The notes beneath the pieces are model-generated. The model searched no databases. It was given only the letters and a program-made list of their open reading frames with translations, and was not told the DNA's origin. From the NCBI GenBank assembly GCA_947629035.1, contig CANRCE010000004.1, positions 1-55,043 on the forward strand: 55,043 bases of DNA, written 5' to 3'. The stretch comes from an uncultured Bacilli bacterium (lineage in GTDB: Bacteria > Bacillota_I > Bacilli_A > RF39 > UBA660). A program made the translations under genes and the position numbers. Shown here piece after piece: positions 1 to 55,043 of the stretch (position 1 is the stretch's first letter; every line of letters begins with the position of its first letter).

Positions 1-217
1 TTTACATTATAAAATTTAATTATATTATAAATCTTATTTTTTAGGAGTTAAATCTCCACACTTATTCTACACTAACCTCTTCGGATTGTGATTTTTTTAT
101 AATATAATAGAGATGTTGAATTAAAAAATTTATATTTATTCTACTATTTTAAAAAAAATAATTACTATGATATTATAAAGTGACTAGAACAACAAATAAA
201 GCACCAATAAAGGTACT

Positions 218-514
218 TTACTTATTAAATAAATCACTATGACTTCCTGTATTCATTAATAAAAGTAATAGCATGTTATCATTATATTGATAAATTAACA
301 ACCAATCTGGTCTTATATGACATTCGTTACAGTTTCTATAATATTTATCATCAAGTAATTTGTGATTTTTATATTTAGAATCTAATTCCTCTTTAATCGC
401 TAACTTATTGATAACATCTTTTAATTCATCAATATTTTTTCCTTGTTTTAGAATTTTTTTTAAACTTTTTTTAAATTTTGTAGAATAAACCACTTGATAC
501 TTATAATTAATCAT
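218..514 (-). CDS. yafQ: Type II toxin-antitoxin toxin, YafQ family mRNA interferase
   Basis: 98 aa with 'KFKKSLKK', 'NHKL', 'ECHIRPDWLLIY' and C-terminal 'TGSHSDLF' signature; overlaps upstream antitoxin. Confidence 0.92.
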   Translation of the reverse strand: MINYKYQVVYSTKFKKSLKKILKQGKNIDELKDVINKLAIKEELDSKYKNHKLLDDKYYRNCNECHIRPDWLLIYQYNDNMLLLLLMNTGSHSDLFNK

Positions 515-794
515 CTGATAATAAACTCTCTTTCAAATCATTCCAATTATTATATCTAGGATATTTTTCAGGATTATTAATCATTTCGTTAACTTCTTCT
601 AATGCTTCTAACATATCCTTGCTTGGTTTAGGATTAACCACTTCAAAAGGTATACCATCCTTATTTATAAGTTGTTTAATTGCCATATTTACGTAAGTAC
701 TCATATTTAGACCTAATTTTTTAAGAATATTATTAGCAACTTCTTTGTCATAGGCATCAACTTGAACACTAATAGCACTTGTAAGACTTTCCAT
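507..794 (-). CDS. dinJ: Type II antitoxin, RelB/DinJ family
   Basis: 'ISVQVD..K..ANNILKKLGLNMSTYVNMAIKQ...GIPFEV' RHH antitoxin pattern; start moved to ATG 794 behind GAGGTG RBS. Confidence 0.88.
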   Translation of the reverse strand: MESLTSAISVQVDAYDKEVANNILKKLGLNMSTYVNMAIKQLINKDGIPFEVVNPKPSKDMLEALEEVNEMINNPEKYPRYNNWNDLKESLLSDD

Positions 795-816
795 ATATAA
801 CACCTCTTTCAAATTA

Positions 817-845
817 ATAATAGCACTAAAATATTATATTGTCAA
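817..845 (-). promoter_or_regulatory. SigA promoter of the TA operon
   Basis: TTGACA (845-840), 17 bp, TG-n-TATTAT (822-817). Confidence 0.7.
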
Positions 846-1239
846 TAAAACAACTATGAAATATAATATATTAACTATTTATTTTATTATATGTTATATT
901 AGATAATTTATCCATAATAAAAATACTGGTTTACTGTTTTATAATAATTTTTTATTATGTTTTTTGATTAATTACCACTCTTCTTCACTTTCAAACCAAA
1001 CAGATTTACTTTCTAATTTCTTTATATCATTTTGCATTTTATTTGATTTTTTTTCATAATTATTTAATTTCATTTTAACAATTAAAATTTTCCTTTAATA
1101 TATCTTTATTTTTCTTCTTTAAATTAAATATTCTAGCAATTGATAACAACTTATGTTGTAATATAATTAATTTGTAATCAATAAATTTAGAAGTATATGA
1201 TTATATTTTATCTAATTACAAAAAAAGCTAGATATAAAT

Positions 1240-3156
1240 CTAACTTATATTGTAATTATCTTCTAAAGAAAATTCAACATTTTCTTCAATCCAAAGTTTT
1301 CTTGGTTCAACAGCATCCCCCATTAAAACATTTACTCTTTTTTCTGCTAAAGCAACATCACTTATATTAACCTTAACTAAACTTCGACTAGCAGGATCCA
1401 TTGTTGTTTCCCATAATTGTTCAGGATTCATTTCTCCTAATCCTTTATATCGTTGAACTTTATAATTAGTTTTTTCACTAGTATATTCTTTTAATTCTTC
1501 ATTAGACCATATATATTTATCTTTATTGACTGTCGTTACTTTATATAATGGTGGCATAGCTATATATAACATACCATTTTCAATTAAAGGCTTCATATAA
1601 CGATAAAAGAAAGTCAAAAGCAAACATTGAATATGAGCTCCATCATCATCAGCATCTGTCATAATGATAACCTTACCATAATGACTATCTTTTACTGTAA
1701 AGTCACTTCCTATTCCTGCTCCAATAGTATGAATTAAAGTATTTATCTCTTCATTTTTTAAAATATCTTCTAATCTTGATTTTTCAGTATTAATTACTTT
1801 ACCTCGAAGTGGTAAAATAGCTTGCGTTCTTCGATCTCTTCCCTGTTTAGCACTACCTCCAGCACTTTCTCCTTCGACAATAAATAATTCTTTTTCTTCA
1901 GATTTTTTACTTTGAGCAGGCGTCAATTTACCACTTAAAATTTTTTCTATTTTCTTACTATCTTTACCCTTTCTTGTTTCCTCTCTTGCTTTTCTTGCTG
2001 CTTCACGGGCTTCTTTCCCTTTTAAAGCTTTAGATATAATTTTTGTAGCTATATTCTTGTTTTCTTCTAAAAAGAATTTTAATTTTTCCGTTGTTATAGA
2101 TTCGACAATACTTCTTGCAATGGGAGTTCCTAATTTAGCTTTAGTCTGTCCTTCAAATTGAAGTATATTTTCAGGTATTTGAACACTAATAATCGCAGTT
2201 AATCCTTCTCTAACATCAGATCCCTCAAAACTTTTATCTTTGCTTTTAAAATATGAATTTTCTTTAGCATAATCATTTAACACTTTCGTAATAGCGCTTT
2301 TAAATCCTACCTCATGACTACCACCATCAGTTGTTTTAACATTATTAACAAAAGATACAATATTCTCTGCATAACTATCAGTATATTGTAATGCCACAGC
2401 TACATTAACCTTATCTTTTGTGGCTTCAAAGCATAAAACATCATGAAGTGGTTCTTTTTCTTCATTTAAATATTCGCAAAATGAACGAAGACCATTTTCA
2501 TATAAATATTTCTCACTACGTCCTTCAATTTCATCAATTATTTCGATTGTAAGTCCATTTATTAAAAAAGCACATTCCTGCATTCGCTCACAAATAGTTG
2601 AAAAACTAAAATTAGTATAAGAGAAAATCGTAGGATCAGGTTTAAACTTTACTGTTGTACCTGTTTTATTCGAAACTCCAATTTTCTTTAAAGGAATAGT
2701 TACCTTACCACCATTTTCAAACTTAATATAATACTCTCCACCATCTCTTCTTGTTACTACTTCTAAAACACTACTTAAGGCATTTACAACTGAAGCTCCA
2801 ACACCATGTAGTCCTCCAGATACTTTATATCCCCCTTCAGAAAATTTACCACCTGCATGAAGAACAGTATAAATAACTTCAGCCGTACTTTTTCCTGATT
2901 CATGCATTCCTACAGGAATACCTCTTCCCTTATCAGTAACACTGACCGATCCATCTTTATGAAGAACAATTTTTAAATGATTACCATAACCATTTAAAGC
3001 TTCATCAATTGAATTATCTACAATTTCCCATACCAGATGATGTAATCCCCTCTTATCAGTAGAGCCAATATACATACCAGGTCTTTTTCTTACTGCCTCT
3101 AATCCTTCCAAAATTTTTATCGAACTATCATCATACTTATTTTCAGCTGATTTCAT
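1240..3156 (-). CDS. parE: DNA topoisomerase IV subunit B
   Basis: LEGLEAVRKRPGMYIGS, GHKL ATPase, TOPRIM EGESAGG / DADDDG; C-terminus 'VEPRKLWIEENVEF' is ParE-type rather than GyrB-type. Confidence 0.9.
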   Translation of the reverse strand: MKSAENKYDDSSIKILEGLEAVRKRPGMYIGSTDKRGLHHLVWEIVDNSIDEALNGYGNHLKIVLHKDGSVSVTDKGRGIPVGMHESGKSTAEVIYTVLHAGGKFSEGGYKVSGGLHGVGASVVNALSSVLEVVTRRDGGEYYIKFENGGKVTIPLKKIGVSNKTGTTVKFKPDPTIFSYTNFSFSTICERMQECAFLINGLTIEIIDEIEGRSEKYLYENGLRSFCEYLNEEKEPLHDVLCFEATKDKVNVAVALQYTDSYAENIVSFVNNVKTTDGGSHEVGFKSAITKVLNDYAKENSYFKSKDKSFEGSDVREGLTAIISVQIPENILQFEGQTKAKLGTPIARSIVESITTEKLKFFLEENKNIATKIISKALKGKEAREAARKAREETRKGKDSKKIEKILSGKLTPAQSKKSEEKELFIVEGESAGGSAKQGRDRRTQAILPLRGKVINTEKSRLEDILKNEEINTLIHTIGAGIGSDFTVKDSHYGKVIIMTDADDDGAHIQCLLLTFFYRYMKPLIENGMLYIAMPPLYKVTTVNKDKYIWSNEELKEYTSEKTNYKVQRYKGLGEMNPEQLWETTMDPASRSLVKVNISDVALAEKRVNVLMGDAVEPRKLWIEENVEFSLEDNYNIS

Positions 3157-3343
3157 TTTATCACATTCCTATTCATTAGTTAATTATATCAAAAATTGGG
3201 CTTATAAGCAATAATTTGTCATCTTTTTGACAATTAAAAATTAAGCTATATTTCTCTATATTGGTTATAAAATATTCAAAATGTATCCTTTTTGGTTACA
3301 TACATAACTACTTTTTTATGTTAAAATATAATTTGAGAGGAAA

Positions 3344-3373
3344 AAACACATATTATAAATTTAATATGTGTTT
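3344..3373 (-). terminator. Intrinsic terminator after XRE gene
   Basis: 12-bp perfect stem AAACACATATTA/TAATATGTGTTT with T-run on minus strand. Confidence 0.7.
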
Positions 3374-3380
3374 GAAAGAC

Positions 3381-3623
3381 TCATTTAGTAAGCCTATATT
3401 CTAGTATATCATCAATATGGCACTCTAAAACATAACACATTTTGGCAAGTACATCACTATCATATCTTGTCAGAGGTTCATTATTATAATAATCTTTAAT
3501 TGTGCTATATTTTAAGTCTGTAAGCTTACTCATTTGGTAAATTGTAAGATTGTTTTTATCCATTTGATCTTTTAATTTAATAATAATTTTACCATAGTCT
3601 TTTAATTGAGCAATTCCTCTCAT
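3381..3623 (-). CDS. XRE/Cro-C1 helix-turn-helix regulator (YozG/HTH_26-like)
   Basis: 80 aa, 'LTIYQMSKLTDLKYSTIKDYY...LAKMCYVLECHIDDILEY'. Confidence 0.85.
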   Translation of the reverse strand: MRGIAQLKDYGKIIIKLKDQMDKNNLTIYQMSKLTDLKYSTIKDYYNNEPLTRYDSDVLAKMCYVLECHIDDILEYRLTK

Positions 3624-3730
3624 TTTATTGATGTTACCTCCTTATAAAATATTGTAACATGAATAAAACCTCAAAAATATACCTTTACAAAGGAACTATT
3701 ATAATGTATGATATTAATAGGAGGGCGCAT

Positions 3731-3949
3731 ATGGAAATAGATATCGAAAGTTTATGTCAAGATATTATCAACTATGATAATAAAAAAAACAAGAATTGGA
3801 ATGAAGTATTTTATGAAATCAGTAATAACTATATTGATACTAAAAATGTTGATTTAACCAATAAAGTCCTAATTAAAGTAGTATCACAAATTACAAAGAT
3901 GGGATACGATATTCTAGATTTACCTTTTCATTTAAAAAAATATAAATAA
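3731..3949 (+). CDS. Small hypothetical protein divergent from XRE gene
   Basis: AGGAGG RBS before ATG 3731 (track start 3659 lacks RBS); 72 aa. Confidence 0.65.
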   Translation: MEIDIESLCQDIINYDNKKNKNWNEVFYEISNNYIDTKNVDLTNKVLIKVVSQITKMGYDILDLPFHLKKYK

Positions 3950-4648
3950 TTAGATTTTAATAATCGAAGAAAGTCGTTTTATGACTTTTTTTTCTATTCT
4001 CGAAATATAAGATTGAGATATTCCTAAAAGTTCAGCAACCTCTTTTTGAGTAAGTTCTTCCTTACCATTTAATCCATAACGTAATTCTATTATTTCTTTA
4101 TCTCTTGGATTTAATTTTGCTACTTCTTGATATAAAAGATTACGATCTAACTGTTCATCAAGATTTTTAGTTACTAAATTAGCATCTGTCCCCAATACAT
4201 CTTCAAGATGAAGTTCATTACCATCACTATCAAAACTCAAACTATCATCTAGAGAAATTTCCGTTCTTTTTTTCTTTGTCTTTCTTAAATACATAAGTAT
4301 TTCATTATCAATACATCTTGATGCATATGTTGCAAGTTTAATATTCTTATCTAATTTATAAGTATTTACTCCTTTAATTAAACCAATAGTGCCAATTGAT
4401 ACTAAATCTTCCAAATCAATATTGGTATTTTCATATTTTTTAGCAAGAAATACAACTAATCTTAAATTATGTTCAATTAATTTATTTCTTGCCTTGGTAT
4501 TTCCTTCCATTGATTTTTTTACATATTCATATTCTTCTTCTTTACTTAAAGGTTCTGGTAAAATATCACTACTACCTACATAGAATACATAATTTAACTT
4601 TGCTAATAACTTTAATAACAATTTTAACATACCTCTTTCTCCTTTCAT
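3950..4648 (-). CDS. sigE: Pro-sigma-E, mother-cell sporulation sigma factor
   Basis: Basic/hydrophobic pro-sequence, 'YVGSSDILPEPLS', 'EDLVSIGTIGLIK', 'ISQSYISRIEK'; coupled to spoIIGA. Confidence 0.93.
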   Translation of the reverse strand: MKGERGMLKLLLKLLAKLNYVFYVGSSDILPEPLSKEEEYEYVKKSMEGNTKARNKLIEHNLRLVVFLAKKYENTNIDLEDLVSIGTIGLIKGVNTYKLDKNIKLATYASRCIDNEILMYLRKTKKKRTEISLDDSLSFDSDGNELHLEDVLGTDANLVTKNLDEQLDRNLLYQEVAKLNPRDKEIIELRYGLNGKEELTQKEVAELLGISQSYISRIEKKVIKRLSSIIKI

Positions 4649-5418
4649 ATTAAATCCTTATGTAATATACAATCAACACCATCGATATTTATTTTATTCT
4701 CTAAAGTAGCTATTAAAACATTAGTAATAGTTCTATTTTCAACTACTATTTTATCAGGCTTATAGCATTTTAATAAACCATGAGAGGATACATCATGGTA
4801 GGGAGTCATTATAAATTTCTTATTTTTTAAATTAAAAAGATGAGGATTTACTAAAATAATAGGCCTTTTTAAATAAGGATCATATAAATTATTTCCCGTA
4901 TCTAAATATGCTGTTAAATTCTTTTTTTCATTATTTATATATATGCTAATTTCGTAGTAATTAGAATAATGTTGTTTTATTTTTCTATTACTTTTTAAAT
5001 AAAAATAAAGAATTAAAGGTGATATTAATAATATAATAATAAAATTTAAGGATAAACCATTATTATAAAAAATTAATCCATTATTTTTATAAGCAAATTC
5101 TATTTTTAAAAAATAAAGAAAACCTCCATAGATAATACTTATAAGATATAAATATAATATATTATTTAAAGTATATCTTATACCTTTATAACCAAATACT
5201 ATTAACACCATAATTATAGCTATAATTATTTTAAAGAAAAATAGCAGTAATGTCGTTGTTTTTATAAATAAAAATAATAAACTAATACTACCAAAAATTG
5301 CTCCCAAAATAAGTCTTTTTATTTTTACTCTTCTTTTTAAGACAATTGTAGTGGTAATAAGAAGCAATAAATCAATTAAAAAATTAAGAATAAATACCAA
5401 ATCAAGATATACTGTCAT
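4645..5418 (-). CDS. spoIIGA: Sigma-E processing aspartic protease
   Basis: 'MTVYLDLVFILNF', several TM helices, catalytic 'LDTGNNLYDP'. Confidence 0.93.
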   Translation of the reverse strand: MTVYLDLVFILNFLIDLLLLITTTIVLKRRVKIKRLILGAIFGSISLLFLFIKTTTLLLFFFKIIIAIIMVLIVFGYKGIRYTLNNILYLYLISIIYGGFLYFLKIEFAYKNNGLIFYNNGLSLNFIIILLISPLILYFYLKSNRKIKQHYSNYYEISIYINNEKKNLTAYLDTGNNLYDPYLKRPIILVNPHLFNLKNKKFIMTPYHDVSSHGLLKCYKPDKIVVENRTITNVLIATLENKINIDGVDCILHKDLI

Positions 5419-5460
5419 TTACCTCACCTTTATTATTATAAAAAAAAGATGATCAATATT

Positions 5461-5478
5461 TTGTCATCTTTTGTCTTA
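5461..5478 (-). promoter_or_regulatory. Possible tandem Spo0A boxes upstream of spoIIGA
   Basis: TAAGACA and GATGACA spaced 10 bp, partial matches to TTCGACA, upstream of a TATAAT -10. Confidence 0.35.
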
Positions 5479-5480
5479 AA

Positions 5481-6179
5481 CTAATCTTTTAATTCAATAT
5501 AATCACCAGAGTCAAGATATATTATACCCTTATGTCCTTCCATTTCCTGATAGATACTATTATAACTATTTAACTTGGTAATTTTACTTAAAGTTATATA
5601 AACATAATTTCCATCTTTCATATAAAGTAAAAATCTAGAATCATCTACTTCATTTGGATCATATTGAATTTCTGATATTTGAGCTAAAACATCATAATCT
5701 ACTTCACTAAATTTACTTATAAATTTATCATATACTAAAGTTGGATAATTAATTAAAGTAGGAATATCAGTAAGATAATGAATGTTATCTAATTGTTTTC
5801 CACTTGTCAAAATTAATTTATCATTATAAAGACATAAAGGTTTATATTCTGTTATTTCTAAATAAATTTTACTAAAATTTCTTTTTTTTACTTTTACTTG
5901 TTTTATATAATCATTTTTTTCTAAAATATTTTTAATTTTTTTTGAAGAAGTAAGTAAATACTTGGGATATGTATCCAATGAAGATATCGATAATATCTCT
6001 TTATCAGATAAAATATCATTTCCTATTACATAAACATTTTTAATAGGAAGATTTTTTATCCAAATAAATCCTAAAATAAGTAAAACTAAAATTATAGCAA
6101 AAATAATAATATTTTTAATTTTAAGTTTTCTCTTTTTTACTTTTACTTTAATTTTAGTCTTTTCTTTCATCTTTATCAC
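5481..6179 (-). CDS. divIB: Cell division protein DivIB/FtsQ
   Basis: Basic N-terminus, TM helix, POTRA 'IKNVYVIGN', 'QISEIQY..LYMKDGN'; follows murB. Confidence 0.85.
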   Translation of the reverse strand: MIKMKEKTKIKVKVKKRKLKIKNIIIFAIILVLLILGFIWIKNLPIKNVYVIGNDILSDKEILSISSLDTYPKYLLTSSKKIKNILEKNDYIKQVKVKKRNFSKIYLEITEYKPLCLYNDKLILTSGKQLDNIHYLTDIPTLINYPTLVYDKFISKFSEVDYDVLAQISEIQYDPNEVDDSRFLLYMKDGNYVYITLSKITKLNSYNSIYQEMEGHKGIIYLDSGDYIELKD

Positions 6180-7057
6180 CTTTTTATTTCTTGTTCTAGA
6201 ATTAAATCAATATTATATTTTTCTTTGACTTTACTTTGAATATAAGTTATTAAATTTATAATATCTTCTCCAGTAGCATTTCCTTTATTAATAATAAAAT
6301 TTGCATGTTTTTCTGATACACAAGCATCATTTATATTGTAACCTTTTAATCCTAAATCTTCAATTAAAGCCCCTGCAAAAAGTTCATTAGGATTACGAAA
6401 AACGCTACCTGCTGAAGGCATATTTAAAGGTTGAGTTTCCATTCTTCGTTTAGCTCTATTTTCCATTAAACTAAATATCTTATTTTTATCATCTTTTTGT
6501 AATTTTAAAGTAGCCTCTAGACATATATACTCTCTTTTTTCTTTAAATAAACTACTACGATAAGAAAAATTCAATTCATCCTTTGTCAAAGTTTTTATTT
6601 GAAAATTATCATCGATAATTTTAACACTTTCGACAATCGAAGACATATCTTGTTTATATGCTCCAGCATTCATCGCAACGGAAGCTCCAACTTGACCTGG
6701 TATACCTCCTGCAAATTCTAAACCAGATAAACCCAAAGTTGCAACTTCTCTTGCTAATTTCATTAAAGAATAACCTGCTTCAACAACGATAGTATCATTA
6801 TTAATAGAAATATGATTTAGATTATCTAATTTAATTACAATATCATAATTATTTTTAGCTAAAATGATATTACTCCCAGCACCTAAAATAATATATTTTA
6901 AGTTATTTTTTTTTAAATATTTTAAAAGATCTAATAATTCTTGACTATCTTTAGGAAAAATCAAATAATTTGCTAAACTTTCTATTTTATAAGTATTATA
7001 TTTTTTTAAATTTGCCTTCTTTTGGTATTGATATTTTTTTATAAAATCCTCTATCAT
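6176..7057 (-). CDS. murB: UDP-N-acetylenolpyruvoylglucosamine reductase
   Basis: 'GAGSNI', 'GLEFAGGIPG', 'MNAGAY', 'SAGSVFRNP', 'KHANF'. Confidence 0.96.
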   Translation of the reverse strand: MIEDFIKKYQYQKKANLKKYNTYKIESLANYLIFPKDSQELLDLLKYLKKNNLKYIILGAGSNIILAKNNYDIVIKLDNLNHISINNDTIVVEAGYSLMKLAREVATLGLSGLEFAGGIPGQVGASVAMNAGAYKQDMSSIVESVKIIDDNFQIKTLTKDELNFSYRSSLFKEKREYICLEATLKLQKDDKNKIFSLMENRAKRRMETQPLNMPSAGSVFRNPNELFAGALIEDLGLKGYNINDACVSEKHANFIINKGNATGEDIINLITYIQSKVKEKYNIDLILEQEIKR

Positions 7058-8133
7058 TTATCAATCATTTCTTTCAATACATTATAAATACGAGTAGAAC
7101 TATCTTTTATACCTAAAGCCTGTAAATTAGTTTTAATTTCTTTTAACTTTTTGTCATCTTTTAGAGTATTATCAATTAAACTAATCAAATTTTCTTTATT
7201 TAGATTTTCTTCCTCTAAAATAATTCCTGCCTTTTTAGATACTAGACTAATAGCATTTTTATATTGATGATTGTTAGGTACATAAGGACTTGGAATAAAA
7301 ATTGAAGGTATTCCTAATACAGTTACTTCTGCAATAGTAGACGCTCCTGCTCTAGTTACCATGAGTGAAGCATTTTTCATAAGTCTTGGCATATCATAGA
7401 TAAAAGGATATATTTTTACATTTTTAGGTACTTTTTGATTTTTTATTTTTTCATAATATTTATTTCCCGTTACAAAAACAACTTCATAATCTTTATCTTT
7501 AAAGGCATCAATAAAAGAAAATATTTTATTATTAACACTACTACTTCCCTGTGAACCCATTACAATTAAAACAAGTTTCTTATCTTCTGTTAAATTAAAT
7601 TCCTTTTTAGAAGCTTTTTTAATAGTTAAAGCTTTCTCACTACAAGGATTTCCCGTTAAAACAACCTTATCTTGAGGAAACATATTTCTAGTATCTTCAA
7701 AAGATATTGCTATTTTTGAAGCATAATGGCTTAAATAACGATTAGATAAACCTACAATAGAATTTTGCTCATGAATAAGTGTCTTTTTCCCCAATTTTTT
7801 ACCAGCCCAAATAACTGGTGCCGTAACATATCCACCACAGCCAATTACAACATCAGGATTAAATTCTTTTATTATTTTCTTACATTTCTTTCTTGCTTGT
7901 AAAAAGTTTTTTAAAGTTGTAAAATTCTTTAATAATTTTTTACGATTAAAGCCTGTAACATGAATAGCTTCATAGTGAATTCCAAATTCTGGTATTAAAT
8001 CTTTTTCCATTCGATTATCTGTTCCAATATAAACAAAAGAGCTATCTTTTTCCTTTTCCTTTATCGTTTTTATGATAGCTAAAGCCGGATAGATATGTCC
8101 ACCTGTTCCTCCTGCTGAAATAACTACTTTCAT
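7054..8133 (-). CDS. murG: Lipid II GlcNAc transferase
   Basis: 'GGTGGHIYPA', 'HEQN', 'TGNP', 'RAGASTIAE'. Confidence 0.97.
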   Translation of the reverse strand: MKVVISAGGTGGHIYPALAIIKTIKEKEKDSSFVYIGTDNRMEKDLIPEFGIHYEAIHVTGFNRKKLLKNFTTLKNFLQARKKCKKIIKEFNPDVVIGCGGYVTAPVIWAGKKLGKKTLIHEQNSIVGLSNRYLSHYASKIAISFEDTRNMFPQDKVVLTGNPCSEKALTIKKASKKEFNLTEDKKLVLIVMGSQGSSSVNNKIFSFIDAFKDKDYEVVFVTGNKYYEKIKNQKVPKNVKIYPFIYDMPRLMKNASLMVTRAGASTIAEVTVLGIPSIFIPSPYVPNNHQYKNAISLVSKKAGIILEEENLNKENLISLIDNTLKDDKKLKEIKTNLQALGIKDSSTRIYNVLKEMIDK

Positions 8134-8232
8134 GTTATTAACCTCCCTTAATTAAGTTACTTAAATTATAACATATTTTTATTTAAAAAGTTATAAATCT
8201 ATTTAATTATACGAAATATTTAATAACATATG

Positions 8233-8997
8233 TCAAGAAACTAGGTAATTTATAATATCCATAAATTCGATTTTACTAATAAAAAGTAAAATCGCTGCCA
8301 TACTTAAAAATGGCCCAAAAGGAATTAAATGATCCTTATTTTTCATCATAACAAATAACGCTACAGGAAAAGCAATAAAAGTAGCTAAAAAAATACTTGT
8401 AATTGATAGAGCATATCCTAAACAAAGTCCAAAGAAAAATAAGAGTTTTATGTCCCCTCCTCCCAAAGACTCTCGTTTAAAAATGAAATCTCCGATAAGT
8501 TTAATTATATACATACTTACAAATGAAATAACACCATTAGCTATTATTTCTGAAGTATCAATTATTCCATAAAAAATAAAATTTAAAATAATAATTAAAA
8601 AAGAACAAACATATAAAACTTCATCTAAAATTATCATATATTCAATATCACTTATAATAATAATAATTAATCCCGAAATAAACACTAAACCTATAAAAAA
8701 TTTAGGTGTAAATCCATAAGAATGATAGCATACAGCATACAATACAGCAGTCATTACTTCTGCTACTAGATAACTAAAGGGAAGCTTATTACCACAGCAT
8801 CTACTTTTTCCTTTTTGAATTAAGAAAGATAAAATGGGTATTAGTTCATACCACTTTAATTTTCGTTTACAAATATGACAATGAGATGGTGGACTTATTA
8901 TAGATTGTCCATTTGAAAGTCTAGTTGATACAACATGGAAAAAAGATCCCATTATACTACCAATTACTATAATTATAATATAATATATTACTTCCAT
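8233..8997 (-). CDS. pilD: Prepilin peptidase (A24, PilD/ComC family)
   Basis: 'GSFFHV', 'SHCHIC', 'LIPILSFL', 'LGGGDIKL', 'IPFGPFL'. Confidence 0.9.
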   Translation of the reverse strand: MEVIYYIIIIVIGSIMGSFFHVVSTRLSNGQSIISPPSHCHICKRKLKWYELIPILSFLIQKGKSRCCGNKLPFSYLVAEVMTAVLYAVCYHSYGFTPKFFIGLVFISGLIIIIISDIEYMIILDEVLYVCSFLIIILNFIFYGIIDTSEIIANGVISFVSMYIIKLIGDFIFKRESLGGGDIKLLFFFGLCLGYALSITSIFLATFIAFPVALFVMMKNKDHLIPFGPFLSMAAILLFISKIEFMDIINYLVS

Positions 8998-9008
8998 ATT
9001 TTTGTCTC

Positions 9009-10445
9009 CTATTCTACATCTATTGAATTATAAATATCAAACATTGGTATAACTATTGATAATAAAACTATACCAACAATTACAGCTAGTAAAATAATCA
9101 TAATTGGCTCAATTAAACTTTTAAGCTGTGTAATTAGATTTTTTTGTTCACCTTCATAATAATTAGCAACATTTTCCATCATTTCTCCTAGCCGACCTGT
9201 TCTCTCACCAGTTAAAAGCATCTCATACGCAATATCAGGAAAAGCCCATTGTCCTTTAAAAGCTGGAGACAAACCATTACCATTACTCAAATTAGTAATT
9301 GCATCATTTATTAAAACTTTATATATTTCATTATTAGTAACTCTACTTAACATCTCCATACTATCTGTAATAAATACATCATGTTTCATTAGTGATGAAA
9401 AAGTTTTAGTAAAAGTTATTACTTCTTTATAAATTAAAATATTACTAATAACTGGAATATGCATAAATATCCATTGAACTAAATATCTAAAACTTGTTAC
9501 ATTCTTATAAGTTAAAATTAAACCAATAGCTACAATAACAACAATAACTAAAATTATAACAATATTTTTATCTAAATAATCACTTAAATTCATAATAACT
9601 TTAGTAATTGCTGGTAAATCTGTACCCAATTGACCATAAATTTCAACAAATTGTGGCACTACATATAACATAATAAAAGTTAAAACAGCAATGGATATAA
9701 CAAATATAACACTAGGATAAGTAAGAGCACTTATAACTTGCTTTCGATTGGCGTCACTAGTTCGATAATAGTCAGCCATATCATCCAAAGTTTCAGGTAA
9801 ATCTCCTGTTAATTCTGAAGTTTTTAACATATTAACTAATAGTTTAGGAAAAACATTTCCTTGTTTAGCTAAAGCACTAGAAAAGGCAACACCTTTATTT
9901 AATTCATAAACAATTTTTTGATAAAGAAATTTATCTTTTTTCTTTTTAGCTTGTCTTTCTAAAATAATAACTGAATCAGTAAGAGGAATTCCTGATTTTA
10001 TATAGGTAGAAAGTTGAGTTAAGAAAAAAGCTAAATCTTTAAATCTCATTTTCCCATGACTACTTAAAGCAGCAAGTCCTAATGTTGTTGATAACTTATC
10101 TTCTTTTAATTCAATAATCTGATTACCTCGACTTATTAAAAATGATTCGGCTTCAACTTTACTTGGAGCATCAATTGTTGCTGAAACAACTTTATTTTCT
10201 TGAGTTTTTACCACATATTTAAATCGAATATTTTTAACTTCTTTATCAAGATCATTATTTACCTCATCATTATTAATATCAGCTAAAGCTGATGGACTTG
10301 CTAAATCCACCTTTTTTTTACTAATAACAATCTTTTCCCCTTTAGGTTTAGAAAAAGGCTTTGCAAGCAATGATATAACAGCATCGAATAATTTAAACAA
10401 CATCATAAAAGGCCATAATAATATATCTAGTATCATGCAATCCAC
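9009..10445 (-). CDS. pilC: Type IV pilus platform protein (PilC / T2SS-F family)
   Basis: 'QLSTYIKSGIPL', 'SELTGDL', 'ALTYP', 'GERTGRL', 'LIEPIMI'. Confidence 0.9.
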   Translation of the reverse strand: MDCMILDILLWPFMMLFKLFDAVISLLAKPFSKPKGEKIVISKKKVDLASPSALADINNDEVNNDLDKEVKNIRFKYVVKTQENKVVSATIDAPSKVEAESFLISRGNQIIELKEDKLSTTLGLAALSSHGKMRFKDLAFFLTQLSTYIKSGIPLTDSVIILERQAKKKKDKFLYQKIVYELNKGVAFSSALAKQGNVFPKLLVNMLKTSELTGDLPETLDDMADYYRTSDANRKQVISALTYPSVIFVISIAVLTFIMLYVVPQFVEIYGQLGTDLPAITKVIMNLSDYLDKNIVIILVIVVIVAIGLILTYKNVTSFRYLVQWIFMHIPVISNILIYKEVITFTKTFSSLMKHDVFITDSMEMLSRVTNNEIYKVLINDAITNLSNGNGLSPAFKGQWAFPDIAYEMLLTGERTGRLGEMMENVANYYEGEQKNLITQLKSLIEPIMIILLAVIVGIVLLSIVIPMFDIYNSIDVE

Positions 10446-10494
10446 CTCTATTCTCCACTAATATATAGTATAACATAATTTTATATTTTTTTTA

Positions 10495-10522
10495 ACACTT
10501 TTTTATAAAATTTCATATATTA
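10495..10522 (+). promoter_or_regulatory. SigK-type promoter of yqfQ
   Basis: ACAC, about 15-16 bp, CATATATTA. Confidence 0.55.
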
Positions 10523-10542
10523 TTTTAGGAAGGGGTACTAAT

Positions 10543-10950
10543 ATGTTTCAAAGAGGTTTTATGCCAATGCCAATGTATATGTCCAATATGGCTCCTGGCT
10601 TTATGGGTCTAGGAAGAGGTGGATTATTTAGATCATTGCGTGGAGGTACATCACTTTTTAGAGGAATAAATTGGGGTAGTTTATTTAATAACGCCTCTCG
10701 GGCCTTAGGTGTTGTAAATCAGGCTATTCCTCTTGTAAAACAGGCAGGTCCAATGTTTAATAATATGAAATCAATGTTAAAGTTAGCATCAATTTTTAAA
10801 GATGAAACTGATGATGACTATCGTAAAAATAAAGATAAAACTACCGTAAATAACAACAATATTGATAAGGAAGATAAAACTATTACATTAGATAATGATT
10901 CAAATACACAAATTCTTAATTATAATAATCAACCAAATTTCTTTATTTAA
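10543..10950 (+). CDS. yqfQ: VrrA/YqfQ family sporulation protein
   Basis: Met/Pro/Gly-rich N-terminus, 'NNASRALGVVNQAIPLVKQAGPMFNN', acidic tail, terminal 'PNFFI'. Confidence 0.75.
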   Translation: MFQRGFMPMPMYMSNMAPGFMGLGRGGLFRSLRGGTSLFRGINWGSLFNNASRALGVVNQAIPLVKQAGPMFNNMKSMLKLASIFKDETDDDYRKNKDKTTVNNNNIDKEDKTITLDNDSNTQILNYNNQPNFFI

Positions 10951-11006
10951 AAAAACACCAAATTTTTAGTTTATTCCATAATTGGAAAACACATTTGGTG
11001 TTTTTT
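10950..11006. terminator. Bidirectional terminator between yqfQ and alaS
   Basis: AAAAAACACCAAAT/ATTTGGTGTTTTTT stem with inner TTCCA/TGGAA. Confidence 0.75.
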
Positions 11007-11007
11007 T

Positions 11008-13701
11008 TTACATATTTTTTATTTTATCTTTAATTTCACCTAAATAGATAGCAATATCATGAGCATCACTTCCTCCACCTTGAGCAAATGATTTATTTCC
11101 TCCTCCATTACCATGACACTTAATAGCAAGTTCTTTAATAATTGCTCCACAATCAATTTTATCACTTTTGCTTTTACAAATCATATTAACATTATTACCA
11201 CTAACATTAGCAATTAAGATAAAAGCATTATTAAGTTGATTAGCTAATGCATCAACAATTTGTTTTAAAATACTTATTTCATAATCTTTAGTAATAGTAA
11301 TAATGACATCAATACCATTTATTTGTTCTTTCGTAGCTAAAAATATACTTAAATTTCCTATTGATTTAGATGATTTTTCTCTCAAATAATCTTTTTCTAA
11401 TTTTTTTAATTGTTCCTTTAAAACATCTAAATCATCTTTTACCGTAATAATATCTTTATAACTTGTTAAAGAATAATCATTTTTCTTAAAATCAAATGTT
11501 AATTTAATATCTAGATTATTTGCTTCTTCAATTATTTTTTTTGCCTTACTCAATAACTTATCTCTTTCAATGATATATGGCTTAATAGCTATTTGTAACA
11601 TAGGCTCAATATTAATATCTGTTGCCCCTTCGATACGATAAGTATCTGCTCCTTTATTTTCAAGAGAAATAATTGCCATCTTATTTATATCTTTAGTATT
11701 TTTAACATGAGTACCACCACATAGCTCAATTGAATCTGCTATAGTTACAGTTCTTACAATATCACCATACTTATCTTCAAATAAAGCCATTGCTCCTTTT
11801 TTCCTAGCTTCTTCTAATGGTAAAAATTCAATTACTGTATCTTTTTTCATATTTATTCTTTCATTCGTTCTATCTTCAATTTGAAGAAGTAATAAATCAG
11901 ATAAACGACCATGATAAGTAAAATCAAATCTAAAAGTTTTTTCATCTACTCTAGAGCCTGCTTGATGAACATTATTACCTAAAAATTCTTGTAGAGTTTT
12001 CTGTAAAAGATGAACACAAGAATGATTTTGCATAATAGCCTCTCTTCTTTCCCGAAAAACAGAAGCCTCTACTTTATCACCTTTTCTTATAATACCATCT
12101 AAAACTTTTGCTTTAAGTAAATGTTGATGATTTGGAGCTTTTATAACATCCGTTACTTGAACCGTTGCAAAATCATTTTTTAAACTACCAATATCACTTA
12201 CTTGTCCACCTGATTCAGCATAAAAAGGATTTTCTCTTAATACAACATAACATTCATCATTTGCTGTATCTACTAAAGCATTATTTTCAAAAATAGAAAC
12301 TATTTCTGTAGTAACAGTCAATGTATCATAACCAACAAAATTACTTTCCTCTTTATAATTAAGTAATAATTCATTTTGTAAATTCATACTATTTTCTACT
12401 TTACGATTAGCTCTTGCCATTTCTTTTTGTGCTTCCATATACTTTTTAAAACCTAAAACATCCACCGTAAATCCTTTTTCTTCACAAGCTTCCATTGTAA
12501 GTTCAATCGGATAACCATATGTATCATATAATTTAAAAGCATCTTCGGCAGTTATTTCATTATTTAAAGATGTTTTAAATAATTCTTCTAATCTTTTTTC
12601 ACCAGAAATTAATGTTTTTTGAAATAATTCTTCTTCTTTAGTAATCTGTGTTTTAATATAATTACTATTATCAATTAATTCAGGATAAATACTTCCATAT
12701 TTTTCAATAACAACATCTGCTAATTCACTTAAAAAAGAACGATTTATTTCAAGTTTTCTTCCCATTCTAACAGCTCTTCGAAGAATTCTTCTTAAAACAT
12801 AACCTCTACCATAATTTTCAAAAGTTGCCTTGTCTGCTAAAGCAAAAGTAAGAGCCCGAATATGATCTACAATAACTTTATATTCCATTTTACCATTATA
12901 AGGAATATGAGATATTTCTTCAAGTTTTTCAATAATAGGCATAAATAAATCAGTTTCATAATTAGTAGGTTTATCTTGTAAAATACAAGCCATTCGCTCT
13001 ACACCCATACCTGTATCAATATTTTTACTAGGTAATTCATCATAATTTTCTCTTTTAACACCTGCTTTAGCATTATACTGACTAAATACATTATTCCATA
13101 TTTCAATATAACGATCGTTTTCAATTTCATTCTTTAATAAATTAATACCTAATTTTTCCTTATCATATTTTTCACCACGATCATAAAATATCTCACTATC
13201 AGGCCCAGATGGTCCTTCACCTATTTCCCAAAAATTACCCTCTAATTTTATTATATGACTATCATCTACTCCAAGTGATTTCCATATTTCATAAGCTTCT
13301 TTATCAGTTGGATATACAGTCATATAAAGCTTATTTTTATCAATATCAAAATATTTAGGACTAGTAAGTAATTCAAAAGCCCAAGTTAATGCCTCTTTTT
13401 TAAAATAATCACCAATAGAAAAGTTACCTAACATTTGAAAGAAAGTATGATGCCTTGCTGTCTTACCAACACTTTCGATATCCCCTGTTCTAATACATTT
13501 TTGGACACTTACTAACCTTTTATTTGAAGGAACTACACTTCCATCAAAATATTTTTTTAAAGGCGTAACTCCAGCATTTATCCATAAAATAGAAGGATCA
13601 TCATGAGGAATTAATGAAGAAGATTCTATCCTAGTGTGACCTTTTTCAATAAAAAAATTAATATAAGTATTTATTATTTCTTCACCAGTTAATTTTTTCA
13701 T
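11008..13701 (-). CDS. alaS: Alanine--tRNA ligase
   Basis: 'INAGV', 'RHHTFFQMLGNFS', 'YDTYGYP', 'ELCGGTHV', DHHA1 'GNGGG'. Confidence 0.97.
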   Translation of the reverse strand: MKKLTGEEIINTYINFFIEKGHTRIESSSLIPHDDPSILWINAGVTPLKKYFDGSVVPSNKRLVSVQKCIRTGDIESVGKTARHHTFFQMLGNFSIGDYFKKEALTWAFELLTSPKYFDIDKNKLYMTVYPTDKEAYEIWKSLGVDDSHIIKLEGNFWEIGEGPSGPDSEIFYDRGEKYDKEKLGINLLKNEIENDRYIEIWNNVFSQYNAKAGVKRENYDELPSKNIDTGMGVERMACILQDKPTNYETDLFMPIIEKLEEISHIPYNGKMEYKVIVDHIRALTFALADKATFENYGRGYVLRRILRRAVRMGRKLEINRSFLSELADVVIEKYGSIYPELIDNSNYIKTQITKEEELFQKTLISGEKRLEELFKTSLNNEITAEDAFKLYDTYGYPIELTMEACEEKGFTVDVLGFKKYMEAQKEMARANRKVENSMNLQNELLLNYKEESNFVGYDTLTVTTEIVSIFENNALVDTANDECYVVLRENPFYAESGGQVSDIGSLKNDFATVQVTDVIKAPNHQHLLKAKVLDGIIRKGDKVEASVFRERREAIMQNHSCVHLLQKTLQEFLGNNVHQAGSRVDEKTFRFDFTYHGRLSDLLLLQIEDRTNERINMKKDTVIEFLPLEEARKKGAMALFEDKYGDIVRTVTIADSIELCGGTHVKNTKDINKMAIISLENKGADTYRIEGATDINIEPMLQIAIKPYIIERDKLLSKAKKIIEEANNLDIKLTFDFKKNDYSLTSYKDIITVKDDLDVLKEQLKKLEKDYLREKSSKSIGNLSIFLATKEQINGIDVIITITKDYEISILKQIVDALANQLNNAFILIANVSGNNVNMICKSKSDKIDCGAIIKELAIKCHGNGGGNKSFAQGGGSDAHDIAIYLGEIKDKIKNM

Positions 13702-14256
13702 CTAGCCTACCTCCTTATAAATTTCTAAAACATCAGCTTTTAACTTCTCTAATGTAGTATTAATTATTTTATAATCATAATCATCATAACTATCCATTGC
13801 TGTCTCGGTAATATGTTTTTTCTCATCACTAGTTAAATCATTTTCAAAATTAATACGATTTACATGAATAGTTACAACATTATCAAATTTTTCTTTAACA
13901 CCATAAATTTCTCTAGGTAATCTAATATCAGGTACAATAATAGCATCGTAAAAATATGAATATATTTCTATATCATCATTTTGTCTTTCAATAAACATCT
14001 CCGATTTATTTAATTTATTTCTAATTATATCTGTACCTAACTGTTGTAAAATTTCTCGGGGTTTAGTCTGTTCACTACCATCCCAGTCAGTCATCTCTTG
14101 AGCATAAAATTTAATATATTTACTTGCTCGTGAAATAATTACTTTTTTACCATCTTTTTCATAAAATTCTTTAAGATAACTCGCAATAGTATCTTTACCA
14201 TGACGGGCCTTACCCGAAATTAAATATATTTTAGGATTTTTAAATACAGCTTCCAT
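13702..14256 (-). CDS. P-loop NMP kinase resembling phage-type dNMP kinases / animal-type phosphomevalonate kinases
   Basis: 'ISGKARHGKDT' P-loop, 'REILQQLGT', 'VPDIRLPRE', 'HITETAMD...DYKIIN'. Confidence 0.65.
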   Translation of the reverse strand: MEAVFKNPKIYLISGKARHGKDTIASYLKEFYEKDGKKVIISRASKYIKFYAQEMTDWDGSEQTKPREILQQLGTDIIRNKLNKSEMFIERQNDDIEIYSYFYDAIIVPDIRLPREIYGVKEKFDNVVTIHVNRINFENDLTSDEKKHITETAMDSYDDYDYKIINTTLEKLKADVLEIYKEVG

Positions 14257-14339
14257 GATTCCTCCTTATTTAAAAACTACAAAATCGGCTTTTTTAAAAA
14301 AGTAATTTTGCAGTTTAAATATATAACCTACATTACTAA

Positions 14340-14984
14340 TTAATCAATTTGAGGTGTAGTTTCATCTCCGATTTGATTTTCTTCTGCACTTGGCTGTTCA
14401 GATGCATTTGAATTTACACTAAATGGTTCATCAGATGAAATAGCTGAATCTTGAACCTCATTTGTCGTAGATGTTTCACTTGCTACACCATCAGTTGTAA
14501 GAGTTGCAGTAAATGTCTTTCCAATTTGTGAATTTGGAGTATTCCAAGCTAACCAAACTCTAATTTTTATTTCTGTACTAGCTTTTGGAGCTAATGTAAG
14601 TCCTTTTTTAATAACATTAGAACTTAAACTATTATATGATACTGGTTCATCACCATCAACCATTACTTTAATATATTGAGAATCAAAATTAGAGCCTTCT
14701 TTAGCTAACATTTTTACATCAAAAGTATAAGTTAAATTACCATTATTGGTTATACTATAAGTATAAACTTGACTTTGCTTACCAGCATCGTCTTTCATAG
14801 GAAAAGTATTCGTTAGCGATATATCACCACTATCCGATGTTTTCTCAATTTTTAATAGACCTGTTTTATAACTAGAATCCTTTTCTGATTTATCTACTTT
14901 AAAAAACAAAGCATAAGTTGTACCAACAACAACTGCTATAATTAAAATAATTGTAGCAATTAATATCACTATCTTTTTATTCAT
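14340..14984 (-). CDS. Secreted protein with SipW-class signal peptide (TasA/CalY-like)
   Basis: Hydrophobic helix ending 'GTTYALF'; beta-rich body 'YSITNNGN', 'IRVWL'; acidic tail. Confidence 0.65.
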   Translation of the reverse strand: MNKKIVILIATIILIIAVVVGTTYALFFKVDKSEKDSSYKTGLLKIEKTSDSGDISLTNTFPMKDDAGKQSQVYTYSITNNGNLTYTFDVKMLAKEGSNFDSQYIKVMVDGDEPVSYNSLSSNVIKKGLTLAPKASTEIKIRVWLAWNTPNSQIGKTFTATLTTDGVASETSTTNEVQDSAISSDEPFSVNSNASEQPSAEENQIGDETTPQID

Positions 14985-15089
14985 TTTATCACTCGACTTT
15001 CTTATAAGATAATTATATAATATTTTTTTTTCATTGTAAATAACATTTTTTGCTTTTTACATTGTTAAAATAAATTTTATAGTAATTGT

Positions 15090-16337
15090 TTAGTTTTTTT
15101 TAATTTTATTTATTTTAGCAATTATATCCTGATGTTCTTTACTTCCTATTACTTCTTTAGAAGTTGTTTTGGTATTAGTTAAGTTATTTTCTTTTAATAG
15201 TAATATTCTCATTACAGCTTCATCTATTTGTTTTTCGGTAATTTTGTTATCTTGGATTAATTTTTTTATTGTCTTTACAATTTCTTGAGGATTATTTGGC
15301 ATTAATAATAAATCCACTTTAGCATTAATTAATTTTTCACACATTTCTTCCATTGAATAATTATCAGTAATAGCTTTCATATTTAAAGCATCGGTTATTA
15401 CAACACCATTGAATCCTAACTCATCACGAAGCATTTCTGATACAATTTTTTTTGATAAAGATGCAGGCTCATCACTATTAGTAATATTAGGAAGTGCTAA
15501 ATGTCCTATCATAATAACTTCAGCATTATTTTTAATTGCTTCAATATAAGGTTTTAGTTCTAATTCATATAATTGTTCTTTTGTTTTATTAATAATTGGT
15601 AATTCATAATGAGAATCAACACTAGTATCACCATGACCTGGAAAATGCTTATATACTGCTATTACACCACTATCTTTTAAGCCATTAGCTAAAGGAATAG
15701 CCATTTTTATTACCGTTTTTTCATCATTTCCAAATGATCTTGTTCCAATAACGGTATTGTCTTTATTAGAGTAAATATCAACGACCGGAGCAAAATCTAG
15801 ATTAATTCCAAAAGCATTAAGTTCACTTCCTATTACACTTCCAACATCATAGGCTAGTTTTTCATCATTAGTTTTTCCTAAATCATACATGGAAGGTATT
15901 TCTAAAACATTAGCATCAGATAAATTTTTTATTCTTTGAACTTTTCCTCCCTCTTGATCAATTCCTATGAGCATTGGAATAGTACTACTTTTTTTAATAT
16001 CAGAAATTAGTTTAGTAGTTTTTTCATAAGTTGTAATGTTGTCTTTAAATAAGATAACTCCACCTGGTTTTACTTCTTTTAATAAATTTTCTAAAGCCTC
16101 ATCATAAGAACTTGAGGAAGTAGCAACGATAATCATCTGTCCTATTTTGTCTTCTAAAGTCATACTATTTAATAATTCTTCTACTTTGTTGATAGTAACA
16201 TCAATATCATTTTCAGAAACCTCTTCTTCATCTAAAATAGGTTTTTCTACTTCTTTATTATTGTTATTATTAAAAAAGTAGATAAAGAAAATACCTAAAA
16301 TTAAGATACTACTTAATACTATCAATATTTTTTTCAT
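15090..16337 (-). CDS. Membrane-anchored GH3 beta-N-acetylhexosaminidase (NagZ-like)
   Basis: 'DQEGGKV', 'FAPVVD', 'KHFPGHG...DSH', 'ITDALNM'; N-terminal TM. Confidence 0.88.
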   Translation of the reverse strand: MKKILIVLSSILILGIFFIYFFNNNNNKEVEKPILDEEEVSENDIDVTINKVEELLNSMTLEDKIGQMIIVATSSSSYDEALENLLKEVKPGGVILFKDNITTYEKTTKLISDIKKSSTIPMLIGIDQEGGKVQRIKNLSDANVLEIPSMYDLGKTNDEKLAYDVGSVIGSELNAFGINLDFAPVVDIYSNKDNTVIGTRSFGNDEKTVIKMAIPLANGLKDSGVIAVYKHFPGHGDTSVDSHYELPIINKTKEQLYELELKPYIEAIKNNAEVIMIGHLALPNITNSDEPASLSKKIVSEMLRDELGFNGVVITDALNMKAITDNYSMEEMCEKLINAKVDLLLMPNNPQEIVKTIKKLIQDNKITEKQIDEAVMRILLLKENNLTNTKTTSKEVIGSKEHQDIIAKINKIKKN

Positions 16338-16349
16338 AAAAATTTCGCC

Positions 16350-16859
16350 TCACTTAAAATAAATATTATTAATTTTTTCATAACCTAAATTTGTAGTGTT
16401 TCCATGTCCTGGATAAATAGTAATATCATCAGGATATTTTTTTATTTTTAAAATTGATGTTTTCATTTGTTCATAATCCCCTGTTTCAAAGTCCCATCTT
16501 CCCACTGTTTTTTCAAAAAGAAAGTCTCCTGTAAACATAACTTTATCATTTTTAAAATAATAAGTTACGCTATCAGTAGTATGTCCATAAGTTTTTATTA
16601 TTTCAAATTTAAAAGGACCTATTTCATATTCTTTTTCCCCTAAATTATTATCATAAATAGGACAATCAAAGTAATCTAATGCACCAATATGATCAGGATG
16701 ATAATGAGTAATCAAAATAGCAAGTAAGTTTTTATCTTTTAATTTTTCCTTTATATAGTCACCTTCACTAGCAGGATCAATCAATAAGGCACTATTATCT
16801 TTTGATAAAATATAACAATTAGTTTGTAAATCTCCTAGCTTTAGAATTTCTATTTTCAT
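16350..16859 (-). CDS. MBL-fold metallo-hydrolase (glyoxalase II/YqgX-like)
   Basis: 'THYHPDHIG', 'GHT', 'FTGDFLF', 'PGHG'. Confidence 0.88.
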   Translation of the reverse strand: MKIEILKLGDLQTNCYILSKDNSALLIDPASEGDYIKEKLKDKNLLAILITHYHPDHIGALDYFDCPIYDNNLGEKEYEIGPFKFEIIKTYGHTTDSVTYYFKNDKVMFTGDFLFEKTVGRWDFETGDYEQMKTSILKIKKYPDDITIYPGHGNTTNLGYEKINNIYFK

Positions 16860-16872
16860 CTATCTTACCTAC

Positions 16873-16897
16873 TTTCATTATTATTGTAACATATTTT
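16873..16897. repeat. 25-bp direct repeat, copy 1 (extended -10 promoter region)
   Basis: tttcattattattgtaacatatttt, identical to 19115-19139. Confidence 0.85.
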
Positions 16898-16940
16898 TTA
16901 TTAAAATAGTGTCATAAAATGTAAAGTTTTTCTATTTACT

Positions 16941-16969
16941 TTGACAATTATAATTTATTGTATTAAAAT
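16941..16969 (+). promoter_or_regulatory. SigA promoter of orphan gene
   Basis: TTGACA, 17 bp, TAAAAT. Confidence 0.7.
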
Positions 16970-16994
16970 TAAATTAGAAAGAAGGTAAACTTTT

Positions 16995-17507
16995 ATGGAA
17001 GATAATAATAATAAAAATAATAATGATATTGATTCAACCCTAAATTATGTTAAAAAAGAACAAAATAAAATTAGAGAACAAAGAAAGTATGTAGCTTGTC
17101 GTGAAGAAAGTGAAATTCGTTTTAACAAAGCTTTAGCAAAAATTGATAAAGAAAATTTTAAATGGAAAATGATTGGTTGGGGATGTCTTCTTGGAACAGT
17201 TATTCTAGGATTATCTATCGCAGCTCATGATGGTCCTGATTACGAAGCATTCAAAAGTGGCATAGTAAAACTTGGTTTATGTTGCGTTACACTTCCTACA
17301 TATCTTGCTTCTAGACATATCGAAGGAATGCTTTCAATAATCAAAGACATTTATTACAAGTTAAAAATAAAAGCTTTACAAGAAGGAAGAATAGTAAGTA
17401 ACGAAGAATTTAAAATGATTGAAAATAAAATCGTAAGTTCATGGAATGATTTGTCAAGAGCCCAACTTTATGATTTACAAGATGATTTGCGTGGAAGAGG
17501 TAGATAA
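16995..17507 (+). CDS. Hypothetical membrane protein
   Basis: 170 aa, two hydrophobic segments, GAAGG RBS, own promoter and terminator. Confidence 0.75.
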   Translation: MEDNNNKNNNDIDSTLNYVKKEQNKIREQRKYVACREESEIRFNKALAKIDKENFKWKMIGWGCLLGTVILGLSIAAHDGPDYEAFKSGIVKLGLCCVTLPTYLASRHIEGMLSIIKDIYYKLKIKALQEGRIVSNEEFKMIENKIVSSWNDLSRAQLYDLQDDLRGRGR

Positions 17508-17519
17508 CCCTCTTTTTTT
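17495..17519 (+). terminator. Intrinsic terminator overlapping stop codon
   Basis: AAGAGG/CCTCTT stem followed by T-run. Confidence 0.6.
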
Positions 17520-17537
17520 AAAAGGAAAGGATAATCA

Positions 17538-18191
17538 ATGAAAAGATTTAAAATAATAATCATTATATTAATTTTATTAACATTAATAATTAATTTTGTT
17601 ATGCTTGATTATTACGGATTTATTCCTAAAAAAGTATATTATGATGATGATTTTAATATAAAAAGAATAGTTAGTGATATTGATTATGATAATGATGGTA
17701 TAGATGACTATAGTGATATATTAAACGGAGCAATAGCTTATATAAAAACCAAACCTAAATATAAATCAGAATATTATGAAGGTGGATATCCACCATCAAA
17801 AATTGGCGTTTGTACTGATGTTATCTGGTATGCTTTAAATAATGCAGGTTATAATTTAAAAGAATTGGTGGATAATGATATTAAAAATAATAAAGAAAAA
17901 TACGATATAGAAATACCAGATCCTAATATTGACTTTCGAAGAGTTAAAAATTTAAATGTCTTTTTTAAAGAAAATACTATCAATCTTACAATTGATCTTA
18001 ATGATATTGCTTCTTTTCAAGCTGGTGATATCGTTGTATTTGAAAATCATATTGCCATTTTATCTGATAAAAGAAATAAAAAAGGCATCCCCTATCTTAT
18101 TCATCATGGTGGAATAAGATATGAAGAAGATGCTATTTCAAGATATAAATTAATTGGACATTATCGTTTTAAACTAATAAATCAAACTTAA
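17538..18191 (+). CDS. DUF1287 (YijF-like) protein with N-terminal TM
   Basis: 'YYEGGYP..GVCTDV', 'DPNIDFRRVKNL', 'GDIVVF..HIAI'. Confidence 0.85.
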   Translation: MKRFKIIIIILILLTLIINFVMLDYYGFIPKKVYYDDDFNIKRIVSDIDYDNDGIDDYSDILNGAIAYIKTKPKYKSEYYEGGYPPSKIGVCTDVIWYALNNAGYNLKELVDNDIKNNKEKYDIEIPDPNIDFRRVKNLNVFFKENTINLTIDLNDIASFQAGDIVVFENHIAILSDKRNKKGIPYLIHHGGIRYEEDAISRYKLIGHYRFKLINQT

Positions 18192-18193
18192 AT

Positions 18194-19102
18194 TTAAGTT
18201 TGATTTGCTTTTCTAATATTTAAAATCATATCTTTATCAAATTCTTTATTTCTAATCATTGCAATTTCTTCTTTATATGGAGGATATATTCTTTCTTTAG
18301 AATTATCATCATAAGTTATATATGGTGTTTCTAATATTTTAGGTATATTTTGAAGTTTTTCATGATAAATTATTTTTAATAAATTATTAAAACCTAAATA
18401 ACCAAAGCCAATATTTTCATGGCGATCTTTATGTGATCCTCTTTCATTCTTACTATCATTTATATGAAGACATTTTAATTTATCTAGTCCTATCTTTTTA
18501 TCAAATTCTAATAAAACTTCATCAAAATTACTAATATCATAACCAGCATCACTAATATGACAAGTATCTAGACAAACTCCTAATTTAGAAGAAGATACAC
18601 CATTTATAATCGTAGCTAATTCCTCAAAATCTCTACCTATTTCATTACCTTTACCTGCCATTGTTTCTAATAAAATCATAACATCATAGTTAGTATCTAA
18701 AATAAGTTTTAATCCTCTTATAATATTAGATATCGCAATATCACGAGTAACATTGACAGCACTTCCAGGATGAAGAACTAAATATTTTATTCCAAGTAAA
18801 CTACAACGCTCTGTTTCATTAATAAGAAATGATACTGAAAAATCAAAATTATTACTATTTGCTAAATTAACTATATAAGGTGCATGTACAATAATATTAG
18901 CTAAATCAATATTATTTTCCCTCATTAATTTATAAGCCTCTAAAGTTAGGGCATCATTTATTTGTCCACGATTAGTATTTTGAGGAGCTCCTGTATAAAA
19001 CATAAAAGTATTAGCATTATAACTTAAAGCCTCTTTTACACTTCCTAAAAGTTGAGTATCATTTTTAAATGATACATGACTTCCTATAATTAATTCTTTC
19101 AT
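18194..19102 (-). CDS. nfo: Endonuclease IV
   Basis: 'IGSHVS', 'HAPYIVN', 'ETMAGKG', 'DTCH', 'HINDSKN..KDRH', 'ILETP'. Confidence 0.96.
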   Translation of the reverse strand: MKELIIGSHVSFKNDTQLLGSVKEALSYNANTFMFYTGAPQNTNRGQINDALTLEAYKLMRENNIDLANIIVHAPYIVNLANSNNFDFSVSFLINETERCSLLGIKYLVLHPGSAVNVTRDIAISNIIRGLKLILDTNYDVMILLETMAGKGNEIGRDFEELATIINGVSSSKLGVCLDTCHISDAGYDISNFDEVLLEFDKKIGLDKLKCLHINDSKNERGSHKDRHENIGFGYLGFNNLLKIIYHEKLQNIPKILETPYITYDDNSKERIYPPYKEEIAMIRNKEFDKDMILNIRKANQT

Positions 19103-19114
19103 TTACCTACCTCA

Positions 19115-19139
19115 TTTCATTATTATTGTAACATATTTT
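19115..19139. repeat. 25-bp direct repeat, copy 2
   Basis: Identical to 16873-16897. Confidence 0.85.
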
Positions 19140-19148
19140 AAGCAAAAG

Positions 19149-19167
19149 AAAAAGCGAATTTTCGCTT
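19149..19167 (-). terminator. Terminator after pilin gene
   Basis: AAGCGAA/TTCGCTT stem with T-run on minus strand. Confidence 0.65.
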
Positions 19168-19195
19168 AATTTTATTATTCACAATTTCCCATTAA

Positions 19196-19723
19196 TTAAC
19201 TTAAAGCATTTGCTTTAGATGCAGTACTTAACGCAAAAGTAACTTTATCTGCTCCACCTACTTGAAATCTTCCACCAGTAGTTGCTACTAATAATACCTC
19301 TACAGAATCATCTGCTGTTACTTTAATTGATGAACAAGTTGAAGCTGTAGGATTCCCACTACCACTATATGCTGTTCCATCACTTTTTAAATCATTTGCA
19401 GATAATTTAGCAGATGTAAACAATGTTTTACCAGTGGTTGTTGTAACACCACTTAAACAATGCCATTCATGATCTTTTAAAGTTTCTGGAGCATCTCCCA
19501 CAACTTGTACGTATTCTGAACCACCAAAAGCAAGTTCATCTGAAGCTACACCATCAGTATACCAAGTTGCTATTTCTTTAGCTTGTGAATGCAATCCTGA
19601 TAATCTTGCATCATTTATTGAATCTAATACTGTAGGAATTGTTACTATCAAAATAATGGCTAAAATGACAATAATAGCTAGCAATTCAATTAACGTAAAA
19701 CCTTTTTCATTTAATTTTTTCAT
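19196..19723 (-). CDS. Type IV pilin (candidate major pilin)
   Basis: Class III signal 'KG|FTLIELL' with Glu5; Ser/Thr/Ala/Gly-rich head with two Cys; GAGGAGG RBS. Confidence 0.88.
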   Translation of the reverse strand: MKKLNEKGFTLIELLAIIVILAIILIVTIPTVLDSINDARLSGLHSQAKEIATWYTDGVASDELAFGGSEYVQVVGDAPETLKDHEWHCLSGVTTTTGKTLFTSAKLSANDLKSDGTAYSGSGNPTASTCSSIKVTADDSVEVLLVATTGGRFQVGGADKVTFALSTASKANALS

Positions 19724-19771
19724 TATTAAGTCCTCCTCTATTTCATATTAAATATATCATATTTTAAATTG

Positions 19772-20326
19772 TTAGTCAATTACTTTTTGGTAAATAAATA
19801 CATATTTATCTTTATATTTTTTATTTTTAATTAATTTTAAAAAATCATAATTATCATTTAATATATCATCTCTAAATTCTAAAATTAATTTCCCATTTAA
19901 AGATAATAAATCATTTTTAATTATTAAATTTATTATACTATCTATAATTTTATAATCATAAGGAGGATCTACAAATATTAAATCAAATTTTATTTTTTGA
20001 CTACTAAATAATGATAAAGCATCCTTATAATCCATATTTTTTATCATAACTTTATCATTTATTTTAAAATTATTAATAGTTTTAGTTAATTGTTTTATAA
20101 CCTCTTTATTATTATCAATAAAATAACAATATTTTGCCCCATTACTTATAGCTTCAATTCCTAAACTACCTGAACCCGAAAATAAATCTAGACAAATAGC
20201 ACCTTGTATATCATTTTGAATTGAAGAAAAAATTGATTCTTTTACTCTTGCCATTGTTGGTCTAGTTCCTTTTATATTGTATCCCTCGATAATTCTTCCC
20301 TTTAAAAAGCCACTAATTACACGCAT
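19772..20326 (-). CDS. rsmD: 16S rRNA m2G966 methyltransferase
   Basis: 'MRVISG', 'TRPT', 'DLFSGSGSLGIEA', 'DPPY'. Confidence 0.95.
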   Translation of the reverse strand: MRVISGFLKGRIIEGYNIKGTRPTMARVKESIFSSIQNDIQGAICLDLFSGSGSLGIEAISNGAKYCYFIDNNKEVIKQLTKTINNFKINDKVMIKNMDYKDALSLFSSQKIKFDLIFVDPPYDYKIIDSIINLIIKNDLLSLNGKLILEFRDDILNDNYDFLKLIKNKKYKDKYVFIYQKVID

Positions 20327-20338
20327 AATAACACCTAC

Positions 20339-20638
20339 TTACTTTTTACAATTTTTAGTAGCAATTATTTTTTTATATCTACTATTTATTTCTAAAACAA
20401 TATAATTTAATTTATTATAATTATCAATATAATTTTTATAATTTTCATCTTGATATAATTCTTTTTTTATTTCTATTAATTGCTTATCAGATATATCTTC
20501 ATTTTTAGCTTTATCTATTAAGGATATAAGTCTTGGACTTAACATTACTTTAAGTTTATATTTTTGAATATTTTTTATAATATCACTATTTTCTAAAACT
20601 GATATCAATTCATAAGTTTTTTTTATTATTTTATTCAT
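20339..20638 (-). CDS. ylbF: YlbF family regulator
   Basis: Short helical protein ending near a Cys; position between ylbDE and rsmD(ylbH) as in Bacillus; start at MNKII behind GGTGA. Confidence 0.55.
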   Translation of the reverse strand: MNKIIKKTYELISVLENSDIIKNIQKYKLKVMLSPRLISLIDKAKNEDISDKQLIEIKKELYQDENYKNYIDNYNKLNYIVLEINSRYKKIIATKNCKK

Positions 20639-20714
20639 AATATCACCATTTTTCACTTATCAGTATTAGTATATATTAATTTTAATTTAATATCAAGTTT
20701 TAAAAAAAAGAAAT

Positions 20715-21452
20715 CTATTTAGACTTCTTTTCTAATGCTCTTAATACCTCGATTGGCAAAGCAAAAATAATTGTATTAGATTGATCTGAAGATACATCAT
20801 TTATTGTTGATAATGTTCTTAAATGTAGAGCTCCCTCACTATTTGACATAATTGAAGCTGCTTTAGCAAGATTTTCGGCTGCTTCAACTTCACCGACAGA
20901 TTTAGTAATAACTGCTTGTTTTTCTCTTTCTGCTTCGGCAATTTTAGCTATTACTCTTTGCATCTCTTCTGGTAGAGCTACATCTTTTAATTCAACATTT
21001 TCAACTTTAATTCCCCATGGATCAGTAGCAGCATCAATAATTTTGCATATCTCCGTACTAATTTTTTCCCTTTCTGATAAAAGTTCATCTAAAGATACAG
21101 AACCTACAGCATTTCGCATAGTTGTTTGAGCAAGTTGACTTACAGCATAATAAAAGTTTTCTACTTCCAATATTGCTTTTGAAGCATCAAATACTTTATA
21201 GTAAATAACAGCATTTATTCTAATTGAAACATTATCTTTAGTAATTGCATCTTGTTCTGGAACATCAACTGCTTTTGTTCTAATATCGACTTTACGATAA
21301 GAATTTACAACTGGTAAAACGATATGCCAGCCTGGATTTAAAACTTTATCGAACTTACCAAAACGAAACAAAATGCCTCTTTCATATTGATCTATTTGTC
21401 TTATTGATGATAAAACAATAACAATTATAAGTATCAATAATACTACTAACAA
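20715..21452 (-). CDS. SPFH/stomatin (slipin) family protein
   Basis: 'YERGILFRFG', 'ITKDNV', 'AQTTMR', 'WGIKVENVELKD'. Confidence 0.92.
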   Translation of the reverse strand: MLVVLLILIIVIVLSSIRQIDQYERGILFRFGKFDKVLNPGWHIVLPVVNSYRKVDIRTKAVDVPEQDAITKDNVSIRINAVIYYKVFDASKAILEVENFYYAVSQLAQTTMRNAVGSVSLDELLSEREKISTEICKIIDAATDPWGIKVENVELKDVALPEEMQRVIAKIAEAEREKQAVITKSVGEVEAAENLAKAASIMSNSEGALHLRTLSTINDVSSDQSNTIIFALPIEVLRALEKKSK

Positions 21453-21509
21453 AATACATCATACCTCCTCATATCTTTATTATATAATATTTATTTTTGT
21501 TTGTAAATA

Positions 21510-21731
21510 TCATTTCAAAACATCAAGAAAGCTTTGTAACATCGTAATATTATTTAGTAGTTTATTTACTCTATCCATAGGTTTTAATTCATATTTATCT
21601 TTCATATCCATAATAAATTCCCTAAAACTTAAAGGATCTCTATTTAATATTTTATACCATTTAGGATTTTCTCTTATAAATTTTATATAATTTATATTAC
21701 TATTTAGTTTATATTGAATATCTAAAGTCAT
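21510..21731 (-). CDS. ylbE: YlbE-like protein
   Basis: 'FIRENPKWYKILNRDP'; downstream of ylbD. Confidence 0.85.
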   Translation of the reverse strand: MTLDIQYKLNSNINYIKFIRENPKWYKILNRDPLSFREFIMDMKDKYELKPMDRVNKLLNNITMLQSFLDVLK

Positions 21732-22087
21732 TAATCTTCAAAACTCCTATATAATGGTCTTGGTTGATAAGTACTTTGAGTATTATTATCAGAATTTACA
21801 AATAAATCTCCAAATAAACCTATAGCCTTTTGAAGTGAGGTTATTCCATCTTGAACTTTTTTTACATCCATATTTTTAGCCATTTCTAAAAAATCTTGAA
21901 TTGTCGTAGGTCCTTTTGCTTTTTCTTTAACTTCTTTTTTATCTTTATCTAAATAATCTTTCCAAGCTTCCTCATCTTCACCATATAAACTATATATTTC
22001 ATAAAATTTTTGCCATGTCATTTCATTATTTTTTACATAATTTATCAAAATAGGATTTTTTCTTACAAATTCTTTAAAGCTATCCAT
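21731..22087 (-). CDS. ylbD: Spore coat protein YlbD family
   Basis: 'FKEFVRKNP', 'TWQKFYEIYSLYGED..W'. Confidence 0.85.
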   Translation of the reverse strand: MDSFKEFVRKNPILINYVKNNEMTWQKFYEIYSLYGEDEEAWKDYLDKDKKEVKEKAKGPTTIQDFLEMAKNMDVKKVQDGITSLQKAIGLFGDLFVNSDNNTQSTYQPRPLYRSFED

Positions 22088-22099
22088 ATAACCACCTAG

Positions 22100-22246
22100 T
22101 TAATTATATGCTAAAAATTTAAAAAAAGTTATCATCATATCTTCATATTTTACTTTATAAACGATTACCATTATTAAAATAACAATCAAAAGAGCAAAGA
22201 TACCAATTATACCAATAATTCTACTTATACTAGTCTTTTTTTCCAT
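22100..22246 (-). CDS. Small single-pass membrane protein (not in ORF track)
   Basis: GAGGAG RBS; MEKKTSISRIIGIIGIFALLIVILIMVIVYKVKYEDMMITFFKFLAYN (48 aa); overlaps ATPase 3' end. Confidence 0.55.
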   Translation of the reverse strand: MEKKTSISRIIGIIGIFALLIVILIMVIVYKVKYEDMMITFFKFLAYN

Positions 22247-24534
22247 TTATTTCTCCTCATTAATTTTTCCATAATCTTATCGTAAATATCTTCAAAGAAT
22301 TCAATAATATATATATCCATAAACGCTAAAGATAATATTAAAAGAATAGCTAAAATATTAAATCTTGATACCAAAAATAAATCAGGCAATAAAATTAATA
22401 ATTCAAAAAATACAATTATACAAAAACATAATAATATTTCTCTTCTTAAATTAAGAGGCTTACAAATATTATATAATAATCTCATGTTGATAAGACCTGT
22501 TAAAGCCACTATAATTAATCTAAATTTTTCAAAATCTTTATGAAAAATTGTACAAATCATAATAAGTAAAAAGATATTTACAAATACACATATACCACTA
22601 GGTAAAGCATTTCTAAAAACTTTTATAATAAAGCCTGATGTTACTTTTTTATAATTAGGTTCTAATGCCAAGAAAAATGATGGAAGTCCAACACAAATAG
22701 AGCTTATTAAAGATAATTGAATTGGATAAAAAGGATATTCATGAGAAATAACAATTGATAAAATAGACAGAATAAAAGAATAAGTTGTTTTAACTAAATA
22801 TAAACTTGCTACTTTTTCTATATTATTAACTACTCTTCTTCCCTCATTTACAATACTTGGTAAAACACCAAAATCGGCAGTAGTCAAAACAACATCTGAT
22901 GCACTTCTTGCAGCGCTAATACCAGAAGCTAGAGCAATACCACAATCAGCTTCTTTTAAAGCTAAAATATCATTTACACCATCACCAATCATCGCTACTG
23001 TACTATTTTCTTTTAAAGCTTTTATAATGCTTTGTTTCTGATATGGCGTAACTCTTCCAAAAATAGTATAATCATTAACTATCTTTTTTAATTCTTCAAA
23101 ATCTTGAGGTAATGCTGTTCCTGATATATATTTATCATAGTTTTCAAAATCTAACTGTCTTAAAATACTTGATACCGTAAGAGGATCATCTCCAGATATT
23201 ATCTTAATATTAACTTCTTGTTCTTTAAAATAATTTAATGTATCTTTAGCATTTTTTCGAACATTATCTTTTATTGCGATAAAAGCTATTACTTTTATTT
23301 TATTAGTGCTTTCTTCTGCTAAAGTAAGAATACGATATCCTTTTTCCAAATAAGTTAATAAATAACTATCATATTTCGTTATTTTCTCTTTTGTTATGTA
23401 TTCTAATGCTCCAAGATAATAAGTTTTATTTTTAAAAACAACTTTACTATATTTTCTTGATGAAGAAAAAGGAATTCTTTCTACTACTTCATAATTATTC
23501 TTTTGTTTAAAGTGTTTTTTTAAAGCAATATCAGTAGCATTATTACTACTCTCATCTAACATGTTACCTATAATTTCTTCAATATCACTTTTTTTATCTA
23601 TAGCTATTACATCAACAACTTCCATTGTTCCATCAGTAATTGTTCCCGTTTTATCTAAACATAAAACATCAACACAAGATAAAACTTCTATACCATGAAG
23701 TTTTTGAATAACAACTTTTTTTCTTGCCATTTTAATTACTCCAACAGTTAAAGCTACTGAAGTTAGTAAAACTAACCCCTCCGGTATCATTCCAATAATA
23801 CCTGCAACTGTCGATAAAATTGCTTCACTATAAGTTTGATTACTATAAAAATATTGAGATATAAATAATAAGATACCAGTTGGTACAATTAAAAAAGTTA
23901 CAAATTTTAATATTTGATTAATTACTTTTTTTAAGTAGGAAGAATCATCTTTTATAACACTAGCTTCTTTTATAAGACTACTTGCATAATTATCTTTTCC
24001 AATGTTTGTTACTTTAGCATAACATTTACCACTTACAATGATTGATCCAGATAATAAACTATCATCTTTTTTCTTTAAAAGAGCATCAGATTCTCCAGTT
24101 ACAACAGACTCATCAACTTCACATGATGAAGACTTTACTATTACAGCATCTACGACTACATCATCACCACTATGTAATACCATAATATCATCTAAAACCA
24201 ACTCTTGTGGTTTAATTTCTTCTTCTTTTCCATCTCTAATTACAGTAACTAAATCTTGATTAGAAATAGCTAATTTATCTAGAATATGTTTGGCTTTTAT
24301 TTCTTGAATTATTGCAATAATAGTATTAAATAAAATAGTATTTACGAATAAAACATTTTGAATAGAACCTGTAGTTAATACTAATATTGCTAAAATAATA
24401 TTTAATAAATTAAATAAAGTTAAAAGATTAGATATAACAATTGTCTTAATACTTCTTGTATATTTAACTTTATCATTGTTTACAAGTCCATTATTATATC
24501 GATATTCTACTTCTTGTCTTGTTAATCCATTCAT
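22225..24534 (-). CDS. Cation-transporting P-type ATPase (CtpE-like)
   Basis: 'TGES', 'IPEGL', 'DKTGTIT', 'GDGVND'. Confidence 0.92.
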   Translation of the reverse strand: MNGLTRQEVEYRYNNGLVNNDKVKYTRSIKTIVISNLLTLFNLLNIILAILVLTTGSIQNVLFVNTILFNTIIAIIQEIKAKHILDKLAISNQDLVTVIRDGKEEEIKPQELVLDDIMVLHSGDDVVVDAVIVKSSSCEVDESVVTGESDALLKKKDDSLLSGSIIVSGKCYAKVTNIGKDNYASSLIKEASVIKDDSSYLKKVINQILKFVTFLIVPTGILLFISQYFYSNQTYSEAILSTVAGIIGMIPEGLVLLTSVALTVGVIKMARKKVVIQKLHGIEVLSCVDVLCLDKTGTITDGTMEVVDVIAIDKKSDIEEIIGNMLDESSNNATDIALKKHFKQKNNYEVVERIPFSSSRKYSKVVFKNKTYYLGALEYITKEKITKYDSYLLTYLEKGYRILTLAEESTNKIKVIAFIAIKDNVRKNAKDTLNYFKEQEVNIKIISGDDPLTVSSILRQLDFENYDKYISGTALPQDFEELKKIVNDYTIFGRVTPYQKQSIIKALKENSTVAMIGDGVNDILALKEADCGIALASGISAARSASDVVLTTADFGVLPSIVNEGRRVVNNIEKVASLYLVKTTYSFILSILSIVISHEYPFYPIQLSLISSICVGLPSFFLALEPNYKKVTSGFIIKVFRNALPSGICVFVNIFLLIMICTIFHKDFEKFRLIIVALTGLINMRLLYNICKPLNLRREILLCFCIIVFFELLILLPDLFLVSRFNILAILLILSLAFMDIYIIEFFEDIYDKIMEKLMRRNKWKKRLV

Positions 24535-24629
24535 AACTTCTTCCTTTCATTATCTTAAATATTAAAACTCATTCAATATCTATATTGTTAATATAAAAGC
24601 AATATGTACTAACATATTACTTTTATATT

Positions 24630-25808
24630 TTATCTATAGAAATATCCTCCATACATTGGTGGAAAATAAATCAAATTTCTTGGATTAAAGGAATAAGAGT
24701 TAAAATCATAAGCATTATGTCCAGAAGCTAATCCAAAGTGAAGATGAGCACCTCCTGTACAACGATCATAACTTTGAGTAGATCCTCCACCCATATGACC
24801 AATAATAGTTTGATCAGTTACTTTTTGACCTGCTTCAACCGTAATATTAAGCAAATGCATATAAACAGTCGTGTATTCAACACCATTGACAATATGATAT
24901 ATCCATACCATATTACCTCCACAAGTACTTGGATTAGCAGCAGTATGTCTAACTACTCTTGCTACTGTTCCAGCAGCTGCTGCATATACATTAGTTCCCT
25001 CTGGTACACAAGATAAGTCAATCGCATGATGTCCTCCTCCTCCAGACCAGTCAGTTCTCTCATTAAAGCCGGTATATTCACTTGTTACACATCCCGTAGT
25101 AAGAGGATACTTCCATCCATTTGCATATTGAATTGGTTCACAGCTACTTATATCTTGATTACGACCACAACCTAAATTTTCTAATCTTGTTATTTCTTTT
25201 TTTAAATCAGCAATATCTTGTTCAATTGTCGTTCCCTCTTGATTTAATTCACTTAAATTAGCTTTTAGTTTATTATTTTTAGCCGTTAATTCTTGTCGTT
25301 GACTTTCTAATTTTGTTTGCTTATCATTAAGTTCTATTTTTTTCTGTTTTAAATTTTTAATTAAAGTTTCTAACTCTTCGATTAATTCATTATTATAACC
25401 AGATAATTGAGTTACAATAGAATATCGATAAATAAAATCCGTATAATCTTCAGCTTCAAATAAATAATCTAAATAAACATTTTCTCCCGTTGATACCTGT
25501 AAAAATTTAAGTAATTCATCTGTTTCTTCTTTTTTTGAATCTATTTCTTTTTCACTTTTTTCAATATTATTTTGAGCTTCTGTTATTTCACCTTTTGTCG
25601 TTTCTATACTACTACCAATACTACTTATTTCTTTTTGTAATTTTGCTATTTCACTATCAGTAAGTTTTTTAGCATTTTTATTTTTTTCATATTCTGATTG
25701 CAAGTTGGACAATTTATCATATTTATCTTGTAAAGTTTCAGCTTTAATGCTATTAAATGGTACTAATAATAAAATTGTAAATATAAATATTTTTATTTTC
25801 TTCATCAA
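24630..25808 (-). CDS. Secreted coiled-coil + M23 peptidoglycan endopeptidase
   Basis: Signal peptide, PcsB/CwlO-like coiled coil, 'HHAID' (HxxxD) and 'HLH'. Confidence 0.88.
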   Translation of the reverse strand: MMKKIKIFIFTILLLVPFNSIKAETLQDKYDKLSNLQSEYEKNKNAKKLTDSEIAKLQKEISSIGSSIETTKGEITEAQNNIEKSEKEIDSKKEETDELLKFLQVSTGENVYLDYLFEAEDYTDFIYRYSIVTQLSGYNNELIEELETLIKNLKQKKIELNDKQTKLESQRQELTAKNNKLKANLSELNQEGTTIEQDIADLKKEITRLENLGCGRNQDISSCEPIQYANGWKYPLTTGCVTSEYTGFNERTDWSGGGGHHAIDLSCVPEGTNVYAAAAGTVARVVRHTAANPSTCGGNMVWIYHIVNGVEYTTVYMHLLNITVEAGQKVTDQTIIGHMGGGSTQSYDRCTGGAHLHFGLASGHNAYDFNSYSFNPRNLIYFPPMYGGYFYR

Positions 25809-25874
25809 CCATCTATCCTACCTTCCATAATATAATTATATATTAAGTTTTATAATTAGTCAAACAATAATTAA

Positions 25875-26834
25875 TTATTTACCTATTCTTTTAGTATTAC
25901 TAAAGTTTAATTTAGCTATATCATATAAAATATTTTTACCATGTTTTTCAATTAATTTTAAAGCCACATCTTCAACATAATAATTAGCCCCTTTTGGAAT
26001 AAACATACCATATTTTTGTCCCATTTTATCTATTTCTTTTATGAAGATGTATCTACTTATTAATGAAGAACAAGCAACAGCTAAACATTTATCTTCAGCT
26101 TTTGTCATAAAAGTAATATTTTCTACTTTATTTTCAATCGACTCTAAATGTTTAAAATAAGCTTTTTCACTTTCAAATTGATCGACAACAACATAATCAT
26201 ATTCAAAATTATTTTCATTAATTAAACTATATAAAGCCCTATTATGTAAAATAGCTTTTATTTTATTCATATTCATATTTGAACTATATTTTTCATTATA
26301 TTCACGATTACTTAAAATTATTGTTTTATATGGTATTACTTTAATTATTTTAGGTACAATTTTAAGTATCTGTTCATCAGATAACTTTTTAGAATCTTTA
26401 ACATTTAAATCAACTAAAAAAGGAATATTTTCGCGATTTACATAAGAAGCTGTAACTACAATAGGCCCAAAATAATCACCAGTTCCTACTTCATCACTTC
26501 CAATTGCATTTATATCTAAAGGTAGGCTTTCTTCTTGTTTTTCTTCTTGCTTACTTTCATAATTATCATCTAATTCTTTAAATTCTTCTAAAATATTGCT
26601 TCCTTTTTTAATCTCTTCCCACATACTAGCATCAATATCAGCACTCATACCTTGAAACATTGCTTTACCTGATTCATATAACGTAATTACAGTATCACCA
26701 TCCACAGCTTGAAAAATAGCATAAGGTGGTGTCTTTTCTCTAAATTTATCTTGATAAAATTCTTGCATTTTCGCTTTTGTTTCATCATCTACTTTAATAA
26801 CTTTTGTTTTGTTACTTGACACTATCATATACAC
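25875..26834 (-). CDS. rnhC: Ribonuclease HIII
   Basis: N-terminal 'ITLYESGKAMFQG' domain, 'GSDEVGTGDYFGP', 'DSKKL'. Confidence 0.93.
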   Translation of the reverse strand: MYMIVSSNKTKVIKVDDETKAKMQEFYQDKFREKTPPYAIFQAVDGDTVITLYESGKAMFQGMSADIDASMWEEIKKGSNILEEFKELDDNYESKQEEKQEESLPLDINAIGSDEVGTGDYFGPIVVTASYVNRENIPFLVDLNVKDSKKLSDEQILKIVPKIIKVIPYKTIILSNREYNEKYSSNMNMNKIKAILHNRALYSLINENNFEYDYVVVDQFESEKAYFKHLESIENKVENITFMTKAEDKCLAVACSSLISRYIFIKEIDKMGQKYGMFIPKGANYYVEDVALKLIEKHGKNILYDIAKLNFSNTKRIGK

Positions 26835-26974
26835 CTCAATAACATTTTAACATATTATCTTGCTTTTTAAAACTAGTTTATAAAAAATGATGACAAATTT
26901 ATGTCAAATATTTTTTAAATTTTTAATTTACTTCTAAAAAGATATTTGCTATAATTATAATAAGAGGTGGTTGG

Positions 26975-27892
26975 ATGAAAAAATTTATTTTAGGATTTGG
27001 TTTATTTATGATTGTTTTAATAAGCATTGCTAATTTCTTCAAAGATGACATTATTTATAGTTATAATGCCTATGTTATAAAAACCAAATATAGCAATACA
27101 ACTAAAAACGATTATTTTTTAGAGGATAATTTCTCCTACGTAGATAATTATAGTGATTTAAATATTAAATCTAAAATTGATTTAACTAATTATATATATT
27201 ATGCCTTAAATACAGGAACATCATATATTGAAAGATATGCTGATAAAAGTTATACTTCTTATATCGAAGAGTTAAATAATTTAACCGAAGGTGAAGGATT
27301 AAGCACTATTGTTTCTATTTTAAATGATTTTGTTCATCCCTTTAATAGCTCTAAAAATATTTATATAACCTATGGTAAAAATAATCCCATTAGTCTAGAA
27401 ATAACTAAAGTATATAGCGATGAAGAAATCGATGAAATTAACAAAGTCGTCGATAAAGTAATCGCTGAAAATATAAAAAGTAATATGACAGCTAGTGATA
27501 AAATTAAAGTTATTCATGATTATATTATTGATAATACTAAATATGATCAACTTAAATATAAAAATATCGAAGATGACACTTATAAATCTAATACAGCTTA
27601 CGGTGTTCTTCTTCAAGGTTATGGTACTTGTTCTGGTTATGCTGATGCCATGGCTATTTTCTTAAATCGACTAGGAATTGTTAATTTCAAAATTAGTAAT
27701 AAAGAACATATTTGGAATTTAGTTTATATCGACGGTAGCTGGAAACATTTAGATTTAACTTGGGATGATCCTATTAGCAAAACAAACCTTAATCGAAATT
27801 TATATTTTCTAATTGATTATGAAACTTTAACTAAATTAAATGATGGTATTCATTATTTTAATCAATATATTTATCCTGAAGGATTAAATTAA
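26975..27892 (+). CDS. Exported transglutaminase-like domain protein
   Basis: 'GTCSGYA', 'HIWNLV', 'DLTWDD' Cys-His-Asp triad. Confidence 0.85.
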   Translation: MKKFILGFGLFMIVLISIANFFKDDIIYSYNAYVIKTKYSNTTKNDYFLEDNFSYVDNYSDLNIKSKIDLTNYIYYALNTGTSYIERYADKSYTSYIEELNNLTEGEGLSTIVSILNDFVHPFNSSKNIYITYGKNNPISLEITKVYSDEEIDEINKVVDKVIAENIKSNMTASDKIKVIHDYIIDNTKYDQLKYKNIEDDTYKSNTAYGVLLQGYGTCSGYADAMAIFLNRLGIVNFKISNKEHIWNLVYIDGSWKHLDLTWDDPISKTNLNRNLYFLIDYETLTKLNDGIHYFNQYIYPEGLN

Positions 27893-27911
27893 AGACTTCG
27901 TTTGAAGTCTT
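27892..27911. terminator. Bidirectional terminator between convergent genes
   Basis: AAGACTTC/GAAGTCTT stem. Confidence 0.6.
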
Positions 27912-28536
27912 ATTTTTGTGCCTTTAACATATTTATTTTTACATTTAATTTAGAAAATTTTTCTTCATATTCAGTTGTTATATTTTCTATATTTTCATTA
28001 TGTAAATCATTAGTTTGATATATTATTTTATATCCATAATCTTTTAATGTATCAAGAGAAAAATTAAATAATAATAAATTATCTGTTTTCATTATAATAT
28101 TCTTTTTATCTTTAAAAATATTGTCATATTTTTCTAAAAATACTCTACTTGTTAATCTTCTTTTATAATGTCTATCCTTTGGCCAAGGATCAGAAAAATT
28201 TAAATATAATACATCTATTTCTTTATCAAAAACATAAGATATAAATCTAGCATCTAATCTTACTATCTTTAAATTATTTAATTCTAATTCATTTGATTTT
28301 TGAATAGCTCTTACAATGACAGAATCATACTTTTCAATACCAACATAATTAACATTAGGATTTAACATAGCTTTTTCAATTAAAAACTTACCCTTCCCCA
28401 TTCCTATTTCTAAATGTATTTCATTATTATTACCAAATAATTCATGCCATTTTCCTTTATATTCAAAAGGATTTTCTATATAGTATTTACCTTTTACTAT
28501 AATATCTTTAGCTCCTTTTATATTTTTAAGTCTCAT
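27910..28536 (-). CDS. trmB: tRNA (guanine-N7)-methyltransferase
   Basis: 'LEIGMGKG', 'NFSDPWPK.RH.KRRLT', 'KTDN', 'TEYE'. Confidence 0.96.
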   Translation of the reverse strand: MRLKNIKGAKDIIVKGKYYIENPFEYKGKWHELFGNNNEIHLEIGMGKGKFLIEKAMLNPNVNYVGIEKYDSVIVRAIQKSNELELNNLKIVRLDARFISYVFDKEIDVLYLNFSDPWPKDRHYKRRLTSRVFLEKYDNIFKDKKNIIMKTDNLLLFNFSLDTLKDYGYKIIYQTNDLHNENIENITTEYEEKFSKLNVKINMLKAQK

Positions 28537-28571
28537 AATGCCTCCTTTTTAGTATTATATCATAACTATAG

Positions 28572-28601
28572 GCACTTTAAATAAATAAATTGCATATAAT
28601 A
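28572..28601 (+). promoter_or_regulatory. SigK-type promoter
   Basis: GCAC, 17 bp, CATATAATA. Confidence 0.55.
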
Positions 28602-28633
28602 TAACAAATGATAAAGAAAGTGAGTTTGATATA

Positions 28634-28927
28634 ATGAGCGATAGAGATATGTATTATAATTCATATGGTTATGCCCAAGGACCTTATACCAATATGATGC
28701 CACCAATGATGCCACCAATGCCAGTTTTAAATAATCCAATGATGACAGGCAATAATGATTATAATAATAATTATAGTAATACCTATAATGAAATAAATAA
28801 TAAATTAAATAAATTAGAAAGACAAATAAAAAGATTAGAACAAAGAATAGCTAGATTAGAAGTTCCATATAACAATAATACTACAAATATTTATAATGAA
28901 CCCGATAATACAATGTATATGATATAA
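28634..28927 (+). CDS. Hypothetical probable spore/coat protein
   Basis: Tyr/Met/Pro/Asn-rich N-terminus plus coiled coil 'LNKLERQIKRLEQRIARLE'; SigK-like promoter. Confidence 0.7.
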   Translation: MSDRDMYYNSYGYAQGPYTNMMPPMMPPMPVLNNPMMTGNNDYNNNYSNTYNEINNKLNKLERQIKRLEQRIARLEVPYNNNTTNIYNEPDNTMYMI

Positions 28928-28929
28928 CA

Positions 28930-29105
28930 AACAAAAGCGACTTTTAAAAGTCGCTTACCCAATAATATAGGCTAAATTAATTTAAGGAGATTATAGTATT
29001 ACTATAAATATATCAACTTTAGTTTAAAACTTCAAACTAGGGATGATATCTATATAGCCTGTGATAGTCTTGAATACACTAAGTAATACTAATTTGTGTA
29101 TTCAC
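28930..29105 (-). ncRNA. Candidate structured small RNA (~175 nt)
   Basis: TATAAT at 29115-29110; four helices plus terminator; no ORF. Confidence 0.55.
28935..28956. terminator. Bidirectional terminator
   Basis: Perfect palindrome AAGCGACTTTT/AAAAGTCGCTT; U-rich tail on minus strand. Confidence 0.75.
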
Positions 29106-29136
29106 TTTTATTATAAGTATTTTTTTTATTTTAATA

Positions 29137-29949
29137 CTATTTTTCTCTTATTTTCGTTGTATTAATAACAATACCTAAAATAAAGACATAACTTATCATA
29201 TATAACCAAATCATTAAAATAATAATACTAGATAAATTTCCATATAAAATATCGTATCTTGCAAAATATTTTAAATAATATCCGAATATTGCTGTTAAAA
29301 CAATCCATAATATAGTTGTAACTAAAGCTCCTTTCGTCGTATCTTTACTTAACACTTTCGTAGAGGGAGCAATCGTATATATAAGTTTAATATTAAAATA
29401 TAAAATCAAAAAAGTTATAGGCCATTTTATAATCGTAAATAGGAATATTACTTCATCAATGATATTTTCTAAAATATCATTATTTTTGATAAATTCTAAT
29501 ATCTTTTCTCCAAAAGTTGGAACAATAATTAAAAATATTAATAAAGTTAAAATTGTAATTAACAAAATAACTGATTTAATTCGATTTTTTATTGCATCAC
29601 TTTTTTCAACATGATATAACGTATTAGAAGCTTTTACAATAGCATAAGTTCCATTAGTAGCAATAACAAAAGCTGCAATATTAAAAGCTCCAACTGCATT
29701 ATCAAAACCTTTACCAGATATAATTTCAATAACAAAATTACTAGCTTGTTGTGGTAATAAATTATTTACAAAAGTAATGACGCTATCAATAGAAATATTA
29801 AAAGAAGAGGCAATCAGGATAATTAAAGTTAAAATAGGAATTATGGCTAAAACAAAGTTATAAGCTAACGAAGCAGGTAACATACCCATCTCAATTTTAG
29901 CTAATGTTTTATATATTTTTTTTACATATTCCTTGATTTTATCCCACAT
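29137..29949 (-). CDS. YihY/BrkB family membrane protein
   Basis: 'ASLAYNFVLAIIP', 'YDILYGNLSSIIILMIWLY'. Confidence 0.9.
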   Translation of the reverse strand: MWDKIKEYVKKIYKTLAKIEMGMLPASLAYNFVLAIIPILTLIILIASSFNISIDSVITFVNNLLPQQASNFVIEIISGKGFDNAVGAFNIAAFVIATNGTYAIVKASNTLYHVEKSDAIKNRIKSVILLITILTLLIFLIIVPTFGEKILEFIKNNDILENIIDEVIFLFTIIKWPITFLILYFNIKLIYTIAPSTKVLSKDTTKGALVTTILWIVLTAIFGYYLKYFARYDILYGNLSSIIILMIWLYMISYVFILGIVINTTKIREK

Positions 29950-29963
29950 TGCAAGCTCTCCTT

Positions 29964-32018
29964 TTATTTTTCCATTTTTTCTTTAGCATTTCTCATTTCT
30001 AATGTTGCTTCATTAATTGCATCATCAATACTTTTAACATCATCTAATATCATACTATATCCAATCGAAGCTCCAAAGCCATATGGTAATTCTTTTAATT
30101 CTTTATATATTTTTCTAGTATAAGCTACTACTTTTTTCTCATCATATCCTACCATATAGATTAAGAATTCATTACCATCAGTTCTAATAATATCTGTATT
30201 TGGCTCTTGGTTTACAATTAAAATACTAGCTGCTTTTTTAATAACATTATCTCCCTCTTCATGACCATGATTATCATTTATATATTTAATATTATTTAAA
30301 TCTACCACTACAAAACTTTGAGGATAAATAACATTTTCTTCCCAATTTTTTATATTATAATTCAAATAATTTCTATTTTTTAAAGATGTCATAACATCAA
30401 TAAATTTTAATTTTTCATCTTTACGCATAATATTTATCTTTTTTCTTCGTTTTTGAATTACAATTACCACAATTATAATAGCTAAAATAATAGCGCAAGT
30501 AATTAAAATTACTTTTAATGGTGCTCCAAGAACACTTATTGAACTTACATCATAATTAGTATTATATTTATAGGCATATTCTTTATAATTTACAGAAGAT
30601 ATATAATAACTAAATAATTTACTAAAAGTTTTATTTTTATTAACATCTCTAATAGCATAAGTATATTCTTTATTTAAAATACCAGTATAGACAATATTAT
30701 AATTAGCTAATTTTTTATTTTTATAATAATTATAAGTATATTTATCTAATACTAAAATAGAATTACTTGAAGCATTGCGAATTATCTCATCAGTATTATC
30801 ATAAGCTTTAATAGTTAAACCTAAACTACTAGCATAATCATAAAGATAAGTATTAGCTACCATTTCTATATTCATACCTTGTAAGCTTTTTAAAGAATCC
30901 ACTACCAAATCTTTTTTAGTTAATACCACATATTCTTCTTTAAATAAAGATGACGTATTAATAACATCACTATTTATTCCATTTAAATTAAAATTAGCAA
31001 ATACAACATCGACATCTCCTTGTGACATAGCTTGTTTTAATTTAGATATATTTTCATACTTAATAAATTTAAAATCAACATCAAATAAAGAAGAAAATTC
31101 ACTCAAATAATTAGATAAAACTCCTACAAACTCATTATTATGAGTATTTTCTAAAGGCATATTTACAACATAACCATAATTATAAGCTGACGCATTATAA
31201 CTCATCTTTTCTGATTCACTAATACCTTCGGCTTGGAAAAATAAATCAATAAAATTTTGTTTATATGATTCATCATAAAATTGATTTTTAAATTGTAATT
31301 GATACTTCTTCATAATATTTAAAAGAGTATTGTTATCATTTATAGTAAGAACATATTTCCTACTTAAATCATTTAAATGAAATACAATATTTAAATCATT
31401 TTCTAATATAAAATCTAAATAACCTAATTCTGGTAAAACAAGATACTCTATTTGTTTATTTTCTAAATCAGTTTTTAATGTCTTTATATCTTTATAAGTT
31501 TTATATGCTAAATTACTTCCTTCTGCTAAATAATAAGAAACATCAGCAATATCCGAAGATAAAATTCCTAAAGTTAAATCTTTTAAATCCGTAATTTCAT
31601 CATATTTTTTATTATTAACAGATACTATTACATACTTATCTTCATATAGTAATATATCTTTTTCTGTTAACTGCTCTTTAGTACTTAAAGAACGAAAGGC
31701 TATTTTCTTTAAATTTGATGGACTATCCGTATAATAAGATATTTTATTGAATTCAATATCATATTTATCAGTAAAATTTTTTAAATAATCAAAAAGAACA
31801 CCATTACCTTCTTGTCCAATTACAGGAACATCATTAAAAACACTTATATCAATAATATTATTAGTATTATCTTTTAACCATTTCTTTTCTAAAATAGAAA
31901 ATGAAGAACTATCTTTACTATAATTTAAAACAAAGATAATAAGACTTACTAAAAAGACAACTCCAATAATTGATAAAATAATAATTCGATTCGTTTTTTT
32001 ATTCTTCATAACAATCAC
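29964..32018 (-). CDS. Membrane sensor: tandem solute-binding-like domains + degenerate GGDEF domain
   Basis: TM-extracellular-TM; 'DVMTSLKNR', 'DLNNIKYINDNHGHEEGD', 'RTDGNEF'. Confidence 0.85.
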   Translation of the reverse strand: MIVMKNKKTNRIIILSIIGVVFLVSLIIFVLNYSKDSSSFSILEKKWLKDNTNNIIDISVFNDVPVIGQEGNGVLFDYLKNFTDKYDIEFNKISYYTDSPSNLKKIAFRSLSTKEQLTEKDILLYEDKYVIVSVNNKKYDEITDLKDLTLGILSSDIADVSYYLAEGSNLAYKTYKDIKTLKTDLENKQIEYLVLPELGYLDFILENDLNIVFHLNDLSRKYVLTINDNNTLLNIMKKYQLQFKNQFYDESYKQNFIDLFFQAEGISESEKMSYNASAYNYGYVVNMPLENTHNNEFVGVLSNYLSEFSSLFDVDFKFIKYENISKLKQAMSQGDVDVVFANFNLNGINSDVINTSSLFKEEYVVLTKKDLVVDSLKSLQGMNIEMVANTYLYDYASSLGLTIKAYDNTDEIIRNASSNSILVLDKYTYNYYKNKKLANYNIVYTGILNKEYTYAIRDVNKNKTFSKLFSYYISSVNYKEYAYKYNTNYDVSSISVLGAPLKVILITCAIILAIIIVVIVIQKRRKKINIMRKDEKLKFIDVMTSLKNRNYLNYNIKNWEENVIYPQSFVVVDLNNIKYINDNHGHEEGDNVIKKAASILIVNQEPNTDIIRTDGNEFLIYMVGYDEKKVVAYTRKIYKELKELPYGFGASIGYSMILDDVKSIDDAINEATLEMRNAKEKMEK

Positions 32019-32486
32019 CTAGCTTCTTGTCCATGATATATCATCTATATATGGATGCTTTGTTCCTACAATAACAGTATCAACAGCATTTTCCTCATCT
32101 TCATTAGCTTTCCATCTTAAGAAATATTCTAAATCATAAAAAGCTAATTTATCTTCTTCAAACATTTCTAATGTTGCCCGAGCAATCTCTTTGGCTTTAT
32201 CTTTAGAAACTGAATTATTAAGTGTAAGTTCTACATAAATAATCTTTCCTTGTAATCGGCATTTAGCCTCTTCGACACCTTCATTTTCCCTTAAACTTGC
32301 ACTCAATGTATCATAGAAAGAATTATCTATTTTAACTTCCTCAATACCATCTAATCTGTTACCATATTTATTTTTACTACCTCCAAAATAAAGACTTAAA
32401 AAAATAGCTATCATAATAATGATAAGTATAAGAGATAAACCTGACAATATTGCTAGTCCTTTATGTTTTTTAATTAAATCAATCAT
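32019..32486 (-). CDS. Hypothetical membrane-anchored protein
   Basis: N-terminal TM, AAGGAG RBS, abuts GGDEF gene. Confidence 0.75.
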   Translation of the reverse strand: MIDLIKKHKGLAILSGLSLILIIIMIAIFLSLYFGGSKNKYGNRLDGIEEVKIDNSFYDTLSASLRENEGVEEAKCRLQGKIIYVELTLNNSVSKDKAKEIARATLEMFEEDKLAFYDLEYFLRWKANEDEENAVDTVIVGTKHPYIDDISWTRS

Positions 32487-32644
32487 ATTTTTTTGCTCCT
32501 TTTATGTTATTTATATTATACTATAAATTATTATATTGTGCAAGAGTAATTTCCTAGTATAATTTTATGTATTTTAAAACTTATTATTTAAAAAATTTTA
32601 TAATAAAAAAAATCAACTTATATAACAAGTTAATTTTTTTAATC

Positions 32645-33223
32645 TTATGTTTGACTTTTATCTTGAGTTGCTGATGCATGAATATAGCCAGAATAAGTAG
32701 CATTAGAATAAGACTCATTTACCAAAGTTTTATCTAACCATACATAAACAGTATAAGTATCTATACTATTACTTAAATCAAAATTAGAATATATTGTTGT
32801 TGCACCAGTTTTATCTATAGTTCCATTAGCAACTTCATTCTCGTTTCCTAAAACACCATTTACAGCATCACCCTTTATAACCTGATATTTTAAAGCTCCT
32901 TTTAAAATAGCATCAGATGTTCCTGTAGTATTAGTAGTTAAATATAAAGTGCCTTTACCTTTTATATTACAGTCACTAGATATACCAATTTTTACAGTTG
33001 TATGTAGACCTGAAGTATAATTATCTCCTGCAGCTAAAACTTGATCACCTCCTGATCCACCGATTTCTTGACCTTTCGTATAGTTGATATTAAAACATCC
33101 TGTTGACCCAGAAATATCAGTATCAGGACTTTTCCAAGTATACCAAGCATAAGTAATTCCTGCAATTAAAGCCATAAAAACCAATACTCCCAAAATAGTT
33201 CCCCATAATTTAGCACTTTTCAT
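32645..33223 (-). CDS. Secreted protein with SipW-class signal peptide (TasA/CalY-like)
   Basis: 'AGITYAWYTW'; 'ALKYQV', 'YTVYVWL', 'YSGYIHA'. Confidence 0.68.
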   Translation of the reverse strand: MKSAKLWGTILGVLVFMALIAGITYAWYTWKSPDTDISGSTGCFNINYTKGQEIGGSGGDQVLAAGDNYTSGLHTTVKIGISSDCNIKGKGTLYLTTNTTGTSDAILKGALKYQVIKGDAVNGVLGNENEVANGTIDKTGATTIYSNFDLSNSIDTYTVYVWLDKTLVNESYSNATYSGYIHASATQDKSQT

Positions 33224-33321
33224 AACTTCCTCCTCGTAGTATCTATCTAATAAAATAATACCATCTTTTTTTTAAAATTACAACTACTTTTATGTTTTTT
33301 TACTTTTTTTTAAATTTAGTA

Positions 33322-33350
33322 TTGACAAATCGACAATATTCGATTATTAT
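33322..33350 (+). promoter_or_regulatory. SigA promoter with inverted repeat in the spacer
   Basis: TTGACA, 17 bp, TATTAT; AATCGA-N6-TCGATT between boxes. Confidence 0.75.
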
Positions 33351-33354
33351 ATAA

Positions 33355-33455
33355 ATCACCAATTCAAATTTTAGACGAATTGGTGCTAGTATCACACTAG
33401 CCAACCCCTTTTTATTCTTTTTGGGAGATTGCTTAAATTAAGCAATCTCTTTTTT
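33355..33455 (+). ncRNA. Candidate small RNA (~100 nt) with C-rich single-stranded motif
   Basis: Promoter; hairpins CACCAATTC/GAATTGGTG and GCTAGT/ACTAGC; ACCCCTTT; terminator GAGATTGCTT/AAGCAATCTC-T6. Confidence 0.7.
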
Positions 33456-33503
33456 ATCTATATACAAAAAAGAATAGCAATAATCACTATTCTTTACAAT
33501 TCA

Positions 33504-33722
33504 TTATTTGTTTTGAGAATTATAGTTAGAACCACTTAATTGGTTTTCTCCTAATTTTACTAATCTCTTAGTAATTTCTCCACCAACTGAACCATTAGCT
33601 CTTGAAGTTGTATCTGGTCCTAAATTAACACCAAATTCGTTAGCTATTTCATATTTCATTCTATCGATAGCTTGTTTTGCTCCAGGAACTACCATTTTAC
33701 TGTTGTTACTTGAATTACTCAT
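33504..33722 (-). CDS. sspA: Alpha/beta-type small acid-soluble spore protein
   Basis: '[34 protein letters not shown]'; downstream of thiI as in Bacillus; AGGAGGTG RBS. Confidence 0.92.
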
Positions 33723-33743
33723 TATTTTCACCTCCTACACTTA

Positions 33744-33772
33744 TAGGTTGTGAAATTTTAGTAATTTAATAC
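33744..33772 (-). promoter_or_regulatory. SigG-type promoter of SASP gene
   Basis: GTATT, 17 bp, CAACCTA. Confidence 0.55.
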
Positions 33773-33795
33773 ATTTTTATTGTTGGTAATTTTTG

Positions 33796-34980
33796 TTAGA
33801 TAATAAACTCATCTTCACTATTATCAATTTTAATTGTTTCCATATTATTGACAGCTTCTTCGATAAGTTTTTCATAATCAAAATTATTTTCCATTGCAAT
33901 AGCAGTTTCTAAATTAGGATTTATAACAGGATGTTTTGGTAAAAAAATCGTACAACAATCTTCATATGGTAAAATTGATGTTTCATATGTTCCTATTTTT
34001 TTAGCAATCTCAATTATTTCTAGTTTATCCAAACATGCTACTGGTCTTATTACAGGACAATTTATAACATTATTTATTACATACATACTTGTTAAAGTTT
34101 GACTTGCTACTTGAGATATTGATTCACCATTTATTAAAACTAAAGCTCCTCTTTTTTCCATCACTTTTTGTGAAATTCTATACATCATTCTACGCATTAT
34201 GGTTATCATATAATTAGGGTTGCATTTCATATATATTTGTTCTTGAATATCTGTAAAATTAATAATATGAAGTGTAATCTTTGGCTGATATTTAGTTAGA
34301 ATTTTTACTAATTTTTTAACTTTATTTTTAGCTTGCATACTCGTATGGGGTGGTGATTCAAAATAAATACACTCCACTTCAACTCCTCTTTTCATAGCAA
34401 GATAAGTGGCTACTGGTGAGTCTATTCCTCCAGACAACATAAGTAGTCCTCTACCTGCTACTTTAACTGGATAACCACCACTTCCTTTAATTTCCTTATT
34501 ATAAATATAAGTATAATCTTCTCTTATTTCAATTTTTAATAAGAAATCAGGATTATGAACATCAACTTTTATATCTTTAATATTTTTTAAAAGAAAACTT
34601 CCAATTAATTCATTAAATTCTGGACTTTTAATAGCAAAATTTTTATCACTTCTTTTAGTTTCTACTTTAAAAGTTTTAAAAGATAAAGAACTAGCAATTT
34701 CTAAAACATTTTTTTTAATTTCTTCAATATTAGTATTAACTCTATTTGCTACTACTATACTATGAATACCAAAGATATTTTTTAATATATCTATAATTTC
34801 ATCAGTATTATCATCTGTTTCAATATACATTCTAACTCTATTTTTAGTAATTTTAACTTGATAATTTTTTAAACTATCTTTTATATTTTGATATAAAATA
34901 TTTATAAATAAATTACGATTAGCTTTTTTCGTAGTAAGTTCTCCATATTTAATAAATATAATTTGCTTCAAAACAATCAC
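33796..34980 (-). CDS. thiI: tRNA 4-thiouridine synthase
   Basis: 'KYGEL', THUMP domain, 'LSGGIDSPVA', 'QVASQTL', 'YEDCC'. Confidence 0.95.
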   Translation of the reverse strand: MIVLKQIIFIKYGELTTKKANRNLFINILYQNIKDSLKNYQVKITKNRVRMYIETDDNTDEIIDILKNIFGIHSIVVANRVNTNIEEIKKNVLEIASSLSFKTFKVETKRSDKNFAIKSPEFNELIGSFLLKNIKDIKVDVHNPDFLLKIEIREDYTYIYNKEIKGSGGYPVKVAGRGLLMLSGGIDSPVATYLAMKRGVEVECIYFESPPHTSMQAKNKVKKLVKILTKYQPKITLHIINFTDIQEQIYMKCNPNYMITIMRRMMYRISQKVMEKRGALVLINGESISQVASQTLTSMYVINNVINCPVIRPVACLDKLEIIEIAKKIGTYETSILPYEDCCTIFLPKHPVINPNLETAIAMENNFDYEKLIEEAVNNMETIKIDNSEDEFII

Positions 34981-35056
34981 CTTATTTCTTTTCGTTTTTC
35001 TTTATTAATTTAATCAAAAATAATAAGATATGTCAAGATAATTTAGACATATCTTA

Positions 35057-36706
35057 TTAATTAATCTTACAACTTGTATTATCAGGATTATAAGTATATC
35101 CTAATGCTTCAACATAAGCTTTAATTTTTATTTCACTTACTTTATACCAATTTTCACAAATCCAATACCAATCAAAATCATCTTTATTACTAATATAAAT
35201 ATTTTCATATATAAGAGATTTTACATTAGAAATTTGATAAGGAATTCTATTAATAGCATAATTATCTTTAAAAGTATAAATTTCTCCATTTAATTTAGAA
35301 TATTTTACTTCACTTACATAATCTCTAGCATAAAAACGCATATGATTATCAGTAAGAGGATATAAACTATTAAATTGATTAACTATATCTAATTCTACTT
35401 TTAATTGCTCTTTAGTTAAATAACCCGGTATTAAAATTTCATAGCCTGAATAATAATCATTATCAATAGAATTATGATGATTACTATAGACAATATGACT
35501 AACAGCGCCATAATAAGCCATTTCATAACCTCTTCTTTGTAAATTAAGAAGATTTTTTCCTCCCATACCTTTTCCATAAGTATCATCTTCACGAGTAAGA
35601 TATACCCTAAGTCCATGAGCTTCATAACGACATTTTTCATATAAAGATACCGTTAAATTCATTTCTTTTTCATTAATATAAGCATTGGCAGCGCCAGGAT
35701 CACTTCCTCCATGACCTGGATCAATTAAAATATCATATAAATATTCATGGTTTTCAATTTCTATTACTACTTCATCCAAATCATTATAAACAAATGATAC
35801 TAATTTGTCATTTACTTTAGCTCTTAACAATCTTTCAATTTCAGTTATTTTATTTAATAATGGTTGTCCATTAATATAAACTTTATAAGTACCATTTTGT
35901 ACTCCATTTAAGTTAATTTCACCTTGATATTCATTTCCCTTTGGTACAAGTTCAAAATTATATTCATATTCTCCTAATAATTTTAGAGTATACTTATCAC
36001 TTGCCTCTTTCACATAACCTTCAATATAAAATCCATCTTTGGTATATTCATTTTTAGTTAAAGTATTGGTATATTTTTCATAAACTACTTTAGGTGGTTC
36101 TACTTTCTCTTCTTTAACTACAGGTATTACAACATTAGGTTTTTTCACAGTTACTGTTCTTGTTTTTTTGGTAGTATTTCCACTAGTATCACTTACAGCA
36201 TAAATTACTTCGTAAGTACCTGTTTTACTATTATCAACATTATTTTCTACTTTTACTTTAGAAGTTATATCATTATCATAATTATCTATTGCTTTATAAC
36301 CTGGTTCATTATATTTTTCACCAAGTAAAATTGTAACATCAGATAAAGATAAAGTTATAACTGGAGCTATTTTATCTACGACTTTTACTTCCCTTATTTT
36401 TTCATATTTCTTTCCATTGATAGTATAGGAATAACTAACTTCATAACTACCTAATTTTTCTAAATTTAAATTACTAGTATCAATTACTAAAAGATTACTC
36501 CTATCTATTCCATCAACCATTAAAGTAGCCCCATATTCTAAATATTCTTGTTGATATTCAATTTCATAAACACTAGGTTCATTTAAAATAATTTCAACTG
36601 AATATTCTTTTGATCTGTCTTTTCTATCTAAAAAAAAGAAACTTATTAATAAAGAAAGTAATATTATTATTAAAGTTATTATAAGTATTATTTTCTTTTT
36701 TTTCAT
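35057..36706 (-). CDS. Membrane-anchored N-acetylmuramoyl-L-alanine amidase (Amidase_3) with two DUF5011-like Ig domains
   Basis: 'YNEPGYKAIDNYDNDIT..GTYEVIYAVSDTSGN'; 'DPGHGG', 'EKEMNL', 'SNHHNS'. Confidence 0.85.
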   Translation of the reverse strand: MKKKKIILIITLIIILLSLLISFFFLDRKDRSKEYSVEIILNEPSVYEIEYQQEYLEYGATLMVDGIDRSNLLVIDTSNLNLEKLGSYEVSYSYTINGKKYEKIREVKVVDKIAPVITLSLSDVTILLGEKYNEPGYKAIDNYDNDITSKVKVENNVDNSKTGTYEVIYAVSDTSGNTTKKTRTVTVKKPNVVIPVVKEEKVEPPKVVYEKYTNTLTKNEYTKDGFYIEGYVKEASDKYTLKLLGEYEYNFELVPKGNEYQGEINLNGVQNGTYKVYINGQPLLNKITEIERLLRAKVNDKLVSFVYNDLDEVVIEIENHEYLYDILIDPGHGGSDPGAANAYINEKEMNLTVSLYEKCRYEAHGLRVYLTREDDTYGKGMGGKNLLNLQRRGYEMAYYGAVSHIVYSNHHNSIDNDYYSGYEILIPGYLTKEQLKVELDIVNQFNSLYPLTDNHMRFYARDYVSEVKYSKLNGEIYTFKDNYAINRIPYQISNVKSLIYENIYISNKDDFDWYWICENWYKVSEIKIKAYVEALGYTYNPDNTSCKIN

Positions 36707-36716
36707 CGTACTTCTC

Positions 36717-37061
36717 CTATTTAATTGGTTTTATTTTTATTCCTATTACTTTATATTTATTTTGCTCTTCTTTGGAATAAATACTATTAAAAATATCTTT
36801 TAAGTCATTTTTACTAAATGAAGAATCTAACAAAATAGATATATCAAAATTTTTTAATAAATCATCAATATCATCATATATATAAAGATCCATAACTTTA
36901 GCTAAAAAGAAAACATCTTCATTATCTAATTTAGAAAATTTAATAGTATCCCCAACTTTAATTTTTTGTCTTTTTTCATCATATAATCTTATTTCGATTC
37001 TTTTTGTACCTTTTACTATATAATCATAATAAGTAGGATTAAGTCTCATTTCATGTAACAT
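36717..37061 (-). CDS. ASCH domain protein
   Basis: 'GTKRIEIRLYDEKRQKIKVGD'. Confidence 0.88.
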   Translation of the reverse strand: MLHEMRLNPTYYDYIVKGTKRIEIRLYDEKRQKIKVGDTIKFSKLDNEDVFFLAKVMDLYIYDDIDDLLKNFDISILLDSSFSKNDLKDIFNSIYSKEEQNKYKVIGIKIKPIK

Positions 37062-37113
37062 ATTTAACTTCCTTTCTTATACACTCAATTTAAAATTATC
37101 TACTTTAATCTTT

Positions 37114-37485
37114 TTAAGGACAAATATTATCACTACTAGATGGACTTGCATCAGTATAATAGATTTTATTATTTCTAATATCACAATAAATATAACCTAC
37201 CATTTCATTACCATTAGCATCTAACAAGTCATCTTCCGTTGCTCCAACTGATTTAAGTTTAGCTAATTCAAGATAACAATTTTGAGTAACAGTATTACGA
37301 TTTTCACTTACATAAATATCGGCCAAAGAAACTAATAAATCTTGTTTAGCTTTCAATTGCTTTGCTTTACTACGCTCTAAACTAGACGTAATACTTGGTA
37401 TTGCTATAGTTAAAATAGCTATTAATATTACTAATACAGCAAGTAATTCTACTAATGTAAATCCTTTATTATTTATTTTTTTCAT
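37114..37485 (-). CDS. Type IV pilin (small)
   Basis: 'KG|FTLVELL' class III signal. Confidence 0.88.
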   Translation of the reverse strand: MKKINNKGFTLVELLAVLVILIAILTIAIPSITSSLERSKAKQLKAKQDLLVSLADIYVSENRNTVTQNCYLELAKLKSVGATEDDLLDANGNEMVGYIYCDIRNNKIYYTDASPSSSDNICP

Positions 37486-37559
37486 TTGTCTACCTCTTAT
37501 CTATACTATTATTATAAATCTTTTTTTTAAATTTAACAAGAAGATAGACTAAAAAATAT

Positions 37560-38579
37560 TTAATGTTTATTAGTAGCAAATCCATATACTTTATTATTTT
37601 CTAATTTTTTTCCTTTATAATAAAACAATTCACTTACCGTTACTATTTGATAACCATCTTCTAATAAAGTTGGTATTACTAAATCTATTGCATTTAAAGT
37701 TGCACTATAAATATCATGCATAAGTATAATATCTCCATCACTTACTTTATTTAAAATTTTATTGGCAATTTTTTTAGAATTATGATATTTCCAATCTAAA
37801 GTATCTAAATTCCATATAATAATTGGCATATTAGCATTATTTTTTACTTTATTACTAATAGAGCCATAACTTGGTCTAAAAAGACTAGGATAAGTTCCCG
37901 TGATTTTTTTTAATATTTCATTAGTTTTAGTTATTTCTTCCTTTATCTTATCATTACTATATCTTGGTAATATTAAATGATTATAAGTATGATTTCCTAT
38001 TTCCATACCTAATTCAGACATTTTTTTAATTATTTTTTCTTGAGCCATAGCTTTTTTCCCCAAAACAAAAAAAGTTGCCTTAACATTATACTTATTTAAA
38101 ACATCTAAAATCTTACTAGTATTATAATTTGGACCATCATCAAAAGTAAAAGCAATCATTGGTTTATTCATATCTATTTCTTTATAATTGTAAAAATCAT
38201 AATCATATGTTTTTTGTTTTACAAGAACTTTAGATATACTATCATAATCTAAATCTATTAAAAAAGTAGATATGCTATTATTTATTTTATTATCAATTGT
38301 AGAATAATTATAAAAAGTGAGTTCATATTTGTCTTCTTTAATCGTATAATCATAATCAATAAATAGATAATCTTTTTCATATATATGATAATCCATAATA
38401 TAATTATTTATATATTCTAAAAGATAATCATCTATTTTTTTATGATTAAAATAAGGAAAATAAATTTCCATTGTCTCTTCTTTTATCTCTTTATTGATTA
38501 CTTTTTCACTATTAAAATCAACTATAAATAAAATTAAAAAAAATAAAATTAAAGGAATTAATAAATATCTCTTTTTCAA
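37560..38579 (-). CDS. Membrane-anchored polysaccharide/peptidoglycan deacetylase (CE4)
   Basis: 'TFDDGP', 'NHTYNH', 'FRPSYG', 'DTLDW', 'LMHD'. Confidence 0.92.
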   Translation of the reverse strand: MKKRYLLIPLILFFLILFIVDFNSEKVINKEIKEETMEIYFPYFNHKKIDDYLLEYINNYIMDYHIYEKDYLFIDYDYTIKEDKYELTFYNYSTIDNKINNSISTFLIDLDYDSISKVLVKQKTYDYDFYNYKEIDMNKPMIAFTFDDGPNYNTSKILDVLNKYNVKATFFVLGKKAMAQEKIIKKMSELGMEIGNHTYNHLILPRYSNDKIKEEITKTNEILKKITGTYPSLFRPSYGSISNKVKNNANMPIIIWNLDTLDWKYHNSKKIANKILNKVSDGDIILMHDIYSATLNAIDLVIPTLLEDGYQIVTVSELFYYKGKKLENNKVYGFATNKH

Positions 38580-38691
38580 GTATACTCACCTAATACATTT
38601 TATTTATAAATAATAGCTATTATGTAAATAATTAAATAAGTATAAATAAACATATATTTTTTAACTAATATTAAAAATAACCCCAAAAATA

Positions 38692-38714
38692 AATGACTTC
38701 AAATTGAAGTCATT
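38692..38714 (-). terminator. Terminator after hemW-mscS-hyp operon
   Basis: AATGACTTCA/TGAAGTCATT stem. Confidence 0.6.
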
Positions 38715-38721
38715 CATTTAA

Positions 38722-40335
38722 TTAATTTAAACTAATTATTTCCGTAACATCACTTTCTTTACTATAGGCTATGCTAATCTTACTACCAACAGTTAAAAAT
38801 GGTATTATATCTTTTGCTACATTTATATTAACTTTATATTTATTTTCATCTGTATCAGTAATATAATAAATACTATTTCCATTTAACATAGCCATATTTA
38901 TAGTTCTAATAGTAATATCTTTTTTTAATAAATTATTATTATCATAAGTTATATCTTGATTTTCTAAATAATTAGATATAGCTTTTTCTATACCTAAAGA
39001 TGAATCTGTTACTACAACCTTTTGATAATCTACAACATCTACTAAAGCATACATTTTAACTAAACCAGCATTATCTTTTAAACTCATAAGATAAGTAGGT
39101 TTGTTATTTAAATTAATAAGAAGTGGAAAAGAAGCTACATAATTCATTTGTTGAACTTGACCTTCACTTGAAGCCATCGCAGAATATTCTTCAGCTCCTG
39201 GAACACTATAAAATTTTGTTTCTTTAGTTCGCATATTACATAAGATAAATCCTAAATTAGATTCATCACTTGATACTGATGTAATTCCCGTATATAAATA
39301 AACATCATCATTCATAACAGTATAATTATATCCATCTGTAGTCATTGTTACACCTTTTTGACCAAATATTGAATTGAAAAAGCCTTGTTTATATTTACCC
39401 CAATCATCTACCTGTTCAATGATAAGAGAAGCTGAATATACATGATCTACCCAAGTCGGTATATCTTCTTTTTTATATTTTTTTGATTTACCTGTGATAG
39501 GATCTAAAATAACAACTCCCGTTACTTCTTTTCTTATTCCTATACCATGATAAGATATCGTAGGAACTATCCAATAAGGATTTCCTTCATTATCAATTTC
39601 AAATGATGCTTCATCAAACATTACCGTTGGATAACTAAAACGAAGCTTACGATATAAATTCTCATTAAATAAACTACTTGGCATATATTTCATACCTTTA
39701 TCTAATTTTACTAAATTAGCTTCTCCTGTTACTGAATTTACAGTAATATAACCCTTTATTCCATCTTTTTTATTAGTAAAATATTTTATAAATGAAGCAT
39801 ACTCTAATGGTGTTACTCTAATTATATCATTATTATAATTTATTTGAGTATAAAGTGATGATACATAAAATTGAGATACTAATTCAGGCATTTGTCCCAT
39901 TACCCTATCTCCTAGCTTTTGACTTGATTCTTTATCCAATAATGGAAGTGCTTTAATATCTACTTCCTTAACATCACTAATAAAATCACCATCTGTATCA
40001 ACAGTAATCCTATTAGCATAATCTTTTGAATTAAATAATGGAGATAAAATTACATTAACTAATATAATTATGATAAAACAAATTGGCACTATCAATAAAG
40101 ATAGAGCATTATCTAATTTATTTTTATCTTTTTGATTTTTCGTTAAATTATTCATAATCATATTTAAATTTAAAACATTAAACATCCTTGTAGCTATAAA
40201 AAATATAAATACAAAAAATAAATAACTATATAGCCCTGGACTAGTCAAATTTAAAGCTGGTAAACTAAAATAATATAATAATATAGCAAATATTAAAGTA
40301 ATAATAATTCTAATTAATAAATTTTTATTTTTCAT
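38722..40335 (-). CDS. Conserved hypothetical membrane protein with large soluble domain
   Basis: Three N-terminal TMs, 537 aa, coupled to mscS. Confidence 0.75.
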   Translation of the reverse strand: MKNKNLLIRIIITLIFAILLYYFSLPALNLTSPGLYSYLFFVFIFFIATRMFNVLNLNMIMNNLTKNQKDKNKLDNALSLLIVPICFIIIILVNVILSPLFNSKDYANRITVDTDGDFISDVKEVDIKALPLLDKESSQKLGDRVMGQMPELVSQFYVSSLYTQINYNNDIIRVTPLEYASFIKYFTNKKDGIKGYITVNSVTGEANLVKLDKGMKYMPSSLFNENLYRKLRFSYPTVMFDEASFEIDNEGNPYWIVPTISYHGIGIRKEVTGVVILDPITGKSKKYKKEDIPTWVDHVYSASLIIEQVDDWGKYKQGFFNSIFGQKGVTMTTDGYNYTVMNDDVYLYTGITSVSSDESNLGFILCNMRTKETKFYSVPGAEEYSAMASSEGQVQQMNYVASFPLLINLNNKPTYLMSLKDNAGLVKMYALVDVVDYQKVVVTDSSLGIEKAISNYLENQDITYDNNNLLKKDITIRTINMAMLNGNSIYYITDTDENKYKVNINVAKDIIPFLTVGSKISIAYSKESDVTEIISLN

Positions 40336-41149
40336 TTTTCCTCTCCTTTAGATAAACATCTAATTTATTATATGGTATTTCAATTTTATTTTTGTCTAAC
40401 TCTTCTTTAATAATTTTTAACATTTGACGTTTAGTTTGAAATTGAGCTTGAGGTAAACATTCAAACAAAATACTATAGACAATACTTGAAGAAGATAATT
40501 CTTCGACTCCAAGTAATTGTATTTCATTTCTTACTTCCTTAATTTGTTTTAATTTAACAATAGTTTTATCTAATACTTTTTCTAATTTAGCTAAATTGGT
40601 ATCATAACTTACACTAATTTGTAAAATATATCTATTTAAACTTTGTGAATAATTTATGACTTCCGTAAAACTTGAATTATTAAGAGATAATATTTCTCCA
40701 GTATAAGCTTTTAACTTTGTCGTTTTTAATCCCAAAGATATAACCTCTCCCTTAAAACCATTAATTGATACAATATCTCCTAATGTATATTGATTATCAA
40801 AAATTATAAAAATTCCTGCTAGTAAATCTTTAATAATATCTTGAAAAGCAAGACCTACAACTAAACCAACAATTCCAAGTGATGCTAAAATCTTATTAGT
40901 ATTAACACCATAAACTCCTAAAATAGCTAAAATAGTAAAAATAGCTATTACATATTTTATTATGCTTTTTATAAGATTAATAATTGTTATTTTTCTTTGT
41001 TCGATTTCTTTTTTATTAGTCTTTAATTTTATTTTACTAGTTTTAGTAATTATCGTAATAATAATATTATACAAAATAATTCCTATTACTATATAAATTA
41101 TTGGTAAATAAAATTTTTCACTCGAAAAAAACGTAAATATATTTTTCAT
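40325..41149 (-). CDS. mscS: Small-conductance mechanosensitive channel (MscS/YkuT)
   Basis: 'GLAFQDIIKDLLAGIFI..GD.V.I...GEV..LGLKTT'. Confidence 0.9.
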   Translation of the reverse strand: MKNIFTFFSSEKFYLPIIYIVIGIILYNIIITIITKTSKIKLKTNKKEIEQRKITIINLIKSIIKYVIAIFTILAILGVYGVNTNKILASLGIVGLVVGLAFQDIIKDLLAGIFIIFDNQYTLGDIVSINGFKGEVISLGLKTTKLKAYTGEILSLNNSSFTEVINYSQSLNRYILQISVSYDTNLAKLEKVLDKTIVKLKQIKEVRNEIQLLGVEELSSSSIVYSILFECLPQAQFQTKRQMLKIIKEELDKNKIEIPYNKLDVYLKERKNEK

Positions 41150-42240
41150 ATTTTATCCTCCTCATCTAAAATTTTAGTTAATATTTCATTAGATACATAT
41201 AAATAATTATGATTGATATATAAATTATCTTTATCTAAAACTAAATATTCATCCTCAATTAATGATTTTAAATTATAAACTTCAAAGATATCTTTTTTAA
41301 ATTCATCTCTAAATTTTTTAATATTTATTCCTTTTAATTTTCGAAAAGATAACATTACTTTATTGTCCATTCGTAATTTTTCATCTTCGTATTCTTTTTT
41401 AAATTCATAGTTCTTGTTCAAATATTTTAAAATATTTTTCGTATTTTCTATACGATAATTATCAATATATGATACACTACCTAATCCAAAGCCATAATAC
41501 ATACCATTATCCCAATAATTTAAATTATGAATTGACTCATAACTAGCTTTAGCATAATTACTTATTTCATAGTGCACATAACCATTACTAGTTAACTTAT
41601 CTTCAATATATTTATACATCTTATATTCAATTTCATCATCTATGTTTTTAAAATTATTGTTTTTTAACATCGTATGATCTTCAATAATTAAACTATATAC
41701 TGATACATGAGGTAAATTCAACTTTAAAAAATTATCTATATCTTCCTTTATAACATTTAAAGAAGTAGTAACACCATATATTAAATCTATATTAATATTA
41801 TTAAAATATTTTTTAGCTAAATTTATTTGAGCTAATGCTTGCTTTTTGGTATGTTTTCGATTTAATATTTTAATTATTTTAGGATTAAATGATTGAATAC
41901 CAATACTTAATCTATTTACCCCATATGTTTTTAAAAGTTTTAATTTCTCTTCATTAAGATCATCAATATTAGCTTCAAATGTATATTCATAATTACTATC
42001 TTTTTTTAAAATAGAAACAATCTTTAATAATTTTTCTAATTCTTGTAAATCTAATGAACTTGGTGTTCCTCCACCAATATAAATTGTCTTTAAAGCCTCT
42101 TTTTTGTATCTTAACTTAATTTCTTCTTTTAAGCTAGATAAATATTTATCTACATATTCTTTATTGTAATACATTTTAGTAAAATCACAATAACTACATA
42201 TATTACTACAAAAAGGTATATGAATATAAGCATTTTTCAT
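41146..42240 (-). CDS. hemW: Radical SAM heme chaperone HemW
   Basis: 'YIHIPFCSNICSYCDF', 'GGGTPS', 'YEISNY', 'HNLNYW'. Confidence 0.92.
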   Translation of the reverse strand: MKNAYIHIPFCSNICSYCDFTKMYYNKEYVDKYLSSLKEEIKLRYKKEALKTIYIGGGTPSSLDLQELEKLLKIVSILKKDSNYEYTFEANIDDLNEEKLKLLKTYGVNRLSIGIQSFNPKIIKILNRKHTKKQALAQINLAKKYFNNINIDLIYGVTTSLNVIKEDIDNFLKLNLPHVSVYSLIIEDHTMLKNNNFKNIDDEIEYKMYKYIEDKLTSNGYVHYEISNYAKASYESIHNLNYWDNGMYYGFGLGSVSYIDNYRIENTKNILKYLNKNYEFKKEYEDEKLRMDNKVMLSFRKLKGINIKKFRDEFKKDIFEVYNLKSLIEDEYLVLDKDNLYINHNYLYVSNEILTKILDEEDKI

Positions 42241-42295
42241 ATCATCACTTCTTTATTTTATTATAAATTATTTTAAATAATTTAACAATACTTTT

Positions 42296-42324
42296 GTATA
42301 TTTTTTATTATTTTGCTCATAATA
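42296..42324 (+). promoter_or_regulatory. SigG-type promoter of sspI
   Basis: GTATA, 17 bp, CATAATA. Confidence 0.7.
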
Positions 42325-42340
42325 CTTTTAGGTGATAAAA

Positions 42341-42547
42341 ATGGAAAATATTGATGTAAGAGCATACATTATAAATAATTTTAAAGATGATAGTATTGAT
42401 GATATTAAAGGAGCAATCGAAAATTCAATTAAATCAAGAGATGAAGATCCTCTAATAGGACTTGGAGTATTATTTGAATTATTATGGAATAATTCTAATG
42501 ATAGTTTAAAAAAGACAATGTTAAATAATATAAAAAAAGGTATGTAA
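42341..42547 (+). CDS. sspI: Small acid-soluble spore protein SspI
   Basis: 'DVRAYIINNF', 'LIGLGVLFELLW'; ATG 42341 behind AGGTGA. Confidence 0.88.
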   Translation: MENIDVRAYIINNFKDDSIDDIKGAIENSIKSRDEDPLIGLGVLFELLWNNSNDSLKKTMLNNIKKGM

Positions 42548-42554
42548 ATAAAAT

Positions 42555-43109
42555 TTACACATCTTTTTTTTCTGCTTCAACAGTTAAAGTTCCAGTAATA
42601 TTTTTTGAAATCTCATTTATATTATTATTTACTGTACCATCCATATAAATAATAAATTTATAATTAGTCTCTCCTACTGAAACAGTATTATCAGTAACAA
42701 TTTCGTTATCTACCACATTTATACTATCAAAAGAACCTGATTTTAACTCTGTATAACTTTTACTATCTGTTGATTTTAAAACTTTATATTTTACATAACT
42801 TTGTTTTAATTCATTATCAATTTTTGTAATATTTAAATGAATAGTTGCCTTTAATTCACCTTCAGTAGTATTTTTTATTTTAAAAGTTGTAGTTTGACCA
42901 TCATTATAATCTAATACAGGCCCTAATTTATTTGTGGATATATCATTTCCTTTTTCAAAAGTTACCTCTGCTAAATTACCAAGCTTAAAAACTATTGGCG
43001 TTTGTTGCTCATTACTAGAAGTCCAATTATACCAAGCATAAGTTCCAAGTAAACTTACAACAATAATACCCACAATAGAAACAATTAAAACATATTTCTT
43101 ATTTCCCAT
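42555..43109 (-). CDS. Secreted protein with SipW-class signal peptide (TasA/CalY-like)
   Basis: 'LLGTYAWYNWTS'; 'FKIKNT', 'VKYKV', 'YKFIIYMDG', 'ITGTLTV'. Confidence 0.68.
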   Translation of the reverse strand: MGNKKYVLIVSIVGIIVVSLLGTYAWYNWTSSNEQQTPIVFKLGNLAEVTFEKGNDISTNKLGPVLDYNDGQTTTFKIKNTTEGELKATIHLNITKIDNELKQSYVKYKVLKSTDSKSYTELKSGSFDSINVVDNEIVTDNTVSVGETNYKFIIYMDGTVNNNINEISKNITGTLTVEAEKKDV

Positions 43110-43163
43110 AATTAAAATCCCTCTCTTATTATATTTAAATTATATCATTTTTCTAAACAATAG

Positions 43164-44315
43164 TCAATTTACTTTTTTAAGCTTTTTTTCTTTTTGAATA
43201 TTAGTTTCATATGCTACTCTTTCTACTAAAGCTAAAGCCACTAAAACTGATAAAGCATAAGAGCCACCATATGATAAAAATGGAAGTGGTACTCCCGTTA
43301 AAGGCAAAAGTCCCATAACTCCTCCTAAATTGATAATAATATGAAGTAGTAAATATATAAAGACACCATAAGCTAGTAATGAATTTTTTAGATTATTAGC
43401 CTCTTTTGCTATCTTAAAAATGCGATATAAAATAAAAACATAAACTAAAATAATTATACTTCCTACTATCAATCCCCACTCTTCAACAATAATAGGATAA
43501 ATAAAATCTGTATAACTCTCAGGTAAATATAAATATTTTTGAGTACTCTCTCCTATTCCTTGACCTGTTAAGCCCCCATTAGCAAAAGCAATAAAACTAT
43601 TACATAACTGATAACCAGATTCTTCTTGATATCGCTCACAAGGCTTAATAAAGTTAAATCGTTCAAGTTGATAATCTTTTAATATTGAACCTCCCGTTGC
43701 AAGAAGAACTATAACTACTACTCCAATAGCTCCTAATAAAATTTTATTAAGTAATTTTCGATATTTTTTAGGAATAGGAATAGCATAAAACATTAATAAA
43801 GTTAAAAAAACAATAATTGATGCCGTTCCTAAATCAGGTTGAATAACTACCAAACTTATAATTAAAGCACAAATTAATAATGGTTTTATTAAACTCCATT
43901 GATTATCTAAATTATTTTTATTTTTATCGTAATAAACTGCTAAATAAATAATTATTGCTACTTTAGCAAATTCTGATGGCTGTAAAGATATTGGACCTAT
44001 GGAAAACCAACTTTGTGCATTATTAGCAACACTTCCATATATAGTAAGACCAATAAGAGAAACCAAAATTAAAGAAATGATAATATTAGCAAGTTTTTTA
44101 TAAGCCGAAGTTGGTATTAAAATACATACAAAAAAAGCAATAAAACCAAAAATAACAAATACAAGTTCACGATAAAAATAGATATAAGGACTATTTCCAT
44201 AACGCATATAAGATTCCATAGAAGAAGCTGATAATACCATAATAATACCAAAGATAAAAAAAACTACTACTGTTATTAATAAAGTTTTATCAATATTTCT
44301 TAATACTTTTTTCAT
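43164..44315 (-). CDS. ftsW: SEDS family peptidoglycan glycosyltransferase (FtsW/RodA/SpoVE)
   Basis: 'QPSEFAK', 'QPDLGT', 'YLPESYTDFI', 'GVPLPFLSYGGS'; exact paralog uncertain. Confidence 0.8.
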   Translation of the reverse strand: MKKVLRNIDKTLLITVVVFFIFGIIMVLSASSMESYMRYGNSPYIYFYRELVFVIFGFIAFFVCILIPTSAYKKLANIIISLILVSLIGLTIYGSVANNAQSWFSIGPISLQPSEFAKVAIIIYLAVYYDKNKNNLDNQWSLIKPLLICALIISLVVIQPDLGTASIIVFLTLLMFYAIPIPKKYRKLLNKILLGAIGVVVIVLLATGGSILKDYQLERFNFIKPCERYQEESGYQLCNSFIAFANGGLTGQGIGESTQKYLYLPESYTDFIYPIIVEEWGLIVGSIIILVYVFILYRIFKIAKEANNLKNSLLAYGVFIYLLLHIIINLGGVMGLLPLTGVPLPFLSYGGSYALSVLVALALVERVAYETNIQKEKKLKKVN

Positions 44316-44415
44316 ATATCTTATCTCCTATATTAATAATAACATATTTTTTTAACATTTTACTAGTAATTTAAAATTTATTCAAAAAAAAAATTAATTA
44401 TTGTAAATTAATCTC

Positions 44416-45078
44416 TCATTTTATTTTAGCTCTTTTACTTAAAGCATCACGAGCTGCCTCTTGTTCAGCTTCCTTTTTACTATTTCCCGTACCTGTTCCC
44501 ATCTTAATACCATCAACAATAGCAATACAAGTAAAAGTCTTATTATGAGCAGGCCCTTGTTCATCAATAGTTTCATATTTTACACTCTTTTTTACTGTCT
44601 GAACTAATTCTTGTAATTCTGACTTGTAATCTCCTAGAAAATTAATATTTTTATCAATATACTTCGTAATAATATTTAAAATAATTTTACTAGCTTCCTC
44701 AAAACCTAAATCTAAATATAAAGCACCAATAAAAGCTTCAAAAACATCTGCTAAAATTGTTTCATTCGCCATTTCTTCACTATGACCTAATTTTATATCA
44801 TCTTGAAATTTTAAATCACTAGCATAAGTAGCACATGCTTTTTCACAAACATAAGTTGAACGAATTTTCGTCATAGATCCTTCTTCAAGATGCCTTGCCT
44901 TATAAAGATAATCACTTATTATAAGTTCCAAAACAGCATCTCCTAAAAATTCTAATCTCTCATAATCTACTACTTTAGGATTTTCATTACAATAAGAAGA
45001 ATGCGTAAAAGCAGTATAATATAAATTTATATTTTTAGGATTTATATTTAATCTTTTAAATATTTTCATATATTCCAC
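44416..45078 (-). CDS. rnc: Ribonuclease III
   Basis: 'ERLEFLGDAVL', 'ADVFEAFIGA', dsRBD. Confidence 0.97.
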   Translation of the reverse strand: MEYMKIFKRLNINPKNINLYYTAFTHSSYCNENPKVVDYERLEFLGDAVLELIISDYLYKARHLEEGSMTKIRSTYVCEKACATYASDLKFQDDIKLGHSEEMANETILADVFEAFIGALYLDLGFEEASKIILNIITKYIDKNINFLGDYKSELQELVQTVKKSVKYETIDEQGPAHNKTFTCIAIVDGIKMGTGTGNSKKEAEQEAARDALSKRAKIK

Positions 45079-45178
45079 CTCATAAAGAAATATCTTTTGC
45101 CGATATCATTATATCAAATGTTTAGAGAAATTACAATATTTGTTTACAAACTGTTAAAAATAATGTAAAATAATATAT

Positions 45179-45421
45179 GTGATAAAAATGAAATACATTT
45201 TAATAAAATTGATAAGATTCTATCAAAAAATACCTGGTAATTTTCATGCTAGTTGTAGACATATTCCAACCTGTTCTAACTATGCCATTGAAGCATTAGA
45301 GTACCATGGTTTTATAAAAGGCAGTTATCTTATCATTAAAAGAATTTTAAGATGTAATCCATTTGGAACTAGTGGATATGACCCTGTTCCAATAAAAATA
45401 GATAAAAAAGAAAGAAGGTAG
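45179..45421 (+). CDS. yidD: Membrane protein insertion efficiency factor
   Basis: '[14 protein letters not shown]', '[14 protein letters not shown]'. Confidence 0.92.
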
Positions 45422-45425
45422 GAAA

Positions 45426-46304
45426 ATGAAATATTTAAAATTTGGTTTGGCTTTTGTGTTTATTCTAATTTTATCAGGATGTCTTTTTAAAAGAGATTCT
45501 ATGGAAGATATTAATATCTATACCACTATTTATCCTGTTAATTATTTAATTGATTATTTATATGGTAATAATGCTAATATATATAGTATTTATCCCAGTG
45601 ATGTTGATGTTTTAGAATATGAATTATCTAATAAAAAAATTGATGAATATGCTCATAGTGATTTATTTGTTTTCAATAGTTTAGATAAAGATCGAGATTA
45701 TGCTGTAAAAATGTTAAATAAAAATAAAAATCTTAAAGTTATCGATGTATCAATGGGAATGAGCTATAATAATTCCATTGAAGAGTTATGGCTTAATCCT
45801 TATAATTATCTTATGATGGCTCAAAACGTAAAAGATGGATTATTAGAATATGTTACTAATCCTTATTTAATTTCTAATAATGATAAAACAGGAATTGAAG
45901 ATCGCTATGAAAGTTTAAAATATGAACTATCTAATTTAGATGCCAATCTAAAAGAAGCAATTAATGGAGCAAGTTACACTACAATTGTTGTAGATAATGA
46001 TTTATTCAAATTTTTAGAAAAATATAATTTAAAAGTCATATCTCTAGAAGAAAATGAAAATTTAACTGAACCTGTTTTAAATGAAGTTAAAAAATTAATA
46101 AATGATGGTGATATTAAATATATTTATTCTATAAATACAACTTCAAATAAAACAGTAGAAAAATTTTTAGAAGATAGTCAAGTACAATTATTAACACTTA
46201 ACGCTATGAAAACGATTGATGGAGGAATTACTAATTCCAATGAAAGTTATCTAACTATTATGAATCAAAATATCGAACTTTTAAATAAAGAATTATATAA
46301 ATAA
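45426..46304 (+). CDS. Lipoprotein, ZnuA/TroA-fold solute-binding protein lacking His ligands
   Basis: Lipobox 'LSGC'; 'TTIYPV', 'SDLFVFN', 'WLNP', 'YLTIMNQN'. Confidence 0.8.
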   Translation: MKYLKFGLAFVFILILSGCLFKRDSMEDINIYTTIYPVNYLIDYLYGNNANIYSIYPSDVDVLEYELSNKKIDEYAHSDLFVFNSLDKDRDYAVKMLNKNKNLKVIDVSMGMSYNNSIEELWLNPYNYLMMAQNVKDGLLEYVTNPYLISNNDKTGIEDRYESLKYELSNLDANLKEAINGASYTTIVVDNDLFKFLEKYNLKVISLEENENLTEPVLNEVKKLINDGDIKYIYSINTTSNKTVEKFLEDSQVQLLTLNAMKTIDGGITNSNESYLTIMNQNIELLNKELYK

Positions 46305-46324
46305 AGCAGGTCCTAAAACCTGTT

Positions 46325-47677
46325 TTATTTTATATTTTTCATTACTTCTTCATAATCAGAAAGATGAATTTTTTCTCTTCCTATAATTTGATAATCTTCA
46401 TGCCCTTTACCTAAAATTAATAAAGTATCATTATCTTTTAATAAAGAAATCGCTTTTTTTATTGCTAAACTACGATTATATTCTACTTCATAGTTATCAT
46501 TTTTAACACCTTTTAAAATATCTGCCATAATTTTAGTTTCATCTTCTAATCTTGGATTATCATTAGTAAAAATTACATAATCTGAATTATCACTAGCAAT
46601 TTTACCCATAATAGGTCTTTTTTTAGGATCTCTATTTCCTCCACAACCAATAATAGTTATAATTCTACCTAAAGTAACCTCTTTAAAAGAATCAACTATT
46701 TTTAATACAGCATCTGGAGTATGAGCATAATCAATTACAATAATACTATTATCTTTTTTAATCATCTGACAACGACCTTGAGGTGCTTTTAATTTATTTG
46801 TATTTGAAATAATATCTTCGATACTAATATCTAAATTATTAACAATGACTAACATTAATAAATAATTATAAATATTAAATTTACCTATCAAATTAGTAGT
46901 TACTTCATACTCTTTATCTTTATATTTAAAGGTTATATTAGTATTTTTATTACTTAATTTATAATCTATAATTTGATAATCACTTTCATTTTGACCAAAA
47001 GTTATACTATTTTCTCTTATAAAATTCTTACCATAAGAATCATCAATATTTACAATCATTTTAGAATCTTCTTTTAGATAATCTAAAATTTTTAATTTAG
47101 CCTCTAAATAAGATTCCATAGTCTTATGATAATCCAAATGATCTTGAGTTAAATTAGTAAAAGCTGCAATTTTAAATTTTAAACCTAAAATTCGATTTAA
47201 AACTAATGCATGTGAACTTACCTCCATAACAACATAACGAATATTGTTAGCTAAAGCTTCTAGTAAAAGATTATATATAGTTAAAATATCTGGAGTTGTA
47301 TTAGGTAGAGTTTTTACTTTATCATTTAAATAAAAACCAATTGTTCCAATATAACAAGCTTTTTTGCCTAATATATTAAGAAGCTGATAAGTAAGATAAC
47401 AAGTTGTAGTTTTACCATTAGTTCCTGTTATACCAATTATAGTTAAATCTTCTAATTTTTTAGCATAATTTTCTACAAGATAATCTTGTAAATATTTTTC
47501 TGTATCTTCCACTATTAAAGTTTCTACCTCATAATCTCCATGCATAGCAACAATCTTTTTAGCTCCATTAGCAATAGCATCTTGAATATAATCATGCCCA
47601 TCAACAGTATTACCTTTAATAGCAATAAAAGTATCGCCCTCTTTTACTTCTCTTGAATCTGTTTTAATATTTAACAC
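46325..47677 (-). CDS. murE: UDP-MurNAc-tripeptide ligase (meso-DAP type)
   Basis: 'GITGTNGKTT', 'MEVSSH', 'DHLDYH', 'DYAHTPD', 'DNPR', 'GKGHE'. Confidence 0.95.
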   Translation of the reverse strand: MLNIKTDSREVKEGDTFIAIKGNTVDGHDYIQDAIANGAKKIVAMHGDYEVETLIVEDTEKYLQDYLVENYAKKLEDLTIIGITGTNGKTTTCYLTYQLLNILGKKACYIGTIGFYLNDKVKTLPNTTPDILTIYNLLLEALANNIRYVVMEVSSHALVLNRILGLKFKIAAFTNLTQDHLDYHKTMESYLEAKLKILDYLKEDSKMIVNIDDSYGKNFIRENSITFGQNESDYQIIDYKLSNKNTNITFKYKDKEYEVTTNLIGKFNIYNYLLMLVIVNNLDISIEDIISNTNKLKAPQGRCQMIKKDNSIIVIDYAHTPDAVLKIVDSFKEVTLGRIITIIGCGGNRDPKKRPIMGKIASDNSDYVIFTNDNPRLEDETKIMADILKGVKNDNYEVEYNRSLAIKKAISLLKDNDTLLILGKGHEDYQIIGREKIHLSDYEEVMKNIK

Positions 47678-47804
47678 TTTACTTCCTCCTTTGTATAATA
47701 TAATTATTTCATTATACTCTCATTTTATTATATTCTTTTTTTGCTTTTGATTCAAGTTTTTTTAACACAAACTAAAAAAAGACCCCTATATCGGAGTCTT
47801 TTAG

Positions 47805-47957
47805 TTAAATCATATCTTCTAAATCGTCGATAGCTTTTGTTTTGGCACGGTTCATCTGTCTTACCATTTTTTTAATATTACCGTTTTTCATCTGTTGGTA
47901 TAATACAGCTCCCATTACACCACCAGCCATCATAGCCATACCTGTTTTTAGTTTCAT
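47805..47957 (-). CDS. Small YrzQ/DUF3918-like protein (not in ORF track)
   Basis: GGGAGA RBS; MKLKTGMAMMAGGVMGAVLYQQMKNGNIKKMVRQMNRAKTKAIDDLEDMI (50 aa); downstream of recD2; hairpin after stop. Confidence 0.7.
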   Translation of the reverse strand: MKLKTGMAMMAGGVMGAVLYQQMKNGNIKKMVRQMNRAKTKAIDDLEDMI

Positions 47958-48023
47958 ATAACCATCTCCCTTGGAATCTATGATTAGTACTTATAAGTAC
48001 CATTATTAATATTTAACAATATT

Positions 48024-50198
48024 TTACTTTTTATACTTATTTTCAATAATATCTTTTAAACCAGTCTTACGTCCCTCAATATAATCATTTTTTACACCAT
48101 AAATAAAAGCATTAGGATCTCCTAAAATAATTAACTTATTTTTAGCTCTTGTAAGAGCTGTATATACTAATTTATTATAAAGCATTCTCTTGTAGGAATT
48201 TACAAAAGGAATAATTACCATATCAAATTCACTACCTTGAGCTTTATGAACACTAATAGCATAACCATGTCTAAAATTAATAAATTTATCTTTAGTATAA
48301 GTTACCTTATTGCCATCAAAATCAATAATTATTTCTATCTTCTCTTTTGTTTTACTTATATCATAAATATAACCAATATCACCATTATAAACATTATTAT
48401 CAGGATCATTTATAAGTTGTAAAATTTTATCACCTATTCTATAAACTACTTCACCATATGTATATTCATTTTTTTTATTATTTTTAGGATTAAAAATCTC
48501 TTGTAATATTTTATTTAAATTATCAATACCATTTATTCCTTTATACATTGGAGCAAGTACTTGAATATCTTTTTTTGTATAACCTTTAGCCATAGCTTTA
48601 GTTATTACTTGAACAAGTGATGAATTAATCTGATCAGCCGTACATAAAACAAAATTATAATCATCTTTTTTTGACATAAAGTTTTCACTTAAATCTTTAT
48701 TTTTTACTTCATAAGCTAAATTAACAATATAAGAAGAATCTATTTGACGATAAATTTGATTTAAACTTATAACATCAAACATATTACTATCAATTAAATC
48801 TTTTAACACTTGACCTTCCCTTACACTAGGAAGTTGATAATAATCTCCCACTAAAATAAATTTAGCATCTCTTTTAGTTCCCTCAAAAAGACTTTTAAAA
48901 ACTAAAGTATCTATCATACTTACTTCATCTACAATAATATAATGTTCACTGTTTGAATTATAGGCATCAACTTTAAAAGTATTACTTTCTTTATCCCACC
49001 CTAAATATTTATGAATAGTACAAGCTACTAAATTCGTTGTTTCCATCATTTTTTTTGCTGCTCTTCCAGTCGGAGCCAATAGAGCAATATCTTCTTTTTT
49101 TACTTTTAATTCATTAATAAGAAGACTTACAATAGCTTTAATAATTGTAGTTTTACCTGTTCCTGGACCTCCAGTTATAATGGTTATGTTATTACTTACA
49201 GCTTTAATAATAGCTTTTTTTTGAATATCATCATATTTAATATTATTATCTTTTTCTATATTATCAATCTTTTTTTCTAAATTAGGATATTTACTGATAC
49301 TCATATCATTTAAAAAACATAAACGACTTGCTATATAATTTTCAGCTTCATAAAATTCTCTTAAATAATATTTATTATCTATTATTACTATTTTACCCAT
49401 TTTATTAAGTTTAATAATATTAGCCTCTAAATTAGAAGAAGAAATATCTAAAAATTCTTCTACTTTTTTTAAAATTTCATCAAAATTTAAGTATGTATCA
49501 CCTTTTTCAAAACATAACTGTTTCATAGCATAAATAATTAATGCATTAATTCTCTTCTCATCATCTACTTTTATTCCATTATTTAGAGCAATATTATCAA
49601 TTTCAACAAAATTAAAATCATCTTTTTCAATTAAATCATATATATTATCCTTAATTATATCTAATGTTTTAGTTTTATATTTATTTAACAAATTAAGAGC
49701 TTTTTTAGTAGAAAACCCCATTTCTCCCAATTTAATAACTATTGATGAGGTATATTGATAATCTTGTAAAATATTATAAATCTTATCAATTTTAGTTTGA
49801 CTAAGTCTAGGTATCATAAGTAAGTCATTAGGACTATTTAAAATAATTTCTAAAGTATCAGAACCAAATTTATCTACTATCTTACTAGCCATTTTTTCAG
49901 TAATAGGAAATAAATCACTAGATAAAAATTCAATTAGTTCTTCTTTTTTACTTGGCATTAATATTTCATAACTAGATACTTCAAATTGTAATCCATATTT
50001 AGAATGTTCTATTAAATTACCATTTAGCATATATCCATTTTTTAACCTTAAATCAGCAAATGTCCCCACAAAAGAAATAGTATTAATCTTTTCTATTTCC
50101 AAAATATCAGTTTCTTTAATATTTACAATACCTACTGTATAACCATTAATTTCATTACGATATATTTCCTTACTATAAATTCCTTTGATATACGCCAT
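48024..50198 (-). CDS. recD2: ATP-dependent RecD2 helicase
   Basis: N-terminal 'HSKYGLQF', 'TGGPGTGKTT', 'LAPTGRAA', 'DEVSM', 'HKAQGSE'. Confidence 0.95.
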   Translation of the reverse strand: MAYIKGIYSKEIYRNEINGYTVGIVNIKETDILEIEKINTISFVGTFADLRLKNGYMLNGNLIEHSKYGLQFEVSSYEILMPSKKEELIEFLSSDLFPITEKMASKIVDKFGSDTLEIILNSPNDLLMIPRLSQTKIDKIYNILQDYQYTSSIVIKLGEMGFSTKKALNLLNKYKTKTLDIIKDNIYDLIEKDDFNFVEIDNIALNNGIKVDDEKRINALIIYAMKQLCFEKGDTYLNFDEILKKVEEFLDISSSNLEANIIKLNKMGKIVIIDNKYYLREFYEAENYIASRLCFLNDMSISKYPNLEKKIDNIEKDNNIKYDDIQKKAIIKAVSNNITIITGGPGTGKTTIIKAIVSLLINELKVKKEDIALLAPTGRAAKKMMETTNLVACTIHKYLGWDKESNTFKVDAYNSNSEHYIIVDEVSMIDTLVFKSLFEGTKRDAKFILVGDYYQLPSVREGQVLKDLIDSNMFDVISLNQIYRQIDSSYIVNLAYEVKNKDLSENFMSKKDDYNFVLCTADQINSSLVQVITKAMAKGYTKKDIQVLAPMYKGINGIDNLNKILQEIFNPKNNKKNEYTYGEVVYRIGDKILQLINDPDNNVYNGDIGYIYDISKTKEKIEIIIDFDGNKVTYTKDKFINFRHGYAISVHKAQGSEFDMVIIPFVNSYKRMLYNKLVYTALTRAKNKLIILGDPNAFIYGVKNDYIEGRKTGLKDIIENKYKK

Positions 50199-50276
50199 AA
50201 TAAATCACCATATCAATTATATAACAATTTTTAAGAAAGTAAAAGAAAAAATAACTATTTAAAATAACTTAAATAA

Positions 50277-51791
50277 TTATTTACAATCAGTATCATAACA
50301 AATGATAAACGGATCAGTTTTACTACCAGAACCACTTACTAATTTTACATCTTTATTTAAATAAAAAGTTGGTCGTACTATTGCTGATTTTAATTCAGGA
50401 CCATCAGGGTCAACATAAGATGACACTATGCCATCCACAATTGCAAAAATAGTTCTTTTATTTTGACCAGATTCACTAGGTGATAATATATTTTCAGTTT
50501 GTCCGAAATAAAGCCAATTAAAGGCATGATAATTATGGTGTGCTTGATGTTTGACTTCATAATCATTAAGGTCACTAATTGACAATGCTGTAATTTCTGT
50601 TTGACTATAAGAATTAGAACTTGCATATAAGTAATCAGTTGAATACATCAATCCTATTCTAGCTTTATAAGCATTCGTATCTTCACTTCGCTCCCAATTA
50701 TAGAATTTATATAAAGTAGAGGCTGAATCTCCATAATTCGTATTGAACCAAGGAGTTGGCCAAGATGCGTTATCCTGTATATATTTTTTATATTTTTCAT
50801 TTAATATTTTACTAGCTATTTCACTACAATCTGGTTGAGGACAAAAAGAGATACCATCACGGAAATCGAATGCTCCACATTCTTCAGTATAACTATAATA
50901 TTTGTTCAAATAATTACCACAGTGTTTTTTAATATAATCATTATCAGCAATGTTTTTTGTTTCATCTAAAGTTATACTTTGTTCGGGATAATAATAATTA
51001 TTAAGTAAATATGCTAGTGCTGTGCTTGAAAAATTAGCTGTAAGCCCCCAGTTTTCTGATACAGCTGTTGTAGGTGGCTCATACATTGCTCCATATACTG
51101 CTGTTGCTATAGAATCATTAGATATTAATTTTATTAAATTTTCTTTTTCTATACCATGAGTATTATCATCAAATACCCCAATTATTCTATATAACTGTTC
51201 ATTAAATTTTACATAATTATTTGGACTTTTTCCAACATAACGACATTCATGATATTTAGTTTGTTCATTTTCGATATAGCTACTAGTTTGATAAATATCA
51301 TTTGAGTTAGTATTGTAAACATTTCCATTTTCACTACACACGTTTAATAAGTATTCATTAAATGGTATAGCTTCCTCTATTATTGTTCCAACATCAATAG
51401 AGGGATTAGTTTTATCTACCTTACATTTATTTAAACCACTTATGCTACTTGCTAATTTATATGAATTAGTATTTTTATCATATATTACATATTCTTCTTT
51501 AATTAAATCATCATCATTTGTATCCTTTAAGTCACTTTCCTTAATTAAATTTTGATTTACCAAATCTTTAATTTCAACATAACAAGTTCCAGTTAAATCA
51601 CCCATATTGTTTGCTAAATATAACTCTGCTGCTGATAATACTAAATTTTGTTTATTTACTTCGATATTTTTATTTTCTTTATTTAAACTACTTATAATAT
51701 TTGGAACAGCAATTAATAATATTGTTATCAATATAACTATTACCCCAAGTAATTCTACTAGTGTAAATCCTTTATTACTTAATTTTTTCAT
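50277..51791 (-). CDS. Type IV pilin fused to a large C-terminal (putative adhesin) domain
   Basis: 'KG|FTLVELL'; 'YVGKSPNNYVKFNEQLYRIIG', 'IGLMYSTDY', 'VRPTFYL...GSGSKTDPF'. Confidence 0.8.
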   Translation of the reverse strand: MKKLSNKGFTLVELLGVIVILITILLIAVPNIISSLNKENKNIEVNKQNLVLSAAELYLANNMGDLTGTCYVEIKDLVNQNLIKESDLKDTNDDDLIKEEYVIYDKNTNSYKLASSISGLNKCKVDKTNPSIDVGTIIEEAIPFNEYLLNVCSENGNVYNTNSNDIYQTSSYIENEQTKYHECRYVGKSPNNYVKFNEQLYRIIGVFDDNTHGIEKENLIKLISNDSIATAVYGAMYEPPTTAVSENWGLTANFSSTALAYLLNNYYYPEQSITLDETKNIADNDYIKKHCGNYLNKYYSYTEECGAFDFRDGISFCPQPDCSEIASKILNEKYKKYIQDNASWPTPWFNTNYGDSASTLYKFYNWERSEDTNAYKARIGLMYSTDYLYASSNSYSQTEITALSISDLNDYEVKHQAHHNYHAFNWLYFGQTENILSPSESGQNKRTIFAIVDGIVSSYVDPDGPELKSAIVRPTFYLNKDVKLVSGSGSKTDPFIICYDTDCK

Positions 51792-51878
51792 ATATTCACC
51801 CTATTTTCCTAATATATAAAAATAATAACATAAATTTTATTTTTCTTCAAGAATATTTAAAAACTTGAGTAATTTTTC

Positions 51879-53192
51879 TTACTCAAGTGTTGTTAAAATA
51901 CTAAATAAGTAACTATCTTCAAGCTTATCTAAAAGATTAATACCTATCATACTTAATTCTTCTTCACCTAAATCATCTATTAAAACAGCATTTTCATAAT
52001 CAAAAGTTGATAAATATTCTATTGGTTTAATACTTGCTGTTATGTTTAATTTCCCATAATTTGTATCTTCTTCAATTATATTTGATGTCATATTAATATC
52101 TATTACCTTATCACTTATAGATAAATTAATCTTATAATTATCTTTAGTATCTTCAATATTTAAGGTTTCATTATTTCCATTTTGAATATATGATATATTA
52201 GCCTTTTCTATATCATTTTTATAAAATTTCAAGTTTTCTTTTGTTCCTTCTAATACATATTTATCTTCATTATTAATAAAATTCATAAAATAGTTATTAT
52301 CTATATTTATATAAGATATTTCATCGTTATTAGAAATATCATCTTTAGTTACAATATTAACTTTTCCTCCAACTAAAGTAAACATGTTTTTTGAATAAAA
52401 ACTAATTATTAAAGTTTCTTTTTCTAATTGTTCTTGATTATCTTCTATTTCTTTTACAAGTTTCAACTCTTCATCACTAATTTTTTTGTATAAACTTATA
52501 AACTTTTCATCATTTTCTATTTTAATACATAAGTTTTTTAAAAAATCATAAGCATTATTTTCTATAAAATATTCTTTTAAATTATATTTTTTATTATTTA
52601 TAGTAACAGTTGTACTTTTTTTATTAATTAAATCGTAATCTATACTATCTTGAATATATGTTTTTATTATTGATAGTATTTCTTTTAAATCATCACTATT
52701 AATATTTGATAATTTTGAAACATCTTTTAAACTTTGTTGATAGTCAGCATTTTCCATATTTATTTTTAATATTTTACCATATATGTCTTTCAAATCAAGA
52801 TAAGCATACTCTTCACTTTCAAATAAAAATGAAGCATCTATTATTTCTTTATTGTTTTCGCTATATTTTAAATCCAATAATGATTGCTTACTATTAGTAT
52901 CCATTGTTACGTTAGCATTTAAATTAATTCCATTAAAATCTGAAACTTTAGCTAATGTTTTTACATAATCTGATAATTCATAACTTATATTTATATCATT
53001 ATTAATGATATCATTTTCTAAATAAGTAGAAGCTCTATTATTATTATCATCTATAAAATTAAAAATACTACCTATTGCTTGAGTAAAAATAATTTTAGGA
53101 TAAAAATAATTAGCAAAAACCATAACCCCACCAACTACCATAGCTACAACAATAATAAAAGTAACTATAGGTATCAAAATTTTACTCTTCAC
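51879..53192 (-). CDS. Hypothetical membrane-anchored extracellular protein
   Basis: N-terminal TM, beta-rich acidic/Asn-rich body, 437 aa. Confidence 0.75.
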   Translation of the reverse strand: MKSKILIPIVTFIIVVAMVVGGVMVFANYFYPKIIFTQAIGSIFNFIDDNNNRASTYLENDIINNDINISYELSDYVKTLAKVSDFNGINLNANVTMDTNSKQSLLDLKYSENNKEIIDASFLFESEEYAYLDLKDIYGKILKINMENADYQQSLKDVSKLSNINSDDLKEILSIIKTYIQDSIDYDLINKKSTTVTINNKKYNLKEYFIENNAYDFLKNLCIKIENDEKFISLYKKISDEELKLVKEIEDNQEQLEKETLIISFYSKNMFTLVGGKVNIVTKDDISNNDEISYINIDNNYFMNFINNEDKYVLEGTKENLKFYKNDIEKANISYIQNGNNETLNIEDTKDNYKINLSISDKVIDINMTSNIIEEDTNYGKLNITASIKPIEYLSTFDYENAVLIDDLGEEELSMIGINLLDKLEDSYLFSILTTLE

Positions 53193-53279
53193 TACAACAC
53201 TTCCTTCTATTTAATTATACTTCATCTTTCTTTTTAAAACAATATTTTTTTTGAAAAAAAGCTACTTTTTTATGGTAGC

Positions 53280-53486
53280 TTATAAAGTTATTTCTCCTAA
53301 TCTAATTAATTCAACAACAGCCTGTGCTCTTCCTTTTACTGATAATTTTTGCATAGCATTAGAAACATGATTTCTAACTGTTTTTTCACTAATATTTAAA
53401 GATTTTGCTATATCCTTAGTTGTTTTATTTTGCACTAATAAAGAGAACACTTCTTTTTCTCTTTTGGTTAATATACTCTTACCCAT
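53280..53486 (-). CDS. gerE: Spore coat transcription factor GerE
   Basis: 'LTKREKEVF.LLVQ.KTTK.IA..L.ISEKTVRNHVSNAMQKL.VKGRAQAVVEL.R.GE'. Confidence 0.93.
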   Translation of the reverse strand: MGKSILTKREKEVFSLLVQNKTTKDIAKSLNISEKTVRNHVSNAMQKLSVKGRAQAVVELIRLGEITL

Positions 53487-53529
53487 AAATACCTCACTTT
53501 TCTTTAGGGTGGTTTATGTTTATTCATAA

Positions 53530-53557
53530 TATTGTATGTGTTTATGTTTTTTTAGTG
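53530..53557 (-). promoter_or_regulatory. SigK promoter of gerE
   Basis: CAC, 16 bp, CATACAATA. Confidence 0.7.
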
Positions 53558-53575
53558 AAGAGTATTTAACCTATT

Positions 53576-54088
53576 TTAAGCTTGAAATTGAACTGAAATA
53601 TACATCTTTTTATCAAATTCTTGTTGGACTAGTCGCATAATATTGTTAGCAAGTGTCGTATTATGTTCACTAGTTCCAACAACTACTCTTATTTGGTCAT
53701 CTGTAATTTTAACAAAACTATCAACTTTATATTCATCTTTTATTTTAGCTTCGATTGTTTCTTCTTTTGAAGAATTTTGATTAATTAATTTTAATTTATC
53801 AAAAGCAGTATTTTTTTCTTCGACACTAACTTCAGCATCAGTAAGTGTTTTTTTAAGTTCATTTATTTCTTCTAAAACTTTATTTTCATCTTCAACTTTT
53901 AATGCAGATATAACATTACTTTCACTGATATCTACATTAACATTATCATTTGAACCTAAATTATCAGATTCTAGAATATTACTATTATTAGTAGTTAATA
54001 ATTCGCTTGGCATTGTTACATAATAAATACTTAATACTAATACTAAACTAAATAATGTTAAAAACCATAGATTCTTTTTATTTATCAT
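53576..54088 (-). CDS. spoIIIAH: Stage III sporulation protein AH
   Basis: 'KKNLWFLTLFSLVLVLSIYY', 'EETIEAKIK', 'DSFV', 'RVVV'. Confidence 0.88.
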   Translation of the reverse strand: MINKKNLWFLTLFSLVLVLSIYYVTMPSELLTTNNSNILESDNLGSNDNVNVDISESNVISALKVEDENKVLEEINELKKTLTDAEVSVEEKNTAFDKLKLINQNSSKEETIEAKIKDEYKVDSFVKITDDQIRVVVGTSEHNTTLANNIMRLVQQEFDKKMYISVQFQA

Positions 54089-54184
54089 TTTTCTAGTCCC
54101 TCTTTTCTTTCTAATAAAGTATATTATATCTTTTAAAAAAAAGAACTAAATAAAAAAAATATCTGTTTTATTAATAGATTTTTT

Positions 54185-54216
54185 AAAAAAAAGGCCAAGA
54201 TTTTAAATCTTAACCT
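54185..54216 (-). terminator. Intrinsic terminator upstream of spoIIIAH
   Basis: AGGTTAAGATT/AATCTTGGCCT stem with long T-run. Confidence 0.7.
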
Positions 54217-54297
54217 AATTTTAATTTATATAAATTTTCTAACAGAATTATTTCATCAATAACATAAAAGTTAATTATATCACAATCATCAATTAAC

Positions 54298-54370
54298 AAA
54301 AATACCTAATCTCTTAAAAAAAAATTAGGTAGATTGACTTAAGGCTTCGTAAGTTTCTTAAATACTAATC
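54298..54370 (-). ncRNA. Candidate ~73-nt RNA (hairpin + terminator)
   Basis: Consensus promoter immediately upstream; bulged hairpin; TACCTAAT/ATTAGGTA terminator with T5. Confidence 0.55.
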
Positions 54371-54376
54371 GATGTA

Positions 54377-54405
54377 AGTATATCAGATATTAATATTGAT
54401 GTCAA
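54377..54405 (-). promoter_or_regulatory. SigA promoter
   Basis: TTGACA (54405-54400), 17 bp, TG-n-TATACT (54382-54377). Confidence 0.8.
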
Positions 54406-54590
54406 CTAAATTTTTTCAAAATTTATTTATAATTTTTTTCAATTTTTTATCAATTATTTCAATAAACATAAAACGATTTTATAAAACTATTTGTTTTCAT
54501 TTCCACGTATAGCAACTTGGGCAGCAATCTCATTTGGGATGAATAAGATTAAACTTATAAAATATTATTTTTAAAATGACTTATTTGAAT

Positions 54591-55043
54591 TTATTTTATT
54601 TCTTCTAACATTTTTTCTTTTAGTTTGTCTATATTCGTAAAAAATAAATTTGTGCCTCTCTTTTTTAACCCTATCATATTTTTAAATAAACTTTTAATTT
54701 CATTTTGTAAATATGTTGGAACTATTAGTGGTACTCCATCAACAGTATGAACATGGTCTATATATTTTTCCAGTGTTGGAAAGGCATTTTGTAATAATAT
54801 AGCAGCATCTTCATCGGCAATTTTTCTAATAATTATAGTATTACAAAATCCATACTTCTCGACTTTTTTATCAATAATCTTTTGATATTTATCAACTTTA
54901 GAGCTAATAGGAATAAACCATAAAATATTTTTATCTTTAATTGTAAAATAAGTAGGCCTCTTCTTACCTTTTTCGTGATTTTGCATTAAATTTTCATCAT
55001 TAACGACATCAAAATATTCATCTTTGATGTGATATAAATAACC
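54591..55043 (-). CDS. Type III toxin-antitoxin toxin, CptN-like (5' end outside window)
   Basis: Frame open to window end: 'GYLYHIKDEYFD...LMQNHE..KRP.YF', 'WFIPISSKVDKY', 'LLQNAFP'. Confidence 0.75.
   Translation of the reverse strand, partial: GYLYHIKDEYFDVVNDENLMQNHEKGKKRPTYFTIKDKNILWFIPISSKVDKYQKIIDKKVEKYGFCNTIIIRKIADEDAAILLQNAFPTLEKYIDHVHTVDGVPLIVPTYLQNEIKSLFKNMIGLKKRGTNLFFTNIDKLKEKMLEEIK

Follow-up and report, generated by a model that had tools for sequence, protein, structure and literature searches.

To our knowledge, very few sporulation-specific small RNAs are known. CsfG is described as the best conserved of them, under SigF/SigG control in the forespore, and the same account gives its target and phenotype as still not known (PMC9147052). 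In Bacillus subtilis, according to the report that treats its location, CsfG lies between ylbG and ylbH, was formerly regarded as a ylbH leader, contains conserved CU-rich stretches and co-purifies with Hfq (PMC3574147). The RF00516 consensus, read on the CsfG strand, consists of a 5′ hairpin whose loop reads UUUCCCCA, followed by a UUUCUCCUCU linker, ~39 nt and a terminator. Among RNAs that arise at the end of coding genes, the enterobacterial MicL is described as being transcribed from within the cutC coding sequence, and DapZ, also enterobacterial, is reportedly a 3′-end sRNA gene with an internal promoter and a terminator common with the coding gene. A C/U-rich anti-Shine-Dalgarno motif that masks ribosome-binding sites is found in the icaR 3′ UTR of Staphylococcus aureus and in the C-rich Firmicute sRNAs RsaE/RoxS; the icaR 3′ UTR is a cis-acting element that targets the 5′ UTR of its own mRNA, and RsaE uses CCCC motifs in loops.

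Here, we analysed a structured RNA gene of ~175 bases that is located on the minus strand at positions 28930-29107 of the window, i.e., of the whole 55,043-nucleotide stretch of DNA under study. The source assembly (G000) comprises 1.25 Mb in 80 contigs, is 90% complete and has a G+C content of 26%. As far as CsfG is described in the sources cited above, both are RNAs of ~110-180 nt from endospore formers, with a 5′ hairpin, CU-rich stretches between helices and an intrinsic terminator, and the promoter pattern of the new RNA matches the forespore-type genes of its own genome, which is a resemblance in sequence only. The two differ in genomic location (ylbG-ylbH (rsmD) in B. subtilis compared to GGDEF-yihY), in their motifs (UUUCCCCA and UUUCUCCUCU compared to CAGRCUA and UCUCCUU) and in an 11-bp loop-to-distal helix that has no equivalent in the ylbH consensus. 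With MicL and DapZ the new RNA shares its position at the 3′ end of a coding gene, the shared terminator and a promoter, putative in our case, that overlaps the end of the CDS; however, these RNAs belong to enterobacteria, i.e., to another phylum, they have no sequence relation to the new RNA, whose own transcription start is putative. The C/U-rich anti-Shine-Dalgarno motif links it to the icaR 3′ UTR and RsaE/RoxS, whose sequences are unrelated and which are not known to be linked to sporulation promoters.

The original prediction had left the RNA without a known family, and this holds: Rfam 15 gave no gathering-level match in the whole window, 6S included. Searching 28600-29400 at E-values up to 10 returned only two sub-threshold matches, both driven by the terminator. 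The better one, Spy1786666 (RF02591; 28.4 bits against a gathering threshold of 64, over 28934-29012), relies on the terminator and an A/U-rich spacer, with many consensus pairs broken, and was rejected, as was Ref55 (20.3 bits against 43). CsfG/ylbH (RF00516, gathering threshold 50 bits) gave no match on 28600-29400 at E up to 10 and was not found anywhere in the G000 assembly with E-values up to 1, a B. subtilis control scoring above the cut-off, and the cut-off was not reached in 40 relatives. Because the layout is similar, the sequence is different and RF00516 does not match, we file the RNA as one that works like CsfG and not as a member of that family.

Homologues and genomic position

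A comparison by blastn with 41 relatives yielded one homologue (G005), and a comparison with 401 genomes of the same family yielded 11 confirmed full-length or two-part matches (G188, G085, G127, G314, G206, G066, G045, G005, G092, G049 and G288). Many other blastn matches with E ≤ 0.01 were short and A/T-rich and were not counted; one candidate, G400, failed confirmation and was excluded from all counts. Searching the 41 relatives with the covariance model R1 added G009 and G001, and there was no match in the 16 of these genomes that lie outside the family. Genome contigs were also scanned with a degenerate pattern, which returned at least 119 stretches; 80 loci were examined, and 25 of these fit the covariance model. 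The exact pattern AGTAATACTA N0-3 TAATCTCCTTAAA was too strict, giving a single record that seems to be the G005 contig known from the BLAST comparison. Finally, a sample anchored on the YihY protein comprised 62 loci, 51 of which were scanned with the model: the RNA is present just downstream of yihY in 12, doubtful in one (L204) and absent in 38. The final model-based alignment (A6) contains 33 distinct homologues, all from uncultured small-genome Bacilli, and the carrier records are labelled ‘Bacilli bacterium’, ‘Clostridium sp. CAG:302’, ‘CAG:762’, ‘Firmicutes bacterium CAG:321’, ‘uncultured Tenericutes’ or ‘Bacillales bacterium UBA660’. As far as searched, the RNA family is confined to one family of uncultured gut Bacilli that have genomes of ~1 Mb with sporulation genes.

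In G000, genes for a 684-aa GGDEF protein and for YihY/BrkB lie upstream on the same strand. On the 3′ side, the RNA is followed by a convergent 97-aa ORF, for which a family match was looked for and none was found, and then by a TrmB-like methyltransferase gene. The RNA directly follows yihY/BrkB in all 23 homologues from the two samples examined for gene context, and the order GGDEF-yihY-RNA is kept in all 12 loci for which 1.5-kb flanks were available. Across 12 loci, the yihY stop codon falls between 30 nt upstream of the alignment start, which lies a few nt 5′ of the hairpin H1, and 18 nt inside the alignment; in G000, the stop codon TAG occupies 29139-29137 and ends in the G with which the promoter-like GTATT begins (Table 1). 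Because the genes 3′ of the RNA vary among the 12 loci and are often convergent (5 loci), the RNA is not the leader of a downstream gene.

A terminator scan of 28300-29700 found one intrinsic terminator (28956-28935) compared to 0.2 expected. The RNA uses this terminator of the upstream yihY, and there is none between the two, so the RNA is also the yihY 3′ UTR. The original prediction had named the lack of covariation or of a discrete transcript, the RNA being merely a yihY 3′ UTR, as the outcome that would speak against it; covariation was found, but the attachment to yihY is real. No ORF of ≥20 aa exists within the RNA body on the RNA strand, and the short frames that run through H1 are, by eye, out of frame between homologues; a coding reading was rejected.

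Table 1. Features at the RNA locus, in window coordinates
Feature	Position	Strand	Description
yihY/BrkB-family membrane protein gene	29137..29949	-	270 aa, Pfam PF03631, E = 1.3e-47; RNA adjoins its 3′ end
-35-like element	29133..29137	-	GTATT; GTAT[AT] at 17 nt in 14/33 homologues
-10-like element	29109..29115	-	TATAATA; ends 4 nt before H1 base; 17-nt spacer from GTATT
5′ hairpin H1	29071..29104	-	UGAAUACAC / GUGUAUUCA, 16-nt loop; in MFE; 6/7 pairs compensatory, 99% of cells paired
Site 1	29082..29092	-	UUAGUAUUACU in H1 loop; 5′ strand of long-range helix; picked by RNAalifold
CAGGCUA (consensus CAGRCUA)	29055..29061	-	in 27/33 homologues
AGGCUA, proposed closing stem	29055..29060	-	
Middle hairpin (optional)	29010..29049	-	AUAUCA..UAGUUUG / UAAACUA..UGAUAU; in MFE
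UUAUAGU/ACUAUAA, proposed local hairpin	28991..29007	-	
Site 2	28993..29003	-	AGUAAUACUAU, nearly invariant 11-mer; 3′ strand of long-range helix
AUCUCCUUAAA, proposed as unpaired	28981..28991	-	
UCUCCUU, anti-Shine-Dalgarno-like	28984..28990	-	in 32/33 homologues; between helices
UAGCCU, proposed closing stem	28969..28974	-	
Pre-terminator hairpin P4	28957..28972	-	GCCUA / UGGGU; 5/5 pairs compensatory, 92% of cells paired
Intrinsic terminator	28929..28956	-	AAGCGACUUUUAAAAGUCGCUU + U-run; G+C-rich stem 28956-28935; 5/8 pairs compensatory

Helices and single-stranded motifs

All of the elements that the original prediction had listed, from GTATT-N17-TATAAT to the terminator, are present on the minus strand (Table 1). 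The 186-nt stretch folds with -43.6 kcal/mol compared to -28.6 ± 3.4 kcal/mol for 200 dinucleotide shuffles, none of which is as good (z = -4.40). In the alignment A6, standard pairs make up 96.8% of 1029 cells, and both sides have changed in 21 of 37 pairs, values that are somewhat flattered for the nested helices because A6 was fitted to them. Neither any of 500 shuffles nor any slid register comes near these values, and the slid controls together with the many pair types argue that the nested helices are real. Moreover, the G-U pairs fit the RNA strand only, e.g., pair 165-183, which is G-U in 18 rows. The locus therefore encodes a real, conserved, structured RNA that is not the product of chance, and the proposal of a multi-helix non-coding RNA is supported by covariation across the 33 homologues and by the lack of an ORF.

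The 5′ hairpin and the terminator of the proposed structure stood, whereas a loop-to-distal helix and the pre-terminator hairpin P4 had been overlooked. In H1, GAAUACAC/GUGUAUUC is replaced among homologues by GAGUACU/AGUACUC, GGAUAC/GUAUCC or GCGCAUA/UAUGCGC. The middle hairpin is missing from the short and third subtypes; residues aligned to its inner stem are found in only 13-15 of the 33 homologues, with compensatory changes in 4 of 6 pairs.

The H1 loop contains UAGUAUUACU (site 1), which is perfectly complementary to AGUAAUACUA (site 2), located directly 5′ of the CU-rich motif, and RNAalifold selects the helix between the two sites in both alignments folded. This 11-bp helix is 98% paired, and because it was absent from the search model, its counts were not fitted to that model. 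Seven pairs are invariant, two show G-U-compatible changes only (an A replaced by G in 3 rows and a C by U in one), and the terminal pair occurs as U-A, A-U (L228) and C-G (G001). Both sites are present in 30 of 33 homologues and both are absent in three (L196, L203 and L208); neither ever occurs alone. In G001, neither site retains its internal palindrome, yet sites 1 and 2 remain complementary over 7 bp, which favours pairing in RNA over a DNA operator. Six short homologues have no H1 stem, and site 1 starts 5-6 nt after the -10 box; here, the pairing of sites 1 and 2 gives a plain long hairpin with CAGACUA in its loop.

Two helices of the earlier structure did not survive this comparison. 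The local hairpin UUAUAGU/ACUAUAA overlaps the site 2 11-mer and is displaced by the site 1/site 2 helix (-3.3 compared to -10.7 kcal/mol in G000). The closing stem AGGCUA/UAGCCU, our outer stem P2 between CAGRCUA and the P4 5′ strand, is not conserved, with 56% of cells paired in fixed register; when any register is allowed, cognate duplexes average -5.4 kcal/mol compared to -4.4 kcal/mol for non-cognate ones. Because P2 competes with the covarying P4, we rejected it as a core helix and treat it as an unproven alternative conformer, a possible one.

UCUCCUU is perfectly complementary to the ribosome-binding sequence AAGGAGA, and the single homologue without it, G045, has UACCUAAUU in its place. 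The predicted unpaired probability of CUCCUU averages 0.62, with 0.80 in G000, compared to 0.41 over the complete RNAs, in agreement with the exposed anti-Shine-Dalgarno sequence that had been proposed. The second motif, CAGGCUA, is probably single-stranded as well. The sequences of UCUCCUU, CAGRCUA and the 11-bp helix hardly vary, a degree of conservation greater than pairing alone would demand.

Promoter-like element and sporulation genes of the host

The B. subtilis SigG consensus is GHATR-N17/18-CATNNTA. Among the homologues, GTAT[AT]-N17-NA[ACT]3TA is found next to the RNA start in 14 of 33, the -10 sequence starting with C in 5 of them, with T in 7 and with A in 2, and the -10-like sequence occurs in the versions CATAATA, CATACTA, TATAATA or AATAATA. 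If only the -10-like heptamer is considered, 26 of 33 homologues have one within 40 nt of the RNA start. Nineteen of the 33 homologues lack the strict pattern; most of them are long forms whose yihY frame extends as far as H1 or into it. In the short subtype, a non-coding spacer of 20-30 nt after the yihY stop codon carries GTATA-N17-[C/T]ATAATA, which ends 5-17 nt before the first structured element of the RNA. Because the spacer between the two boxes is fixed at 17 nt while its sequence is variable, we regard this arrangement as a promoter signature. The -35 sequence GTATA overlaps conserved yihY codons (K-Y-N), and its conservation may therefore be partly protein-coding. The -10 sequence of G000 itself, TATAATA, could also be read by SigA. 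A generic sigma-70 scan of the region was uninformative (15 sites compared to 13.2 expected).

The host genome encodes a SigG-like sigma factor (349 bits compared to a cut-off of 372), a SigF-like sigma factor, a SigE-like sigma factor (324 compared to 339; window 3953-4657) and a SigK-like sigma factor (303 compared to 252). A weak match to the Spo0A C-domain was detected, together with SpoIVA (706 bits), SpoVT-like and SpoIIID-like proteins, an alpha/beta SASP gene (75 bits; window 33537-33698) and SspI, which scores above the cut-off (window 42341-42547). That an assembly of 1.25 Mb carries this gene set runs against expectation for a genome so small. A SASP is encoded in all 14 confirmed RNA-bearing genomes compared to 243 of 401 in the family, an association that is suggestive and confounded by shared ancestry.

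Several of these genes have upstream sequences resembling that of the RNA. The SASP gene is preceded by GTATT-N17-CAACCTA, with the same GTATT as the RNA, sspI by GTATA-N17-CATAATA and the spoVT-like gene by GTATT-N17-CACAATA. In a scan of the G000 genome, GTAT[AT]-N17-[CT]A[ACT]3TA was found 22 times within 150 nt upstream of ORFs. Nine of these have a C-type -10 sequence, and eight of the nine lie at most 41 nt from a start codon with a Shine-Dalgarno sequence, including ssp, sspI and the spoVT-like gene. Because GTAT[AT]-N17-CA[ACT]3TA is no more common in G000 than in composition-matched controls (44 occurrences compared to 49-52), it is the concentration before genes that matters and not the abundance. 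By eye, two genes show a different, mother-cell-type arrangement: spoIVA (ATATT-N14-CATAAGAT) and the spoIIID-like gene (ATAAA-N13-CAATATAAT) have an ATA-type -35 sequence without G and a shorter spacer than the forespore-type genes. In the description of sporulation sigma factors that we consulted, the SigF and SigG consensus elements are alike, and SigE and SigK have a common -10 and different -35 elements (PMC3789822). Judged by these sequence patterns, it is credible that the RNA has its own promoter resembling the forespore promoters of its host, with SigF and SigG not separable. The SigG-like promoter of the original prediction is thus upheld in part: the sigma factor set, the SASP gene, the ssp/sspI/spoVT-like pattern and the 14 homologues speak for it, but the strict pattern is missing in the other 19. 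Taken as a whole, the original prediction proves largely correct in spirit, with its structure model revised as described above.

Targets and competing explanations

No specific or conserved target mRNA was found in the G000 scans, in a pattern search of five genomes or in a comparison of 14 genomes with and 4 without the RNA. Scanning G000 for extended complementarity gave as best non-self match a site of -27.5 kcal/mol on contig C2, which precedes a 7-codon frame only and was rejected because no genuine ribosome-binding site is involved. For CAGGCUAU, the scan for complements close to Shine-Dalgarno sequences gave 121 loose matches, of which none stood out and which did not cluster at starts, and in five RNA-bearing genomes the two-site pattern GGAG N1-25 TAGTCTG was as frequent as its reversed-pattern control. 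One candidate was a gene for a YjcZ-family sporulation protein on contig C17 of G000 (TIGR01732, 22.4 bits compared to a cut-off of 21.35), whose Shine-Dalgarno sequence plus AUGUAUUACUAU pairs with the anti-Shine-Dalgarno motif and site 2 at -20 kcal/mol. We rejected it: among the 14 genomes with the RNA, only 7 contain ATGTATTACTA, as do 3 of the 4 that lack the RNA, and because this start sequence is also kept where the RNA is missing, there is no sign of co-evolution.

The explanation that we prefer, and to which we would give about an even chance, is that the RNA represents a new sRNA family with its own forespore-type promoter and a CsfG-like design, in which UCUCCUU masks ribosome-binding sites. 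The conserved architecture of the RNA, from 5′ to 3′, comprises H1, CAGRCUA, the optional middle hairpin, the 11-bp long-range helix, UCUCCUU, P4 and the terminator, with the long-range helix joining the distal 11-mer to the H1 loop or, in short forms, to the 5′ end of the RNA. Transcription would start from a promoter at the very end of yihY, and because this promoter matches the ssp/sspI/spoVT-like pattern, the RNA would be expressed in sporulating cells; the tail of the yihY mRNA may be a second source of it. The scaffold would leave UCUCCUU free to pair with the Shine-Dalgarno sequences of target mRNAs, which would block the initiation of translation, a design logic that is the same as that proposed for CsfG of Bacillus. 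A more far-reaching proposal, which we regard as unlikely, is that in spore-forming Bacilli with tiny genomes a lineage-specific forespore sRNA replaces CsfG and acts as a general competitor for ribosome-binding sites that helps to shut down translation toward dormancy, with the H1 loop as a built-in lock on the adjacent strand. If CsfG were replaced in this manner, the anti-Shine-Dalgarno strand beside the 11-bp helix would resemble the 3′ tail of 16S rRNA after helix 45.

The same arrangement of genes could mean that the RNA is a cis-acting 3′ UTR of the GGDEF-yihY mRNA, the tail controlling stability or, by pairing back to the ribosome-binding site, translation, as the icaR 3′ UTR of Staphylococcus aureus reportedly does with its own transcript. 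The RNA follows yihY at every locus examined, including the 12 loci with flanks and the 12 yihY-anchored model matches, the stop codon is close to or inside the RNA with no terminator in between, and UCUCCUUU has its complement in AAAGGAGA, the Shine-Dalgarno sequence of yihY. However, this complementarity is generic to strong Shine-Dalgarno sequences and extends no further, the non-coding spacer of the short forms contains a conserved promoter-like element with fixed spacing, and yihY does not need the RNA, since 38 of 51 orthologue loci lack it and one more is doubtful; we thus consider a purely cis-acting role improbable, if worth keeping in mind. The near-invariance of the two motifs and the 11-bp helix would also fit an RNA that binds or titrates a protein through CAGRCUA and UCUCCUU, e.g., an RNA chaperone or a factor that recognizes the 3′ tail of 16S rRNA. 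That target scans gave no specific mRNA is in line with such a decoy, as is the closest analogue, CsfG, for which co-purification with Hfq and no known target are reported (PMC3574147, PMC9147052), but no partner protein is encoded alongside, the repeated motif typical of known protein sponges is lacking, and we think this rather unlikely.

Common ancestry with CsfG is a separate question, and an answer in its favour would be compatible with the preferred explanation of a ribosome-binding-site-masking sRNA. Canonical CsfG is undetected in G000 and below the cut-off in 40 relatives despite the sporulation genes, the order of elements is similar, and both RNAs have conserved CU-rich stretches; an extremely diverged orthologue of CsfG (ylbH, RF00516) would account for this. 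Nevertheless, such descent appears very unlikely to us, as RF00516 gives no match at E up to 10, the gene context differs, the new RNA has nothing that corresponds to the UUUCCCCA motif, and the ylbH consensus contains neither CAGRCUA nor the site 1/site 2 helix. In a genome with 26% G+C, hairpins are easily found, and the near-palindromic 11-mers of sites 1 and 2 could be bound by a protein at the DNA level, so that one might suspect no RNA at all, i.e., an AT-rich chance fold, or an inverted repeat in the DNA (an operator or recombination site) followed by the ordinary yihY terminator. This is scarcely believable and largely refuted by the compensatory changes in four helices; in addition, the changes in sites 1 and 2 are of the G-U type, tolerated only in RNA on the minus strand, and the G001 sites lose the palindrome while keeping their mutual complementarity.

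In any case, the locus adds to the catalogue a well-supported structured RNA family that is absent from Rfam, with 33 sequences, four covarying helices and one pseudoknot-like helix, and it illustrates that uncultured gut Bacilli with genomes of ~1 Mb carry a recognizable sporulation programme with readable promoter signals. If the preferred explanation is true, a second, unrelated RNA of the CsfG type would exist in a lineage without detectable CsfG, and both would combine a forespore-type promoter with a structured scaffold and a CU-rich anti-Shine-Dalgarno strand that is left exposed. Comparing CsfG and the new RNA could then reveal what both have in common, and their parallel design would suggest that the masking of ribosome-binding sites is generally required as spores develop.

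Genes adjoining the RNA and yihY relatives that lack it

The conserved structured RNA directly follows yihY, downstream of a GGDEF gene, and is faced by a convergent 97-aa ORF whose end lies 8 nt from the RNA terminator hairpin. The N-terminus of the protein encoded by this ORF is rich in P and M, one segment of it is coiled-coil-like (...RLEQRIARLEVPY...), and the protein matched no Pfam or NCBIfam family. An ORF that resembles it (...RLDQRLTRLETPY...) occupies the equivalent position in the related genome G188. On the other side, a 155-aa and a 192-aa ORF, neither of which matched Pfam, lie between the alpha/beta SASP gene and the GGDEF-yihY-RNA unit, and all of these elements share one strand.

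The RNA is absent from the loci of the closest YihY relatives of the source assembly G000 (52-61% identity; L185-L189, L191 and L231), in which the YihY C-terminus carries a long K/E-rich extension in place of the RNA. In L185 and L186 at least, this extension is followed by a visible plain terminator-like hairpin.

The Rfam ylbH model of CsfG, a forespore sRNA of Bacillus, gave a weak sub-threshold match of 23.9 bits (cut-off 50) in one family member, genome G014 (locus L183, 1501-1590, minus strand). The match spans the hairpin portion of the model and could be due to chance or be a CsfG remnant.

A YjcZ-family sporulation protein

The tiny YjcZ-family sporulation protein (TIGR01732; MYYYGGYSGG...) was found in 18 genomes overall: it is kept in all 14 RNA-bearing genomes searched, including G000, and is present in 4 of 7 relatives without the RNA. 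Among the rows that show the stretch upstream of its gene, a nearly invariant ACTATATTAGA was observed, which is probably a sporulation-type -10 region.

Sporulation genes and candidate forespore regulon of G000

In G000, the pattern GTAT[AT]-N17-CA[ACT]3TA precedes four further, uncharacterised genes by 16-24 nt upstream of the start, as in ssp, sspI and the spoVT-like gene. Their products, a DUF2383-like, an HTH, a 73-aa and a 221-aa protein, are candidate forespore regulon members.

Locations of the genes discussed
Feature	Location	Strand
SigE-like sigma gene	window 3953-4657	-
97-aa ORF	window 28634-28927	+
155-aa ORF	window 32019-32486	-
192-aa ORF	window 32645-33223	-
alpha/beta SASP gene	window 33537-33698	-
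sspI	window 42341-42547	+
YjcZ-family gene	G000 C17:20976-21155; also loci L258-L281	
142-aa DUF2383-like protein gene	G000 C5:1675-2168	
79-aa HTH protein gene	G000 C12:7451-7760	
73-aa protein gene	G000 C13:23950-24244	
221-aa protein gene	G000 C27:10221-10956	
further sporulation genes	G000 contigs C1, C5, C28, C39, C74	

SASP genes are present in 243 of the 401 family genomes. G000 itself encodes SigE-, SigG-, SigF- and SigK-like sigma factors together with an alpha/beta SASP, SspI, and SpoVT-like, SpoIVA and SpoIIID-like proteins, a recognisable sporulation programme in an assembly that, at 1.25 Mb, is very small for spore-forming capacity.
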